Assembly: GCA_035692045.1 (NCBI GenBank)
Contig: DASSIJ010000277.1
Coordinates: 1 to 58,919 of the forward strand
From: Pseudolabrys sp.
Lineage (GTDB): Bacteria; Pseudomonadota; Alphaproteobacteria; Rhizobiales; Xanthobacteraceae
Direction of reading: 5' to 3'
DNA: 58,919 bases
Shown: positions 1 to 58,919 of the stretch, piece after piece
Numbering within the stretch: position 1 is the stretch's first letter
How the letters are laid out: each line of letters begins with the position of its first letter
Position numbers and translations under genes: made by a program
The notes under the pieces: model-generated
Databases searched by the model: none
What the model was told of the DNA's origin: nothing
Seen by the model: the letters and a program-made list of their open reading frames with translations, nothing else

Positions 1-869
1 AAATTCATGAACGTCACCATTTCTCCGACCGTTGCGTTGCCCTGAATTGTGAGCAGGGTGCCGGCGATGATGATCGCGAGCACCGTCAATGTCGTCGCGG
101 TGCGGGTCAACACATTCGCCAATGCCCACCACGAAAGGACCGGCATCTGTGCGGACAACAAACGTTCGACGACATGGCGCAGCTCGGCGACCTCGGTTTC
201 GAGACGAGAAAAGCTCTGCACCAACGCAATATTGCCGAGCGTGTCCGAGGCGCGTTCCGCAAGATCCGAGTAATGCTGCTCGACCGTGCTTTGTAACGTT
301 TCGGTCTTGCGTACGATAAGCGCGGTGAGCACCGCGAAAACGATGCACAGGACAATCAGCAACAGAGCGAGACGCCAGTTAATAAAGAGCGAAACCGGCA
401 ACAGGACGAGCAATGAAATAAGCGATGAGAGATTGTCGCGGAAGAACCCAATCCACAGTCCCCACAACGCTTCCGTGCCATGCAGCATCATCTTCATCAG
501 CCGGCCGGAATGCGTATTGCCGTGGTAGGAGAGGGGAAGCTGCAGGACGTGCTCGAAATAGCTCGTCAGAACGACGTGGCGTCGCCGATGCGCGAGGCGA
601 TCTGCGTAAAGAGCGATCAACGTCCCGCACGCGATGGTGAAAAGTCCGAAGCCCGCCCATGCGGCAAGCAGCACCGTCAGGTGTGACCACTCCGGCCGTC
701 CACCGCGCATCTGGGCTCCGGTCAGCGTGTCGATGATGCGGCCGAGCAGCACCGGTTCGGCAAACTGGGCTGAGGCCAGTGCCAGATTTGCCAGCGCCAA
801 AATCCATGCCAACCGGCCCTCCGAGCCGAGCAAGGACAGAACACGAGCGTAAAGACGAAAGATATTCAT
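1..869 (-). CDS. ndvA: Cyclic beta-1,2-glucan export ABC transporter permease/ATPase (5' part; truncated by left window edge)
   Basis: Not in the ORF track because it runs off the edge. Read manually from ATG at 869: [50 protein letters not shown]..., matching the NdvA/ChvA N-terminus, followed by ABC transmembrane-domain segments. Confidence 0.85.
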
Positions 870-1080
870 GCGCGGCTCTCGACGCTTGGCTTCCCCGATT
901 TCAGCGGGGAAAGCCCAAGACCATGGCATGGACGCTGATCGCCTCGCTGTCCTAACCGCGTTTGGACGGTACGATTGATTGGACCGTAGTCCAATATGTC
1001 AAATCCCCGATCTGCACTATGGTTTTTCGAAGACGTCTGTCGCTGACGACGACACGAAAATCCGACGCAGGGAGATATTG

Positions 1081-1392
1081 ATGAAATCGCCTGTCATCAA
1101 GCACTCGATCATACTCAATGGACACAAGACGAGCGTGTCCCTGGAGGACCAATTCTGGGACGGTTTGCGCGAGATTGCCGCCCGGGACAATGTGACGGTA
1201 TCCGCACTCGTGGAGAGGATCGACCACGGCCGCAGTAGCCACAATCTTTCATCCGCGATCCGCGTCTTTGTGCTGGCTCATTTCCGGGCGCGCATCAGTC
1301 AACAGGATTTGCCGGGCGACCGCTCCAATCGGAATGTCTCCACTGCCCCGACAATTGCACCTGATTTGGAAAGTGCGCTCCTGAGATCGTAA
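1081..1392 (+). CDS. Ribbon-helix-helix domain protein (RHH_4 family)
   Basis: MKSPVIKHSIILNGHKTSVSLEDQFWDGLREIA...NLSSAIRVFVL motif; GGGAG RBS before ATG 1081. Confidence 0.85.
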   Translation: MKSPVIKHSIILNGHKTSVSLEDQFWDGLREIAARDNVTVSALVERIDHGRSSHNLSSAIRVFVLAHFRARISQQDLPGDRSNRNVSTAPTIAPDLESALLRS

Positions 1393-1441
1393 CGATCTGA
1401 AATGAACCAGCCGCGCTGGCATTGAGCGGAAGGAGGCCACT

Positions 1442-1654
1442 ATGGCAAGGGGACGTCGTGGACTGGATCGCCGTCATCGCGACAAAGGCGGCAGAATTGA
1501 AAAAAAGCACGGCAATACGCGGGTCGGATCGCTGCGAAAGGAATACGGCGAAAGTTTCGCCAAGGGTCGCCGCAAGGACATGATGCTCAAGACGTTGCTC
1601 AAGGAAACCGGCTCGACCTCGTTGCATGAGTATTTGAGACAACACCACAGGTGA
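1442..1654 (+). CDS. Small basic conserved hypothetical protein (70 aa)
   Basis: Strong AAGGAGG RBS; GLDRRHRDKGGRIEKKHGNTRVGSLRKEYG pattern resembles a recurring family of small hypotheticals. Confidence 0.75.
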   Translation: MARGRRGLDRRHRDKGGRIEKKHGNTRVGSLRKEYGESFAKGRRKDMMLKTLLKETGSTSLHEYLRQHHR

Positions 1655-1681
1655 TGCCGGCCGATGGCATCGCCTGGAGGC

Positions 1682-3238
1682 TTACTCCAGCCCGGCACGG
1701 CGGAAGCCTTCGAGATAGTGGTTACGATCGGCATCCCGCTTGAATGGCATCTGATTGGCGACCCAGTCGACAGAGACATTGGGTTGCGCGCGGCGTAGTT
1801 CCAGCAGTGCGGCTTTGGCGGTTTCCTTTTGGCCGAGCATACCGGCAGCGGCGGTGAGCACTCTGTGGCCGCCGACGAAATCGTTGCGTAGTCGGATAGA
1901 CTCGCGTGCCAAACGCATCGCCTCCTCGTAGTTGTGTCCAACGAACTGGGAGTAGGCGGCGATGCCGCAGTAGATCGCTGAGAATGGATCGCGCGGGCTA
2001 AGCCGCAGTGCGCGGCGCGCGGCGAGGTCGGCATCTTCCCAGCGCCCGCAATAGGACAACGCCAGACCGTAATAGCCCTGCGCCAGCGAGAAGTTGGGAT
2101 TCAGCTGCAGCGCGACTTCGAATTCGGCGATCGAGTCGTCAAAACGCCGCGTGAATAGACAGACATTCCCCAGTGCGTAGTGCGCCCAGGGATCTTCGCT
2201 GTCGGCCCGGATCGCCGCCAGCGCTGCCCGCTCGGCGATCCATACCACCTCCGCCATGTCCGCCCAGCCCATGTGCGCGCTGAAGGTCTGGCTGGCGGCA
2301 AGCACGCCGAGCGCCTGACCGTAGTTGGGGTCGATGGCGGTCGCTTTCTCAAGGAGGGCCTGGGCAACAACGTTGTCCTGCCGCGTTACCCTCCAGTAAT
2401 GCGACAGCGCGCGCATCACCAGATCCCATGCATCCATGCTGTCGGGCGGTTTGCGCTGGGCGCGGAAATTTTCTGCCGCATAAAGCTGCGGCTCGATCGC
2501 GGCGACGATGGCCTCGGTGATTTCATCCTGTACGGCGAACACATCGGTAATGTCGCGATCGTAACGCTCGGCCCAGATGTGACTGCCGGTTGCGACGTCA
2601 TTGAGCTGTGCAGTGATGCGCACGCGATCACCGCTTTTACGCACGCTGCCCTCGACCACATAACCGACGCCGAGTTCTTCGGCGACCTGCTTCATATGGA
2701 CGGCCTTGCCCTTGTATGTGAACGAGGAGTTGCGTGCGATCACGAAGAACCAGCGCAGCTTGGACAGCGCGGTGATGATGTCCTCGCTGATGCCGTCGGA
2801 AAAATACTCGTGCTCCGGGTCGCCGCTCATGTTGATGAAGGGGAGCACGGCGATGGCTGGACGGTCGGGCAATGGCAGAGCCGCGCGTGACAACTCATGG
2901 ATTTCGGCATGCGGCTCAAGACCGTTTGGCCGCGTATGCACTTCGCCCACGAAGCGAATCCCCTTGCGGGCAATAGTGCGGATCAGCTTCTGCTTTCCAC
3001 CGCTGTCGCCCAACGCCTTGCGCGCAGCGTTGATGCGGCTGGTCAGTGTTGAATCGGAGACGACCCGGCCATGCCAGATCGACGCGATAAGATCGTCCTT
3101 GCTGACGACGCGGTCGCGGTTCTCCACGAGGAAGACCAGCAAATCGAAGACCTGGGGCTCAACGGCAATGGATTCAGACCCTCGCAGAAGCTCGCGACGA
3201 TCGCCGTCAAGCGTATGATCCCCAAAGACAAATTGCAC
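1682..3238 (-). CDS. Winged-helix (CadC/OmpR-type) transcriptional regulator with TolB-like and TPR domains
   Basis: N-terminal EPQVFDLLVFLVENRDRVVSKDDLIASIW..LIRTIARKGIRF wHTH; PAIAVLPFINMSGDPEHEYFSDGISEDII TolB-like segment; C-terminal TPRs. GTG start at 3238 chosen. Confidence 0.9.
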   Translation of the reverse strand: MQFVFGDHTLDGDRRELLRGSESIAVEPQVFDLLVFLVENRDRVVSKDDLIASIWHGRVVSDSTLTSRINAARKALGDSGGKQKLIRTIARKGIRFVGEVHTRPNGLEPHAEIHELSRAALPLPDRPAIAVLPFINMSGDPEHEYFSDGISEDIITALSKLRWFFVIARNSSFTYKGKAVHMKQVAEELGVGYVVEGSVRKSGDRVRITAQLNDVATGSHIWAERYDRDITDVFAVQDEITEAIVAAIEPQLYAAENFRAQRKPPDSMDAWDLVMRALSHYWRVTRQDNVVAQALLEKATAIDPNYGQALGVLAASQTFSAHMGWADMAEVVWIAERAALAAIRADSEDPWAHYALGNVCLFTRRFDDSIAEFEVALQLNPNFSLAQGYYGLALSYCGRWEDADLAARRALRLSPRDPFSAIYCGIAAYSQFVGHNYEEAMRLARESIRLRNDFVGGHRVLTAAAGMLGQKETAKAALLELRRAQPNVSVDWVANQMPFKRDADRNHYLEGFRRAGLE

Positions 3239-3271
3239 GTTGGTCGCCCCCAACTGCACGACTGAGCCGCC

Positions 3272-3320
3272 TCACGAAATAATCAAGCCCGTCTCAAGCA
3301 CAAATCAAGGCCGGGCCAAA
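3272..3320 (+). promoter_or_regulatory. 11-bp-phased direct repeats (TCAAG core), putative operator of the divergent wHTH regulator
   Basis: TCACG 3272, TCAAG 3283, TCAAG 3294, TCAAG 3305, CCAAA 3316; exact 11-bp period between divergent genes. Confidence 0.65.
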
Positions 3321-3384
3321 GTTTTCCGGATGCGGACGCGGTACTCACATCCCAATCATGTTGGAAATTGGACAGGAGGCATTG

Positions 3385-4239
3385 ATGCCCGCTGCAACGC
3401 TAACTGCTGCCAAACCGGCACGGCAGGAAACCGCTTCGCCCGATCTCGCGGCCATAAAGGCACGTCAAAAGGCAGCCTGGTCGTCAGGCGACTATGCCAT
3501 CATTGGCACGACCCTGCAGATCGTCGGCGAGGAGCTTTGCGAAGCTCTCGATCTGAGCGGGGGGAGTAAAGTGCTCGACGTGGCTGCCGGCAACGGAATG
3601 GTGAGTCTCGCCGCGGCGCGGCGCTGGTGCGACGTGGTCTCGACGGATTATGTGGCCAGCTTGCTGGAGCGCGGCCGCGCTCGCGCTCAGGCAGAAGGCT
3701 TGGCCATCGAATTCATGGAGGCCGATGCCGAGGATTTGCCGTTTGCCGAGGGCACATTCGACGTGGTGGTTTCGACCTTCGGCGTGATGTTTACGCCCAA
3801 CCAGGACAAGGCCGCAGCCGAACTTCTGCGGGTCTGCAAATCAGGAGGTCAGATCGGTCTTGCGAGCTGGACGCCTGATAGCTTCATCGGACAGGTCTTC
3901 AAGACGCTTGGGAAATATCTACCGCCTCCGGCTGCGGCGAAATCTCCATTGCTTTGGGGGACGCGCACCCGCCTGACCGAGATGTTCGGGCCGGCTGCAA
4001 GCTGGATCAAGACCGAGTCGCGCTACTTCAATTTCCGCTATCGCTCGGCACAACACTTCATCGACGTGTTCAGGAACTACTACGGCCCGATGCTCAAGGC
4101 CTTCTCGGCGCTCGATACGCTTCAGCAGAATCGTCTTGAGAAGGATCTGTATGATCTCATATCACGTATGAATAGGGCCGATGACGAAACGATGATCGTA
4201 CCCAGCGAGTATCTGGAAGTCGTCATCATGAAACGATGA
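3385..4239 (+). CDS. Class I SAM-dependent methyltransferase
   Basis: VLDVAAGNG motif I, DAEDLPF and FDVVVSTFGVMF; AGGAGG RBS. Confidence 0.9.
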   Translation: MPAATLTAAKPARQETASPDLAAIKARQKAAWSSGDYAIIGTTLQIVGEELCEALDLSGGSKVLDVAAGNGMVSLAAARRWCDVVSTDYVASLLERGRARAQAEGLAIEFMEADAEDLPFAEGTFDVVVSTFGVMFTPNQDKAAAELLRVCKSGGQIGLASWTPDSFIGQVFKTLGKYLPPPAAAKSPLLWGTRTRLTEMFGPAASWIKTESRYFNFRYRSAQHFIDVFRNYYGPMLKAFSALDTLQQNRLEKDLYDLISRMNRADDETMIVPSEYLEVVIMKR

Positions 4240-4310
4240 GTCGCCTCGGCATTGCGTCAGGCGACGAACGCCGCCGAAGCTGCCGAACATTCGCGCGAAG
4301 GAAAGACGTG

Positions 4311-4502
4311 ATGAATACCGTGACCTATGGGGGCGCTCGCGCCCCCCGCACTGCCGTTTCCCAACGCGCAAAGGTAAAAAAGCCCAAACGTCTCTTTGCG
4401 CGGTTCATGGATGCGTTGGCGGAATCGCGGCGTCAGCAGGCTCGCCGCATGATCGAAGATCATGCGTACCTGTTGCCAAACCATCCTGACTCCCCGGTGT
4501 AG
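4311..4502 (+). CDS. Small hypothetical protein
   Basis: ATG 4311 after AAGGAAAG; LFARFMDALAESRRQQARRMI helix typical of small rhizobial proteins; co-oriented with neighbours. Confidence 0.55.
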   Translation: MNTVTYGGARAPRTAVSQRAKVKKPKRLFARFMDALAESRRQQARRMIEDHAYLLPNHPDSPV

Positions 4503-4518
4503 GGGAAAAGACGAGACA

Positions 4519-4794
4519 ATGAAACGCATTCTGATCGAACGGGACATACCGAATGTCGGCAGTCTGAGCCGCGAGCAGCTCAAGGGTCTTGCCGCGACGT
4601 CCAATGATGCACTCGTCAAGCCTTCCGGAAAGGTGCAGTGGGTCCACTAATACATTGCTGCCGACAGGACCTTTTGCGTTTACCTCGCCGAGAGCGAGGT
4701 CCTGGTTCGGGAGCACTCGCTGCTGGCGGGCTTTCCGATAACGAGAGTCAACGAAGTGCCCACGGTCATCGGCCCGATGACTGCAAGCGATTAA
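4519..4794 (+). pseudogene. DUF4242-family (SCO4226-like) protein interrupted by in-frame TAA
   Basis: MKRILIERDIPNVG...VQWVH*YIAADRTFCVYLAESEVLVREHSLLAGFPITRVNEV; family motif continues in the same frame after TAA at 4648-4650. Confidence 0.8.
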
Positions 4795-4814
4795 GTGCAA
4801 CTCGGGAGGCGGCG

Positions 4815-4994
4815 TTGAAGGAACTAGTCTGGACCATTCCCTGGTTTTTTACCGCAGCATTGGCCGCGAGCAAGGCACCGATCCGTTGTCCGATCACCGG
4901 GTATCCGTGCGAGGGCGATATTTCCCATCTGTGCGAGGACTACGGCTGTGCTCGCAAGGGCGGCCTGTCGCCATGCTCTGACGAGAATCTCTAG
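4815..4994 (+). CDS. Small Cys-rich hypothetical protein (59 aa)
   Basis: GGGAGG RBS then TTG 4815; RCPITGYPCEGDISHLCEDYGCARKGGLSPC. Confidence 0.5.
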   Translation: MKELVWTIPWFFTAALAASKAPIRCPITGYPCEGDISHLCEDYGCARKGGLSPCSDENL

Positions 4995-5042
4995 TCCGGC
5001 GTTCCACCGCTCTGGCAGGGCCGCTATCACCTTGACAGCAAA

Positions 5043-5068
5043 GAGGGAGGGATCATTCGCCCTCCCTC
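5043..5068. terminator. Hairpin between convergent genes, probable bidirectional terminator
   Basis: GAGGGAGGG-atcattcg-CCCTCCCTC 9-bp stem. Confidence 0.55.
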
Positions 5069-5084
5069 CCGACCTTGAGCTTCG

Positions 5085-5333
5085 TTACTGAACGACTGCG
5101 CAATAATTGCTGCGTCCATTGATGCCGCATTTCACCTTTTTCGGCGCGGCGCCAGAAGACCGGCCGGGCAGTCGATTGACCTGCTTGCCATCGCGGTCAT
5201 GGACGGTGGGTTTCACGACGTTTCCGTCGTGGCGGATGATGGTCTTCGCGAACGCGCCATTCGTGCCGAGCGCGAGGACGATGCCGACTGCAATCGCTGC
5301 AATGATTCGGATCATTTTCACAGAGCTCTTCAT
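5085..5333 (-). CDS. Small secreted hypothetical protein
   Basis: Signal peptide MKSSVKMIRIIAAIAVGIVLALGTNGAFA; C-terminal Cys pair; CAGGA RBS. Confidence 0.6.
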   Translation of the reverse strand: MKSSVKMIRIIAAIAVGIVLALGTNGAFAKTIIRHDGNVVKPTVHDRDGKQVNRLPGRSSGAAPKKVKCGINGRSNYCAVVQ

Positions 5334-5891
5334 AATTGTTTCCTGTTCGTTGGATTGCGTTGTGGCCGTCGGCCAGGTGGATAACGGACACGACACTAGT
5401 AGGTCCGAACTGAATTCAATTTGAAGCTATCGTTGCCCGACGTACATGTGGGTGAGCAGACGTTCACTTAAATATGCGCAGTGCGACTGATTTTGTATTG
5501 GAGCGGGACTGTAGCGACAGTCACATCGCGAACCATGTCGCTTGATCTAACAGCGCAACGCCCCAACTCGACCTGTGAAAAATTTGGCATGCTGACAGAG
5601 CCCCGCGATATCGCCAAAAGGGGTCCGATTTTGCGTTGCTCTGCGTCGCTCGCCATGCGCTCATCGTGGCAGCTTTCAACATATGGTCGCGTGCAATCTG
5701 TCCCCGGAGCCGTTCTGCCATCCTCCCTTATCGAGGACTCGTTGGCGAAAACCATAAAAATCAGTCAATTCTGCTGTCACCGTGGCGTGCTGACGTTGAA
5801 GCTCACCCTATCGCCATGTGTAACAATCGAATGATAGGATGATGCAGGCCCTCGGACAATTCGAACACCACTCCAACATTTGGTGACGATC

Positions 5892-6749
5892 ATGTTGCGA
5901 CTGACCGCTCTATTCCTGGCTCTATTCTCGGTGACGGCTTTTGCGCAGACCGACATTCCATCCAACAGTCGTTTGAAGGCCATTGCGAATACAAAGACGA
6001 TCAAGATTGCTTACCGGACAGATGCCAGGCCATTTTCATTCGTAAATGAAAAGAACGAGCCGGTCGGCTTCACGATCGACCTTTGCAAATTGGTGGTGAA
6101 TTCCATCGAGCGGCAGAGCGGAGTCGCAAGCCTCAAGATCGAGTGGGTGCCGGTGACTGTTCAAACGCGCTTTACGACCGTGGCGGCTGGCAAGGCTGAT
6201 ATGGAATGTGGGGCAAGCACGGCGACCTTGGGCCGCATGAAAGAGGTCGACTTTTCCAACTTTGTGTTCGTCGAGAGTACCGGCATGGTCGTTACGAGGG
6301 CTTCCAACATCCGCTCGTTTGCGGATATGGCGGGCAAGAAAATTGCGGTCGCAGGTGGCACAACGAACGAGCAGGCGATTATCGCCCAGATGAAGCAGCA
6401 GAAGATCGAGGCGATGCTCGTCTCTGTGAAGGACGGGGGAGAAGCGATCGCAATGCTGGAATCGGGCGGAGTCGACGGTTTCGCAAGCGACAAGTTGTTG
6501 CTGGTCGGCGCTCGCATGAAGGATCCGCAAGCCTTGGTGATGCTGCCCGATGATTTGTCGGTTGAGCCTTATGCGATCGTTTTGCCGCGTGGCGATTGGG
6601 CGTTGCGGCTCGCGGTCAACACAGGACTTGCACAGATTTACCGCGACGGTCGTGTGGTCGGCGTATTCAAGGGATGGTTTGATCGGATCGGCCTGCAGAT
6701 GAGCCCGGTCCTGAGGATCATGTACGGTCTGGGTGCGCTGTCGGAATGA
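5892..6749 (+). CDS. Amino-acid ABC transporter substrate-binding protein (GltI-like, family 3)
   Basis: Signal peptide; PFSF..GFTIDLC, ADMECGASTATLGRMKEVDFS, LSVEPYAIVLPRGD motifs. Confidence 0.9.
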   Translation: MLRLTALFLALFSVTAFAQTDIPSNSRLKAIANTKTIKIAYRTDARPFSFVNEKNEPVGFTIDLCKLVVNSIERQSGVASLKIEWVPVTVQTRFTTVAAGKADMECGASTATLGRMKEVDFSNFVFVESTGMVVTRASNIRSFADMAGKKIAVAGGTTNEQAIIAQMKQQKIEAMLVSVKDGGEAIAMLESGGVDGFASDKLLLVGARMKDPQALVMLPDDLSVEPYAIVLPRGDWALRLAVNTGLAQIYRDGRVVGVFKGWFDRIGLQMSPVLRIMYGLGALSE

Positions 6750-6753
6750 CAAA

Positions 6754-6771
6754 ACCGTCGACTTCGACGGT
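6754..6771 (+). terminator. Hairpin just downstream of SBP gene
   Basis: ACCGTCGA-ct-TCGACGGT. Confidence 0.4.
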
Positions 6772-6953
6772 CTCAAATTCCTGTTTGCGAAGGAGTAGGC
6801 TCCTTGACCGGGCAAGCAGCCGGTCTATGATTTCTGTAATGTTGATGGGGATGGAGTCCCCCGACACCCGCCGAAAGGCTGATGACTCCTACCGGGCGCC
6901 CGCGCGTCGGTAGGAAAAATACTCCGCCGGGTGCCCACGGGAAAGAGGGCGCC

Positions 6954-7118
6954 ATGTTTGCATTGATTCCACTGGACGTTTGGGTAGCGGCCGTCCTTGC
7001 TGCGGCAGCTGGCCTCATGGCGATCTTCGGGCCGTCGGCCGGCGTTTTCATCCTGATCTATGTATTCTTGTGCGCGTACATCATCGTCGAAATCATCAGC
7101 AATGAAATCGCCGGATGA
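6954..7118 (+). CDS. Small membrane protein (two hydrophobic helices)
   Basis: AGAGGG RBS; MFALIPLDVWVAAVLAAAAGLMAIFGPSAGVFILIYVFLCAYIIVEII. Confidence 0.55.
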   Translation: MFALIPLDVWVAAVLAAAAGLMAIFGPSAGVFILIYVFLCAYIIVEIISNEIAG

Positions 7119-7148
7119 TGTTCAACGATCGAGCGAAGACATTGCCAG

Positions 7149-8354
7149 CTATGGAGTGCCGCAGCGGCCAATCTTGAGTTCCTTGCAAGGATCCTTGACC
7201 TGGCTGATGGTGCCGAGAATCTTGGTTCCGAGCTTGCCGTCCGGCTTGCGGATCACTTCCATCGCATGTTCGTCGTTCACGATGTCGCGCGTCTCAGGAT
7301 CGATGCTGATCTTTCCGCGCGGTCCCGACGCCTTCCAATGTTTGATTTCATTGACGAACGTATCGGCGTCGAATTTGCCATCGAGCTTCTTGATCGTGTG
7401 GAAAACAGCGTCGATGGCATCCCAGGCATTGGCCGACTCGAAATCGGGATAATTGTCCGGACCATAGGCTTCATGCCACGCCTTGACGAATGCCTTGTTG
7501 GCGGGATTGTCGAGGTCATTGCTGTACGAACTCATGACGATCGTTCCAATCGCGGCATCCCCCATGGTCTGAAGCTTGCTGTCGGGCACGACGTCCTTCG
7601 GTCCAATCAGTTTGATGCCCGCCTGGCGTAGGCCAAGCTGGCCATAGGTCTTGACCACGGCCGAAGCATGCGAGCCCGACGGGATGAACACGAAGAGGCA
7701 ATCAGGCTTCATATCCTTCACGCGCTGGAAGAAAGGTGTCATGTCGGGGACCTGCGCCGGATTGCCCATCGGGATGGCATCGGTCACCTTTCCGCCAGCC
7801 TTCTCGAAGCTCGTCTTGAAGGCTTCAGTCGAATCCTTGCCGGGCGGGAAATCGGTGTAGGCGGTCGCCGCTGTTTTGCACTTGAGTTTGTTCTCAGCGA
7901 AGGTGCCCATCGCATAGCCGTCGTGCCACATGCTGAATGAGAAGCGCACAATGTAGGGCGACAGCTGCGGGATCCAGGCGGTGCCGGCATTGGCAATGAT
8001 GAAAGGCACCTTGGCCTGTGTGATAACCGGCGCCATCGCGATCGCCGATGGCGAATACACGACACCAAGAATGAGATTTACCTTGTCGCGTGTAATGAGT
8101 TCCGTCGCAGCGGTCTTGGCATTCGCGCCGGACGGTGGCCCTTCATCGCGCTTGATGAGCTCGACTTTGTGCGGCGCGATGTCCTTTGCGTGAAGCTTCA
8201 TGTACAGGTCGAAGGCCTTGTCCTGCACATCGCCAAGATCGGCATTGGTGCCCGAATACGGAATCAGAATTCCGATCTTGATTGTCTCGGCCTGTACCGG
8301 CGCAGACAGCATTGCGCCAATCGCAGCGTACCCAAGCCACATCAGCGTCCGCAT
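7149..8354 (-). CDS. ABC transporter substrate-binding protein, LivJ/aromatic-acid-binding type
   Basis: Signal peptide, IKIGILIPYSG, VELIKRDEG, GPRGKISIDPETRDIV motifs. Confidence 0.9.
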   Translation of the reverse strand: MRTLMWLGYAAIGAMLSAPVQAETIKIGILIPYSGTNADLGDVQDKAFDLYMKLHAKDIAPHKVELIKRDEGPPSGANAKTAATELITRDKVNLILGVVYSPSAIAMAPVITQAKVPFIIANAGTAWIPQLSPYIVRFSFSMWHDGYAMGTFAENKLKCKTAATAYTDFPPGKDSTEAFKTSFEKAGGKVTDAIPMGNPAQVPDMTPFFQRVKDMKPDCLFVFIPSGSHASAVVKTYGQLGLRQAGIKLIGPKDVVPDSKLQTMGDAAIGTIVMSSYSNDLDNPANKAFVKAWHEAYGPDNYPDFESANAWDAIDAVFHTIKKLDGKFDADTFVNEIKHWKASGPRGKISIDPETRDIVNDEHAMEVIRKPDGKLGTKILGTISQVKDPCKELKIGRCGTP

Positions 8355-8542
8355 CGCATCCCCCCTGTCTTTGAAATCGGCAGGAACTATAGCAGGCAGC
8401 AAGCGTTGGGCGAGGCCGCTATAGACGGTTTACTTTGACCGCATTTTGCGGAACGGACTGAGAACGGATGCGGCCTGGAACGATGCAAGATTGGCGTCCA
8501 GCGACTACACTAGCCCTCTGTCTCGTTGTGTAGGAGTTGCTC

Positions 8543-9466
8543 ATGGCCCCGCGCGCCTATTGGAAGGGCTTTCTTCGCCTTTCCCTCGTGTCTTGCCCGA
8601 TCCAACTTTTCCCCGCCACAAGCGAGCGCGAGAAGGTCAGCTTCAACCAGATCAACAAAGAGACCGGCAACCGCATCCGCTACCGCAAGGTTGATGAGGA
8701 CACGGGCGAAGAGGTCGAGTCCGAAAACATCGTCAAGGGCTTCCAGGTTTCCAAAGGTCAATACGTTGAGGTTGATGACGAGGAACTCGAAACGATCGCG
8801 CTTGAGAGCACCAGAACAATCGAGATCGATGAATTTGTGCCCAAGTCCGAGATCGACGACCTCTATTACATCCGTCCGTACTATATCGCGCCCGATGGCA
8901 AAGTGGGGCAGGACGCTTTTGTCGTCATCCGCGATGTTATCGAAAAAATGAACATGGTTGCGATCGGCCGCGTCGTGCTGACAAGTCGCGAGCACATCAT
9001 AGCTATGCAGCCGCGCGGCAAGGGATTGATGGGAATGTTGTTGCGATACCCCTACGAGGTTCGTGACGAAAAAGAATATTTCGACGATATTTCGAACGCG
9101 AAGATCAGCAAGGATATGATGGATCTGGCAAAGCACATCGTGGAGACAAAATCCGGACACTTCGAACCGGACAAGTTTGAAGATCACTACGAAGCCGCGC
9201 TCAAGGCGCTTGTCGAAAAGAAATCCAAAGGCATCAAGATTGAGGCACCGAAGGAACGGGCGCCTGCAAAGGTCATCAATCTCATGGATGCCTTGCGCCG
9301 GAGTGTGAAAGAAGAACACCAGCCGGCGCGCAAGCAACAGGCGAAACGCTCAAAGAAGCGGATCGAAGGACAGAAGGAAATGCTCTTCTCCATTTCCGGC
9401 AAGAAGGCCGGCAAGGAAGAAGCCAGACGGGCGGCACCGGCGGCGAAGCGGCGCAAAGCAGGCTAG
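8543..9466 (+). CDS. ku: Non-homologous end-joining protein Ku
   Basis: RAYWKGFLRLSLVSCPIQLFPAT, IVKGFQ, YYIAPD, FEDHY, KVINLMDALRRSV; basic C-tail; AGGAG RBS. Confidence 0.95.
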   Translation: MAPRAYWKGFLRLSLVSCPIQLFPATSEREKVSFNQINKETGNRIRYRKVDEDTGEEVESENIVKGFQVSKGQYVEVDDEELETIALESTRTIEIDEFVPKSEIDDLYYIRPYYIAPDGKVGQDAFVVIRDVIEKMNMVAIGRVVLTSREHIIAMQPRGKGLMGMLLRYPYEVRDEKEYFDDISNAKISKDMMDLAKHIVETKSGHFEPDKFEDHYEAALKALVEKKSKGIKIEAPKERAPAKVINLMDALRRSVKEEHQPARKQQAKRSKKRIEGQKEMLFSISGKKAGKEEARRAAPAAKRRKAG

Positions 9467-9474
9467 CGCCGCAG

Positions 9475-10473
9475 TCAATTTCGCAGCGCTATCGGACCAC
9501 GCCCTCTCACCATTTCGACGTTGGTGCGCTCTGCCGGACGCGTTGCGGTAACGCTTGGCTCGGGCCGCGGTTGCGTGTGCAGCCGGTCCACAAGTTGTTG
9601 CAACGCCTGCGCCAGCCGTTCGGTCTGGTCTGCCGGCGTGGGTGGAATCGGCGGTGGGCGTTTGTCGGCCGCGAGATTCGGCTGGAGAGGCACATGAACG
9701 CGTGGGGTGGGCGTATTCGGGGTAACCACGCGCGCCCATCGCGGGGATTCGTAGTTGGCAGTTTCTTCGCGCTGACGGCGCCGTTCCGCGTAGTGAAGCG
9801 TCGGGCCGGCAACGGCGAGCACGGCGAACACGATCATGAGGAAAGCGAACGTGTGATCGATTTCGGTGTCTGTTGCCGATGCAGGCGGAGCCGAAGGTCG
9901 CGCGGCAGCTTGCCGTGGCGGCTCTGCGACGGAGCTGGCCGCTGGCGCGTCACTGACGTTTGACGACGCGGAATTGTCCCCCGTCGGCACCGTGTCGAGC
10001 GCGCTGGCGGTTTGCGTCCTTCCGACGAACTCAGGCTGTGGCACAAGCTGCGCGGAGGGCGGAAGGTCTGGCATTCTCGGCGCATCGAGGAACGGCAGAG
10101 GGGAGACCGCTGGCGCAGGATTCGGCTCCGGCGCGGCCTCTGCCCTTGCAGCAGCTGCAACGGACGATCCTGTGGTCTCCGGGCGACGGGGGCGCGCCGG
10201 CTCTGGCGGCTGTACTGCGGCTGCCGGCGCGACCTGTTTCTCGATTTGCGGCGCGCTCTTCTGCACGCGGAGTCCTTCCGGTCCGAGGCGCCAGCACTGA
10301 CGGTTATTTGCGTGATCGATCCGGTAGTACCAATGCTCGCCTTGCGGTGCCGGTGCGTTTGGTTTGGCGATGCAATCTTCAGCGTCCGCGCTGCGTGTCG
10401 ATTGCAGCACCAACCCTGCGGTCAAAACAAAAGCCAACATGACCGATGCCAGCATTGCGCTGCCTTCTCGCAT
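9475..10473 (-). CDS. Hypothetical bitopic membrane protein with periplasmic Cys-bridged domain and Pro/Ala-rich linker
   Basis: Signal peptide, C..PNAPAPQGEHWYYRIDHANNRQCW domain, Pro-rich linker, one TM helix (FAFLMIVFAVLAVAG); start uncertain. Confidence 0.7.
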   Translation of the reverse strand: MREGSAMLASVMLAFVLTAGLVLQSTRSADAEDCIAKPNAPAPQGEHWYYRIDHANNRQCWRLGPEGLRVQKSAPQIEKQVAPAAAVQPPEPARPRRPETTGSSVAAAARAEAAPEPNPAPAVSPLPFLDAPRMPDLPPSAQLVPQPEFVGRTQTASALDTVPTGDNSASSNVSDAPAASSVAEPPRQAAARPSAPPASATDTEIDHTFAFLMIVFAVLAVAGPTLHYAERRRQREETANYESPRWARVVTPNTPTPRVHVPLQPNLAADKRPPPIPPTPADQTERLAQALQQLVDRLHTQPRPEPSVTATRPAERTNVEMVRGRGPIALRN

Positions 10474-10659
10474 GCCAACCCTCCTGGCCCGATAGAAAGA
10501 AAAGAGATGCGACTCAATGCGTGAGTACAAGGTGTGTAATGCCAATTGGAAACTGTGATTGGGGCCTCAATGCGTTGCAAATTCGGCAAGTATCGGCATG
10601 CACAAGTCTAGTATTGGCGGTAAAACAGTGCCTGCGTGTCCTCCCACTTGCTCTCAACA

Positions 10660-10675
10660 GTGCCCGTAAGGGCAA
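10660..10675. promoter_or_regulatory. 16-bp palindromic motif copy 1
   Basis: GTGCCC-GTAA-GGGCAA, 70 bp upstream of 10745. Confidence 0.55.
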
Positions 10676-10744
10676 TAGGCTGGCTATTGTTTTACCGCTA
10701 TGTTGCCCATCGACTTGCCGCGGTGAAATTGGAGGCACGAGACA

Positions 10745-11098
10745 ATGTTTGCGGTTGCTTACAGACGCATCGCCTGGAGTGTCATTGCACCGTCGCTATT
10801 TTTGGTGGCAACGATTTTTACGGCCGCGCCTACTTATGCGCAGAGTTTTCCGTGGTGTGCGATCATGGACAATGATGGCAACACGCAATGCAACTACTCC
10901 ACCCTTCAGCAATGCCTTCAGACACTGAGCGGGATCGGGGGGCGATGCGTTCAAAATCCGGCTGGCAACGCACCGCCGTCAGCGCTTGTGCCGCCATATT
11001 CAGAAAATGCGCAGGGGTTGCTCCCCCTCCAATTGCAAAATCCGGGACCACCACCGGGGCTTGACGGAACTGGAATGCCGCCGCCGCCCAACAACTGA
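10745..11098 (+). CDS. DUF3551-like secreted Cys-rich protein
   Basis: Signal peptide; PWCA...QCNYSTLQQCLQTLSGIGGRCVQNP pattern; GGAGG RBS. Confidence 0.8.
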   Translation: MFAVAYRRIAWSVIAPSLFLVATIFTAAPTYAQSFPWCAIMDNDGNTQCNYSTLQQCLQTLSGIGGRCVQNPAGNAPPSALVPPYSENAQGLLPLQLQNPGPPPGLDGTGMPPPPNN

Positions 11099-11133
11099 AC
11101 CACATTTTTGAAGTTGTTATGTGAGGAGTGATC

Positions 11134-11565
11134 ATGCCGCCACGCCGCGTCATCGTCGGGTCCACGCTGCTTATGTGCGGCCTTTCATTCGCACTCGCGC
11201 AACAGCAGACCCTTGTTATTCCGGACAATCTGTTCACGCAGGCCGGCTTTGCGGTGAAATATGCGACGACGCCGGAGAAAAGCCGGATCCTGAGATCGCT
11301 TCCGCCGGACAAGCTTGTGAAGCGGACAAAGGACGGCAGGACATATTACGTCTACGCGGATGCTGAACGTTGCAATTGTGCCTATGTGGGAACGCCTGAG
11401 GCCTATGCGACCTACCAGAACTGGTCGAACATCGGCCCCGGTGGCGGTGGCAGTGGTCCGCTGTCAAACTCCATGCAGATGATCGATTCCGACAATATCG
11501 GAACTCCCTATATTCCTGCCGACCTCGGCAACAGCATGGACAGCATCCTCCATCCGAGCTTCTGA
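11134..11565 (+). CDS. Secreted hypothetical protein
   Basis: GAGGAG RBS; signal peptide; AGF...LPPDKLV..YYVYADAERCNCAYVG..AYATY pattern. Confidence 0.7.
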   Translation: MPPRRVIVGSTLLMCGLSFALAQQQTLVIPDNLFTQAGFAVKYATTPEKSRILRSLPPDKLVKRTKDGRTYYVYADAERCNCAYVGTPEAYATYQNWSNIGPGGGGSGPLSNSMQMIDSDNIGTPYIPADLGNSMDSILHPSF

Positions 11566-11595
11566 GAACCGAATAGATTTTTCGGCCATAACTTG

Positions 11596-12417
11596 ATGGG
11601 ATATCGCCGTTCAAAACTGAAAGTCGTATTGAGCGTTATCGCGGGGGTTCTCGCCGCGTACGGACTCATGGCCTACATTGTGCTCCCGATGAGCTGGACT
11701 CACTACGAGCACCAGAAGGGGCTTGCAGGGCACCCGATGGTGACGCGCACGACGCAGGATATTCCGGGTGGTCCGATCAACGTGGGCCTGGTTGGACAAA
11801 AGGAGGATGTCTTGTGCGCCATGCACGCGGCCGCGTGGTATCCGGCGGATCCGATTACATTCCGGTCGAGCGTGGAGATCGTCGGCAGCGTTGTCTTGAA
11901 CAGGCCCTACCGTGATGCGCCTGTGAGCCCTTTGTTTTACGACGGGCGACGCGAAGATCTTGCATTCGAAAAGCCCGTTGGCGAAAGCGCAGACCGGCGC
12001 AATCATGTGCGCTTCTGGCAAGTTCTTAAGGAAGGGCAGGAGGGCCGGCCAGTCTGGCTCGGCTCTGCAACATTCGACCGCGGTGTAGGCTTGAGCCGCT
12101 ATACGGGACAGGTGACCCATGACATCGCGCCCGACATCGACGCCGAGCGAAACGAGTTCACTGACGATCTGAAAATCGCGAAGGTTGTCGAAGCGATCTA
12201 CGAGGTCACCGGCGTCGGCCCGACACTGGTTGGCCGGAACGGGGAGGGCGACCGCTATTACACCGATGGAGAAATCAAGATCTCGCGTCTTGTTGCGGGC
12301 TGCAATGCGAAGGCTGTGACGGTCATGGAGCTCGACAACCCGCCGATCGTGAATTTGAAAAATGAAGCCTGGAGGGCGGTCACCGGGATTCTGCAATCCG
12401 GCGCGGCCTCCAAGTAA
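11596..12417 (+). CDS. LssY C-terminal domain protein
   Basis: GPINVGLVG, APVSPLFYDGRREDLAFEK, RNHVRFW, WLGSATFDRGVG, THDIAPDIDAER, YYTDG motifs. Confidence 0.85.
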   Translation: MGYRRSKLKVVLSVIAGVLAAYGLMAYIVLPMSWTHYEHQKGLAGHPMVTRTTQDIPGGPINVGLVGQKEDVLCAMHAAAWYPADPITFRSSVEIVGSVVLNRPYRDAPVSPLFYDGRREDLAFEKPVGESADRRNHVRFWQVLKEGQEGRPVWLGSATFDRGVGLSRYTGQVTHDIAPDIDAERNEFTDDLKIAKVVEAIYEVTGVGPTLVGRNGEGDRYYTDGEIKISRLVAGCNAKAVTVMELDNPPIVNLKNEAWRAVTGILQSGAASK

Positions 12418-12456
12418 TGGCGGAGTGTCCGCAACCGGGCGTTCGTGAGCGAGCGC

Positions 12457-12918
12457 CTACATTTCGTTGCCGACGTGCCAGCTTCTCTGGAGACCGCGCG
12501 ATTGGGATGTCTGGCTGCCGGGTTGCGGCGCGGCTTGCCATACGCCCTGGCAGACGCCTGCGTTAATGCAAATGTCGCCGACGCTTCCGCTTCCGCCTCC
12601 GCCGCCAGCCTGCCATTGCCCCTGAAAATTATTGTTTCGCTGGGTGACCTTGTGCCACACGCCTTGCTTGTTGATAGATTTGCCGTGGTCGCCCATCGCC
12701 TGGTGTTGCATGTTGTGCTTGCCATGCGGCTGTCCCTTGGACGCGAAGCGAGGCATGTGACGCATGCCGTGCGAGCGGGGTCCGTGCGAACCTGACGTCA
12801 TGCCGCCGTGACCGCCTCGGCCTCCGCCGCCACGAGCCAAGGCTTCACTCTCCGCATATACGACGCTCAGAAGCGCCGCGGTTGCAGCTGCGAGAACAAG
12901 AACGACTTTCACACGCAT
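12457..12918 (-). CDS. Secreted Gly/His/Gln-rich hypothetical protein
   Basis: Signal peptide followed by ARGGGGRGGHGG low-complexity region and a CINAGVC Cys pair. Confidence 0.55.
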   Translation of the reverse strand: MRVKVVLVLAAATAALLSVVYAESEALARGGGGRGGHGGMTSGSHGPRSHGMRHMPRFASKGQPHGKHNMQHQAMGDHGKSINKQGVWHKVTQRNNNFQGQWQAGGGGGSGSVGDICINAGVCQGVWQAAPQPGSQTSQSRGLQRSWHVGNEM

Positions 12919-13032
12919 AGGGATTGCCCCAGCAATGGCACGATCAGCTCGTGCGCCTGACAATCTTACAAATTGACTGCCAGTGGCAAATCACAAAGCC
13001 GCGGTTAGTTAAGTTAACGCTATGCGCCAGCG

Positions 13033-13377
13033 TCAGCGCTGCTCGGGCACCTGGACTATGCGGGCGATCGAGCCCGATCCGCCAAGCGGAAATATTTGTC
13101 CGAGGTAGTTGATCGTCTGAAACGTTTCATACCATGACCACAGCTGGCCGGTTCGCTTGTCCAGAATGATCACCTGGTTCGATGGTTTGAACCAATTGTG
13201 ATCCTCCCAGCCGCGCTGACGAAGGGGCCGGCGGATGCTCGCGCCAAAGGAAATGTTTTGGTCCAGCTGAGTGGTGACCATTTCGTAGCGGCTGTCGTGT
13301 AGCGGGACTTGTGCCGAAGCTTGCGTGCTTACACCCGCCAACGCTGCGACGAGCGTCATCCAAAAGATGCGTCCCAT
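13033..13377 (-). CDS. Secreted hypothetical protein
   Basis: GGGAG RBS; signal peptide MGRIFWMTLVAALAGVSTQASA; IILDKRTGQLWSW beta-strand motif. Confidence 0.65.
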   Translation of the reverse strand: MGRIFWMTLVAALAGVSTQASAQVPLHDSRYEMVTTQLDQNISFGASIRRPLRQRGWEDHNWFKPSNQVIILDKRTGQLWSWYETFQTINYLGQIFPLGGSGSIARIVQVPEQR

Positions 13378-13568
13378 AATTCGTCTCCCGCTATCCACCG
13401 ACAAAATGTTAACCGCGTGACGCCACACCACAATGATACTCACGCGTTAACCTCAAGGATCAAGCTTAATTTCACAGGCCGCCGTCGAGGGCGGCCGGCG
13501 AACCCTCGCGCATCCACGCCGGCCTGTGCGACATTGTGCGGCCGCATGACGTCGGCAAGCGTGGGCAC

Positions 13569-13982
13569 ATGAACTGGCATCGTGGCCTTCTCAGGTTATG
13601 GGTCGTCTTTTCGTTTATATGGCTGCTGGCATGCGGCGCCTGGGGTCTATCCCAATGGCACGCCTGGACAGGCTCCAAATTTCCGGTCACCGACCCGAGT
13701 GGATTGAAATTTATTGTCACCGCTCCCGTTGGAACGCCAAAGACCGAAATTCTACCGTTTCTGCGCCGCTCGGATGTCGTGAAAAGGTGGCAGGCTGATT
13801 GCAACAGGGAGCGCAGCGCTTCTTGCAGGCGGGAGATTCCTGTTCACATGCCTGGGGTCATGGAAGACTTCGTGAGGTTTCTCGTTTTTGCAATTTCGAT
13901 ACCGTTCGTGGTTCTCGTCCTTGGACTTGTCGGCTCCTGGGTAATTCTTGGTTTCCGGAGACCGGCCGGCCCGACGCCGTGA
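13569..13982 (+). CDS. Hypothetical two-TM membrane protein
   Basis: MNWHRGLLRLWVVFS N-terminus and ...LGLVGSWVILGFR C-terminus. Confidence 0.65.
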   Translation: MNWHRGLLRLWVVFSFIWLLACGAWGLSQWHAWTGSKFPVTDPSGLKFIVTAPVGTPKTEILPFLRRSDVVKRWQADCNRERSASCRREIPVHMPGVMEDFVRFLVFAISIPFVVLVLGLVGSWVILGFRRPAGPTP

Positions 13983-14079
13983 ATCCGGCTTTCGCGCCGC
14001 TTTTGCACCGGCGCAGTCCCGTCCCGAACAAATCAATCCCTGATTTCCAGCGGTTTTTTTTGCACGGACTACGCGCGTG

Positions 14080-14095
14080 TTTCCCTTTGGGCCAA
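14080..14095. promoter_or_regulatory. 16-bp palindromic motif copy 2
   Basis: TTTCCC-TTTG-GGCCAA upstream of sensor kinase. Confidence 0.55.
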
Positions 14096-14225
14096 TTGTC
14101 GTCGTCCGGACTGGATGCGGTACTGATGTGGGGTGGCAGCCACAGACGTCAGCCCGTCAGTGGATTCTCGAACTGGTTCTTCAACGCGGATGCATCACGA
14201 AATGTTCGTCCGCGCCATTTTAGAG

Positions 14226-16079
14226 ATGAGGTGGACGCGCGCCGCTTTGGCGTGCGTGGCCGCCCTGATACTGGTAACGACCGGCGCCTCAGCCGCCGAG
14301 CCGCGGCGGGTTCTTCTGATCCACGCATTCGGCCATGCCTATTCGCCATGGAGCGATATGGCGGGCAGCTTCCGCGCGGATCTCGTAAAGAAGTCGGGCG
14401 AGCCGATCGATCTCTACGAGGTCTCGCTGGACACGGCACGAATCCAGAATCCGCGCGAGGAAGCGCCGTTTGTCGAATACATTCGTACGCTTTTCCTGGG
14501 GCGCAAACTCGATCTGATTGTGCCGGTTGGCGCGCCCGCGGCGTTCTTCGTGCAGCGCCATCGATCGGAGCTGTTTCCTGCGACGCCCATGATGGTCGTC
14601 GGTGCCGATCAGCGGCGAATCCCCAAGGCCAGCCTTTCGGAAAATGACACAGCCGTTCTGCTGGATCTCGACCTTCCGGCCTATCTCAGAAACATTCTGC
14701 GCGTCCTTCCTCAAACAACCGAGGTTGCAATCGTCGTCGGGAATTCTCCTGTTGAGCGATACTGGACTTCACAGTTCGTGCGGGAAGTCGTGCCGACTGC
14801 TGATCCGGTGAAGATCTCTTTTCTCAACGATTTAACGTTTGACGAGATGCTGAAGCGTGCCGCGGCCATGCCGCCGCACTCCGCCATCCTATGGTTTCTG
14901 CTGTCCGAAGACGCAGCGGGCGTTCCTTATTCAGAGGATCGCGCACTTGACACCATGAGCAAAGCTGCATCTGTGCCTGTTTTCGGCATGGGCGACTACC
15001 AGCTCGGGCGGGGCATTATCGGCGGCCCCTTGATGCAGACTCAGGCGCTTGGCCAGCAGGCAGCGGATGTGGCGCTGCGCATTCTGAAAGGTGAAAAGCC
15101 GTCCGCGCTGAATCCGCCCTATGTGGTCTTCGGAGCCCCGATATATGACTGGCGCGAACTGCGGCGATGGGGCATCAGCGAAACCCGGTTATCGTCCGAC
15201 AGCATCGTGCAATTTCGCGAACCTGGCGTGTGGCGGCAATATCGCTGGCAGATCATTGCTATTGCCGGGATTTTGCTCGCGCAGGCGGCGGTGATCACCG
15301 GGCTGTTTTTAGAGCGTCGTCGCCGGCAGGTTGCGGAATTGGAGCTACGTCATCGCCTGATGGAAGTCATTCATTTGAACCGTACGGCTGTTGCCGGTGC
15401 ACTGTCGGCATCGGTCGCTCATGAGCTCAATCAGCCTTTGGGGGCTATCCAGAGCTACGCTGAGGCTGCGCTGCTTTATCTCAATGCCGATCCGCCGAAC
15501 GTCACGCGTGCGCAACAAATACTGGCCAACATCCTTCGGGATGATCAGCGTGCATCAAAGATCATCACCCACCTTCGTGGCCTGCTGAAGAAAAGAGTTG
15601 AGAGTGAAATGCAGGAATTCGACTTCAATGATGTCATCAGCGACACGGTGCAGATCGTTGGTCCTGAGGCACTCAAGAAAGGAGTTGATCTGAGTGTCCA
15701 CAACGCGAACGGCGCTTTGCCGGTTCGCGGCGACCGTATTCAGCTGCAGCAGGTGATCATGAATCTGGCCATGAACGGGATCGATGCCATGCAGGGTTGC
15801 GGTCCGGGTCAGGGGAAGATGTCGATCAAGACTTCATTGACCGAGGACTCTGCAGTCGAAGTTTCGGTCGCCGACTCCGGAAGCGGTATCCCTCCTGACA
15901 GATTGAACAAGATCTTCGATCCGTTCTACACGACCAAGGGCCATGGCACAGGACTCGGTTTGTCCATTGCACGGACTATCGTCGAGACTAACGGCGGCAG
16001 GATATGGGCCGAAAATCGGCCCGGCGGCGGGGCCATGTTTTGCTTCACGTTGCCGGTGTCGAAAGCGATCACGGCATGA
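14226..16079 (+). CDS. Sensor histidine kinase with periplasmic ABC-SBP-like sensor domain (NtrB/FixL-type kinase core)
   Basis: H-box VAHELNQPL, N-box QQVIMNLAMNGIDAM, DSGSGI, FDPFYTTK, GTGLGLSI; signal/TM segments; start uncertain (14190-14226). Confidence 0.92.
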   Translation: MRWTRAALACVAALILVTTGASAAEPRRVLLIHAFGHAYSPWSDMAGSFRADLVKKSGEPIDLYEVSLDTARIQNPREEAPFVEYIRTLFLGRKLDLIVPVGAPAAFFVQRHRSELFPATPMMVVGADQRRIPKASLSENDTAVLLDLDLPAYLRNILRVLPQTTEVAIVVGNSPVERYWTSQFVREVVPTADPVKISFLNDLTFDEMLKRAAAMPPHSAILWFLLSEDAAGVPYSEDRALDTMSKAASVPVFGMGDYQLGRGIIGGPLMQTQALGQQAADVALRILKGEKPSALNPPYVVFGAPIYDWRELRRWGISETRLSSDSIVQFREPGVWRQYRWQIIAIAGILLAQAAVITGLFLERRRRQVAELELRHRLMEVIHLNRTAVAGALSASVAHELNQPLGAIQSYAEAALLYLNADPPNVTRAQQILANILRDDQRASKIITHLRGLLKKRVESEMQEFDFNDVISDTVQIVGPEALKKGVDLSVHNANGALPVRGDRIQLQQVIMNLAMNGIDAMQGCGPGQGKMSIKTSLTEDSAVEVSVADSGSGIPPDRLNKIFDPFYTTKGHGTGLGLSIARTIVETNGGRIWAENRPGGGAMFCFTLPVSKAITA

Positions 16080-16732
16080 CAAAAGTGACGCCGATTGTTC
16101 ACATCGTCGATGACGATGAATCGTTTCGTTCGGCGCTGGGTGAGTTGCTGAGCGCCTGCGGCTATCGCATTTCGTTGTACGAAACGGCAAAAAAATTGCT
16201 TGAAACCCCATTGACCGGTAGCCCTGCCTGCATCCTGCTGGACGTGCAGATGGCCGGCCTGAACGGGCTGCAGTTGCAGGATCAGCTCTCCGCTCTTGGT
16301 TGTCGGTTGCCCATCATCTTTATAAGCGCCTACGGAGACATACCGACGACGGTACAAACTATAAAAGCAGGCGCAGAGGATTTCCTTACAAAGCCGGTGA
16401 CAAGGGAAAGGCTTGTGGAGGTGCTGGAACGCGCCCTCGCTCGCCACGAAGCGATACAGGCGCACGATGACGAGATCGCCACCCTTCAATCGCTCTTTGG
16501 CCAGTTGACCCCGCGCGAACGGGAGGTTTTTGCTCTGTTGGTGCGAGGAAAACCTCACAAGCAGATTGCATTTGAGCTGGGCATATCGGACCGAACGGTC
16601 AAACTCCACCGGCACCAACTGGTGCAAAAGCTCAAGGTTCGTTCGCTTGCAGAGCTTGCGGTGATTGCCGAACGCCTTGGATTGCTGCCCGAGCGCAAGA
16701 GCGACTGGCGCGAGACACAGGCAAGTCGTTAG
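16076..16732 (+). CDS. FixJ/NodW-family response regulator (REC + LuxR HTH)
   Basis: IVDDDESFR, CILLDVQM, DFLTKP, LTPREREV..KQIAFELGISDRTVKLHR; ATGA overlap with kinase stop. Confidence 0.93.
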   Translation: MTKVTPIVHIVDDDESFRSALGELLSACGYRISLYETAKKLLETPLTGSPACILLDVQMAGLNGLQLQDQLSALGCRLPIIFISAYGDIPTTVQTIKAGAEDFLTKPVTRERLVEVLERALARHEAIQAHDDEIATLQSLFGQLTPREREVFALLVRGKPHKQIAFELGISDRTVKLHRHQLVQKLKVRSLAELAVIAERLGLLPERKSDWRETQASR

Positions 16733-16776
16733 AGACGCGGCCAATTTCCAATCCGGGTGGATACTTTCGGTGACCC

Positions 16777-16792
16777 CTTCCCATAGGGGCAG
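16777..16792. promoter_or_regulatory. 16-bp palindromic motif copy 3
   Basis: CTTCCC-ATAG-GGGCAG upstream of single-domain response regulator. Confidence 0.6.
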
Positions 16793-16876
16793 GTCTCAGG
16801 CGGCACCATTTCTGTCACATTCCGGTGACTGGGGTCCAACCACTATCTTGCTTGGCGCTGAGGCGTAGGGATTTTT

Positions 16877-17248
16877 ATGCAGAAGCGACGAACAATTGTG
16901 GCCGTCGTGGATGACGATCCGAGCATGCTGAAGGCCGCCGAAGACCTTTTGGATGCGCATGGGTGCACAGCCTCACTTTTCACTTCCGCGGAAGAGTTCC
17001 TCGCGAGCGAGCTCGTGACTCGAGCCGATTGCCTTCTCCTGGATATTCACCTTGGTGGATTGTCCGGAATTGAATTGCGGCGCCAATTGAAGTCGTCGCG
17101 ACCTGCGCTTCCGGTCATATTTATGACCGCGCTGGATGACGAGGCGATGCGTCGGGAAGCACTTCAGGTCGGCTGCGTTGCCTGCCTGCGCAAGCCGTTT
17201 CCGGCACGCCAGTTATTCGACGCCATCGAGAAAGCCGTACACACGTGA
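16877..17248 (+). CDS. Single-domain response regulator
   Basis: VVDDDPSM, LLLDIHL, IFMTA, LRKPF. Confidence 0.92.
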   Translation: MQKRRTIVAVVDDDPSMLKAAEDLLDAHGCTASLFTSAEEFLASELVTRADCLLLDIHLGGLSGIELRRQLKSSRPALPVIFMTALDDEAMRREALQVGCVACLRKPFPARQLFDAIEKAVHT

Positions 17249-17301
17249 CGTTTGGTGCGCGCAGTCCCGTGATACCACTCGACGATCGTAGCGGCGCTGA
17301 C

Positions 17302-17317
17302 CTTCCCCTAAGTGCAG
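17302..17317. promoter_or_regulatory. 16-bp palindromic motif copy 4
   Basis: CTTCCC-CTAA-GTGCAG upstream of sulfatase. Confidence 0.6.
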
Positions 17318-17428
17318 TTTAACCCGCATCAGCCCGGTGTGAGGATAACGCCGGAGGTGAATCAACTTCACCTCGTCGCGCTATGCGAAGACGTTTGTTG
17401 ACCAGGTTTGCAATGGGAGAAACCGGCC

Positions 17429-19147
17429 ATGAAGATCCAGCGAAACTTATGGCTTAGTTTGTTTGCGATATTCGTTGCGGCAGCAAGCGTGCCTCAACAG
17501 GCTTCTGCGCAGGCGCAGAGCAAACCGAACATCGTCTTCATCATGGGCGATGACATCGGTTGGATGCAGCCGAGTATCTATCATCGCGGCCTGATGGTCG
17601 GAGAGACGCCGAACATCGACCAGATCGGCCAGGAAGGCGCGATGTTCACCGACTACTACGCGGAGCAAAGCTGCACCGCGGGCCGGAATGCATTCTTTAC
17701 CGGCATGCATCCGCTGCGCACCGGCATGATTCCGCCGCAACTCCCCGGCAGCCCGTCTTACCTGAAGCCCGGCACCCCGGCGCTCGCCAAGTTTTTACTC
17801 GACCTCGGATACAACACCGGCGAGTTCGGCAAAAACCATCTGGGCGACCACACCGATGCCCTGCCGACCGCGCACGGCTTCCAGGAATTCTGGGGCTATT
17901 TATATCACCTGGATGCGATGCAGGGGGTGAGCTTCCCCGACATCAACAAATCTCCAACGCAGCAGACCGTCGCACCACCGTGCAGGAACACGCCGATCCC
18001 TGGCCTGGCCGAGGTCCCGGGCGCCGTCGATCCCAAGACCACGCTCTGCTTGATGCCTCCGCGCCCGGTGCTGTGGTGCAAGTCCTCCGATGGCAGCTCG
18101 AAGAACCAGACCTGCCAGGATCAGGGGCCGCTTACATTGGAGCGGTCAAAGACCGTGGACGAGGAAATCTCCGCGAAAGTCGTCGACTTCCTCGATCGCA
18201 ACGATCCGCGTCGCACCAACAAGCCGTTCTTCGTCTGGTACAACCCGGCCCGCATGCACATCACCACCGTGCTGCCGGACAAGTACCTGGCAATGGTCGG
18301 TGAGCCGGGCGGCAAGGACTGGGGCGTCAACGAAGCCGGTATGAAGCAGATGGACGACAATATCGGCGTGGTTCTGCAGAAGATCGAGCAGATGGGCCAG
18401 ACCAACAACACCATCGTCGTCTTCACCACCGACAACGGCGCCGAGACCATCACCTTCCCGGACGGCGGCGTGACGCCCTTCAAGGGCGGCAAGCTGACCA
18501 CCTGGGAGGGCGGCATGCGCGCCCCGATGGTGATTCGCTGGCCCGGCGTGATCAAGCCCGGCACGGTCAAGAACGACATGTTTGCATCTCTCGATTGGAT
18601 GCCCACCCTCGTCAACATCGCCGGCGGCCCGAAGGGCGATGGACTGAAGAAGCAGATCGAGGCCGGCCAATACCCCGGCATCGTGAAGACGACGCTCGAC
18701 GGCGTCGACCAGCGTGACTTCCTGGAAGGCAAGTCACAAAAGTCGGCACGCGATACGTTCTTCTACTATTCCGGCAAGGACCCTTCGGCGGTTCGCTACA
18801 AGAACTGGAAGATGTACTTCGCGATGGTGTCCGACGCGCCCCAGGGCTTCATCACGGGCGTGGTCCCGTACCACTGGACGCAGGTCGTCAACGTCAAACG
18901 CGATCCCTTCGAGATTTCTATCGGCCAGCAATACAAGACGCTCTTTGGTATGGGCGGGGCAATTGCTTCTCCGTCCACCGCCTATGTCTATGACTGGAAC
19001 ATGCTGCCCATTGGCCAGGCACTCTGGCTGAGGGAGCTCGAGAGCTACATTCCGTTCCCGCCGCTGCAAAATCCGGCGAGCTACAATCTGGACCAGGTCT
19101 TGCAGCAGGTGAAAGACATGAAAGCGTCCAGTCACGCGGGCGAATAA
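17429..19147 (+). CDS. Secreted arylsulfatase-family enzyme (Cys-type)
   Basis: KPNIVFIMGDDIG, TPNIDQI, SCTAGRNAFFTG (CxAxR), GKNHLG, TTDNG, WEGGMRAP. Confidence 0.92.
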   Translation: MKIQRNLWLSLFAIFVAAASVPQQASAQAQSKPNIVFIMGDDIGWMQPSIYHRGLMVGETPNIDQIGQEGAMFTDYYAEQSCTAGRNAFFTGMHPLRTGMIPPQLPGSPSYLKPGTPALAKFLLDLGYNTGEFGKNHLGDHTDALPTAHGFQEFWGYLYHLDAMQGVSFPDINKSPTQQTVAPPCRNTPIPGLAEVPGAVDPKTTLCLMPPRPVLWCKSSDGSSKNQTCQDQGPLTLERSKTVDEEISAKVVDFLDRNDPRRTNKPFFVWYNPARMHITTVLPDKYLAMVGEPGGKDWGVNEAGMKQMDDNIGVVLQKIEQMGQTNNTIVVFTTDNGAETITFPDGGVTPFKGGKLTTWEGGMRAPMVIRWPGVIKPGTVKNDMFASLDWMPTLVNIAGGPKGDGLKKQIEAGQYPGIVKTTLDGVDQRDFLEGKSQKSARDTFFYYSGKDPSAVRYKNWKMYFAMVSDAPQGFITGVVPYHWTQVVNVKRDPFEISIGQQYKTLFGMGGAIASPSTAYVYDWNMLPIGQALWLRELESYIPFPPLQNPASYNLDQVLQQVKDMKASSHAGE

Positions 19148-19158
19148 TCGCCAGAGCT

Positions 19159-19189
19159 ATACGGGCGCCCAGGCAATGGGCGCCCGTAT
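19159..19189 (+). terminator. 13-bp perfect hairpin after sulfatase
   Basis: ATACGGGCGCCCA-ggcaa-TGGGCGCCCGTAT. Confidence 0.65.
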
Positions 19190-19281
19190 CGCTTCCTCGC
19201 GCTTGAAATTCGCTTGGACTGATCCGGAGAAAATCACAAATTGGGCGCAGCGACCATCTGCGGCCAGGAGCAATACCGGCC

Positions 19282-19297
19282 TTTCCCTTTAGGGCAA
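19282..19297. promoter_or_regulatory. 16-bp palindromic motif copy 5
   Basis: TTTCCC-TTTA-GGGCAA upstream of HAD hydrolase. Confidence 0.6.
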
Positions 19298-19450
19298 TTG
19301 AAGCCGTCCGGGCCCGAGTCGAAGATGGCCGGACAAAATCATCGCCAGGCTGAAGTCCGCTGAGAAATGCAGCGCGACCCACGTCCAGGTGCATTTGGAG
19401 ACCCTATGAAACGCGGATCCAGGGCCGGTTTCACGAACGGGAGACAACCG

Positions 19451-20470
19451 ATGCGTCCATTCATTTACGCTCACAGACGCGCCGTCTTGGCGGGGCTGCT
19501 GATGTCGGCAGCCGGCGCCGCACTCTCCAGGTCGCCTGCATTGGCACAAAGCGATCCGCTTCCATCATGGAATGACGGCAAGAGCAAGCAATCAATCCTC
19601 GACTTTGTCGCCAACGTGACACGCGAGGGCTCACCTGGCTTTGTGCCCCCACCCCAACGTGTTGCAACCTTCGACAACGACGGCACGCTGTGGGTGGAAC
19701 ATCCGATGTACACCCAGCTCGCCTTTGCGCTTGACCAGGTGAAGGTCCTTGCACCTCAGCATCCGGAATGGAAGGAGAAACAGCCATTCAAGGCAGTTTT
19801 GGATGGTGACATGCGGGCTCTTGCCGCGACGGGCGAGCGCGGTCTGGTCGAGTTGCTCATGGCGACGCACGCCAACATGAGCACCCAAGACTTCGAGCGC
19901 GTCGTCACGGATTGGATTTCGACCGCCCGGCACCCGCGCTTCAAGCAGCCTTATACCGACTGCGTGTATCAACCGATGATCGAATTGCTTGCGTATCTGC
20001 GGGCGAACGGCTTCAAGACCTATATTGTGTCAGGCGGCGGCATCGAATTCATGCGGCCGTGGACCGAGCGGGTCTATGGCGTTCCGCCGGAGCAGGTTGT
20101 GGGATCGAGCATCAAGACACGTTACGTGCTGCGTGACGACATTCCGATATTACTACGCCTTCCCGATGTGAATTTTGTTGACGACGGGCCTGGCAAGCCG
20201 GTTGGAATCAACGAACACATAGGGCGACGGCCCATCGCTGCATTCGGCAATTCGGACGGCGACCTTCAGATGCTCGAATGGACCACCAAGGCGGCCGCCA
20301 CTCCGGCGCTTGCCCTGATCGTCCACCACACCGACGCTGAGCGCGAATATGCCTACGATCGCGACACTCATTTTGGCAAGCTCGACAAGGCCCTTGACGC
20401 GGCCAAGCTTAACAATTGGACTGTTGTTTCTATGAAGGATGACTGGAAGCGTATCTTCAAATTTCAATAG
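19451..20470 (+). CDS. Secreted HAD-family hydrolase (NapD-like phosphatase), probable Tat substrate
   Basis: FDNDGTLW motif I, IVSGGG, GKP, FGNSDGD; RRAVL twin-arginine-like leader. Confidence 0.88.
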   Translation: MRPFIYAHRRAVLAGLLMSAAGAALSRSPALAQSDPLPSWNDGKSKQSILDFVANVTREGSPGFVPPPQRVATFDNDGTLWVEHPMYTQLAFALDQVKVLAPQHPEWKEKQPFKAVLDGDMRALAATGERGLVELLMATHANMSTQDFERVVTDWISTARHPRFKQPYTDCVYQPMIELLAYLRANGFKTYIVSGGGIEFMRPWTERVYGVPPEQVVGSSIKTRYVLRDDIPILLRLPDVNFVDDGPGKPVGINEHIGRRPIAAFGNSDGDLQMLEWTTKAAATPALALIVHHTDAEREYAYDRDTHFGKLDKALDAAKLNNWTVVSMKDDWKRIFKFQ

Positions 20471-20539
20471 TCAGACTCGCCTGCCCAGAAGGCGACAGCG
20501 CGCCGCGAGAATGAACGCTGGGTACTCAGGAGAGAGAAC

Positions 20540-20869
20540 ATGACCAAGCTTGAGATATTGGCTGCAACGGTGGCGGTCGTGATCTGCGCATCGCCACTTG
20601 CCGTGCGTGCCGACGAGGTGCCGACTTACGATGTCAATAAGAGTTGCAAGGCCGACGTGCAGGCCTATCAGGGTACGGGAACCCGGGCGGGATGCATGAC
20701 CGATGAACAAAATGCCCGGCAAATGCTCGTGAGCCAATGGACGCAATTTGCACCGGAAAACAGAGCGAGGTGCACGCAAATGGTCAGCGATCCTGCCGGC
20801 CCGCAGAGCTATGTGGAGTTGCTCACCTGCCTTCAAATGGCGAAGGACGTGAAATCTTTGCCCAAGTGA
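20540..20869 (+). CDS. Small secreted 4-Cys hypothetical protein
   Basis: AGGAG RBS; signal peptide; VPTYDVNKSC..C..DEQNAR..W..C..SYVELLTCL pattern. Confidence 0.8.
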   Translation: MTKLEILAATVAVVICASPLAVRADEVPTYDVNKSCKADVQAYQGTGTRAGCMTDEQNARQMLVSQWTQFAPENRARCTQMVSDPAGPQSYVELLTCLQMAKDVKSLPK

Positions 20870-20879
20870 TCCGCCCCGC

Positions 20880-23246
20880 GTGAACTTTCGCGGCAGAAAC
20901 GGAATCCTGGCCGCCGGCTGCGTGGCGGCGCTTTTGGTTTTTTTATTCGGGGGTCTTTGGCAGCTTTTGCACGCGCCGGTGGCGCGTGCCGCGGATAACC
21001 GGGCCCCCGCGTTCGTTGGCAGTGAAACCTGCGCCGGCTGTCATCAATCCGAAACGAACCTGTGGCGTTCCTCGCAGCACGAACGAGCCATGGCTCATGC
21101 TACGGACAAGACCGTCCTGGGCGATTTCAACGACGCGAGTTTCGACTATTACGGGGTACGCTCGCGTTTTTTTCGTAAGGATGGACAATTCTTTGTCGAG
21201 ACTGATGGACCCGATGGAAAGCTCGACGCTTTCCAGGTGAAATACACGTTCGGCGTCGACCCGCTTCAACAATATCTGGTCGAGTTTTCTGACGGGCGCG
21301 TGCAGGCACTCTCAATCGCGTGGGACAGCCGCCCGAAGGACAAAGGCGGCCAGCGCTGGCTGCACCTCTATCCCAATGAGCAAATCAAGCACGACGACAT
21401 TCTTCATTGGACCAAGCTCAATCAGAACTGGAATTTTATGTGCGCCGAATGCCATTCGACCGGCATTCGCAAGAACTACAATGCGGCAAACGATCGCTAT
21501 GCGACAACCTGGACGGAGATCAGCGTCGGCTGCGAGGCCTGTCATGGCCAGGGATCCAACCATGTGGTCTGGGCGCAGGCCCAAAAGAGCTGGTGGCCGT
21601 TCGGCAAGACGAAGGATGCGACGAAAGGATTGCTGGTTCAATTTGACGAGCGCGCCGGCGTCACGTGGACGCAAAACGACCGAACCGGGATGCCTCAGCG
21701 CAATGGAATGCCGCTAGGGCCGCGCAAAGAGGTGGAAACGTGTGGGCTGTGCCACGCGAGGCGCGATCCGTTTTCCGACAACTGGATTCCCGGACAACCG
21801 CTGTCAAACACACATTTGCCCACGCCGATCATCCGCACATCGTCTTACCCGGATGGTCAGATGCGCGACATCGAGGAAATTTACAACTACCTGCCGTTCA
21901 GGCAGAGCAGGATGTTTGCTGCGGGCGTGACCTGCAGCGACTGTCACGATCCGCACAGCGCCGCGCTGCGTGCGCCTGGAGATGGCGTGTGTGGGCAATG
22001 CCACGTGGCAAGCAAGTATGAGACCGTTTCACACCGCCACCATGAGAGTGTGAGCGGCTCGATACCCTGTGCGTCCTGCCACATGCCTGAGCGCAAATAC
22101 ATGATCGTCGACCGGCGGCACGATCACAGCTTCCGGATTCCCCGGCCGGATCAGTCGGCGAAGTTGGGTACTCCGAATGCATGCAACGATTGTCACACCG
22201 ACAAGCCCGCCCAATGGGCGGCGAGCGCCGTGGAGACGTGGTACGGGCCGCAGCGGAAAGGGTTCCAGACCTATGGGGAGGCTTTCCACTCCGCATGGAC
22301 GGGACAGGCAGATGCTGGAAAGCTCCTTGGTCAGGTGGCATCGGACGCCAACGTCCCTGCCGTTGCCCGGGCCAGCGCGTTGACGGCATTGTCGGCTTAT
22401 CTTTCGCCAGCCAATGTCAATCTGGCCCAGAAGGGGCTTGCGGATAGCGATCCCATGGTGCGCGGCGGTGCTCTTTCGATGTTGGAGGGCGTTCCGGCCA
22501 ATCAACTATGGCCACTCGTTTCACCTTTGCTGTCGGATCCAATCACAGGCGTGCGCATCAGGGCCGTATCGCTGCTTGCGGGGGTCCCGACCACGAGCCA
22601 ACCAGGCGCCGATCGTGAAAGTTTCGACCGGGCTGCAGCCGAATTTCTCGCCGCGCAGCGTCTCAACGCGGATCGGCCAGAAGCGCGAACGACCCTCGCC
22701 AATTTCCTGGCGCAGCGCGGCCAATCTGCCGAAGCTGAAACCGAATACAAAGCAGCACTGAAGTTAAGTCCGCAATTTACGCCTGCTGCGATCAATTTAG
22801 CGGATCTTTATCGCGCATTGGATCGCGGCCCCGACGGATTGAAGGTCCTGCGCGAGGCCGTCGCCGCGGTGCCTCAGGATGCAGGCCTTCATTACGCGTT
22901 TGGATTGGCGCTCATTCGTCAGAAACAGAACGATGAGGCGCTTGCCGAACTACGTCGCGCCACCGAACTGGCGCCTGATCAGTCCCAATACGCTTACGTC
23001 TATGCCGTCGGTCAGCATTCTGCAGGCCACGTCGAAGATGCGATCACGACCCTCAAGGAAAATTTGAACAAGCATCCGGTCGACCGGCAGACATTGCAGG
23101 CGCTCGTCGCCTTCAACCGCGACGCGGGAAATATCGCGTCGGCTTTGGATTACGCGCAACGTTTGGCTCGGTCCGCTCCGGAGGACAGGCGGATTGCGGA
23201 TCTGGTCGAAGGCCTTAAGCGGCAATTGGAATCGCCGCAGCGGTAG
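20880..23246 (+). CDS. Octaheme cytochrome c with HEAT-like and TPR repeats
   Basis: Eight CxxCH motifs (CAGCH, CAECH, CEACH, CGLCH, CSDCH, CGQCH, CASCH, CNDCH); LADSDPMVR and LLSDPITGVR HEAT-like repeats; C-terminal TPRs. Confidence 0.88.
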   Translation: MNFRGRNGILAAGCVAALLVFLFGGLWQLLHAPVARAADNRAPAFVGSETCAGCHQSETNLWRSSQHERAMAHATDKTVLGDFNDASFDYYGVRSRFFRKDGQFFVETDGPDGKLDAFQVKYTFGVDPLQQYLVEFSDGRVQALSIAWDSRPKDKGGQRWLHLYPNEQIKHDDILHWTKLNQNWNFMCAECHSTGIRKNYNAANDRYATTWTEISVGCEACHGQGSNHVVWAQAQKSWWPFGKTKDATKGLLVQFDERAGVTWTQNDRTGMPQRNGMPLGPRKEVETCGLCHARRDPFSDNWIPGQPLSNTHLPTPIIRTSSYPDGQMRDIEEIYNYLPFRQSRMFAAGVTCSDCHDPHSAALRAPGDGVCGQCHVASKYETVSHRHHESVSGSIPCASCHMPERKYMIVDRRHDHSFRIPRPDQSAKLGTPNACNDCHTDKPAQWAASAVETWYGPQRKGFQTYGEAFHSAWTGQADAGKLLGQVASDANVPAVARASALTALSAYLSPANVNLAQKGLADSDPMVRGGALSMLEGVPANQLWPLVSPLLSDPITGVRIRAVSLLAGVPTTSQPGADRESFDRAAAEFLAAQRLNADRPEARTTLANFLAQRGQSAEAETEYKAALKLSPQFTPAAINLADLYRALDRGPDGLKVLREAVAAVPQDAGLHYAFGLALIRQKQNDEALAELRRATELAPDQSQYAYVYAVGQHSAGHVEDAITTLKENLNKHPVDRQTLQALVAFNRDAGNIASALDYAQRLARSAPEDRRIADLVEGLKRQLESPQR

Positions 23247-23266
23247 TGTTGGCGCCCCAATTTGAA

Positions 23267-23296
23267 AAGCCCTCGGATCAGTTGACCCGAGGGCTT
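23267..23296. terminator. Bidirectional intrinsic terminator
   Basis: AAGCCCTCGG-atcagttgac-CCGAGGGCTT with A/T tails, between convergent genes. Confidence 0.7.
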
Positions 23297-23323
23297 GTTG
23301 ATTTTCTTCTCGCGAAGAAAAGC

Positions 23324-24175
23324 CTACTTCGCTGCGACGACCTTCTGCCGCTGCTCGCCCAGCTTCTCAATACCGAGCGTCACGACATCGCCAGCTTTTA
23401 GAAACACCGGCGTAGGCTTCATCCCGAAGCCGACGCCTGGCGGCGTGCCTGTGATGATGATGTCGCCCGGCTCCATCACGAAAAACTGCGAGCAGTACCA
23501 CACCAGATGCTCGCATCCGAAGATCATGGTCTTCGTGTTGCCGCGTTGGCGCTTCTCGCCATTGACGTCGAGCCACATGTCCAAATTCTGCGGGTCCTTG
23601 ATCTCATCCTTGGTCACGAACCAGGGACCGACCGGCCCGAAGGTCTCGCAGCTTTTGCCCTTGTTCCACTGGCCGCCGCTGCGCTCGATCTGGAACACGC
23701 GCTCGGATACGTCGTTGCCCAGGAAATATCCGGCAATGGCGTCCTTTGCCTTGTCCTGCGTCAGATAGCGCGCCCGCTTGCCGATGACGATGCCGAGTTC
23801 GACCTCCCAGTCGAGCTTGCTCGATTCGCGCGGAGTGATCGTGTCGTCGTTCGGCCCGCAAATGCAGCTCGGGGCCTTGTTGAAGATGATCGGCTCCTTC
23901 GGAATCGGCATACCCGCTTCCGCCGCGTGGTCGGAATAGTTGAGCCCGATGGCAATGAAGTTGCGCACGTTGCCAATGCAGGGGCCAAGTCGCGGCTTGC
24001 CGGATACAGGCTTCATCCGCTTGAGGTTTGCCTTCCTGATTTTCGCAAGGCCACCCGAGGCGAGCATCTCGCCATCGATGTCCTTCACGATGCGTGACAG
24101 GTCGCGGATCTTGCCGTCGTCACCGATGATGCCGGGTTTCTCGCGGCCGGGCGCGCCAAAGCGAACGAGCTTCAT
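23324..24175 (-). CDS. Fumarylacetoacetate hydrolase family protein
   Basis: MKLVRFGAPGREKPG, IGLNYSDHA, DWEVELG, NDVSER, GDIIITGTPPGVG; GGGAG RBS before ATG 24175. Confidence 0.92.
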   Translation of the reverse strand: MKLVRFGAPGREKPGIIGDDGKIRDLSRIVKDIDGEMLASGGLAKIRKANLKRMKPVSGKPRLGPCIGNVRNFIAIGLNYSDHAAEAGMPIPKEPIIFNKAPSCICGPNDDTITPRESSKLDWEVELGIVIGKRARYLTQDKAKDAIAGYFLGNDVSERVFQIERSGGQWNKGKSCETFGPVGPWFVTKDEIKDPQNLDMWLDVNGEKRQRGNTKTMIFGCEHLVWYCSQFFVMEPGDIIITGTPPGVGFGMKPTPVFLKAGDVVTLGIEKLGEQRQKVVAAK

Positions 24176-24500
24176 TTGAAAGTGTCTCCCGTGAGCGTTC
24201 TGTTTTTGAAGGTTAGAGGTCGTTGGTTGGCGCATCATGCATGGCCATGGGCGGGGAGCAACCCTCCTTTGCAGAATGAAGGAACGGGCGCAGGGGCAAA
24301 AGCTCCACAAGATCAGGCCTTTGCGCCCGTGCGCGTCGTAGTTAGCAGAGTCCTGCGCATTTACACGTCTTTTGATGATCAGTTTCACCGCTCGATAAAT
24401 AGGCAGACCTACGATGTCATCGGCCGTTTCCGTCTGACGTTTGGCCAAAAGGCAGACCTCGCGGCAGTCGCGCGGATGCCGTGTATCGACGGAGGCAGCG

Positions 24501-24749
24501 ATGGACGAAAGACGAAGACTAAAGCGCTTACGCGCCCTGAAGGCGGGCACGATCTCTTTCAACCGTGCCGGCGGCATCACTTGCCGTGTGCGTAACATGT
24601 CGCCCGCCGGCGCGTGCCTCGAAGTTTCGAGCCAGGTCGGCATTCCGGACAATTTCGTGCTGGTCGTCAGCTACGACAAATTCAGTCAGACTTGCCATGT
24701 GATCTGGCGCTCGGACACGCGCCTGGGCGTGGAGTTTCGCCCTGCCTGA
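24501..24749 (+). CDS. Single PilZ-domain protein
   Basis: ERRRLKR (RxxxR) and NMSPAGA (D/NxSxxG); GGAGG RBS. Confidence 0.88.
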   Translation: MDERRRLKRLRALKAGTISFNRAGGITCRVRNMSPAGACLEVSSQVGIPDNFVLVVSYDKFSQTCHVIWRSDTRLGVEFRPA

Positions 24750-25025
24750 AGCGGTTCGCGGCTGTGACGGGATAGTCTTACCTCCCGCGCGGCAGAGCCG
24801 CGGTCGGCAAATTTCCAGTGCCTAACGGTTGACGAACCCTGACATTCGATCTGCTGCAGTGCAGTAGAGAGCCTGTGTCATCGCCGCAACAGGCGCGTTA
24901 TTTTTGCCGTCAGCGCCACCATTCCATGGGTTCTTAAGGGTGCCGCTATTGTCCCTCGACCAACCTCCCGTCACGATGTCAATACGCAGGGCGGACGGCG
25001 CGACTCAGCTGGGGGACTCACTTCA

Positions 25026-26354
25026 ATGTCAGGTCGGGGTTGGACAGGCTATTTGCGCTCGGGCACCGCGCTCGGGTTTTTGGTAATTGCGACTGCGCAG
25101 GCGAGCGCGGGCGGTTTCGGCATCCGGGAGCAAAGCGCATACGGGCAGGGCACATCGTTTGCGGGTATTGCCGCGGGCGGGGCGCTGTCATCGATGTTCT
25201 GGAATCCGGCTACGATGACTCAGGTGCCGGGCATTCAGAGCGAATCGGATGTGGCTGGCCTCCTCCCTTATAGCGCACACAATCCGGGACCCGGCAGTGC
25301 GCTCGGAGCATTCGGCGGCACGACAAATACGGCAGAGGGCGCTTTTGTTCCGGCCAGCTATCTCTCGTATCAGCTCAATCCAAACCTCTGGCTCGGCGTC
25401 TCGATCAATGCGCCGTTCGGACTCTCGGTGAGCTTTCCTGACCGATGGGCGGGCCGCGATTTCGCCGCCGGCCCCACCAACTTGCATACATACAACGCCA
25501 CACCGAGCATCGCTTACCGAATCAATGACTGGATCAGCGTTGGCGCCGGCGTGCAGATCCAGTACGCAACGGAAGTCCTGACACAGGGCCTCGGGGCCAC
25601 ACCGGGCTTGCAAGCCGTTATCAAAGGCAATGGATGGGGCTACGGTTTCACCGCCGGCGCCACTTTCACGCCAACGCCCACGACCACGATCGGACTTGGC
25701 TGGCGCTCATACGTTGATCAGAAAATCGACTCCACGCTGAGTACGTCAGCGGTGCTCCCCCTCACCACAATCGGATCGATCGATACCACGGTCAAAGCCC
25801 CCGACACCGTATCGCTTGGCATTCGCCAGGGCCTGGGTCCGCTCTGGACAGTCATGGCGACGGCCGAATGGTCGAACTGGAGCCGCATCGGCACCTCGGT
25901 GTGGACGACGCCAAGCGGCGGAGCCGCCACGATCGGCGGCGTGCCGGTGACATTGCCGTTCCAGTATAAGGACGGCTGGTTCTTCTCGGGCGGCGCCGAA
26001 TACAAGTGGACCGACCGGCTGACCGTGCGCGGTGGCGTCGGCTATGAACTTTCGCCGATTGACGATCGGGTCCGCACGCCGCTCATTCCGGACAATGACC
26101 GGTTCTGGGCATCGGTCGGTGCAACCTGGCAGGTCTTCAAAGGCCTGCACTTCGATCTCGCCTATTCCCACCTCTGGGTGAAGGACCCGACGGTTAATAT
26201 TTCGGCAGGGTCCGGCAATCCGTGGTTTATCCCAGGAGCTACTGCACCCTATGTCGGGACGACAAATGCGCACGTCGACATTTTCTCAGGCTCGCTCGTT
26301 TTCCGCTGGGATGAGCCGGCGGCGGCACCGGCAACAAGGCTGATTACCAAATAA
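25026..26354 (+). CDS. fadL: FadL/OmpP1 family outer-membrane hydrophobic-compound channel
   Basis: AGGFGIREQSAYGQGTSFAG, MFWNPA, APFGL, PDNDRFW, DLAYSH motifs. Confidence 0.88.
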   Translation: MSGRGWTGYLRSGTALGFLVIATAQASAGGFGIREQSAYGQGTSFAGIAAGGALSSMFWNPATMTQVPGIQSESDVAGLLPYSAHNPGPGSALGAFGGTTNTAEGAFVPASYLSYQLNPNLWLGVSINAPFGLSVSFPDRWAGRDFAAGPTNLHTYNATPSIAYRINDWISVGAGVQIQYATEVLTQGLGATPGLQAVIKGNGWGYGFTAGATFTPTPTTTIGLGWRSYVDQKIDSTLSTSAVLPLTTIGSIDTTVKAPDTVSLGIRQGLGPLWTVMATAEWSNWSRIGTSVWTTPSGGAATIGGVPVTLPFQYKDGWFFSGGAEYKWTDRLTVRGGVGYELSPIDDRVRTPLIPDNDRFWASVGATWQVFKGLHFDLAYSHLWVKDPTVNISAGSGNPWFIPGATAPYVGTTNAHVDIFSGSLVFRWDEPAAAPATRLITK

Positions 26355-26374
26355 CCTGCGAGGATGGGGTGGGG

Positions 26375-26409
26375 TGCAAAGGCCGGCAGCGATGCCGGCC
26401 TTTGCATTT
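26375..26409. terminator. Bidirectional intrinsic terminator
   Basis: TGCAAAGGCCGGCA-gcga-TGCCGGCCTTTGCA followed by TTT. Confidence 0.8.
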
Positions 26410-27189
26410 TCAAAGCGCGCCGTTGAACGTACCACCGTCAATCAGGAGATTCTGGCCGGTAATGTAGCCGGCGTGCGCCGAACACAGGAACGCGCAGGCG
26501 GCGCCGAACTCATCCGGGTTGCCGAAGCGTTTGGCTGGAATGGTGGCGATGCGGTCGGCAGCAACCTGGTCAACGCTCTTGCTCTTCTGTTCGGCAGTCT
26601 TGCTCAAGGTTCCGCGTAGACGGTCCGTATCGAAAGCGCCGGGCAATATATTGTTGATGGTCACGTTCTTGTCCGCCACCGTACGCGCGACGCCCGCGAG
26701 GAATGCAGTCAAACCGGCGCGCGCGCCTGACGACAGATCAAGACCCGCGAGCGGCATCTTCACCGAACTGGAGGTGATATTGATGATGCGCCCGAATTTG
26801 CGCTGGCACATCGGGTCGATCACTTTCTGGATCAACTCGACTGCCACCACCATGTTGGCGATGACACCGTCGATCATCTGCGCACGTGTGAGCTCACGGA
26901 AATTTCGCATCGGCGGGCCGCCATTATTGTTCACCAGAATATCCGGCTCCGGACAGGCAGCGAGCAGCGCCTTCTGACCCTCTGCGGTCGCAACGTCGGC
27001 GGCTACCGGGATCACCTTGACGCTCACGAGACTGGAAAGCTCGGCGGCGGTCGCTTCCAGCTTTTTGGCGTCGCGTCCGTTGATCACCACCTCGCAGCCG
27101 GCCTCCGCCAGGGCGCGCGCGCAGGCTTTGCCGAGCCCGCGGCTCGACGCGCAAACAATGGCCTTGCGGCCGGCAATTCCGAGATTCAT
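26410..27189 (-). CDS. SDR family oxidoreductase
   Basis: VCASSRGLG, DILVNNNGGPP, NNILPGAFDT, ITGQNLLIDGG. Confidence 0.92.
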   Translation of the reverse strand: MNLGIAGRKAIVCASSRGLGKACARALAEAGCEVVINGRDAKKLEATAAELSSLVSVKVIPVAADVATAEGQKALLAACPEPDILVNNNGGPPMRNFRELTRAQMIDGVIANMVVAVELIQKVIDPMCQRKFGRIINITSSSVKMPLAGLDLSSGARAGLTAFLAGVARTVADKNVTINNILPGAFDTDRLRGTLSKTAEQKSKSVDQVAADRIATIPAKRFGNPDEFGAACAFLCSAHAGYITGQNLLIDGGTFNGAL

Positions 27190-27290
27190 GGAGTCCTCAT
27201 GAGTGCTGACGGTACGGGAGTTTTAGAGGCCGGACGGGGGGCGGGGTCAAGAGGCCACCCAATCAGTCGATGCACGCGCGCGACAGCTTC

Positions 27291-27321
27291 CTTTACCCGC
27301 CCCGGCAGGGGGAGGGTAAAG
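27291..27321. repeat. REP/RIME-like palindromic element
   Basis: CTTTACCCgccccggcagggggaGGGTAAAG, intergenic, resembles rhizobial CCCTCCCC...GGGGAGGG repeats. Confidence 0.45.
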
Positions 27322-27401
27322 CATAGACAGAGTGTCGCTTGAGTGTCGCATAGGTTTGTTACGTCCCGTCGCGGAAGAGCCAAAACGATTCGCGAGGGAT
27401 C

Positions 27402-28061
27402 ATGCAGCGCGACCCCGACCGCCAGGTGATGGAAAAAGCTTACGCCCGCTGGGCTCCCGTTTACGACGCGTTGTGCGGGCCGGTTTTCGTCAATGGAAGG
27501 CGCGCCGCCGCACGAGCGGCGCGGGAGGTGGGCGGACAGATTCTCGAAATTGGCGTCGGGACCGGCCTGTCATTCGGCGACTACGACGCGGCGACGGAAA
27601 TTACCGGCATCGACATCTCCGAACCCATGATTGCCCGGGCCCGTGAGCGGGTCAAAAGCGGCCGCTATCCATTCGTCAGGGAACTGACGGTGATGGACGC
27701 ACATGCGCTGGCCTTTCCCGACGCAACGTTTGACTGCGTGGTCGGCCAGTTCGTGATCACGTTGGTGGAGGACCCGGAACGCGTCCTGTCGGAATGTGCG
27801 CGAGTGCTGCGGCCGGGTGGTCAGATCATTCTTGTCAATCATCTTTACTCCGAACGAGGTTTAGCTGCCGCAGTCGAACGGTTGCTGGCGCAAAAGGCAC
27901 GCACGCTCGGCCTGCGGCCGGAATTTCCGTTTCAGCGCCTTGCGGCCTGGGCGCAAGCGCATGGCGGCGCCGAACTGATCGAGCGGCGCAAGGTCAGGCC
28001 ATTCGGCGTCTACACGCTGGTGCGTTTTCGGCGTGCCGAAACGCAAAGTGCCGCCGCGTGA
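27402..28061 (+). CDS. Phospholipid N-methyltransferase-like class I SAM methyltransferase (Rhodobacter PmtA type)
   Basis: AYARWAPVYD, ILEIGVGTGLS, VMDA, FVITLVEDPE, ILVNH motifs. Confidence 0.8.
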   Translation: MQRDPDRQVMEKAYARWAPVYDALCGPVFVNGRRAAARAAREVGGQILEIGVGTGLSFGDYDAATEITGIDISEPMIARARERVKSGRYPFVRELTVMDAHALAFPDATFDCVVGQFVITLVEDPERVLSECARVLRPGGQIILVNHLYSERGLAAAVERLLAQKARTLGLRPEFPFQRLAAWAQAHGGAELIERRKVRPFGVYTLVRFRRAETQSAAA

Positions 28062-28091
28062 ATCGCGAAGGTGTTAAAAGGGTAAACAGCG

Positions 28092-28109
28092 CTGTCATAA
28101 AACTGAAAA
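28092..28109 (+). promoter_or_regulatory. Putative Pho box
   Basis: CTGTCAT-AAAA-CTGAAAA vs consensus CTGTCAT-A(A/T)A(A/T)-CTGTCA(C/T); about 50 bp upstream of 28161. Confidence 0.6.
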
Positions 28110-28160
28110 GGCCGGCTGGTACATGTCACGCATGATTGGTACACCGGAGATCGCTATACC

Positions 28161-28961
28161 GTGACGGATAACGCCACGCGGCGGTTTCGCGCGCTGTTTA
28201 TCTCCGACGTCCATCTGGGAACACGCGGCTGCCAGGCCGACAAGTTGCTCGACTTCCTCCGCCGTCATGAAGCAGAAGCGATCTACCTCGTCGGCGATAT
28301 CGTCGACGGCTGGGCGTTGCGCTCGTCATGGTATTGGCCGCAGGCGCACAACGACGTTGTGCAGAAATTTCTGCGGCAGGCCCGCAAGGGCGCGCGCGTC
28401 ATTTACATTCCCGGCAATCACGACGAATTCCTGCGTGGCTACTACGGCACGCATTTCGGCGGCATCGAGGTCGTGGAGAATGCGATCCACGAAGGGCTCG
28501 ACGGGCGCCGGTATCTGGTCGTGCATGGCGATATATTCGATCTTGTGGTGACGCAGGCGCGTTGGCTCGCGCTCCTCGGTGACAAGGCCTACGAACTCGC
28601 CCTTGCCGCCAATCGTATCTTCAATGCTTTCCGTCGCGTGCTCGGTGCGCCGTATTGGTCGCTGTCAAAATGGGCGAAACTCAAGGTCAAGAACGCGGTG
28701 AATTATATCGGTGCCTTCGAGAAGGCGCTGGCAACCGAGGCCAGGCATCATCAGGCGGACGGCGTGATCTGCGGCCATATTCACACCGCTGCCATGCATG
28801 ACGAATACGGGCTGCGTTACATCAATTGCGGCGACTGGGTGGAAAGTTGCACCGCGGTCGCGGAAGGCCACGACGGCAGGTTTGAGATCGTCACCTGGAC
28901 GCACACAGGCCACGACAGCGGGCCCGCGATGACGCTGCCGCCGGCGGCCGAAGCAGCCTGA
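28161..28961 (+). CDS. plcP: LpxH-like metallophosphoesterase, probable phospholipase C PlcP
   Basis: FISDVHLG, GDIVDGW, GNHD, HGD, CGHIH, NCGDW motifs; Pho box upstream; GT4 gene 4 bp downstream. Confidence 0.75.
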   Translation: MTDNATRRFRALFISDVHLGTRGCQADKLLDFLRRHEAEAIYLVGDIVDGWALRSSWYWPQAHNDVVQKFLRQARKGARVIYIPGNHDEFLRGYYGTHFGGIEVVENAIHEGLDGRRYLVVHGDIFDLVVTQARWLALLGDKAYELALAANRIFNAFRRVLGAPYWSLSKWAKLKVKNAVNYIGAFEKALATEARHHQADGVICGHIHTAAMHDEYGLRYINCGDWVESCTAVAEGHDGRFEIVTWTHTGHDSGPAMTLPPAAEAA

Positions 28962-28965
28962 ACAT

Positions 28966-30027
28966 ATGAAAATTCTGATTGTCACTGACGCTTGGCACCC
29001 GCAGGTCAATGGCGTCGTGCGAACACTGGGCCATGTCGCGCGCGAGGCGCAGGCGATCGGTGTCGACGTTGAATTCCTCAACCCCGATCAATTCCGGACC
29101 CTCCCGATGCCGAGCTATCCGGAAATCCGGCTGGCGCTGGCCGGGACGGGCAATATTGAGCGGCGGCTTGAGCGCGTCCGGCCGGACGCAATTCATGTGG
29201 CAACGGAAGGCCCGCTCGGACATGCCATGCGTCGCGTCTGCCTGCGGCGGAGCTTGCCGTTTACCACCAGCCTTCACACACGATTTCCCGATTATCTCGC
29301 CGAGCGACTGCCGGTGCCGGAGCGGTGGACCACCGAGGTGACATGGGCCTGGCTTCGGCGTTTTCACGCGCCGGGCGCAGCGGTCCTGGCGGCGACGCCA
29401 ACGCTTGCTTCCGAACTGACGACGCGCGGCTTCAAGAATGTGAAACTGTGGCCGCGCGGCGTGGACGCCGGGCTGTTTCATCCGCGCGCAAGCGTCAATT
29501 TCAACTTGCCGCGGCCGATCTTTCTGACGGTTGGCCGGTTGGCGGTCGAAAAAAATCTCGAAGCGTTCCTCGCACTCGATCTGCCAGGCACCAAGCTGGT
29601 CGTTGGGGACGGACCGGCGCGGACCACGCTTGCGCGGAAATTTCCGGAGGCGGTGTTTATCGGATCGCGGCAGGGTGAGGCTCTGGCCGAGGCTTATGCG
29701 GCCGCAGACGTTTTTGTGTTTCCGAGCCGCACCGACACGTTCGGGCTCGTGCTTTTGGAGGCACTGGCGAGCGGCGTGCCGATTGCCGCGTTTCCCGCTG
29801 CGGCGCCGCGCGACGTGATTGGGCAAGCGCCGGTTGGCGTTCTCAATGATGATCTGCGCCGCGCATGTCTCGGTGCGCTGGAGTGCTCTCGCGAAGATTG
29901 TCGCGATTTCGCGCTCGGCATGACCTGGGCTGCCAGCGCTCGGATTTTCCTCGATCACGTGACGCAAGCGGTGAAGTCGGCACGCAACATCGCCGGGACG
30001 CAAAGCTTGCCGCCCATCCCGGCCTAG
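28966..30027 (+). CDS. GT4 glycosyltransferase, probable diacylglycerol glycosyltransferase (Agt-like)
   Basis: MKILIVTDAWHPQVNGVVRTL, HVATEGPLG, VGRLAVEKN, FPSRTDTFGLVLLEALASG. Confidence 0.88.
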   Translation: MKILIVTDAWHPQVNGVVRTLGHVAREAQAIGVDVEFLNPDQFRTLPMPSYPEIRLALAGTGNIERRLERVRPDAIHVATEGPLGHAMRRVCLRRSLPFTTSLHTRFPDYLAERLPVPERWTTEVTWAWLRRFHAPGAAVLAATPTLASELTTRGFKNVKLWPRGVDAGLFHPRASVNFNLPRPIFLTVGRLAVEKNLEAFLALDLPGTKLVVGDGPARTTLARKFPEAVFIGSRQGEALAEAYAAADVFVFPSRTDTFGLVLLEALASGVPIAAFPAAAPRDVIGQAPVGVLNDDLRRACLGALECSREDCRDFALGMTWAASARIFLDHVTQAVKSARNIAGTQSLPPIPA

Positions 30028-30084
30028 CAAAGGCGATACATCACAGGCGATGACATCGGGACCTCCCGGCGCTACGCTTTGCCC

Positions 30085-31077
30085 ATGGGTGCTATCGACA
30101 ATACCATTCTACCGACAGCCGCTGACATCGAGGCTGCGGCCAAACGGCTTGCCGGCGTCGCGGTCAGAACGCCGCTGATCAACGCGTCCGTGCTGGACGA
30201 TGCGATCGGCGCACGCGTCTTCCTGAAGGCGGAGACCCTGCAGCGCACCGGATCGTTCAAATTCCGCGGGGCCTATAACAAGATCGCCTCTATTCCCTCG
30301 GAGCGCCGCGCGGCCGGCGTGGTGGCCTATTCGAGCGGCAATCACGCGCAAGGCGTGGCGGCGGCTGCACGTCTGCTTGGCATGCGCGCGACCATCGTGA
30401 TGCCGGCCGATGCGCCTAAAGCCAAGCGCGACCGCACCCTCGCGCTCGGCGCTGAGGTCGTACCCTACGATCGCAATACCGAGGATCGCGCCGCCATCGC
30501 CAAGGCCATCATGACGGAACGAGGTGCGACACTTGTGCCACCCTACGACGATCCGCTGATTATTGCCGGGCAAGGCACCATTGGCGCCGAGATCGTCGAG
30601 GATCTGGCCAGGCTCTCGTTGACGCCCGAGGTGGTGGTCGTCGGCGCGTCCGGTGGGGGGCTTGCCGCCGGCATTTCGCTTGGCGTGAAGGCGAGGGTAC
30701 CGTCGGCGAAGCTCTATGTCGTGGAGCCGGAGGGTTTTGACGACACGCTACGCTCGTTTGCCAGTGGTAAACGCGAGGCCAATGCACGTATGAGCGGGAC
30801 CATTTGCGACGCGCTGATGAGCAATACGCCGGGCGAATTGACCTTTCCGATCACGCGCGAACTGATCGGGCAGGGGACGACGGTGACCGACGCCGAAGTC
30901 GCGCAGGCCGTGCGCTATGCCTTCCGCGAGCTGAAGTTGGTCGTTGAGCCGGGCGGCGCCATCGGTCTCGCGGCGCTGCTCGCCGGCAAGATCAATGTCA
31001 AAGGGAAAATCGTCGTCGGTATCCTGTCGGGCGGCAACGTGGATGCCGATATGTTCGATCGGCTGATCGCGGCGTGA
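30085..31077 (+). CDS. Threonine/serine dehydratase (PLP-dependent)
   Basis: KAETLQRTGSFKFRGA, SSGNHAQG, GQGT, GGGL, VEPGGA, SGGN. Confidence 0.92.
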   Translation: MGAIDNTILPTAADIEAAAKRLAGVAVRTPLINASVLDDAIGARVFLKAETLQRTGSFKFRGAYNKIASIPSERRAAGVVAYSSGNHAQGVAAAARLLGMRATIVMPADAPKAKRDRTLALGAEVVPYDRNTEDRAAIAKAIMTERGATLVPPYDDPLIIAGQGTIGAEIVEDLARLSLTPEVVVVGASGGGLAAGISLGVKARVPSAKLYVVEPEGFDDTLRSFASGKREANARMSGTICDALMSNTPGELTFPITRELIGQGTTVTDAEVAQAVRYAFRELKLVVEPGGAIGLAALLAGKINVKGKIVVGILSGGNVDADMFDRLIAA

Positions 31078-31088
31078 ACGCCGGCCAC

Positions 31089-31847
31089 TCACGTAAACAA
31101 CGCAAGCCGCTCCTCTTCGCTTAGCGCCTTGATTGACGCCAGCGGATCCGCCGGCGGCACAGCTTTCGCGGCGGGCATGGCCTCGGACGCCGTTGCAGCC
31201 GTCGGTCCACTCACAGGCGTGTCGATCGCCTCCGGTGCGGGATGAGGACGAGGCGCGGGCGATGGCTCAACGAATGCGACCTCCGCCATGATCGTCTCGC
31301 TGTGCACGAGCGAGATTGACGGGGGTTGCGGCGGAGCCGGCGAGGGGATTGGCAATTCCGGCTGCTCGGGCAGCGGCACCACCGTGAGATGTGCGCGCTC
31401 GGTATCTTCAACCGGCTCGGGCGGCGATTCAGGTGGCGGGGGCGGGGCCTCGATCACCGGGTTGACCTCCCGGCCCGGCGCCTCGAGCATGTTCGCGATA
31501 CGCCGTTCGACCAGCGTCATGAGCTCCGCAAGCTTTGCGGTTTTTGTTGCAAGGATCCGCGCGTCGAGCTCGCACTGTGCCATAACGATATCATCGTGCA
31601 GCGCACGCAATTCCTGCTTGATCGTTTCCGAGGTCTGCGGTGTCGCAGGGGTTGCCACCAAAGACTGCAACCGTCCGATTGCCGCCAGCAGCTGCTCGGT
31701 GTCGGCATTGCGATTGCGACGCGCGTACTCGGCGAGGAAAGCGCGTCCGCGCGCGCTCGCGGACAGCGCGTCGCAGAACTCCTGATAGTCGCCCTCGTCC
31801 GGCGCATTGGGCAATTGCTCGACCTGGGCGGTCGTTTCGGTCGGCAT
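31089..31847 (-). CDS. Hypothetical protein with rhizobial CheZ-like N-terminal module and Pro-rich tail
   Basis: DYQEFCDALSASARGRAFLAEYARRNRNADT N-terminus and DPLASIKALSEEERLALFT C-terminus. Confidence 0.7.
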   Translation of the reverse strand: MPTETTAQVEQLPNAPDEGDYQEFCDALSASARGRAFLAEYARRNRNADTEQLLAAIGRLQSLVATPATPQTSETIKQELRALHDDIVMAQCELDARILATKTAKLAELMTLVERRIANMLEAPGREVNPVIEAPPPPPESPPEPVEDTERAHLTVVPLPEQPELPIPSPAPPQPPSISLVHSETIMAEVAFVEPSPAPRPHPAPEAIDTPVSGPTAATASEAMPAAKAVPPADPLASIKALSEEERLALFT

Positions 31848-31978
31848 GTGCAATCCTTGCCGGTCCCGTTTATCAATCATGCGGCTTGATTCGGCCAGTC
31901 AAACTGCGCCCGGCAAATGGCCGCCGGCGCGCAAAAGCCCTGCACAGGGAAGGCGTTGCATGGAACCGAGGCGAGGCG

Positions 31979-33145
31979 ATGCAGCCTGAATCGCGGAAGC
32001 TGGACTTCGTTCCCCGCCTGGCGGCGTTCTATGCCGCCCTGTTCATCCTGCCCGGCATCGCGATGCCGTTCTTCCCAGTCTGGCTCAAGGCCAAGGATGT
32101 CGATGCCAAGCTCATTGGCATTCTCCTGGCCGTGCCAATGGTTGCCCGCATGCTGGCGATCCCGGTTATCACGCGCGAAGCCGACCGGCGCGATGCGGTA
32201 CGCACGGTTCTGCTCGTGGCGAGCCTTGCCACCGTCGCCGGTTATGCACTGGTCGGCCTGTCATCCGGCGTCATGGCGATCTTCGTCACCTATGCGCTGA
32301 CATCACTTTTCTGGACGCCGCTGATGCCGCTCGCCGAAACCTATGCGTTCAAGGGACTTATGGCGCGCAAGCGCGCCTATGGGCCGGTGCGGCTGTGGGG
32401 CTCATTCGCTTTCATCCTGGGTAATTTCGCAGCCGGCTTTGCCGCCGACGCCATTCCGGCGCGGCACCTGATCTGGCTGATGGTAGCGGCCAGCGCATTG
32501 GTCGCGTTGGCCGCATGGGCGCTCGCACCGCTTGCGACGAATGTGCCCGACGGAGCCGCGCACGCGGTGCCGCGTCAGAAGTTGCTGCGCGATCCTGCGT
32601 TTGTCGCAGTCCTCGCGGCCGCGAGCCTTATCCAGGCAAGCCACGCGGTGTTCTACGGCTTTTCGGCAGTGCAATGGCATGCCGCCGGTCTTGATGGCAC
32701 CTACATCGCCGCATTGTGGGCATTGGGGGTGGCCGCAGAGATCGTGTTGTTCGCCGTCCAGGCGCGGCTGCCGCCGTTCTTCACGCCGACGGTGCTGCTG
32801 ATGACGGGCGCTGCGGCCGGGACAGTGCGCTGGCTGGGTATGGCAATCGATCCGCCGACGCTTGTACTGCCGTGGCTACAATTGCTGCATGCATTGTCAT
32901 TCGGCGCGACCCATCTCGGCGCGCTGATGTTTCTCGCGCATCACACACCTGCGGGCCAGGCCGCAACGGCGCAGGGCTATCTTGCGATCGCCGCAGGCGC
33001 GGCGATGGCCGCCACCATGGGAATATCGGGCGTCCTGTTCGCAGACTTCGGCAGTCGCGCCTATGCGGCGATGGCCCTAGCGGCCCTCGCCGGAGGCGCT
33101 TGCGGACTGGTAGCGCACCGGCTGTGGCGCCAGCCGACGCGCTGA
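31979..33145 (+). CDS. MFS transporter (HcaT/PPP family)
   Basis: PFFPVWL, YGPVRLWGSFAF, LIQASHA, LLHALSFGATHLG; about 12 TM segments. Confidence 0.88.
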   Translation: MQPESRKLDFVPRLAAFYAALFILPGIAMPFFPVWLKAKDVDAKLIGILLAVPMVARMLAIPVITREADRRDAVRTVLLVASLATVAGYALVGLSSGVMAIFVTYALTSLFWTPLMPLAETYAFKGLMARKRAYGPVRLWGSFAFILGNFAAGFAADAIPARHLIWLMVAASALVALAAWALAPLATNVPDGAAHAVPRQKLLRDPAFVAVLAAASLIQASHAVFYGFSAVQWHAAGLDGTYIAALWALGVAAEIVLFAVQARLPPFFTPTVLLMTGAAAGTVRWLGMAIDPPTLVLPWLQLLHALSFGATHLGALMFLAHHTPAGQAATAQGYLAIAAGAAMAATMGISGVLFADFGSRAYAAMALAALAGGACGLVAHRLWRQPTR

Positions 33146-33598
33146 GCGCGTCTGATTGTGCGGATTGCGATCGCAACTGGGCACGATGCCGCTGAGTTCG
33201 TGGCCCTGCATGAAGATCATCTTGCGCGACAGGCCGCCGTGCTGATTGATCCAGCGCCGCACCGACGCTGGATAGATGCTCCAAAGCGCCTGCGTGCCAA
33301 GTGGACTGGTCACGGGCCGTCCGTCGCGATCCGGCATCCATGCCGCATGAAATCCGAGACGCGCGCGCTCCGTGGCGCAGATGCGTTCGCGCGGGACCAA
33401 ACCCAGCACCAGCGTGCAGGCTGACAGGCAATTTCCGTCAATGACGACGCTCTCGCCTGATGACCGCACCGATGCAAAGGCTTGCAGGTACTGTCCAATT
33501 TGGCCGCCGCGGTCCTCTGCGATTCGCATGGTCGCGGATGCCGATGTCACGGTAAGCGCCGCTATCGCGGCGCCATAAAACAGGCCCCGAATTCGCAT
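33077..33598 (-). CDS. Secreted hypothetical protein (ClpP/crotonase-like DxGG..IDGxCxSACT motif)
   Basis: Signal peptide; IAEDRGGQI, VVIDGNCLSACTLVL, LGFHAAW. Confidence 0.75.
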   Translation of the reverse strand: MRIRGLFYGAAIAALTVTSASATMRIAEDRGGQIGQYLQAFASVRSSGESVVIDGNCLSACTLVLGLVPRERICATERARLGFHAAWMPDRDGRPVTSPLGTQALWSIYPASVRRWINQHGGLSRKMIFMQGHELSGIVPSCDRNPHNQTRSARRLAPQPVRYQSASASGEGR

Positions 33599-33828
33599 AT
33601 CCCCGTCCCGTTATCGTCGCCCCTGTCGGAATCGACGGCGCGATCTTGGCCCAAGTCTAAGCCAAGCAGGCGGTCGACGGAAAGCATTGGTTTCAAAAAT
33701 TTTGCGCGCCACGGTGCGAGCCGGGGCACATTTCATGAACGAATTCAGGGCGTGTTGAATGGAACCGCGGCTTTTACCCTGTGGACAGTTGTTGCATCAG
33801 GACAGCCGGTCTGTGAGTTCCAGCGGTC

Positions 33829-34818
33829 TCACCCCCAAAGGGATGATGAGGGCGGATAGACAAGACTACCGGCGTAGCGCAGGCCGTCCGCGCGGTCTTT
33901 GCTGAGCAGAAGCGGTCCGTCGAGATCGACAAACCGGGCGGTTTGCGCGAGCAGCATCGCAGGCGCCATTGCCAGCGATGTGGCAACCATGCATCCGACC
34001 ATGATCGTGAAATTCTGCCGCTGCGCCTCGGCGGCGACGGCCAGCGCTTCGGTCAGGCCGCCTGCCTTGTCGAGCTTGATGTTGACCGCGTCGTATTTGC
34101 CGGCGAGCGCCGCAAGTGAAGAACGGTCATGGGCGCTCTCATCTGCGCAGACGGCAATGGGCCGCTGCATTTGCGCCAGCATCTGATCTTTTCCTTCGGG
34201 CAGCGGCTGTTCGATCAGGGCAACACCGGCTTTGGCGCAGGCCGCAAAATTGGCGGCGACGTTGGACTCGCTCCAGCCCTCGTTGGCATCGGCGATAAGC
34301 ATCGAATGTGGCGCAGCGGCGCGCACCGCGGCGATGCGTGCGGCATCTCCCTCGGCGCCAAGTTTGACCTTGAGCACGGTGCGGCTCGCGCATTTCTCTG
34401 CTGCTTTTGCCATGTCGGCCGGGGCGCCGAGAGAAATCGTGTAAGCGGTCGTGAGTGCGCGGGGAGCGAGAAGACCTGCAAGCTCATGCACGGGCCGCCC
34501 GGTGCGTTTTGCCTCCAGATCCCAGAACGCGCAGTCGATGGCATTGCGTGCGGCGCCTGGTGGCATTGCGGTTTGCAGCTCGCGACGGTCGAGACCGCTC
34601 TCAAGCTGCGGCCGCATGGCATTGATCTGTGCCGTGACGCTGGCGACGCTTTCACCGTAGCGGGCATAGGGAACGCACTCGCCACGTCCTCGGCTGACGC
34701 CGTCGCTTAATTCCGCAACCACCACGACGGCCTCGGTTTTTCTGCCGCGGCTGATCTCAAAAGAGCCTGCAATAGGCCAGTGTTCGGTGCCAATGGCGAG
34801 GGCGAGGGGCAAGCGCAC
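33829..34818 (-). CDS. Enolase-superfamily dipeptide epimerase / N-acetyl-D-Glu racemase (DgcA-like)
   Basis: GECVPYARYGE, ARNAIDCAFWDL, KVKLG, DANEGW, EQP, DES, NIKLDKAGGL, DLDGPLLL. Confidence 0.88.
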   Translation of the reverse strand: MRLPLALAIGTEHWPIAGSFEISRGRKTEAVVVVAELSDGVSRGRGECVPYARYGESVASVTAQINAMRPQLESGLDRRELQTAMPPGAARNAIDCAFWDLEAKRTGRPVHELAGLLAPRALTTAYTISLGAPADMAKAAEKCASRTVLKVKLGAEGDAARIAAVRAAAPHSMLIADANEGWSESNVAANFAACAKAGVALIEQPLPEGKDQMLAQMQRPIAVCADESAHDRSSLAALAGKYDAVNIKLDKAGGLTEALAVAAEAQRQNFTIMVGCMVATSLAMAPAMLLAQTARFVDLDGPLLLSKDRADGLRYAGSLVYPPSSSLWG

Positions 34819-34892
34819 TTAGGAAATCCAAGGGCTTGGCCGCGCGACGGCGCGGATACATTCGCCAGCGCTCCATCGGGCAGACCCCGCGA

Positions 34893-37800
34893 TCAGTCGA
34901 ACCGTCCTGCCGCGTGCGCGAGCATGGTGTAAACCTTGCCGGTTTCCGAGGTCAGATAGGTTCGCGCCACGACCTGGCCGCGATCGTCGCGAGAAACCTC
35001 GTCGAGCAAACGTTCGAACTCGCTGATGTAGCGGTCTACCGTCTGCTTGAATTCGCGATCCGCGCGATATTTCTTGCGGATGTCGTCGAAGGCCTGTTGA
35101 CCCTGCAAGGTATAGAGCCGACGGGTGAAGACGTTGCGTTCACCACGCTTGTAGCGGTCCCAGAGATCGGCGGCCGCATCGTGGTCAATCATCCGCGCGA
35201 TATCGACTGAAAGTGAATCCAGCGACTCGATCGTGTGCCGTGGCGGCCGTTCTTCGTTTCCGCGCGCAGGGGCTGGTTCGCGCGCGCTTTCACGTGCCGG
35301 CTCGCGCGGGAATTCGCGTTGTGGGTCGGTTTCCTCGCGCGATGCGCGGGTGAGGAGGTCGGAAAGCCAGCCGCGCCCTGGCGCGATCGGTGCTGCCGCG
35401 GGTGAAGGCGTTTCGCTGCCGCGGCGCGCCGCCGGAGCAAAGCCTCCGCCGGTCTCGCTGCGCTGGACGGGGCGCGGGGGACTATCGCCGCGAGGCGGCG
35501 TTTCACTGCGTGAAGGCATCTCGTTACGCGACGGAGCCTCATTGCGCGGTGGCACCTCGCTCCGCGGTGCCGGTTCGTTGCGGCCACCACCGATGACGGC
35601 AAGCGTCGGCTCCTCGCGCACGCGACGGACTGGCTCGACCGCGTCGAGATTCCGGCCATGACGGGCGACAATCCGGTTGAGTTCGGCCAATGCTTCGATC
35701 TGGTCGACGATCACCCGGCGCATTTGCGCGGCGCTTTCGGCCGTTTCCTGTGGCAGCTCGAAGACCCCTCTGCGGAGTTCGGCGCGCGTGGTTTCCAGCT
35801 CGCGGTGCATCTCCGCGGCCATCTGCTTCATGCCCTGGACGGCCTCTGCAAAGCGCTCGTTGGCGTTGTGGAACAGGGTGTGGGTATCGCCTGTGGTTTG
35901 CTCGTAGAGCTCCCGCATTGCTCCAGTCGCCCGGAGCCGTTCCTCCTCGGCATTTTCGCGCACGCGCTCATATTGCTCGCTGATTGCGCGCGTACCCTCG
36001 GCGCTCGCCTCGGAAACGAGCCGCGCGACTTCCCGTGCGCGGGATGATGCGGCCTCGAGTGACTCGTCGAGCAGTCCGGAGAACCGGCTCAAGCGTTTTT
36101 CGAGATCCTCAGTACGAATGTCGAGCGTCGCGACCAGCGAGTCGAGCTGCACACGGCGCTCATTGACGCTGTCCTCGGCGCGCTGGTTGCTGTGATCGAT
36201 GACTTCAACAGCCTTGGCTAGCTCTCGGCCATGAATGTCAAACTGGCGGGCCAGCTGGCTGAGGTCTGTGATGACCTGCGCGGTGATGTCACGGAAATTG
36301 GAAATGTTTGTTTCCACCCGCCCGGTCGCGGCGCCAGTCGAGGCCGTGATGTCGTTCATCGCGGTCACGAACTCAGACACACGCAACATCAATGTGTTTT
36401 CGAGAGCGCCCATGTTTTCATGCGAACCGCTGAGCACTTCCTGCAACAAGATATTGGCTTCGCGCAACCGCTCGAACAGGGCGGTGGTATCGGTGCGGAG
36501 CATCGTGTGCGTTTCCAGCATCTCCTTGACGCTTGACGTCGCGGTGTCTTTCGAATGCGCGATCGCCTTCTGCGTGACGTCATTGAGTTCGGTCAGCGTG
36601 CGGGTGACTGCGCTGGTGGCCGCTTCGCCCGCGCTATTGATCATGCGCGAGATCTCGGTGCTGTTGTCCATCATCGTGCGCGTAAAGGCGAAGCCTCTTT
36701 CTTCGATCGCCTTGACCGCTTGATCTGTCGCGCCGGTTACCTGGCGCGTGAACTGGTCGCTTTTCTGGGTGATGGCCGCCAGCACGCCGCCGCTCTTGTC
36801 GGACAGGACCGTGGTCATTTCATTGGTACGCCGGCTGACCGCCGTCGCGATTTCCTCGGCTTTGCCGACGAAGCTGCGGGCAACCTCTTCGCTGACGCCG
36901 ACAAGTGTGCGCTCGGCCTCGCCGGCGCTGTTGCGAATTGCCTCGGTGGTGGACAGCGCAAGCTGACCGAGCGATCGCTCGGCTTCCGCCGAGTTGACCT
37001 TGATCGCCTGGCTCAGTTGTTCCAGCCGCGCATTAAGTGCATCCGCGGCGGCTTTGCTGCGGGTCTCAATCTGGCTGGTGACGGTCTCAGCACGGCCGAC
37101 AAGGAGTTCCTCGAAGCGGCCGATACGGCTGTCGAGATTGTTGGCGACCTCAAGGGCGCGCGTCCCCAGCGTTTTGTCCATCTCGCCAATCTTGGCGCTG
37201 ATCGAATCCGCCACTTCGACGCCCCGCGAATTGATAGTACCGGCGACTTGGCCGATGCGGTGGTCGAGGGCTTCGACGACGTCCTTGCCACCTTCAGTGA
37301 GCGCCTTGGCGATGTCGGACACACGCGAGCCAAGCACCGTTTCGAAATGCGCAAGCCGCTCGTCAAGCGTACTGGAAATCTCGCCGGTGCGGCCGGTGAC
37401 ACGCTGGTCGAAGGTATCAAGGTAGCTGCGCAGCGCTTCGGCCACATCCTGCGTGCGCTGGCCAAGCCGCCCGACCAGCTCGCCCCCGTAGTTCTTCACC
37501 GTGTGATCGAACTCGGTGATGTGGCGGGTAATCAGGTTGCCGAGATTGCTGGCGTCTCGCGAGATTTTCTCGGTGAGCTCGGTGCCGCCCTGGTTGAACA
37601 TGCTTTCAAAGGCCTGCAGGCGGGCCGCCAACATGTCTTTGACCGTCTCGCTATTGCTGTTGAGCGCCGTAACGAGTGATTCCGCGCTTTGGCGGAACGT
37701 ATCTGCGACCGCGTCGCTGCGGTTCGTAATGGTGTCGGTGATGCGAGCGCCGGTTTGTTCCAGCTTTGAGACGACATCACCCCCGCGCAGGGAAAGGTCG

Positions 37801-39113
37801 AGGACGAGCGAATCTCCGGTCGAACGCAAGGTTGTGTTTACCTCGTCGGCGCGGGAAGCGATCGACTCGGCCAGACGCGTGCTCGTGTCGGTGAGGGCGT
37901 CAGTGAATTGTTGCGAGCGGTTCGCCATAGTTTCAATGGTGACGGATGATTTCTCCGCGAAGCCCTGGGCGACCTGATCGAGACGCGCACTCATCATCTG
38001 TTGCAGACGAGCCGCCAGCTCAGCGAATTCGTCGTGGACATGCTCGGTCTTGAAATTAAGGCTGGCAGACAGGCGGTCGCTTGCAGACGATATCGCCGTG
38101 GTGGCCTGATCGCTGGTTGTTTCCAGCTTCTCGAGCAGCGTCGAACCGCGCTCGCTCAGGGCATCAATCATGGAATCGCCGGCGTGGCCAAGTGCCAGGG
38201 TGATGTGTTCGCCCTTCTCGGTGAGTGAGCGGGTTACGCGTTGCGCCACCTCATTGACCTTATCGGCAACCAAATCGCCGACCGAGGTAACGTCGTGCGC
38301 AAGATCGAGGTGGACGCTGGCAATGGCGTTGCGGACGTGCTCGGCCTGGTTGACCAATGTTTCACGTTGATTGGTCAGCTCGGTGAGCAGATCGCGAATG
38401 CGGACCTCGTTGTCGTTGTAGGCGCGCTCGAGCGCCGAGACTTCGTTGTGCACCAGCGCCTCGAGCTCGGCGGCGCGGGCAAGCGCCCGTTCGACACCAT
38501 CGCCCATAGCTGCGACTTCGCGGCGGATCGCCTGGCCCACGGTGACAATCGACTCGTGCGCAACGGTCTCGGGTTGTGCAAGGCGCATCGCCACTTCGGC
38601 CATGGATTCAGCGACGACACGCATATCCTGGGCGCGGTTGAACATGTGGGCGAGCACGAAGAAGAAAATCACCGGCACGGCGATCGCGGCGGCGAGCGCG
38701 ACAATCGCGGCAAGGCCGACGCCCGGCGTCGCGAAAACGGACCGCATTTCGGCGCCATACAGGGTCGCAATGGCGATACCGCCCACGGCCCAAATGAAAC
38801 TGCCGACCGCAGCGGCGATGTACGGCCCGCGACCCGATCGGTAGCGCAGGGCCTGCAATATTTGTCCGATGCCGGCGCGGTCATCGTTGGCGGCCCGGCG
38901 CGGCACGGTTTCGCCGGTCGGCCAGGTGGCCGGGGGTGCTTCCTGCGGGAACAACTCGCCGGCCGGGGGTGTCGATGCGGCGGCGGCGTCACTCTCGGCA
39001 ACTGGCTCAAAAGGCGTTCCGGGGCGGGTCTCGGGCGCACGAATATTGAGGGCCTCCTGAATGGCAGAGAGAGCCTCTTCCGTCGCGTCTTTTGATTTAG
39101 GGATATTCGCCAT
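34893..39113 (-). CDS. Polar-growth scaffold, GPR/RgsE-like (two TM helices plus apolipoprotein-like helical repeats)
   Basis: 1406 aa; AANDDR, two TM helices, IRREVAAMGDGVERALARAAELEALVHNEVSALERAY, long helical repeats, C-terminal DIARMIDHDA..LWDRY.RGERNVFTRRLYT..TSETGKVYTMLAHAAGRFD. Confidence 0.8.
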   Translation of the reverse strand: MANIPKSKDATEEALSAIQEALNIRAPETRPGTPFEPVAESDAAAASTPPAGELFPQEAPPATWPTGETVPRRAANDDRAGIGQILQALRYRSGRGPYIAAAVGSFIWAVGGIAIATLYGAEMRSVFATPGVGLAAIVALAAAIAVPVIFFFVLAHMFNRAQDMRVVAESMAEVAMRLAQPETVAHESIVTVGQAIRREVAAMGDGVERALARAAELEALVHNEVSALERAYNDNEVRIRDLLTELTNQRETLVNQAEHVRNAIASVHLDLAHDVTSVGDLVADKVNEVAQRVTRSLTEKGEHITLALGHAGDSMIDALSERGSTLLEKLETTSDQATTAISSASDRLSASLNFKTEHVHDEFAELAARLQQMMSARLDQVAQGFAEKSSVTIETMANRSQQFTDALTDTSTRLAESIASRADEVNTTLRSTGDSLVLDLSLRGGDVVSKLEQTGARITDTITNRSDAVADTFRQSAESLVTALNSNSETVKDMLAARLQAFESMFNQGGTELTEKISRDASNLGNLITRHITEFDHTVKNYGGELVGRLGQRTQDVAEALRSYLDTFDQRVTGRTGEISSTLDERLAHFETVLGSRVSDIAKALTEGGKDVVEALDHRIGQVAGTINSRGVEVADSISAKIGEMDKTLGTRALEVANNLDSRIGRFEELLVGRAETVTSQIETRSKAAADALNARLEQLSQAIKVNSAEAERSLGQLALSTTEAIRNSAGEAERTLVGVSEEVARSFVGKAEEIATAVSRRTNEMTTVLSDKSGGVLAAITQKSDQFTRQVTGATDQAVKAIEERGFAFTRTMMDNSTEISRMINSAGEAATSAVTRTLTELNDVTQKAIAHSKDTATSSVKEMLETHTMLRTDTTALFERLREANILLQEVLSGSHENMGALENTLMLRVSEFVTAMNDITASTGAATGRVETNISNFRDITAQVITDLSQLARQFDIHGRELAKAVEVIDHSNQRAEDSVNERRVQLDSLVATLDIRTEDLEKRLSRFSGLLDESLEAASSRAREVARLVSEASAEGTRAISEQYERVRENAEEERLRATGAMRELYEQTTGDTHTLFHNANERFAEAVQGMKQMAAEMHRELETTRAELRRGVFELPQETAESAAQMRRVIVDQIEALAELNRIVARHGRNLDAVEPVRRVREEPTLAVIGGGRNEPAPRSEVPPRNEAPSRNEMPSRSETPPRGDSPPRPVQRSETGGGFAPAARRGSETPSPAAAPIAPGRGWLSDLLTRASREETDPQREFPREPARESAREPAPARGNEERPPRHTIESLDSLSVDIARMIDHDAAADLWDRYKRGERNVFTRRLYTLQGQQAFDDIRKKYRADREFKQTVDRYISEFERLLDEVSRDDRGQVVARTYLTSETGKVYTMLAHAAGRFD
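35472..35582 (-). repeat. Degenerate 18-bp (6-aa) tandem repeat within GPR-like gene
   Basis: RNEPAP-RSEVPP-RNEAPS-RNEMPS-RSETPP-RGDSPP. Confidence 0.7.
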
Positions 39114-39283
39114 AAGGTCGCCGCCTCGTCATTGCGCCGGACTTGTCGCCGGGGCTCGTACCGTAACGATAAAAGGGGGCCCCTGCCGCGAGAGCGGCAT
39201 TGCTGCGGCATTGACCGCGAGCTCCCCTGTTTATCGCCCGGCGGTCATCCTATCGCCTTGGCAATGCGAAGGAAACCACGCTG

Positions 39284-39320
39284 GTAAGGTCTTTTTAATC
39301 ATCGTTAACTGATTGCTAAC
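39284..39320. promoter_or_regulatory. Two CtrA-like boxes in the GPR/Hpt divergent promoter region
   Basis: GTAA-ggtcttt-TTAA (39284-39298) and TTAA-ctgattg-CTAAC (39305-39320) vs TTAA-N7-TTAAC. Confidence 0.6.
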
Positions 39321-39542
39321 CATAGCGAACGGGGCTCCCCCGGGTCTGCCAAAAGCGATCATGACCGCCGAACTGAACCCAAGTGTTGTCGCATGAGCGG
39401 CGCAACACGCCGCACGATTACACCGCCTTAACCACCAAAATTTTTGTCGGGTTTGCGCGGCTGTATTGGGCCCCGCATTTACCTGGATTTGGTCCCCTTC
39501 AGGCCAAAGTCCCCGGCAACAAAAAGACAGTGGGAGGCCGGG

Positions 39543-39920
39543 ATGGCGCAAGTCGCGGTCAGAATTTTCGAACAGGAAGCCGGAGCACTCAGAAGTGCCG
39601 TGCTGGATCGCAGCCATCTGGCGCGCATGACATTCGGCGACCGCAGCCTGGAACGGGAAGTCCTGCAACTGTTCGAACGGCAGGCCGAACTGCTGATGGC
39701 GCGAATGCGCCGGAGCGAGCCGGCCGCGATCGCTACGCTGGCGCACACGCTGAAAGGATCTGCCGCGAGCATTGGCGCCGGCGGTGTCGCCCGCGCCGCC
39801 GAGGATACCGAGCTGTCGGCGAGCCGCGCTCCGGCGGAATGTGGCCGCGCAATCGATCAGCTGGCAGAGGCAATTCAAGAGGCTCTTGTGGAGATCGGCG
39901 CCATATTGCGCACGCAATGA
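39543..39920 (+). CDS. Stand-alone Hpt domain protein
   Basis: LDRSHLARMTFGDRSLEREVLQLF, AHTLKGSAASIGA; GGGAGG RBS. Confidence 0.88.
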   Translation: MAQVAVRIFEQEAGALRSAVLDRSHLARMTFGDRSLEREVLQLFERQAELLMARMRRSEPAAIATLAHTLKGSAASIGAGGVARAAEDTELSASRAPAECGRAIDQLAEAIQEALVEIGAILRTQ

Positions 39921-40000
39921 CGGGGATGGCGCCCTCGCACGAATGACTATATAGAAGCCCGCGTCACCCTTGGCGCAGCCATTCCTGATATCCCTTCCAT

Positions 40001-40321
40001 ATGCCGAAGATCACTTATACCGACTCTAGCGGCACGGCCCGCACAGTCGAAGCCGACCTCGGTTCGACCGTGATGGAAACTGCCATCCGCAACAATATTC
40101 CCGGAATCGAGGCGGAATGCGGCGGCGCATGCGCCTGCGCGACGTGCCACGTTTATGTAGACGAAGCCTGGCGCGAAAAAGTTGGCGGGCCTTCTCCGAT
40201 GGAGGAGGACATGCTCGATTTCGGCTACGACGTTCGGCCAAACTCACGCCTCTCATGCCAGATCAAGGTGACCGACGAGCTTGACGGGCTGGTGGTGATG
40301 ACGCCAGACAAGCAGGCCTAG
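40001..40321 (+). CDS. 2Fe-2S ferredoxin (adrenodoxin/putidaredoxin type)
   Basis: [15 protein letters not shown] and SRLSCQI. Confidence 0.95.
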
Positions 40322-40391
40322 ACTAAAGCGAATCGTGCGCGTGGAACCGGCCGGCGGCCGCGTTCCAATCTGGTCAACGCGAAGGTGGCAC

Positions 40392-41627
40392 GTGGCTTCG
40401 ATCAAAACCACCTGCTGTATCGCTGGCGGTGGTCCTGCCGGGATGATGCTCGGCTTCTTGTTGGCGCGCGCCGGCGTCCCCGTCGTTGTACTGGAAAAGC
40501 ATCCCGATTTCCTGCGCGATTTCCGCGGAGACACCGTGCATCCCTCAACGTTGGAGATGATGTACGAGCTCGGCCTCCTCGACGAATTCCTTAAGCTGCC
40601 GCACTCGGTGGTACGCCAGGTTTCCATGCAAATCGGCAAAGATCGCGTCGTCATCGGTCACTTCGAACACCTGCCAGTGCATTGCAAATTCATCGCGCTG
40701 ATGCCGCAATGGGATTTCCTCAATTTCATCGCCGGACACGCCAGGCGCTATCAGACATTCGATTTGCGCATGCGCGCTGAGGCGACCGGTTTGATCGAGG
40801 AGAACGGGCGCATCGTCGGCGTTCGCGCGAAGACGCCGGATGGCGAGCTGGACGTTCGCGCCGATCTCACCGTTGGCTGCGATGGCCGCCATTCCATCGT
40901 GCGCGTGAAGGCCGGCCTTGAAAGCGATGACTATGGCGCGCCGATGGACGTGATGTGGTTTCGTCTATCCCGCAAACCAAACGATTCCGAGGAAACGGTC
41001 GGCCATATTGAAGGTGGCCGCATGATCGTCATGCTCAATCGCAACGATTATTGGCAATGTGCTTATGTTATCCCGAAGGATACCGCCGACGAGGTCAAGC
41101 GCGCCGGGCTCGACAAATTCCGCGAAACAGTTGGCGAGATGTCGCCGTTCACCCGTGACCGGCTCGATGAAATCGACAGCTGGGACAAGGTGAAGCTGTT
41201 GACGGTGGCAGTCGACCGCTTGCGCCGCTGGTATCGGCCCGGATTGCTCTGCATCGGGGACGCGGCGCACGCCATGTCGCCGATTGGTGGGGTTGGTATC
41301 AATCTGGCAGTGCAGGACGCGGTTGCCGCCGCAAATATTCTTGCCGAGCCTCTGCGCCGCGGAACGGCAACGATCGAAACGCTCAGGCGCGTGCAGCAGC
41401 GTCGCGAATTTCCCACGCGTTTTACTCAACGCATGCAGATCGTCCTGCAAAATAACATCATCAGACCGGCGCTCGGGGGCAAGCAACCAAGAGCGCCGTT
41501 TTTCATGAAGCTGATGCAATGGCCGTTGCTGCGGCGCATTCCGGGGCGCGTGCTGGCGCTCGGGATAAGGCCGGAGCACATTCACACGCCGGATATATCA
41601 TCGCCCGCGCGCAACGCCGCGGCTTAG
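40392..41627 (+). CDS. FAD-dependent monooxygenase/oxidoreductase
   Basis: IAGGGPAG, RDFRGDT, GCDGRHS, IGDAAHAMSPIGGVGINLAVQDA. Confidence 0.9.
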   Translation: MASIKTTCCIAGGGPAGMMLGFLLARAGVPVVVLEKHPDFLRDFRGDTVHPSTLEMMYELGLLDEFLKLPHSVVRQVSMQIGKDRVVIGHFEHLPVHCKFIALMPQWDFLNFIAGHARRYQTFDLRMRAEATGLIEENGRIVGVRAKTPDGELDVRADLTVGCDGRHSIVRVKAGLESDDYGAPMDVMWFRLSRKPNDSEETVGHIEGGRMIVMLNRNDYWQCAYVIPKDTADEVKRAGLDKFRETVGEMSPFTRDRLDEIDSWDKVKLLTVAVDRLRRWYRPGLLCIGDAAHAMSPIGGVGINLAVQDAVAAANILAEPLRRGTATIETLRRVQQRREFPTRFTQRMQIVLQNNIIRPALGGKQPRAPFFMKLMQWPLLRRIPGRVLALGIRPEHIHTPDISSPARNAAA

Positions 41628-42364
41628 GGTTTCATCCCGGCCGGTGCAACTTGCGACGATTTGAGGCCCATCTCATCCAGGGCTTTGCGCACGAGCCCGG
41701 ACGCCTTCGCATCCTCGATGAAGTCGCTCACATAACCGAGCGCAGCCGGCTTGCCCTTCGGAACGCAAACGGCCGTGCTCGAATTGAGAAAAGCGTCGTC
41801 GAGAATGCGAGAGCCGGCGATTTTGCCGACCAGGCCGGACAGGGATTCCCGCGATAGGGCAATTGCTTCGATTTTGCTCTCGCGCATGGCGGCAACCGCG
41901 GCGTCGACTCCGGCAAAATCGATATGCGTTGCATTGGCGGTCGCTTTCTTCGCCGCGCGGAACGTCGCGGTGTTGGAGACACCACCAATACCAACGCCTT
42001 TGGCATCGGCATCCTTGACCGACTGAATTTTCGAACCAGGTGCGACGAGAAATGTGCTCTGCAGGAGATGATAGGCGTTGCCAAAATCGACAAATTTTTT
42101 GCGTTCCTCATCGACGGGAAGAAAGGCCACGTCCCAGCGGTTGGCCGCCGCCGAGTTCTGGATTTCGCCTGAAGCCTGGTGCGGAATGATCTCGAGCGGC
42201 ACGCCGAGCTTTGCGGCGAGCGCCCGGCCGAAGGTGACGGCAACGCCGCGATAGCTGTCGCCGTCCTTGATAGCGAACTGCGCCGACGGCGACGGCGCAA
42301 CGGCAATGGCAAGCCGAAGCTTTCCATTTGGGGCGAGTTCCTTCAATACCGCGGCATCGGCCAT
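41624..42364 (-). CDS. Family-3 substrate-binding-protein fold, no signal peptide
   Basis: LAPNGKLRLAI, WDVAFLPVDEER, FIEDAKASGLV; paralog of the adjacent gene. Confidence 0.8.
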   Translation of the reverse strand: MADAAVLKELAPNGKLRLAIAVAPSPSAQFAIKDGDSYRGVAVTFGRALAAKLGVPLEIIPHQASGEIQNSAAANRWDVAFLPVDEERKKFVDFGNAYHLLQSTFLVAPGSKIQSVKDADAKGVGIGGVSNTATFRAAKKATANATHIDFAGVDAAVAAMRESKIEAIALSRESLSGLVGKIAGSRILDDAFLNSSTAVCVPKGKPAALGYVSDFIEDAKASGLVRKALDEMGLKSSQVAPAGMKP

Positions 42365-42374
42365 CGTTGTCGTC

Positions 42375-43220
42375 TCACTTTGCGGCGGGGGGTGCCACGC
42401 TGGCCGACTGATTGGCGCGCTTAATCGCGTCGGCGACAAAGCCGGAGGCTTTGACGTCCTCGACGAAAGCCCGCAGATATTCGGCGCCCGCGGTGCGGCC
42501 CTTGGGCGTGCCCATGGCCTGCTGGATTTCCATGAAATGGCCATCCATGACCCGCACCTCCGGATGATCCTTGGCGTAGGCTACGAGCGGCTGCCTGACT
42601 CCAGCCGCAACTTCCAGCTTGTCATTCACGAACATATCGATCATCGCGCGTCCGCCGCCGGCCGGCGCGCGAACAACCGTGGCATTCTTTATGGTGCGCG
42701 TCAGAAAGAGGTCATAGGCCGACTTAAGACCAACCGCGATTCGCACGCCGGAACGGTCAACGTCGTTGATCGCCTTCAAAGGCGAATCCTTGGGCACCAT
42801 GTACGTGCCCTCGATGATGACGTAGGGCGCGCTGAACTCCATCTCGGCAGCACGCACCGGCTCGATCGCGACGAAGGCGATGTCCCATTCTCCAGTCCTG
42901 GCGGCGTCGAACACCTTGCCAGCGGCGGGGTAGGTCACCAGCTCGACTGGCACACCCAGCCGGCGGCCGAGCTCGCGTGCGAGATCGGGCGTAATGCCTT
43001 TGGGTTCACCGGTGGCAGGATCGGCCTCTGCAAGCACGGAATTGCCGAGGTTGATCGCCGCGTGCAGTTTTCCCCTGGGCGCGAGATCTTTTAAGACAGC
43101 ATCCATCACAGGCTCAGCAGAAAATGCGGGTGCAATGCCGCAAGACAGCGCCAGTGCGAATAGCGTGGTTCGCGACAATACGGTCCAAAGACCCCCAGCG
43201 ACGTCGGGTTTGATTTCCAT
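42375..43220 (-). CDS. Family-3 substrate-binding protein
   Basis: LAPRGKLHAAINLGN, WDIAFVAIEPVR, FVEDVKASGFVA; hydrophobic leader; start uncertain. Confidence 0.8.
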   Translation of the reverse strand: MEIKPDVAGGLWTVLSRTTLFALALSCGIAPAFSAEPVMDAVLKDLAPRGKLHAAINLGNSVLAEADPATGEPKGITPDLARELGRRLGVPVELVTYPAAGKVFDAARTGEWDIAFVAIEPVRAAEMEFSAPYVIIEGTYMVPKDSPLKAINDVDRSGVRIAVGLKSAYDLFLTRTIKNATVVRAPAGGGRAMIDMFVNDKLEVAAGVRQPLVAYAKDHPEVRVMDGHFMEIQQAMGTPKGRTAGAEYLRAFVEDVKASGFVADAIKRANQSASVAPPAAK

Positions 43221-43233
43221 TGCGCGGCGGAGC

Positions 43234-44580
43234 TTAGGCGATGTCGCCGCGTGATCCAAGATGGCTGGAAAAACGCAGGATCGCGATGATGACAGCGAAA
43301 ACGGCAATCCAAACCAGCCTGGCGCCATAGCGATCGTGCGGGTTGGACAAGACACCACAGATGAAGGCATTCGCGACAAGTGCCACGCCACAAGCGGCGG
43401 TCAAGTCGCCGACATCGGGAACCTTCCGGCGGGAGGAAAGCAGGACGAAGACGGGCAGCAGGGCCATGGCGATGAGTGCGACCGGATATTGCAATCGATT
43501 GATGGCGGCAAAGGGCATTTCGTCATTCTGCTGACGCGCCAGGTGCATAAATGACGCCAGCTTCGGCGTGTACTGCTCAATGATGCGATAGGTGTGCCAG
43601 ATGCCACCACCGACGCCTTCGCCTGTGTGGACGGCGATCATCTGCCTGGCGGTGGCAATGCCGGCAGTTTCGATCTGCAGGCCAGGGTATTCAATCATGC
43701 TGTTGAGAGCGATCGTCTGCATCTCCGCTCCGAGTCCATCGAACCGCCCAAGCCTGTCGAATAGCGGGCTGCCCCAGAACCAGACGTCGGCGTCGTCGGG
43801 GAGCCGGTCCTTGTAGGCGCAGAGCGTGAGCTTCGGGTCGGGGCAGTGGTCGTCGAGATATTTTTTGACGATACCATCTTGCAGCATGCGGCCGAATGAC
43901 AGCGCAAAGCCGCCTGGCGTCCACGCGAGACGTCTCGCCACGACGAAGTCCGCGGCAAAGACGAAAATGGTGCCCAGCGCGAGCGCCAGTACGCCATTGC
44001 CAATGCGCGTGAGCGGCATACGGTCCGGTTTGGCATGCCACAGGAAAATCGCGGCGACGACCAGCGTCAACAAAACAGCCATCGTGGCGCTGTGGGTCGC
44101 AACGCAAACGGCAATGAGCAGGGTCAGGGCGAAGCGCTCGTTGCGACTGAGACGACCGGGCCGCAGCAGCAAAAGGTAGAGTGCCAGGACGCCAAGTCCC
44201 GCGAAAATGTCGGTGAGAAGAATCGATGTCAGCCAGGGCAAGGTCGAGAGCACAGTCAGCGTCGTGACAACGACGAGCAATAACCACGGGCGCCCGCCGA
44301 ACCCGTGCGCGCGCAATACCAGTGCAATGATCCAGACAGTGAGCGCGGCTTGCGCCGCGACGACCGGCCAAAAAGCCGCAGGCGCGCCGGCATTGAGCAT
44401 GAGGCCGTAGACGACCGCTCGGCTGGGAACCAGCGTGCCTTCGTACCAGCGCGCAAGATAGCCGCCGGTGTCGTATTGCAGCAGCGGAAAGCCGTTCCAC
44501 AGGGCAGGCGCCTGCAGCAAAAGCCAGCAGCCACCGGCCGCGATCCATCGCGGCAGATAAGCGTTATCCCGCAGATACAT
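43234..44580 (-). CDS. Multi-pass membrane protein, possible GT-C-like glycosyltransferase
   Basis: WNGFPLLQYDTGGY first loop, LLTDIF, periplasmic Cys pair, NPHDRYGAR near the C-terminus; about 11-13 TM. Confidence 0.7.
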   Translation of the reverse strand: MYLRDNAYLPRWIAAGGCWLLLQAPALWNGFPLLQYDTGGYLARWYEGTLVPSRAVVYGLMLNAGAPAAFWPVVAAQAALTVWIIALVLRAHGFGGRPWLLLVVVTTLTVLSTLPWLTSILLTDIFAGLGVLALYLLLLRPGRLSRNERFALTLLIAVCVATHSATMAVLLTLVVAAIFLWHAKPDRMPLTRIGNGVLALALGTIFVFAADFVVARRLAWTPGGFALSFGRMLQDGIVKKYLDDHCPDPKLTLCAYKDRLPDDADVWFWGSPLFDRLGRFDGLGAEMQTIALNSMIEYPGLQIETAGIATARQMIAVHTGEGVGGGIWHTYRIIEQYTPKLASFMHLARQQNDEMPFAAINRLQYPVALIAMALLPVFVLLSSRRKVPDVGDLTAACGVALVANAFICGVLSNPHDRYGARLVWIAVFAVIIAILRFSSHLGSRGDIA

Positions 44581-44651
44581 GCAATAAGTTCCCCAGCCTG
44601 ACGCAGTGTTACCCGCTTGACGGACAACCCGGCTAGGGCGAATTGTCGCGC

Positions 44652-45827
44652 ATGTTTGTAACATTCTTCGCCGAACTCAAAAGCGCCGGCGTACCAGTGA
44701 CGCTGCGCGAATATCTCACGCTGATGCAGGCCATGGATGCTGACCTTGCCTCGCGCCGGGTGGAGGATTTTTATTACCTGTCTCGCGCGGCGCTCGTGAA
44801 AGACGAGCGCAACCTCGACAAGTTCGATCGCGTGTTTGGTCACGTGTTCAAAGGGCTGGAAACGCTTGATGGCGCGATCGAGGCCGAGATTCCGGCTGAA
44901 TGGTTGAAAAAGCTCGCCGAAAAATATCTCACCGAAGAAGAGAGGAAACAGATCGAGGCCATGGGAGGTCTCGACAAGTTGCTGGAAACGTTGCGCAAGC
45001 GTTTGGCCGAACAGAAAGGACGACATCAGGGCGGCTCGAAATGGATCGGCACCGCCGGCACGTCACCTTATGGTGCCTACGGCTACAACCCGGAAGGCAT
45101 TCGCATCGGCCAGGATTCCAATCGCAACTTTCGCGCAGTCAAAGTTTGGGACAAGCGTGAATTCAAGGATCTCGACGACGACGTCGAACTCGGCACCCGC
45201 AACATCAAACTCGCGCTACGCCGTCTTCGCAAGTTTGCGCGTACTGGCGCGCCGGAAGAACTCGATCTCGACGGGACCATCAAAGGTACGGCGCACAAGG
45301 GATACCTCGACATCCTGATGCGGCCGGAGCGGCACAATGCGGTGAAGGTGCTGTTGTTCTTCGACATCGGCGGATCGATGGATTGGCACATCAAGTCCAC
45401 CGAAGAATTGTTCTCGGCGGCGCGCACCGAGTTCAAGCATATGGAATATTTTTACTTCCATAACTGTCTCTATGAGCGGGTATGGAAGGAGAATCGACGC
45501 CGCTTTCAGGCGACCACACCGACGTGGGACGTGCTGCACACATATCCGCACGACTACAAAGTGATTTTCGTCGGCGATGCGTCAATGTCTCCGTACGAGG
45601 TTGTGGCCCAGGGAGGATCGGTCGAGCACTACAACGACGAACCCGGCGCGCTCTGGCTCGAGCGCGTGACGCGCACCTACCCGGCCTGTGTCTGGCTCAA
45701 TCCGGTACCGGAGAAGGAGTGGGGCTTCACCCAGTCAATCACCATGGTGCATCAGTTGATGGGCGGACGAATGTATCCGCTCACGCTGGACGGGCTCGAC
45801 CGTGCGACGCGCGAACTGGCGCGCTAG
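44652..45827 (+). CDS. VWA-domain protein (CoxE-like MoxR partner)
   Basis: GGSKWIGTAGTSPYG, LDLDGTI, DIGGSM MIDAS-like, FVGDASM, WLNP. Confidence 0.9.
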   Translation: MFVTFFAELKSAGVPVTLREYLTLMQAMDADLASRRVEDFYYLSRAALVKDERNLDKFDRVFGHVFKGLETLDGAIEAEIPAEWLKKLAEKYLTEEERKQIEAMGGLDKLLETLRKRLAEQKGRHQGGSKWIGTAGTSPYGAYGYNPEGIRIGQDSNRNFRAVKVWDKREFKDLDDDVELGTRNIKLALRRLRKFARTGAPEELDLDGTIKGTAHKGYLDILMRPERHNAVKVLLFFDIGGSMDWHIKSTEELFSAARTEFKHMEYFYFHNCLYERVWKENRRRFQATTPTWDVLHTYPHDYKVIFVGDASMSPYEVVAQGGSVEHYNDEPGALWLERVTRTYPACVWLNPVPEKEWGFTQSITMVHQLMGGRMYPLTLDGLDRATRELAR

Positions 45828-45900
45828 TATGAGCCGACGTTTTCGGAAGCACCGGGCGTGATTGCCCGGTGCCGTGCTGTTCCCGGCTCAAACGCGCGCT

Positions 45901-47331
45901 TTAGGCAGCGTTGGCTGGCCGCAGATGTGCGGGATCGTCCGGCGCTGCCCGTTCTCTTTGCAGCGCCATCGCCTCGCGCATGAGTCGGGCGAAATCCTTG
46001 CGGGCGGTCTCCAATGCTCCTTCGACCACCGAACACTGCATCTGCTCTCGACGCAGGGAGACGCTCAATTCCTCGATCCTCTGCTCGGCGGCCTGCTTTT
46101 CGGCAGCCCGCGCTGCTTCGAGGGCATTGATCTGTTCGCTCAACGCCGAGATGGTGTCCTCGGCGCGTGTCAGCGCAGCTTCCTTGACGGTAAAGGCACG
46201 GGCGAGGGTGGTGCTACGCTCCATGAGCGTGGCGCGCGCTTGATCCACTTCCGTAAATTGGGATTCGCGCTGCATTCGCTCCGTTTCGAGATCGGCAATG
46301 CGAGCCTGCAGGGCGTCGCGTTCCATTGCCAGCTCACCGGCGCGCCTGTCGTAGATGCGAATCTCGTCGGCGCGGGCAAGCAGATGCTCGCGTGCGTCGC
46401 CTAGCAGCTTTTCGCTCGCGGAGGCGCGGGCCTGGAGAGCATCGAACCGCATGCGTTGGGTCGTGAGCTCATGCTCGTGCCGTTCCTTGGCCTCGTCGAA
46501 CGCGCTGGCGAGCCTCGTTCGTTCAGTGCTCAACTCTGCGAAATTGCCTTCCACATGGCGCAAGCGGCCTTGCGAGGCCGTGAGGCCCGCCTCGGCCTCG
46601 GCAAGCTTGCGCGAGAGGCGAGCTCCGTCGGCGCTGATCTTGTCGAGCGAGATCTGCTGCGCGCGCCTTTCGTCCTCGATCATGAGCAACCGTTGACGTG
46701 CGGCATTCACTTCGGATTCAAGAGACGCCACGCGCTTTTCGGCAGTGGATAGCCGTTCATCGAGGCGACGATTCTCCTCGCGAAGGGCCTTTCCCTCTCC
46801 GGTTTCCTGCGCGAGCCGCGCTTCCAGATCCACGATCTGCGCGCGCCGGGCAGCAACATCGATGGCAATTTCAGCCTTGGTGGCTTCAAGCGCGCGGAGC
46901 AGGCTCTGGGTGGTGGTGAGTTCCTGGCGGAACGCCTGACATTCCTTTTCTGAAAATGCTGCCTTTTTCTCCAGCTCGGCCACTTCATTGCGCAACTTGC
47001 CATAGGCAGTTCGCGTATTGCTAAGCACCGTCTGCAGGCTGATCTTCTCGGATTTCTCGGCTTCGAATGCGCGAAGGGCCTTGCTGACCGGATCAACGAG
47101 CCTGCCGACGGCATTCTTGATGGTGTCGAGCTCGCCAATCTTGGCATTGGCATCGAGCAGGAGATTGCGGAGGGATTCGTTCTCGCCGCCAAGCTGGGCA
47201 CCCAGCGCGGAGAACAGTTCTTCGTCGAGTTCGAGCGGGTTGTCGGGAGGGGCGGTATTGGTCGGCGTTGGCGCGGCCGTGTTGTCGTAAAGTCCGGCCT
47301 TGCGGGCAAATAGGCCCCCGAATTTGCTCAT
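45901..47331 (-). CDS. Crescentin (CreS)-like coiled-coil protein, paralog 1
   Basis: 476 aa continuous coiled coil; RRAGEL..RIADLE..VDQARAT..EAALTRAE..EGALETARKDFARL is colinear with the crescentin C-terminal rod as I recall it. Confidence 0.7.
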   Translation of the reverse strand: MSKFGGLFARKAGLYDNTAAPTPTNTAPPDNPLELDEELFSALGAQLGGENESLRNLLLDANAKIGELDTIKNAVGRLVDPVSKALRAFEAEKSEKISLQTVLSNTRTAYGKLRNEVAELEKKAAFSEKECQAFRQELTTTQSLLRALEATKAEIAIDVAARRAQIVDLEARLAQETGEGKALREENRRLDERLSTAEKRVASLESEVNAARQRLLMIEDERRAQQISLDKISADGARLSRKLAEAEAGLTASQGRLRHVEGNFAELSTERTRLASAFDEAKERHEHELTTQRMRFDALQARASASEKLLGDAREHLLARADEIRIYDRRAGELAMERDALQARIADLETERMQRESQFTEVDQARATLMERSTTLARAFTVKEAALTRAEDTISALSEQINALEAARAAEKQAAEQRIEELSVSLRREQMQCSVVEGALETARKDFARLMREAMALQRERAAPDDPAHLRPANAA

Positions 47332-47352
47332 TGACGTGACCCCTAAAACGCC

Positions 47353-47436
47353 GATTCGCCCGGCCGAAGCGACGCCGAATCACTCGTTAACCGATCCTAA
47401 CGGAATCTGAATTTCTGTGGGTAAATGAAAGGTTAA
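47353..47436 (-). promoter_or_regulatory. Cell-cycle-type promoter: three GANTC sites plus a CtrA-like box
   Basis: GATTC 47353, GAATC 47377, GAATC 47403; minus-strand TTAA-cctttca-TTTAC at 47436-47421. Confidence 0.6.
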
Positions 47437-47646
47437 CGGTAAATCGCGACAGCCTTTCAATGGTTTATCGAAAAAACGGCCAGCGGCTGCTGAATACCGG
47501 CGCGCGCGAAATACCGCCTGTCACGGCGCTGTAGCCCTGTGGACAACCTGATGGCACAGAGTGCCGCCGCTCATTTAGCCCGTGCCTCGGAATCGAAATG
47601 CCGGCGTCGAACCGGATCGGCGCCGGCAATTTCATCGGGTCCAGCT

Positions 47647-48402
47647 TCAGGCGCGCTTGCTTATGAACAAGCCTTCGCAAAGGCGAAAGGTGAGCTCGGC
47701 ACCAGTGCCTTGCGGCTGCAAAGTTGCCTTCACCTCGGGCGCTATCTCAGTCAGCATCGCGCGCAACAATGCCTGCATGATGGTGTCGTAACGCGCGGCC
47801 CAGCTCTTGAACTCCATCGTCTTGTAGATTTGCTCTTCGTGCGTTGTTTGGAGGCCGGCCCTGTCAAGCGCACTTCGCCATTCCTCCATGGTCCAAGCCC
47901 GTAGATGGCTCGGATCGCGGAGACGCTCGAAGGCGTTCACGTAATCGCCCACGCTGCCCGCCGGTACGACATTGTCGACGAGTGCGAACAATCCGTTCGT
48001 TTTGAGTGTGCGGTACACTTCACCGAGAAAGTCGGGAATCGAGTCGAAATGGTGCGGCGCGATCCGACACGTGACAAGGTCGAAGCTTTCGTCCTCGAAA
48101 GGCAGTGCTTCAGCCTTTGCATATGTCGTGCGGATGTTGGCAAGGCCGCGCTTTGCAGCTTCGCCTTTGACCATGTCGAGCATTTCCTGAGTGATGTCGG
48201 TCGCCCAAACGCGAGCAACGTGGGGCGCAAAAGCGTAGGCGACATGGCCGCCGCCAGTGGCGACGTCAAGAACGCGCCAGCCTTTTTGCGGGGAGGTGAG
48301 CGCGACCAGCCGTTCCAGGCTTTTACCGACCGCGTGTGGTTTGCTGGTGAGGTAATGAGCTGCGGTTTTGCCGAACTGCTCCTGGACGAGGGTTTTGCTC
48401 AT
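47647..48402 (-). CDS. Class I SAM-dependent methyltransferase (UbiE-like)
   Basis: VLDVATGGGH, AEALPFEDESFDLVTCRIAPHHF, RDPSH. Confidence 0.9.
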   Translation of the reverse strand: MSKTLVQEQFGKTAAHYLTSKPHAVGKSLERLVALTSPQKGWRVLDVATGGGHVAYAFAPHVARVWATDITQEMLDMVKGEAAKRGLANIRTTYAKAEALPFEDESFDLVTCRIAPHHFDSIPDFLGEVYRTLKTNGLFALVDNVVPAGSVGDYVNAFERLRDPSHLRAWTMEEWRSALDRAGLQTTHEEQIYKTMEFKSWAARYDTIMQALLRAMLTEIAPEVKATLQPQGTGAELTFRLCEGLFISKRA

Positions 48403-48501
48403 GGGTGCTCCCGATCAGTACCAGTGAACAGCAATACATAGCGTGCCGGGCATTCGCACGCGCGATATATGCATGATGGTACTGCCGAAAGTGCGGGGCG
48501 G

Positions 48502-48729
48502 CTAGTTGTCGCCGCCGCTCAGGTCGTCATAGCCATGACGGTTACTGTAAAACACAAGGGCCATCAGGCCGCCGCCAACCAGCAGTGAGAACAGGACACC
48601 ACCCGCTATGGCGACATAGCCGTAGAGCGGAATTTCATCACCGCCGATACGCGTCCAGGCAGCGGCCGCAAACCAGACCGACAAACCCAAAAGCGCGAGC
48701 AGCGGCACGACGAGGAGAAACTTGCGCAT
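48502..48729 (-). CDS. Small two-TM membrane protein
   Basis: GGGLMALVFYSNRHGYDD C-terminal motif typical of a small alphaproteobacterial family. Confidence 0.75.
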   Translation of the reverse strand: MRKFLLVVPLLALLGLSVWFAAAAWTRIGGDEIPLYGYVAIAGGVLFSLLVGGGLMALVFYSNRHGYDDLSGGDN

Positions 48730-48828
48730 CCCGTTAATATAGGACGTCGCGGTAGCCGTGCCACGGTCCGGACTTCAAAAAGCAAATACGGAATTGCTAT
48801 CCGCATTCAAAACGATGGCTTGGTAAGC

Positions 48829-50334
48829 CTAGCCGTTGCCGCCAGCTTCGGAAAGTTGTCCGGTTTTGCCCCGTCTTGCCGCCGGGGGCGTTTCGTCGTT
48901 GGCGGCCTCAGCGGGCGGAACCGGAATGTCGTCGAGCGGCGCCCCGCGTCGCAATGTCGATCTTAGGGCCCCGACCTCGCTTTGCAGGCGGGAGTTGTCC
49001 TTGCGCGCAGCTTCCAGGGCGCCTTCGACAACGGCGCGCTCCATGCGCTCGCGCTGGAGTGCGGAATTGAGATCCTCCACGCGCTTTTCGATATTGGTAC
49101 GAATGATCTGAATATCCGCTTCCAGATGTCCATTGCGTTCGGTCAGCGCACCGATCTTCTCTTCCGCGCGGGCGAGGGCGGTTTCGCGCATCTTCATCGC
49201 CTTGGACAAAGCATTGTTACGCTCGGTCAAGGCGATGCGCGCCTGCTCGTGATCCTTGATCTGTCGTTCGCGCGTTTCGTGCTGGACTTCGATCTGGGCG
49301 AGCCGCTTCTCCGAATTGTTGCGAGCGATCGTCGCTTCGACCGATTTACGGTCGAATGCGCGCACCTCTTCGGTGCGAGCGATAAGATTTTGCCGCGCCT
49401 CGGACAGCAGGCGCTCGGCGGTTGCGGCGCGCGATTGCAATCCGTCCAACCGCATGTTCAGGCTGCTGCGTTCGGCCTGGTGCTGCTCTTTGGATTCATC
49501 AAGCGCAGCGCCGAGCCGTCCGCGCTCCGCGTAGGCTTCTGCAAAGCTCGACTCGACCTTACCGAGTTGAGCGCGGGTCGCGGTCAGCGTGTTCTCGCTT
49601 TCAGTCAGCCGCCGCGTCAGCCGTGCGGTTTCGTTCAGCGCCTGATCGACCGCGATTTGCAGCGAACGTTTTTCATCTTCCAGAAGCGCGAGGCTCTCGC
49701 GAGCAGCTGCGAGTTCTCCCTCAAGTTCGACGATGTGCTTCTCGGCGGCGTCGTGCTGCTCATTCAGCGCCCGGCGGGATTCACTGAGTGTCCGGCGCTG
49801 GGTGGTTTCCTGCGCCAGTTGACGGTCAAGTTCGGCAATTTGCGCGCGGCGCGCATTGATATCATCGGTAAGCTCAAGCCGGGTGCTTTCCAGAGCCCGA
49901 TTTGCTTCTCGCGAGAGCTCGAGATCTTCGCGCAGTCTTCCCGCTTCACTTTCGAATATCGTTGCCTTTTTTTCGATCTGATAGAATTCCTCGCGCAGCG
50001 TCTCGTAGGCTGTGCGCGCTTCCGCCAGCATTCCAGACAGACTCATTGTCTGGGATTTTTCTTGTTCAAGAGCGCGGAGGGTGCTGTTGAACGGCGCAAC
50101 AAGCTTGTCGAAAGCCTCCTTGAGGTCGTCGAGCTCGCTGATCTTTCGGCCGGTGTCAGTCAGCAGATTGCGCAGGACCTCGTTTTCCTCACCCATCCGC
50201 GAACCGACGTCGGACAGGTTTTCCACAGAGATATGGTTGCCGCCGTTGCCATTTCCGTTTGCAGCTCGCGCCAAAAGTTTGTCGATCTCGGCCGCGCCGC
50301 CCTTTCGGCCAAAAAGGTCCGACAGCTTCGCCAT
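48829..50334 (-). CDS. Crescentin (CreS)-like coiled-coil protein, paralog 2
   Basis: 501 aa coiled coil; aligns by eye with paralog 1; ends in AVVEGALEAARKDNSRLQ; GGGAGG RBS. Confidence 0.7.
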   Translation of the reverse strand: MAKLSDLFGRKGGAAEIDKLLARAANGNGNGGNHISVENLSDVGSRMGEENEVLRNLLTDTGRKISELDDLKEAFDKLVAPFNSTLRALEQEKSQTMSLSGMLAEARTAYETLREEFYQIEKKATIFESEAGRLREDLELSREANRALESTRLELTDDINARRAQIAELDRQLAQETTQRRTLSESRRALNEQHDAAEKHIVELEGELAAARESLALLEDEKRSLQIAVDQALNETARLTRRLTESENTLTATRAQLGKVESSFAEAYAERGRLGAALDESKEQHQAERSSLNMRLDGLQSRAATAERLLSEARQNLIARTEEVRAFDRKSVEATIARNNSEKRLAQIEVQHETRERQIKDHEQARIALTERNNALSKAMKMRETALARAEEKIGALTERNGHLEADIQIIRTNIEKRVEDLNSALQRERMERAVVEGALEAARKDNSRLQSEVGALRSTLRRGAPLDDIPVPPAEAANDETPPAARRGKTGQLSEAGGNG

Positions 50335-50483
50335 GACGACGCCTCCCCAACCCCAGAAACGCTACGACAGCCCCAAACGCCGCAATTACGTTATTATATC
50401 GCTGTGGCGATGGAAACACTCGCAACAGCAGCCTGTGCGTTTCGTCGCGTCCGTCCGGCCCTTGTCGGCCATGGCTGTAAGGG

Positions 50484-51092
50484 ATGCGCGTGCGCGTGAC
50501 AGAACAGTCCACAGAAATATTAAGAAGACCCCTGAGTTACGCCTACCGGCCATCGGCGTTTGGGCCGCTCCGGGTCTACAGCCTTTCGGATGACGGGATC
50601 GATTGGGCGGTGGGTGTGCATTCGGGGCGTATTCCGTATCGCAGCATCCGCCGTCTTCGCATGTCGTTTCGGCCGACCGGCATACAACCGCGGCGCTTTG
50701 TTGTTGAGCTATGGGCGGCGGGTGCGCCCAAGCTGACGATTGCCTCCAGCTCGTGGAAAAGCATCACCGAACAGGAGCGGCTCGATCAGCCTTACACGAC
50801 CTTCGTGCAGGAGCTGCACCGCCACATTTCGAATGCGGGACAGTCCGTGCGCTTTCAGCAAGGCAGTAATCCGTTGATTTACTGGCCAAGTCTGGTCGTT
50901 TTCGCTGCGGTCGCACTCGGGATTGCTGCGTTGACCGTGCAGGCCCTGCGAGCGGGTACAATCAGCGGCGCAGCGCTCGTCGGCGCTTTCCTCATGCTGT
51001 TTGTCTGGCAAGGCGGAAACTTCATGCGTCGCAACCGCCCGGGCACATACCGTGCGGATGCGCTGCCGAAACGCGTCATGCCGCCGCCCTAG
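50484..51092 (+). CDS. Hypothetical membrane protein (soluble N-domain plus two TM)
   Basis: YAYRPS..., IASSSWKS, two TM helices, RRNRPGTY tail; start uncertain. Confidence 0.7.
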   Translation: MRVRVTEQSTEILRRPLSYAYRPSAFGPLRVYSLSDDGIDWAVGVHSGRIPYRSIRRLRMSFRPTGIQPRRFVVELWAAGAPKLTIASSSWKSITEQERLDQPYTTFVQELHRHISNAGQSVRFQQGSNPLIYWPSLVVFAAVALGIAALTVQALRAGTISGAALVGAFLMLFVWQGGNFMRRNRPGTYRADALPKRVMPPP

Positions 51093-51101
51093 CAATTCCG
51101 G

Positions 51102-51527
51102 CTACTGGCGCACAACAAGAACCGAACACTTGGCATAGCGCACCACGTGTCCGGCGTTGGAGCCGAGGAAGTACGTGCGCATCGCCGGGCGATGCGAACT
51201 CATCACGATCAGGTCCGCGTTGAATGCCTTCGCTTCCTCGAGCACTTCGTGGTAAATACCGCCCTGGCGCACAGTCGCGGAAACACGCGCGGCATCAAGG
51301 CCGCACTCATGCGCGATAATGCCAAGCGCCTCCTCAGCTGATTTGCGTTGCTGCACGTCGAAGTCGGGTGGCACATATTCCGCCAGCATCACCGGCGTCA
51401 TGGCCAGGACGTTGATCAGACGTACCGACCCCCCTGACGTGCGGACCATTTCAATCGCGGTTGTTATGGCGGGTTTAGTCAGATCAGTATCCGCAAGATC
51501 GACCGGCACCAGAACTTTTTTGTACAT
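51102..51527 (-). CDS. Universal stress protein (UspF-like)
   Basis: MYKKVLVPVDL, ADLIVMSSHRP, FLGSNAGHVVRYAKCSVLVVR. Confidence 0.92.
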   Translation of the reverse strand: MYKKVLVPVDLADTDLTKPAITTAIEMVRTSGGSVRLINVLAMTPVMLAEYVPPDFDVQQRKSAEEALGIIAHECGLDAARVSATVRQGGIYHEVLEEAKAFNADLIVMSSHRPAMRTYFLGSNAGHVVRYAKCSVLVVRQ

Positions 51528-51603
51528 GACAGCGCCCCTCATTTCGCTGCGAGGGTCCGATCATGGCATGTTTTGAGGGGCGCGTTGAGTGAGAGTTATT
51601 GAT

Positions 51604-52131
51604 TCAATTGGCCGCCGCGGCGAGCGATTTCGGGGTCACGAAGCGTTCAAGACGGCCGCATTGGGGGTGCAGCTTACCCCAGTCGTCGAGAGCAAAATCG
51701 ATGATCGCAAGGCCGGCCGTGGGCAGTTTCTCCCGCAGCCGTTCCCGCGCTTCGATGTCGCCGGCCGCGACCAGCATGGCCGCGAGTTCGTGGAGACCGG
51801 GATTGTGCCCGACGACCAGAAGCGTGTGCGTGGCCGGGGCCGATTCCTTGACGATGCCAAGGATTGTATGTGCGGTCGCGTCATAAAGCCGATCAACCGG
51901 GGTAGCCTTGGGCGGCGTGCGGAATGCTGCCGCCGCAAATTTCCAGGTCTCCTGGGTGCGCGCGGAGGGAGACGTCACAACCTGGTCAGGAATGAGAGTG
52001 TGGGAGGACAAGTAGGCGCCGATCCTGGCGGCGTCCTTGCGCCCGCGCTCCACCAGTTTGCGGGCACGGTCTTCCATGCCCGGTGCGGAGCGCTCGGCCT
52101 TGGCGTGACGAAATAGCAAAAGTCGCCGCAT
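51604..52131 (-). CDS. sixA: SixA-like histidine phosphatase
   Basis: MRRLLLFRHAKA, SPSARTQET, VVGHNPG; true start 52131 lies inside a longer computed ORF. Confidence 0.85.
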   Translation of the reverse strand: MRRLLLFRHAKAERSAPGMEDRARKLVERGRKDAARIGAYLSSHTLIPDQVVTSPSARTQETWKFAAAAFRTPPKATPVDRLYDATAHTILGIVKESAPATHTLLVVGHNPGLHELAAMLVAAGDIEARERLREKLPTAGLAIIDFALDDWGKLHPQCGRLERFVTPKSLAAAAN

Positions 52132-52209
52132 GGTCGTACTATGCATGTCTTTGGGATGTCTTTCGTCGCTATGGCTCAGTCTAGCAATAATTGCCGCAGA
52201 GAATGAAGC

Positions 52210-53541
52210 ATGGAAGCGGGTTGGTACGAGGCGAATAGCGTTGCACGTCCGGATCGCCCACGGCTGAATCTTGATCTCGACGTTGATGTCTGTGTGGTCG
52301 GCGCCGGGCTCGCCGGCCTGACCGTCGCCCGTGAAATCGCGCAACGGGGCTGGTCGGTCGCGGTTCTCGAAGCCGGAGAGGTCGCCTGGGCCGCGTCGGG
52401 CCGCAACCTGGGTTTCGTGCTTCCGGGCTTTGCCGAAGATATCCGCGGCATTATCGAGCGCATCGGTCTCGACCATGCCAAGCAACTCTGGGCTCTCTCC
52501 GAGCAGGGGCTCGACTATGTGCGCCGCACGATCCTGGACACCCAAATGCCGGGCGTCGACCTCATCAATGGCTGGCTGCACGTATCGAAAACCGACAATT
52601 CCGACGAACTTCGCAATGAAGCTGAACGCATGCGCTGGATCGGTACCGACGTCGAGTTCTGGCCGGTGGACCGCGTGCGCGATCAGCTTCACAGCCCCCG
52701 ATATTTCGGCGCGGTGCACTACCGGGAAGCCTTTCACATTGATCCATTTAACTATGCGCTTGGACTCGCGGCGCTCGCCGAAAAAGCGGGTGCGCGCATT
52801 TTCGAGGATACACCGGCTGTGTCGCTCGATCCGGCTGGCGTCCGCAAGCGCGTGATTACGCCCGCTGGCCGCGTCCGTTCTGCGCACGTGGTGCTCGCCG
52901 GCAACATCCATCTCGGGACACTTATGCCGCGGCTTGCGGCGACTCTGTTGCCGGTCACGACTTTTGTCATGGTGACGGAACCGCTTGGCGAGATCTTGCA
53001 CGACATTGTGCGCTATCGCGGCGCTATCAGCGACACCAATCGCGCTGACAATCACTACCGCATCGTCGGAGGCGATCGCCTCCAATGGTCGGGACGCATG
53101 CGCGCGTGGGAAGCCAACCCGCGGCTGATCGCACGCGGACTGGTCAATGACGTCCGGCGCACTTTTCCCGGCCTCGCGAAAGTCGAGGTTGCGCATTTAT
53201 GGCGGGGAACGCTCGGCCGCACAGTCCATCGCATGCCGCAGATCGGTGAAATTGAGCGCGGCGTGTGGCTGGCGAGCGGCTTTGGAGGCCACGGTCTCAA
53301 CAACACAGCTGTAGCGGGTGAACTCATCGCGCGCGGCATTATCGACGGTGATGAAACATGGCGCCTGTTCGCTCCCTATGAGCTGGTATGGGCAGGAGGT
53401 GTGCTTGGCCGTGCACTGGCGCAAGGCATCTATTGGGGCACGCGACCGTTGGAGCGCATCGAGCAGGAAGCTGCCCGCTATCGTTCCCGCGCGCGCGCGC
53501 GCAAGGATGCGCGCCTTGCCGCGCGTGTGAAACCTGGCTGA
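52210..53541 (+). CDS. FAD-binding oxidoreductase (DadA/PuuB family)
   Basis: VVGAGLAG, ASGRNLG, GFGGHG. Confidence 0.88.
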   Translation: MEAGWYEANSVARPDRPRLNLDLDVDVCVVGAGLAGLTVAREIAQRGWSVAVLEAGEVAWAASGRNLGFVLPGFAEDIRGIIERIGLDHAKQLWALSEQGLDYVRRTILDTQMPGVDLINGWLHVSKTDNSDELRNEAERMRWIGTDVEFWPVDRVRDQLHSPRYFGAVHYREAFHIDPFNYALGLAALAEKAGARIFEDTPAVSLDPAGVRKRVITPAGRVRSAHVVLAGNIHLGTLMPRLAATLLPVTTFVMVTEPLGEILHDIVRYRGAISDTNRADNHYRIVGGDRLQWSGRMRAWEANPRLIARGLVNDVRRTFPGLAKVEVAHLWRGTLGRTVHRMPQIGEIERGVWLASGFGGHGLNNTAVAGELIARGIIDGDETWRLFAPYELVWAGGVLGRALAQGIYWGTRPLERIEQEAARYRSRARARKDARLAARVKPG

Positions 53542-53563
53542 TCAATTTCTGGATTGCGTGCGC

Positions 53564-54409
53564 TTATCTATTCTCTCGCCGCGCCATAAAGGCCAACCGC
53601 TCGAACAGATGGACGTCCTGTTCGTTCTTGAGCAGCGCGCCATGGAGGGGCGGAATGAGCTTCTTGGGGTCGCGCTCGCGCAGGGTTTCAGGTCCGATGT
53701 CTTCGACCATCAGGAGCTTGAGCCAATCGAGAAGCTCGGAGGTTGAAGGCTTCTTCTTCATTCCCGGCACTTCGCGGATCTCATAAAATAGTCGCAAGGC
53801 TTCTCCGACAAGCCTTTGTTTTATATCGGGGAAATGCACCTGAATAATCGCGCGCATGGTGTCCGCATCGGGAAAGCGGATGTAGTGAAAGAAGCATCGG
53901 CGCAGGAATGCGTCCGGCAATTCCTTCTCGTTGTTCGAGGTGATGACCACGATCGGCCGACGCCGTGCCTTCACGGTCTCGCCGGTCTCGTACACAAAGA
54001 ACTCCATGCGATCGAGTTCCTGTAGCAGGTCATTGGGAAACTCGATGTCGGCCTTGTCGATCTCGTCGATCAGTAACACCGGTCGCTCGTCGGCGACGAA
54101 GGCGTCCCACAGTTTGCCGCGCTTGATGTAGTTGCGGATGTCCTTGACGCGTTCGTCACCAAGCTGGCTGTCGCGCAGGCGTGAGACCGCGTCGTATTCG
54201 TAAAGACCCTGCAGCGCTTTGGTCGTGGATTTGATGTGCCATTCAATGAGCGGTGCGCCGATGGCTTTTGCAATTTCCAGGGCCAGCACGGTCTTGCCGG
54301 TGCCTGGTTCGCCTTTGACGAGGAGAGGGCGCTCGAGAGTAATTGCGGCATTGACCGCGATTTTCAGGTCGTCGGTCGCGACATAGGCCTTGGTGCCGTC
54401 AAAACGCAT
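53564..54409 (-). CDS. MoxR-family AAA+ ATPase
   Basis: GEPGTGKT Walker A, LLIDEIDKAD Walker B, TSNNEKELPDAFLRRC. Confidence 0.93.
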   Translation of the reverse strand: MRFDGTKAYVATDDLKIAVNAAITLERPLLVKGEPGTGKTVLALEIAKAIGAPLIEWHIKSTTKALQGLYEYDAVSRLRDSQLGDERVKDIRNYIKRGKLWDAFVADERPVLLIDEIDKADIEFPNDLLQELDRMEFFVYETGETVKARRRPIVVITSNNEKELPDAFLRRCFFHYIRFPDADTMRAIIQVHFPDIKQRLVGEALRLFYEIREVPGMKKKPSTSELLDWLKLLMVEDIGPETLRERDPKKLIPPLHGALLKNEQDVHLFERLAFMARRENR

Positions 54410-54512
54410 ACAATGCATCCTCTTGCGATGGTCCATCTATCATAGACCGGCGCGACATTCATATAGACCGGAAGCGCTACGACGCGGAGCCTTGGCGAAA
54501 GCCTGATCTCCG

Positions 54513-56759
54513 CTAGCCGCGTACCGCGCCTTCAAGGAAATTCTCCAGCGCCGTCACGGGCGCGCGGTCTCCATAGAGGCGGTGCCTGTTTTCGGCCATC
54601 CGGGACGACATCGTCTGGCGGAATTGCGTGTCCTGACCAAGGCGCGTCGCGATAGCGACATAGTCGTCTACGGTCGCTGCGATGGTGTCGGTGACATCAA
54701 TCATCCGCAAAATTGCTGCACTGTGCCGGCCGCGCATCGTCGCGCCTTCCAAGGTTACGATCGGCAGAGCTTGAGGAAGACATTCCAGCGCCGAATTGCA
54801 GCCCGACCAACCGATGCTGTCGAGAAACACGTCGCAAAGTCCGGCCGCGGCCGCGAAGTGGCTTTGGCTCATGCGGTTGAGAAAAACGCAGTGATGCTCG
54901 GCGCGCATGCCCGCCGCTGAAAATGCGCGCTCAAGCCGCTCGCGCACGAACTGCGTAACCCTTGGCGCACCGAAATGGCGCAGGAACACGAATTGGCAAT
55001 CACCAACGGCCTGCGCGATGCGCACGAACACGTCGTCGTATTGCGGCAGGTATTTAAAGAGTGATTGAGCGCTCCAAAACGCGGTCGCTCCGGCGCGCAG
55101 GCCCAGTCCCTCGCGCGTGACCGAAACCGGTTCAGCCACGACCGGCTCGTAATAGATCGAAAGATTCGGCAGCCGCACCAGCTTTTCAGTGTAGCAGGCT
55201 TGTGCATCCGGCGGCTCCATCAAATCGCTCGACAGGAAATAGTCGATCGTGGAGAGGCCGCTGGTTTCCGGGTGGCCCCATGAATTGCATTGCACCGATG
55301 CAAGGCGCTGTGCCGCAAGCTGCAGCGAGGAGACATCCATAAGGAGGCCTGGGTAAATCAGGGCATGTGGCGCATCGGCGAGGATTTCACGCCGCCAGCC
55401 GTCAGTGTCGAGAGTGCGATGAACAAACCGGTCGCACAGGCGGGCGGCAGCATCCGTTTGCTCGTCATGAATGGCGCCGAGATGATAACAGGTCACATGG
55501 AAGCGGCTGCGGTCGAGCTGGCTGATCCAGCCCTTGATCGGAATTTTCCAGTTGGAGTGGCGATAAAAAAAACTGCTGACGATGCCGAGGCGGATCGGCT
55601 CGCCGGGCGCCGGCGAGGGCGGCAGCGGCGCCGGCGAAAACCGGCGAGCGATCACTTTGCCGATCATCTCACCGTAGATTTGTTGCAGGGCGCGGTCGTT
55701 GCCACCCTGGTAGGCGAGCAGGAAGGGATGTCTGGCGCCAATCGCCTTGATCAGATCGCCCTTGAGCACGCCGCGTTCCACGTCATTGAGCAGCTCGCGC
55801 AACTTCTGTTCGTAGGCAGCACGGCATCGCGGGATTTCGCTCTCGTCCCGATAGATAACGGGCAGTTCGGCGAAACAGGCTGCAAAGCGTGCGTCTGCGT
55901 GGCCGGGTGCGAGCGTCAGCGCCTGAGCGAGATCGGCGGCGGCTTCCTCATTCCGGCTGATCTCCAACAGACAACGGCCGCGCTGGTACCAGGCCTCAGC
56001 GTCCTCCGGATTAAATTTCAACGCGGCGGTGAAATTGTCGATTGCATCGTCGGCGCGATCAAGTGCGAGCAGCACGCGGCCGCGATTGTTCCGCGACTCG
56101 GTGAAGCCGGGGGCCAACGCAAGCGCACGGTCGTAGCAGGCAAGAGCCTCGGGCAGCCGGTTGATCCCCTCCAGCACCGCGCCGCGATTATTCAGCGCCT
56201 TGACATAGTCGGGGCGCAGCAAAAGCGCGCGGTCGAGACTGACCAACGCTTCGTCGTACCGCCCGAGCACGCGCAGGGACGAACCGAGGTTGTAATGTGC
56301 ATCGGCGTAGTCAGACTTCAGGGCGAGCGCCTTGTGAAAACAAGCCACCGCCTCTTCGTGGCGCCCAAGCGCAGCCAGCACCGCGCCCCGATTGTTGTGC
56401 GCCTCGGCGAATTTCGATTTTTGCTTTAATGCGGCGTCGAAGCAGGCAAGCGCCTCCTCGCTCCGATCGAGCGCATGGAGGATCATTCCGTGGTTGACCA
56501 GAATTTGCGGGGAGGGTCTGCGCATGCGCATTGCCTCGGAAATGAGGCGCAAGGCTTCCGCGGGCTGGCCCTTGGCGAGCTTGATCACGCTGAGCATTTG
56601 CAAAGCGTCGAAATGATCGGGCCGGTGAGCGAGGACTTCGGAATAAAGCTGTTCGGCCTCTGCCAGGCGGCCTTGCTTATGCAGTTCCAGCGCCTGCGCG
56701 AAGACCTGCGGCACCTTGATCGGCGCTGGTACTGGCACTGGCGCTGGCGCTGGCGGCAT
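54513..56759 (-). CDS. TPR-containing GT41 (SPINDLY/OGT-like) protein O-glycosyltransferase
   Basis: About 8 N-terminal TPRs; IRLGIVSSFFYRHS, QRLASVQCNSWGHPETSG..IDYFLS, DVFLDS..SGCNS..GRHS. Confidence 0.85.
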   Translation of the reverse strand: MPPAPAPVPVPAPIKVPQVFAQALELHKQGRLAEAEQLYSEVLAHRPDHFDALQMLSVIKLAKGQPAEALRLISEAMRMRRPSPQILVNHGMILHALDRSEEALACFDAALKQKSKFAEAHNNRGAVLAALGRHEEAVACFHKALALKSDYADAHYNLGSSLRVLGRYDEALVSLDRALLLRPDYVKALNNRGAVLEGINRLPEALACYDRALALAPGFTESRNNRGRVLLALDRADDAIDNFTAALKFNPEDAEAWYQRGRCLLEISRNEEAAADLAQALTLAPGHADARFAACFAELPVIYRDESEIPRCRAAYEQKLRELLNDVERGVLKGDLIKAIGARHPFLLAYQGGNDRALQQIYGEMIGKVIARRFSPAPLPPSPAPGEPIRLGIVSSFFYRHSNWKIPIKGWISQLDRSRFHVTCYHLGAIHDEQTDAAARLCDRFVHRTLDTDGWRREILADAPHALIYPGLLMDVSSLQLAAQRLASVQCNSWGHPETSGLSTIDYFLSSDLMEPPDAQACYTEKLVRLPNLSIYYEPVVAEPVSVTREGLGLRAGATAFWSAQSLFKYLPQYDDVFVRIAQAVGDCQFVFLRHFGAPRVTQFVRERLERAFSAAGMRAEHHCVFLNRMSQSHFAAAAGLCDVFLDSIGWSGCNSALECLPQALPIVTLEGATMRGRHSAAILRMIDVTDTIAATVDDYVAIATRLGQDTQFRQTMSSRMAENRHRLYGDRAPVTALENFLEGAVRG

Positions 56760-56932
56760 GATTCCCCCTTGCATTGAGGGGTAAAAAAGCTGGACTGAGT
56801 CGTCTAGGGTGAAGTGTCGAAATGGCGGGGCACAGCGGCCTAACGGGATCGTGATGGCAGCGCGATCGGTAGTTGATTTGCGTCCGCCGGGCGGTCGCGC
56901 GACTGTGGACCAGGCACAGTGGAGACCGCACA

Positions 56933-57439
56933 ATGATCAATCGGCGCGCCCTGTTTTTTGCTGGTGTGGCGTTTTCAGCGCTGGCGGTCAGCGTTAGATT
57001 TGGCAGGTCACAAACCATGAGCACCACCGAAACGATCGACTATCGCAAGCTTTCCGACATGGATTGGCGCCAGCGGCTTACGGCGGACCAATACATGATC
57101 CTGCGGCACCACGGCACGGAACGCCCCGGGAGTAGCCCGCTCAATAAGGAAAAGCGTAAGGGAACCTTCACCTGCGCCGGGTGCGACCTGCCGTTGTTCT
57201 CGTCGGATACCAAGTTTGAGAGCGGGACCGGGTGGCCGAGTTTCTATCAGCCATTGGCCAACGCGGTAGAGACCAGGACTGACCGGTCACTTTTCATGAC
57301 GCGCACCGAAGTGCATTGTTCACGCTGCCTGGGTCATCTCGGCCATGTATTCGATGACGGACCGCAACCGACCGGCTTGCGCTATTGCATGAACGGGGTC
57401 GCGCTGAAGTTCGCTCCGCAGCCCGGCTCTTCTTCGTAA
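56933..57439 (+). CDS. msrB: Peptide-methionine (R)-S-oxide reductase with Tat-like leader
   Basis: GTERP, CAGC, KFESGTGWPSF, RTEVHC..C.GHLGHVFDDGP, RYCMNG; MINRRALFF leader. Confidence 0.93.
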   Translation: MINRRALFFAGVAFSALAVSVRFGRSQTMSTTETIDYRKLSDMDWRQRLTADQYMILRHHGTERPGSSPLNKEKRKGTFTCAGCDLPLFSSDTKFESGTGWPSFYQPLANAVETRTDRSLFMTRTEVHCSRCLGHLGHVFDDGPQPTGLRYCMNGVALKFAPQPGSSS

Positions 57440-57442
57440 CAT

Positions 57443-57477
57443 CGGCAAAATCTGCCGCTTGACGGCAGAAAGAACCG
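57443..57477 (+). promoter_or_regulatory. Two ftr-like (FlbD-type) enhancer elements
   Basis: CGGCA-aaatc-TGCCG (57443-57457) and CGGCA-gaaag-AACCG (57463-57477), 80-100 bp upstream of the sigma54 site. Confidence 0.6.
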
Positions 57478-57541
57478 CGGATGGCGGCCCCTGCTGGCCG
57501 CCATTTCCTTTTAAGCTACTGATATAATTATATAAATTTGA

Positions 57542-57556
57542 TGGCACGGTGATTGC
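57542..57556 (+). promoter_or_regulatory. Sigma54 -24/-12 promoter of flgE
   Basis: TGGCAC-ggtga-TTGC, preceded by an AT-rich tract at 57510-57540. Confidence 0.85.
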
Positions 57557-57618
57557 GACGGACAGCCAGTTCGGAGCCCCGACAGGGCGAAGTGTGTCTC
57601 GTTTGCGGAGATGAAGTC

Positions 57619-58919
57619 ATGGGTCTGTTCGACGCTCTTACAACTGCGGTCAGTGGCCTGCAGGCGCAATCCTTCGCCATGCAGAACATATCGGGCAACA
57701 TCGCGAATTCTCAAACAACCGCCTACAAGGGCATTGAGACCAATTTCGAGGATCTGATTCCGGGCGACTCAGTGCCCACGCGCCAGATCGCCGGGGGCGT
57801 GATCGCAAATTCGCGAGCCACGAATAACGTCCAGGGTACAATCCAGAGCACGACGTCGACGACGGATATGGCCATCAACGGCAATGGCTTTTTCGTCGTG
57901 CAGGCTCCAACCGGATTCAATGGAAATCAGCCGCTCTTTGGCGGCATCGACAGCTATACACGGCGCGGCGACTTCCAGCTGGACGCGAACGGCTATCTGG
58001 TCAACGGCTCCGGCTATTTTCTTGAGGGCATTCCGATCGATCCGACGACCGGCAATCCAGTCGGCAGCGTCGCCACCCCCTTGCAATTCCAGGGCAACTT
58101 TCTGCCAGCCAGCGCAACGACCCAAGTGAATTACGGGATTAACCTCCCGTCCACTCCGCAGACGAATGCATTCGTCGCCACCACCCCGAACTCCGAGTTG
58201 CTCAACCCCACGGATTTCAGTGCCGGTCATGATCCTACGGTTGCCGGAACCGGCATCGTCGTCGGGAGCGATGTGTCTACGTTTGTGAATGAGTCGATCG
58301 ATGGCGGCTCTGTAACGATTTACGATCCGATCGGCACGCCCGCCAATCTTCAGCTCAGATGGGCCAAGACCGACAGTGTTGCCAATGGCGGCGCCGACAC
58401 CTGGGAACTGTTTTACCAGACTGACGCAACGGCGACCGGCACGAATCCGGCATGGATCAATGCCGGGACGGATTTCGTATTTGACGCGAACGGCCAGCTC
58501 AATCCACCGATTACCAACGTCGCGCTGACGGGCGTCTCGATCAATGGCACTGCGCTCGGCAATATCACGATCAACAGTCCGACGGGCGGCATCACGCAGT
58601 TCGCCAATACAAGCGGCGTGTCGACCGTCAACAACCTGCAACAGAACGGCTATGCGGCCGGCCAGCTGAAGTCGATCGCAGTCAGCGACGCAGGCAATAT
58701 CATTGGTACGTTCTCCAACGGGCAAAACGTCGCGCTCGCGCAGGTACCGTTGGTCCATTTCAACAGCCCCAACAACCTCAAGGCTCTCGACGGCGGCGCC
58801 TATCAATTGACAAATGAATCCGGTCCCGCGCTGACAGGCTCGTCGGGCAAGATCATCGGGCAATCGCTGGAAGCGTCGAACACGGATATCGCAACCGAGT
58901 TCACAAAACTGATTGTGAC
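57619..58919 (+). CDS. flgE: Flagellar hook protein FlgE (truncated by right window edge)
   Basis: Read manually: MGLFDALTTAVSGLQAQSFAMQNISGNIANSQTTAYK..DMAINGNGFFVV..YTRRGDF..SLEASNTDIATEFTKLIV. Confidence 0.92.
   Translation, partial: MGLFDALTTAVSGLQAQSFAMQNISGNIANSQTTAYKGIETNFEDLIPGDSVPTRQIAGGVIANSRATNNVQGTIQSTTSTTDMAINGNGFFVVQAPTGFNGNQPLFGGIDSYTRRGDFQLDANGYLVNGSGYFLEGIPIDPTTGNPVGSVATPLQFQGNFLPASATTQVNYGINLPSTPQTNAFVATTPNSELLNPTDFSAGHDPTVAGTGIVVGSDVSTFVNESIDGGSVTIYDPIGTPANLQLRWAKTDSVANGGADTWELFYQTDATATGTNPAWINAGTDFVFDANGQLNPPITNVALTGVSINGTALGNITINSPTGGITQFANTSGVSTVNNLQQNGYAAGQLKSIAVSDAGNIIGTFSNGQNVALAQVPLVHFNSPNNLKALDGGAYQLTNESGPALTGSSGKIIGQSLEASNTDIATEFTKLIV

What the first reader, a model, noticed from the sequence alone, without database searches (positions are those of the whole stretch)
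45901..50334. Two crescentin-like paralogs: candidate two-subunit intermediate-filament-like cytoskeleton in a polar-growing bacterium
Seen: co-oriented 476-aa and 501-aa coiled-coil proteins 1.5 kb apart that align colinearly by eye (GGENESLRNLL/GEENEVLRNLL; RTAYGKLR/RTAYETLR; VVEGALETARKDFARL/VVEGALEAARKDNSRL). Both begin with a short basic amphipathic segment (MSKFGGLFARK, MAKLSDLFGRK). Established, from recall: Caulobacter crescentin is of similar length, uses a basic N-terminus for membrane attachment, ends its rod with EGALEAARRDRSRLQ, is a single-gene homopolymer and relies on MreB-type lateral growth. Inference: these are diverged CreS homologs that may co-polymerise (as keratin pairs or Vibrio CrvA/CrvB do) and shape a cell that grows from the pole via GPR. 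Automated annotation would probably call them SMC-like or hypothetical.
Basis: partly seen in the sequence, partly recalled or inferred. Interest (0 to 1): 0.88.

Follow-up and report, generated by a model that had tools for sequence, protein, structure and literature searches.

The report
Twin crescentins, one likely cell-cycle timed
This soil bacterium, which lacks the usual wall-building guide protein MreB, carries two copies of crescentin, the filament protein that bends Caulobacter; relatives keep either copy alone, so they are likely not an obligatory pair, and one copy likely is switched on and destroyed in step with the cell cycle.

Summary
Observation confirmed. Both ORFs are crescentin homologues (Pfam Rod_CreS 271 and 223 bits, cut-off 100), 42% identical, with head, rod and stutter kept. 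The host is Pseudolabrys; no MreB was found in it or in 33 relatives. Crescentin in Hyphomicrobiales is already published and shown to bend cells (PMC12700997); I found no text describing paralog pairs. The pair is old: copy A is one clade across genera, B is the ancestral type. An obligate keratin-like heteropolymer is unlikely: Pseudolabrys genomes keep only B, only A, or neither at an intact locus, and both rods are acidic with good homodimer charge pairing. What separates them is regulation: A has CtrA-like boxes upstream (57 of 65 loci, B 13 of 62) and a C-terminal Ala-Ala (66 of 67, B 0 of 61). Best reading: a steady copy plus a cell-cycle-timed, ClpXP-degradable copy, possibly mixing in one filament; all function is inferred. 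The scan had not noted this pair elsewhere. New variant of a known kind; interest 0.52.

The parts
45901..47331 (-). Crescentin paralog A (derived type), 476 aa; basic amphipathic N-terminus, A-specific ELDxxLF head motif, rod about 89-447, tail ending ANAA
   Evidence: PF19220 271 bits; 8afl E 9.7e-15
45904..45915 (-). C-terminal Ala-Asn-Ala-Ala of A, candidate ClpXP degron (inferred)
   Evidence: ANAA in 65 of 66 A proteins behind a variable tail; AA in 66 of 67 A and 0 of 61 B loci
47346..47383 (-). Conserved 38-nt element just upstream of A's ribosome site, with a GANTC site; DNA site or RNA leader, undecided
   Evidence: core found in 77 of 78 A upstream regions, single strong copy in the genome; no Rfam match; no two-sided pair change
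47386..47401 (-). Second, weaker CtrA-like box (2 mismatches) upstream of A
47421..47437 (.). CtrA-like box TTAA-N7-TTAAC (1 mismatch, both strands) upstream of A
47647..48402 (-). 251-aa SAM-methyltransferase-like gene between the paralogs (named by eye from its glycine motif; no family scan)
   Evidence: present in 77 of 80 related loci and kept where both crescentins are lost
48502..48729 (-). 75-aa small hydrophobic protein between the paralogs
   Evidence: found in 66 of 80 related loci
48829..50334 (-). Crescentin paralog B (ancestral type), 501 aa; basic amphipathic N-terminus, rod about 89-446, variable low-complexity tail without AA
   Evidence: PF19220 223 bits; 8afl E 9.2e-19
50393..50425 (-). 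Conserved TTGCGA...TATAAT stretch upstream of B, candidate housekeeping promoter (inferred; may serve the divergent gene instead)
   Evidence: conserved columns; sequence
34893..39113 (-). GPR/RgsE-like protein, 1406 aa (context only)
   Evidence: PF01442 129 bits; two N-terminal hydrophobic segments; architecture as in PMC8262873

Best explanation
The two genes are crescentin homologues from an old tandem duplication, and each likely builds a membrane-lining crescentin filament on its own: B likely as the steady copy, A likely as a copy switched on by CtrA and removed by the ClpXP protease during the cell cycle. Shown here: family membership, intact head, rod and stutter in both, purifying selection on both, loss of either copy in relatives, absence of MreB, and A-specific upstream boxes and Ala-Ala tail. 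Inferred from CreS (PMC10873595): parallel coiled-coil dimers assemble into non-polar filaments held at the inner membrane by the basic N-terminus. Inferred, untested: with no elongasome to block, the filament would bend the cell by restraining wall insertion along one side of the polar growth zone. A would supply fresh filament to the growing daughter compartment and be cleared around division. A and B may mix in one filament (about even odds), but neither needs the other.
For: Family. Stutter: B 246-449 aligns without a gap to wild-type CreS 237-440, while the stutter-removed mutant needs a 3-residue gap; my heptad fit breaks register near 417 in both. Selection: median dN/dS 0.175 (A) and 0.115 (B) against 39 of 52 relatives, 13 dropped as saturated. 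Independence: of 10 single-match Pseudolabrys genomes checked (of 15), 4 keep only B and 3 only A with flanks or a closed genome to show it, 3 are uninformative; 3 of 5 zero-match genomes checked have the locus intact with neither gene. Regulation: CtrA-like box (at most 1 mismatch) upstream of A in 57 of 65 loci, B 13 of 62, eleven neighbour genes 0 or 1 each; 8 of 10 A genes of other genera versus 3 of 16 B-type genes; motif as in PMC7200025. Tail: AA in 33 of 33 A-clade proteins, 0 of 25 paired B, background 4.2% of 1,992 long ORFs. GcrA, ClpX, DUF1465 (RcdA, name recalled) and a CtrA-like ORF are in the genome. A Hyphomicrobiales crescentin bends Caulobacter delta-creS, and CrvAB bends MreB-less polar-growing cells.
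Against: No experiment on these proteins exists, and I found no description of curved Pseudolabrys cells. A terminal Ala-Ala is necessary but not sufficient for E. coli ClpXP, and short polar residues just before it are disfavoured (PMC10862746). The CreS tail makes filament end contacts, so ANAA could be structural. Five of 12 unpaired B-like proteins also end in AA, and one neighbour enzyme does in 12 of 32 loci. B has a CtrA-like box in 13 of 62 loci, and two A genes of another genus have none. The loci are close kin, so the counts are not independent. Caulobacter CreS is constant through the cycle and very static, which may make a filament hard to degrade.
Confidence: 0.5

Rival explanations
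1. Obligate heteropolymer, as in keratin type I/II or Vibrio CrvA/CrvB: A and B must pair to form a working filament.
For: The pair is the usual state in Pseudolabrys: 66 of 80 loci carry B then A, and 146 of 189 genomes have two or more matches. The rods align with no gap. A predicted A-B complex gave weak support: 0.54 against 0.00 for the best of 3 controls, runs agreeing in at least 95% of contacts, partner pLDDT at least 78; the mark was reached by 116 of 157 solved and 2 of 215 mismatched pairs, but at 0.60 or under by only 18 solved pairs and both mismatches.
Against: Full-length lone A and lone B occur on several branches. Both rods are acidic (-6, -10). Attractive/repulsive g-e' pairs are 28/8 for AA, 24/6 for BB and 25/7 for AB; the heterodimer beats the mean of the homodimers in 7.5% of 53 pairs. 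The genes have separate upstream elements and a spacer of about 1-6 kb. The complex score may reflect likeness to the solved CreS homodimer.
Confidence: 0.07
2. Redundant copies: both make the same filament, the second adds dose, and the CtrA boxes and tail only fine-tune it or are structural.
For: Either or both copies can be lost; heptad breaks and d/e positions are shared (58% identical versus about 35% at b/c/f).
Against: A has kept its own head motif (66 of 66 versus 0 of 60), tail and upstream element across genera, and evolves faster than B (p-distance 0.31 versus 0.19).
Confidence: 0.23
3. One or both proteins no longer bend the cell and act as a scaffold for pole growth, division or chromosome handling.
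For: No MreB or MreC, the machinery that the Liu et al. model says crescentin slows. A shares CtrA-like boxes with the nearby GPR-like gene. No curved morphology was found in print for the genus.
Against: Curved Hyphomicrobiales carry crescentin-like genes and one complements curvature. Both genes are dispensable while the GPR-like gene stays.
Confidence: 0.17
4. Generic SMC-like or tape-measure coiled coils, not crescentin.
For: Weak SMC hits (about 50 bits against cut-offs above 567).
Against: Full-length Rod_CreS match at more than twice the cut-off; crescentin is the only PDB hit for either protein.
Confidence: 0.01

Closest known systems
Crescentin CreS of Caulobacter (Pfam PF19220; PDB 8AFL/8AFE; PMC10873595)
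   Same: Rod length and register, stutter near the C-terminal end, basic N-terminus, EGALEAAR(K/R)D end motif, no transmembrane segment.
   Different: Two paralogs instead of one; no MreB/MreC in the host; A has CtrA-like boxes and an Ala-Ala tail, whereas CreS levels are reported constant through the cycle.
Crescentin-like proteins of Hyphomicrobiales, e.g. Chelatococcus reniformis (PMC12700997)
   Same: Same family and order; published and shown to restore curvature.
   Different: The main text mentions no paralog pairs, MreB or polar growth. Its tree (Supplementary Fig. S13) could not be read and may show both copies.
Vibrio CrvA/CrvB module (bioRxiv 10.1101/2020.02.20.954503)
   Same: Curvature filament that arose by gene duplication; works in MreB-less polar-growing cells.
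   Different: Periplasmic and unrelated in sequence; the Pseudolabrys copies have no hydrophobic signal or membrane segment and each is found alone.
Keratin type I/II heteropolymers (recalled)
   Same: Two related coiled-coil rods in register.
   Different: No acidic/basic split, no homodimer penalty, no obligate co-occurrence.

Membership tests
Crescentin (PF19220) | Rod_CreS score above the curated cut-off over the whole profile | tested here: met
   271 and 223 bits versus 100, profile 1-359
Crescentin (PF19220) | Colinear match to solved CreS beyond generic coiled coil | tested here: met
   Only PDB hits; E 9.7e-15, 9.2e-19; profile 1.5e-30, next hit 2.8e-4
Crescentin (PF19220) | Stutter near CreS residue 406 | tested here: met
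   Gap-free alignment to wild type, 3-residue gap to the SAT mutant; register break near 417 in a simple heptad fit
Crescentin (PF19220) | Basic N-terminal segment for membrane attachment | tested here: met
   First 11 residues: mean net charge +2.9 (A, n=66) and +2.1 (B, n=60), hydrophobic moment about 0.5; binding itself untested
Crescentin (PF19220) | Non-polar filaments on the inner curve that bend the cell | not testable with these tools
   Needs microscopy and mutants
Obligate heteropolymer (keratin or CrvAB type) | Neither subunit kept alone | tested here: not met
   Lone A and lone B at intact loci
Obligate heteropolymer (keratin or CrvAB type) | Heterodimer favoured over homodimers by charge | tested here: not met
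   crude register, g-e' pairs only
Obligate heteropolymer (keratin or CrvAB type) | Heterodimer can form | tested here: inconclusive
   Weak support 0.54 versus 0.00; a homologous dimer is solved; no homodimer run for comparison
CtrA regulon (gene A) | Conserved TTAA-N7-TTAAC upstream | tested here: met
CtrA regulon (gene A) | CtrA binding and cell-cycle transcription | not testable with these tools
   RNA contigs cannot rank or time expression
ClpXP substrate (protein A) | Free C-terminal Ala-Ala in a favourable context | tested here: inconclusive
   AA conserved; preceding Asn not favoured in the E. coli screen
GPR/RgsE (neighbour at 34893-39113) | Two N-terminal membrane segments plus PF01442 repeats | tested here: met
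GPR/RgsE (neighbour at 34893-39113) | Orthology to Agrobacterium GPR | not tested
   No direct comparison was run

The most novel reading that the evidence does not exclude
A bacterial intermediate-filament-like system with isotypes: a stable crescentin and a cell-cycle-timed, protease-cleared crescentin that co-assemble in changing ratios and bend a cell with no MreB or elongasome, which would show that crescentin acts without the elongasome and can be remodelled by proteolysis.
Probability: 0.2. Interest if true: 0.82.

Novelty: new variant of a known kind. Interest (0 to 1): 0.52.

Why it matters
How crescentin bends cells is unsettled: the structural paper proposes that it slows MreB-guided elongasomes and is anchored by an unknown partner, perhaps MreB. 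A lineage that keeps crescentin under purifying selection without MreB tests this directly. The natural set of A+B, A-only, B-only and empty loci in one genus gives a ready comparison of shape against genotype. If A is timed and degraded, it would be a dynamic version of a filament known as static.

Tried and rejected
SMC or tape-measure identity: rejected. MreB in the window's genome: the only hit is FtsA; this genome also lacks the DnaK-sized hit that most relatives show, so it has gaps and the absence rests on relatives. In those, the best score was 62.6 bits over part of the profile in frames of about 640 aa or more; I translated only the window's own hit. One paper lists mreB for another genus of this group (passage); not checked. 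GPR linkage as functional coupling: rejected, 35 of 80 loci reach it within 10 kb but the block persists without crescentins. The first synteny script used the wrong strand or frame for some neighbours and was redone. RNA structure for the A element: no Rfam match and no compensatory pairs; the 41 rows were chosen by a pattern, so invariance is partly circular. GANTC methylation control: suggestive (mean 2.4-2.8 sites versus 0.2 for B; creS falls 1.6-fold without CcrM) but the site is lost in some A genes. Expression: four metatranscriptome assemblies hold pieces of both genes from relatives but cannot show transcription or level. Shared pseudogenisation of B: breaks in two lake genomes lie at different places. 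The careful tree did not finish in two runs; only the quick tree is used, no AU test, and Caulobacter CreS is not in it. The representatives search gave tails and diversity only. No monomer fold or fold search was run.
Full report
Observation. They are 42% identical over 477 columns with no gap in the rod. A 75-aa hydrophobic ORF and a 251-aa methyltransferase-like ORF lie between them.

Family. Both match Pfam Rod_CreS over the whole profile (271 and 223 bits; cut-off 100). Crescentin is the only PDB hit for either. SMC hits are about a tenth of their cut-offs. B aligns without a gap to wild-type CreS across the stutter and needs a three-residue gap against the stutter-removed mutant (stutter position from PMC10873595). 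A simple heptad fit of 53 pairs breaks register near residue 417 in both, and near 284-295. Both start with a basic amphipathic segment and have no hydrophobic membrane segment. Databases name close relatives 'crescentin', 'chromosome segregation ATPase' or hypothetical.

Host and MreB. The nearest named loci (97-98% identity to A) are Pseudolabrys. The only MreB-family hit in the genome is FtsA. In 34 genomes, 33 of them with a crescentin-like match, no hit exceeded 62.6 bits or covered the full profile; MreC was found in 0 of 5, while 7 of 14 controls rang. Rhizobiales lack the Rod complex and grow from the pole (PMC8546619, abstract). Polar growth of Pseudolabrys itself is inferred. A GPR-like gene by architecture lies 6.8 kb beyond A.

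What is in print. Hallgren et al. 2025 (PMC12700997; section 9 read in full, passages elsewhere, four supplementary files searched) found crescentin-like proteins in 13 Hyphomicrobiales families and showed that the Chelatococcus gene restores curvature in Caulobacter delta-creS. Their main text has no mention of MreB, polar growth, Xanthobacter-family names or crescentin paralogs. The supplementary PDF with their tree (Fig. S13) was too large to read and may show both copies. Searches for crescentin with homolog, Hyphomicrobiales, Rhizobiales plus polar growth, and CrvA/CrvB/copolymer, and for Pseudolabrys plus curved (listings only unless cited) gave no paper on a paired crescentin. Subscription journals are not covered. 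The scan's own notes held nothing on this pair.

Distribution. In a family sample, 27 of 301 genomes passed the Pfam cut-off, including 9 of 9 in the window's genus. Outside the family, 3 genomes of an order sample of 401 had a match, one each, with only 3 candidates scored per genome. Of 80 loci fetched with A, 66 carry B upstream in the same orientation, about 1-6 kb away; 10 of the other 14 have too little flank and 4 lack an intact B between the flanking genes. Across 189 genomes of the genus, 146 have two or more matches (fragments included), 15 have one and 28 none. I checked 10 of the 15: four keep only B (one is a closed genome), three keep only A, three end at contig edges; two of the A-only genomes appear to be the same contigs as two of the four loci above. 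I checked 5 of the 28: three have the neighbourhood intact with neither gene, two did not yield the marker gene. Other genera are paired (g17, g30, g51), A-type only (g57, 4 of 4; one has a second, shortened A-type copy) or B-like only (g13, g16, 3 of 3 each).

History. In a quick IQ-TREE tree of 73 proteins (SH-aLRT only; the careful run did not finish), all 33 A-type proteins form one side of a 100% branch, and B-like proteins are spread around the root set by three long-branched homologues from other families. So A is likely a derived copy from one duplication older than the genus; the root is uncertain and no AU test was run. The lone copies sit on several branches, which implies repeated losses. 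Both genes are under purifying selection (median dN/dS 0.175 and 0.115; 39 of 52 comparisons), and A changes faster.

Must they pair? Probably not. Besides the lone copies, both rods are acidic and the g-e' charge pairs are as good in AA (28 attractive, 8 repulsive) and BB (24, 6) as in AB (25, 7). The predicted A-B complex scored 0.54 against 0.00 for the best of three controls, which the tool rates as weak: 116 of 157 solved and 2 of 215 mismatched pairs reached the mark, but at 0.60 or under only 18 solved pairs and both mismatches did; runs agreed in at least 95% of contacts and partner pLDDT was at least 78. The CreS dimer is solved and close cousins also pass, so this shows only that mixing is plausible.

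What differs between them. Upstream of A is a CtrA-like box (TTAA-N7-TTAAC, motif from PMC7200025 passages). In the window, 7 matches at one mismatch were found against 1.7 expected; two lie before A and four before the GPR-like gene. The box is present in 57 of 65 A loci, 13 of 62 B loci, 30 of 33 GPR loci, and 0 or 1 loci for each of eleven other neighbours. It is present in 8 of 10 A genes of other genera and 3 of 16 B-type genes. A 38-nt element with a GANTC site follows it in 77 of 78 A genes and is unique in the genome; its nature is undecided. B has a conserved TTGCGA...TATAAT stretch instead. A ends in Ala-Ala in 66 of 67 loci and B in 0 of 61; 33 of 33 A-clade proteins, 0 of 25 paired B and 5 of 12 unpaired B-like proteins do so, against 4.2% of long ORFs. 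ClpXP reads non-polar C-termini in Caulobacter (PMC8973945 passage), and Ala-Ala is needed but not enough in E. coli (PMC10862746 passages). That Caulobacter CtrA itself ends in a similar NAA degron is recalled, not checked. These counts are of related genomes and are not independent.

Mechanism. CreS forms non-polar filaments of parallel dimers, needs its first 27 residues for membrane location, and is proposed to slow elongasomes (PMC10873595, parts 2-4 of 9). Without MreB that route is closed, so I infer a direct one-sided restraint on wall insertion behind the growth pole; CrvAB shows that a filament can bend a polar-growing cell (bioRxiv 2020.02.20.954503 passages). I infer that B gives a lasting filament and A gives a timed, removable supply for the new compartment. 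None of these steps is shown, and whether these cells are curved is unknown.

Verdict. Real and correctly assigned to crescentin; the family's presence in this order is known. The conserved two-copy arrangement with a regulatory split was not found in print. The obligate two-subunit reading is unlikely. New variant of a known kind; interest 0.52.

Noticed in passing
window 39283-39320: Cluster of four CtrA-like matches between the GPR-like gene and a divergent single-domain Hpt-like gene (named by eye); conserved in 30 of 33 related loci.
   Followed up: partly
window 47346-47383: 38-nt element upstream of all A-type genes across genera, absent from B-type genes, can be drawn as two short hairpins; only one-sided pair changes.
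   Followed up: partly
L030, L031, L032 (genus g2): Shortened crescentin-like proteins of about 400 aa lacking the head and first part of the rod; some representatives (P0015, P0020; 757 and 850 aa) carry six repeats of a rod segment.
   Followed up: no
L191:6216-7121: Second, internally shortened A-type copy (open frame 301 aa, still ends in AA) away from the main locus in an A-only genus.
   Followed up: partly
L184 (G691): A Pseudolabrys that lost A has a B ending in Ala-Ala, unlike all paired B proteins; two or three other B-only genomes do not.
   Followed up: no
L126: Both crescentin genes decayed in place: a short B tail remnant and a truncated, frameshifted A.
   Followed up: partly
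window 54513-56933: 806-aa TPR protein with a glycosyltransferase-like C-terminal part (by eye, no scan), present in 13 of 80 related loci.
   Followed up: no
window 44643-45827 and 53564-54436: VWA-like and MoxR-like AAA genes (by eye) flank the crescentin block on opposite sides and stay when the crescentins are lost.
   Followed up: no
window B protein, residues about 481-486: B's tail contains AANDE, which resembles the start of a tmRNA tag (recalled); likely chance.
   Followed up: no
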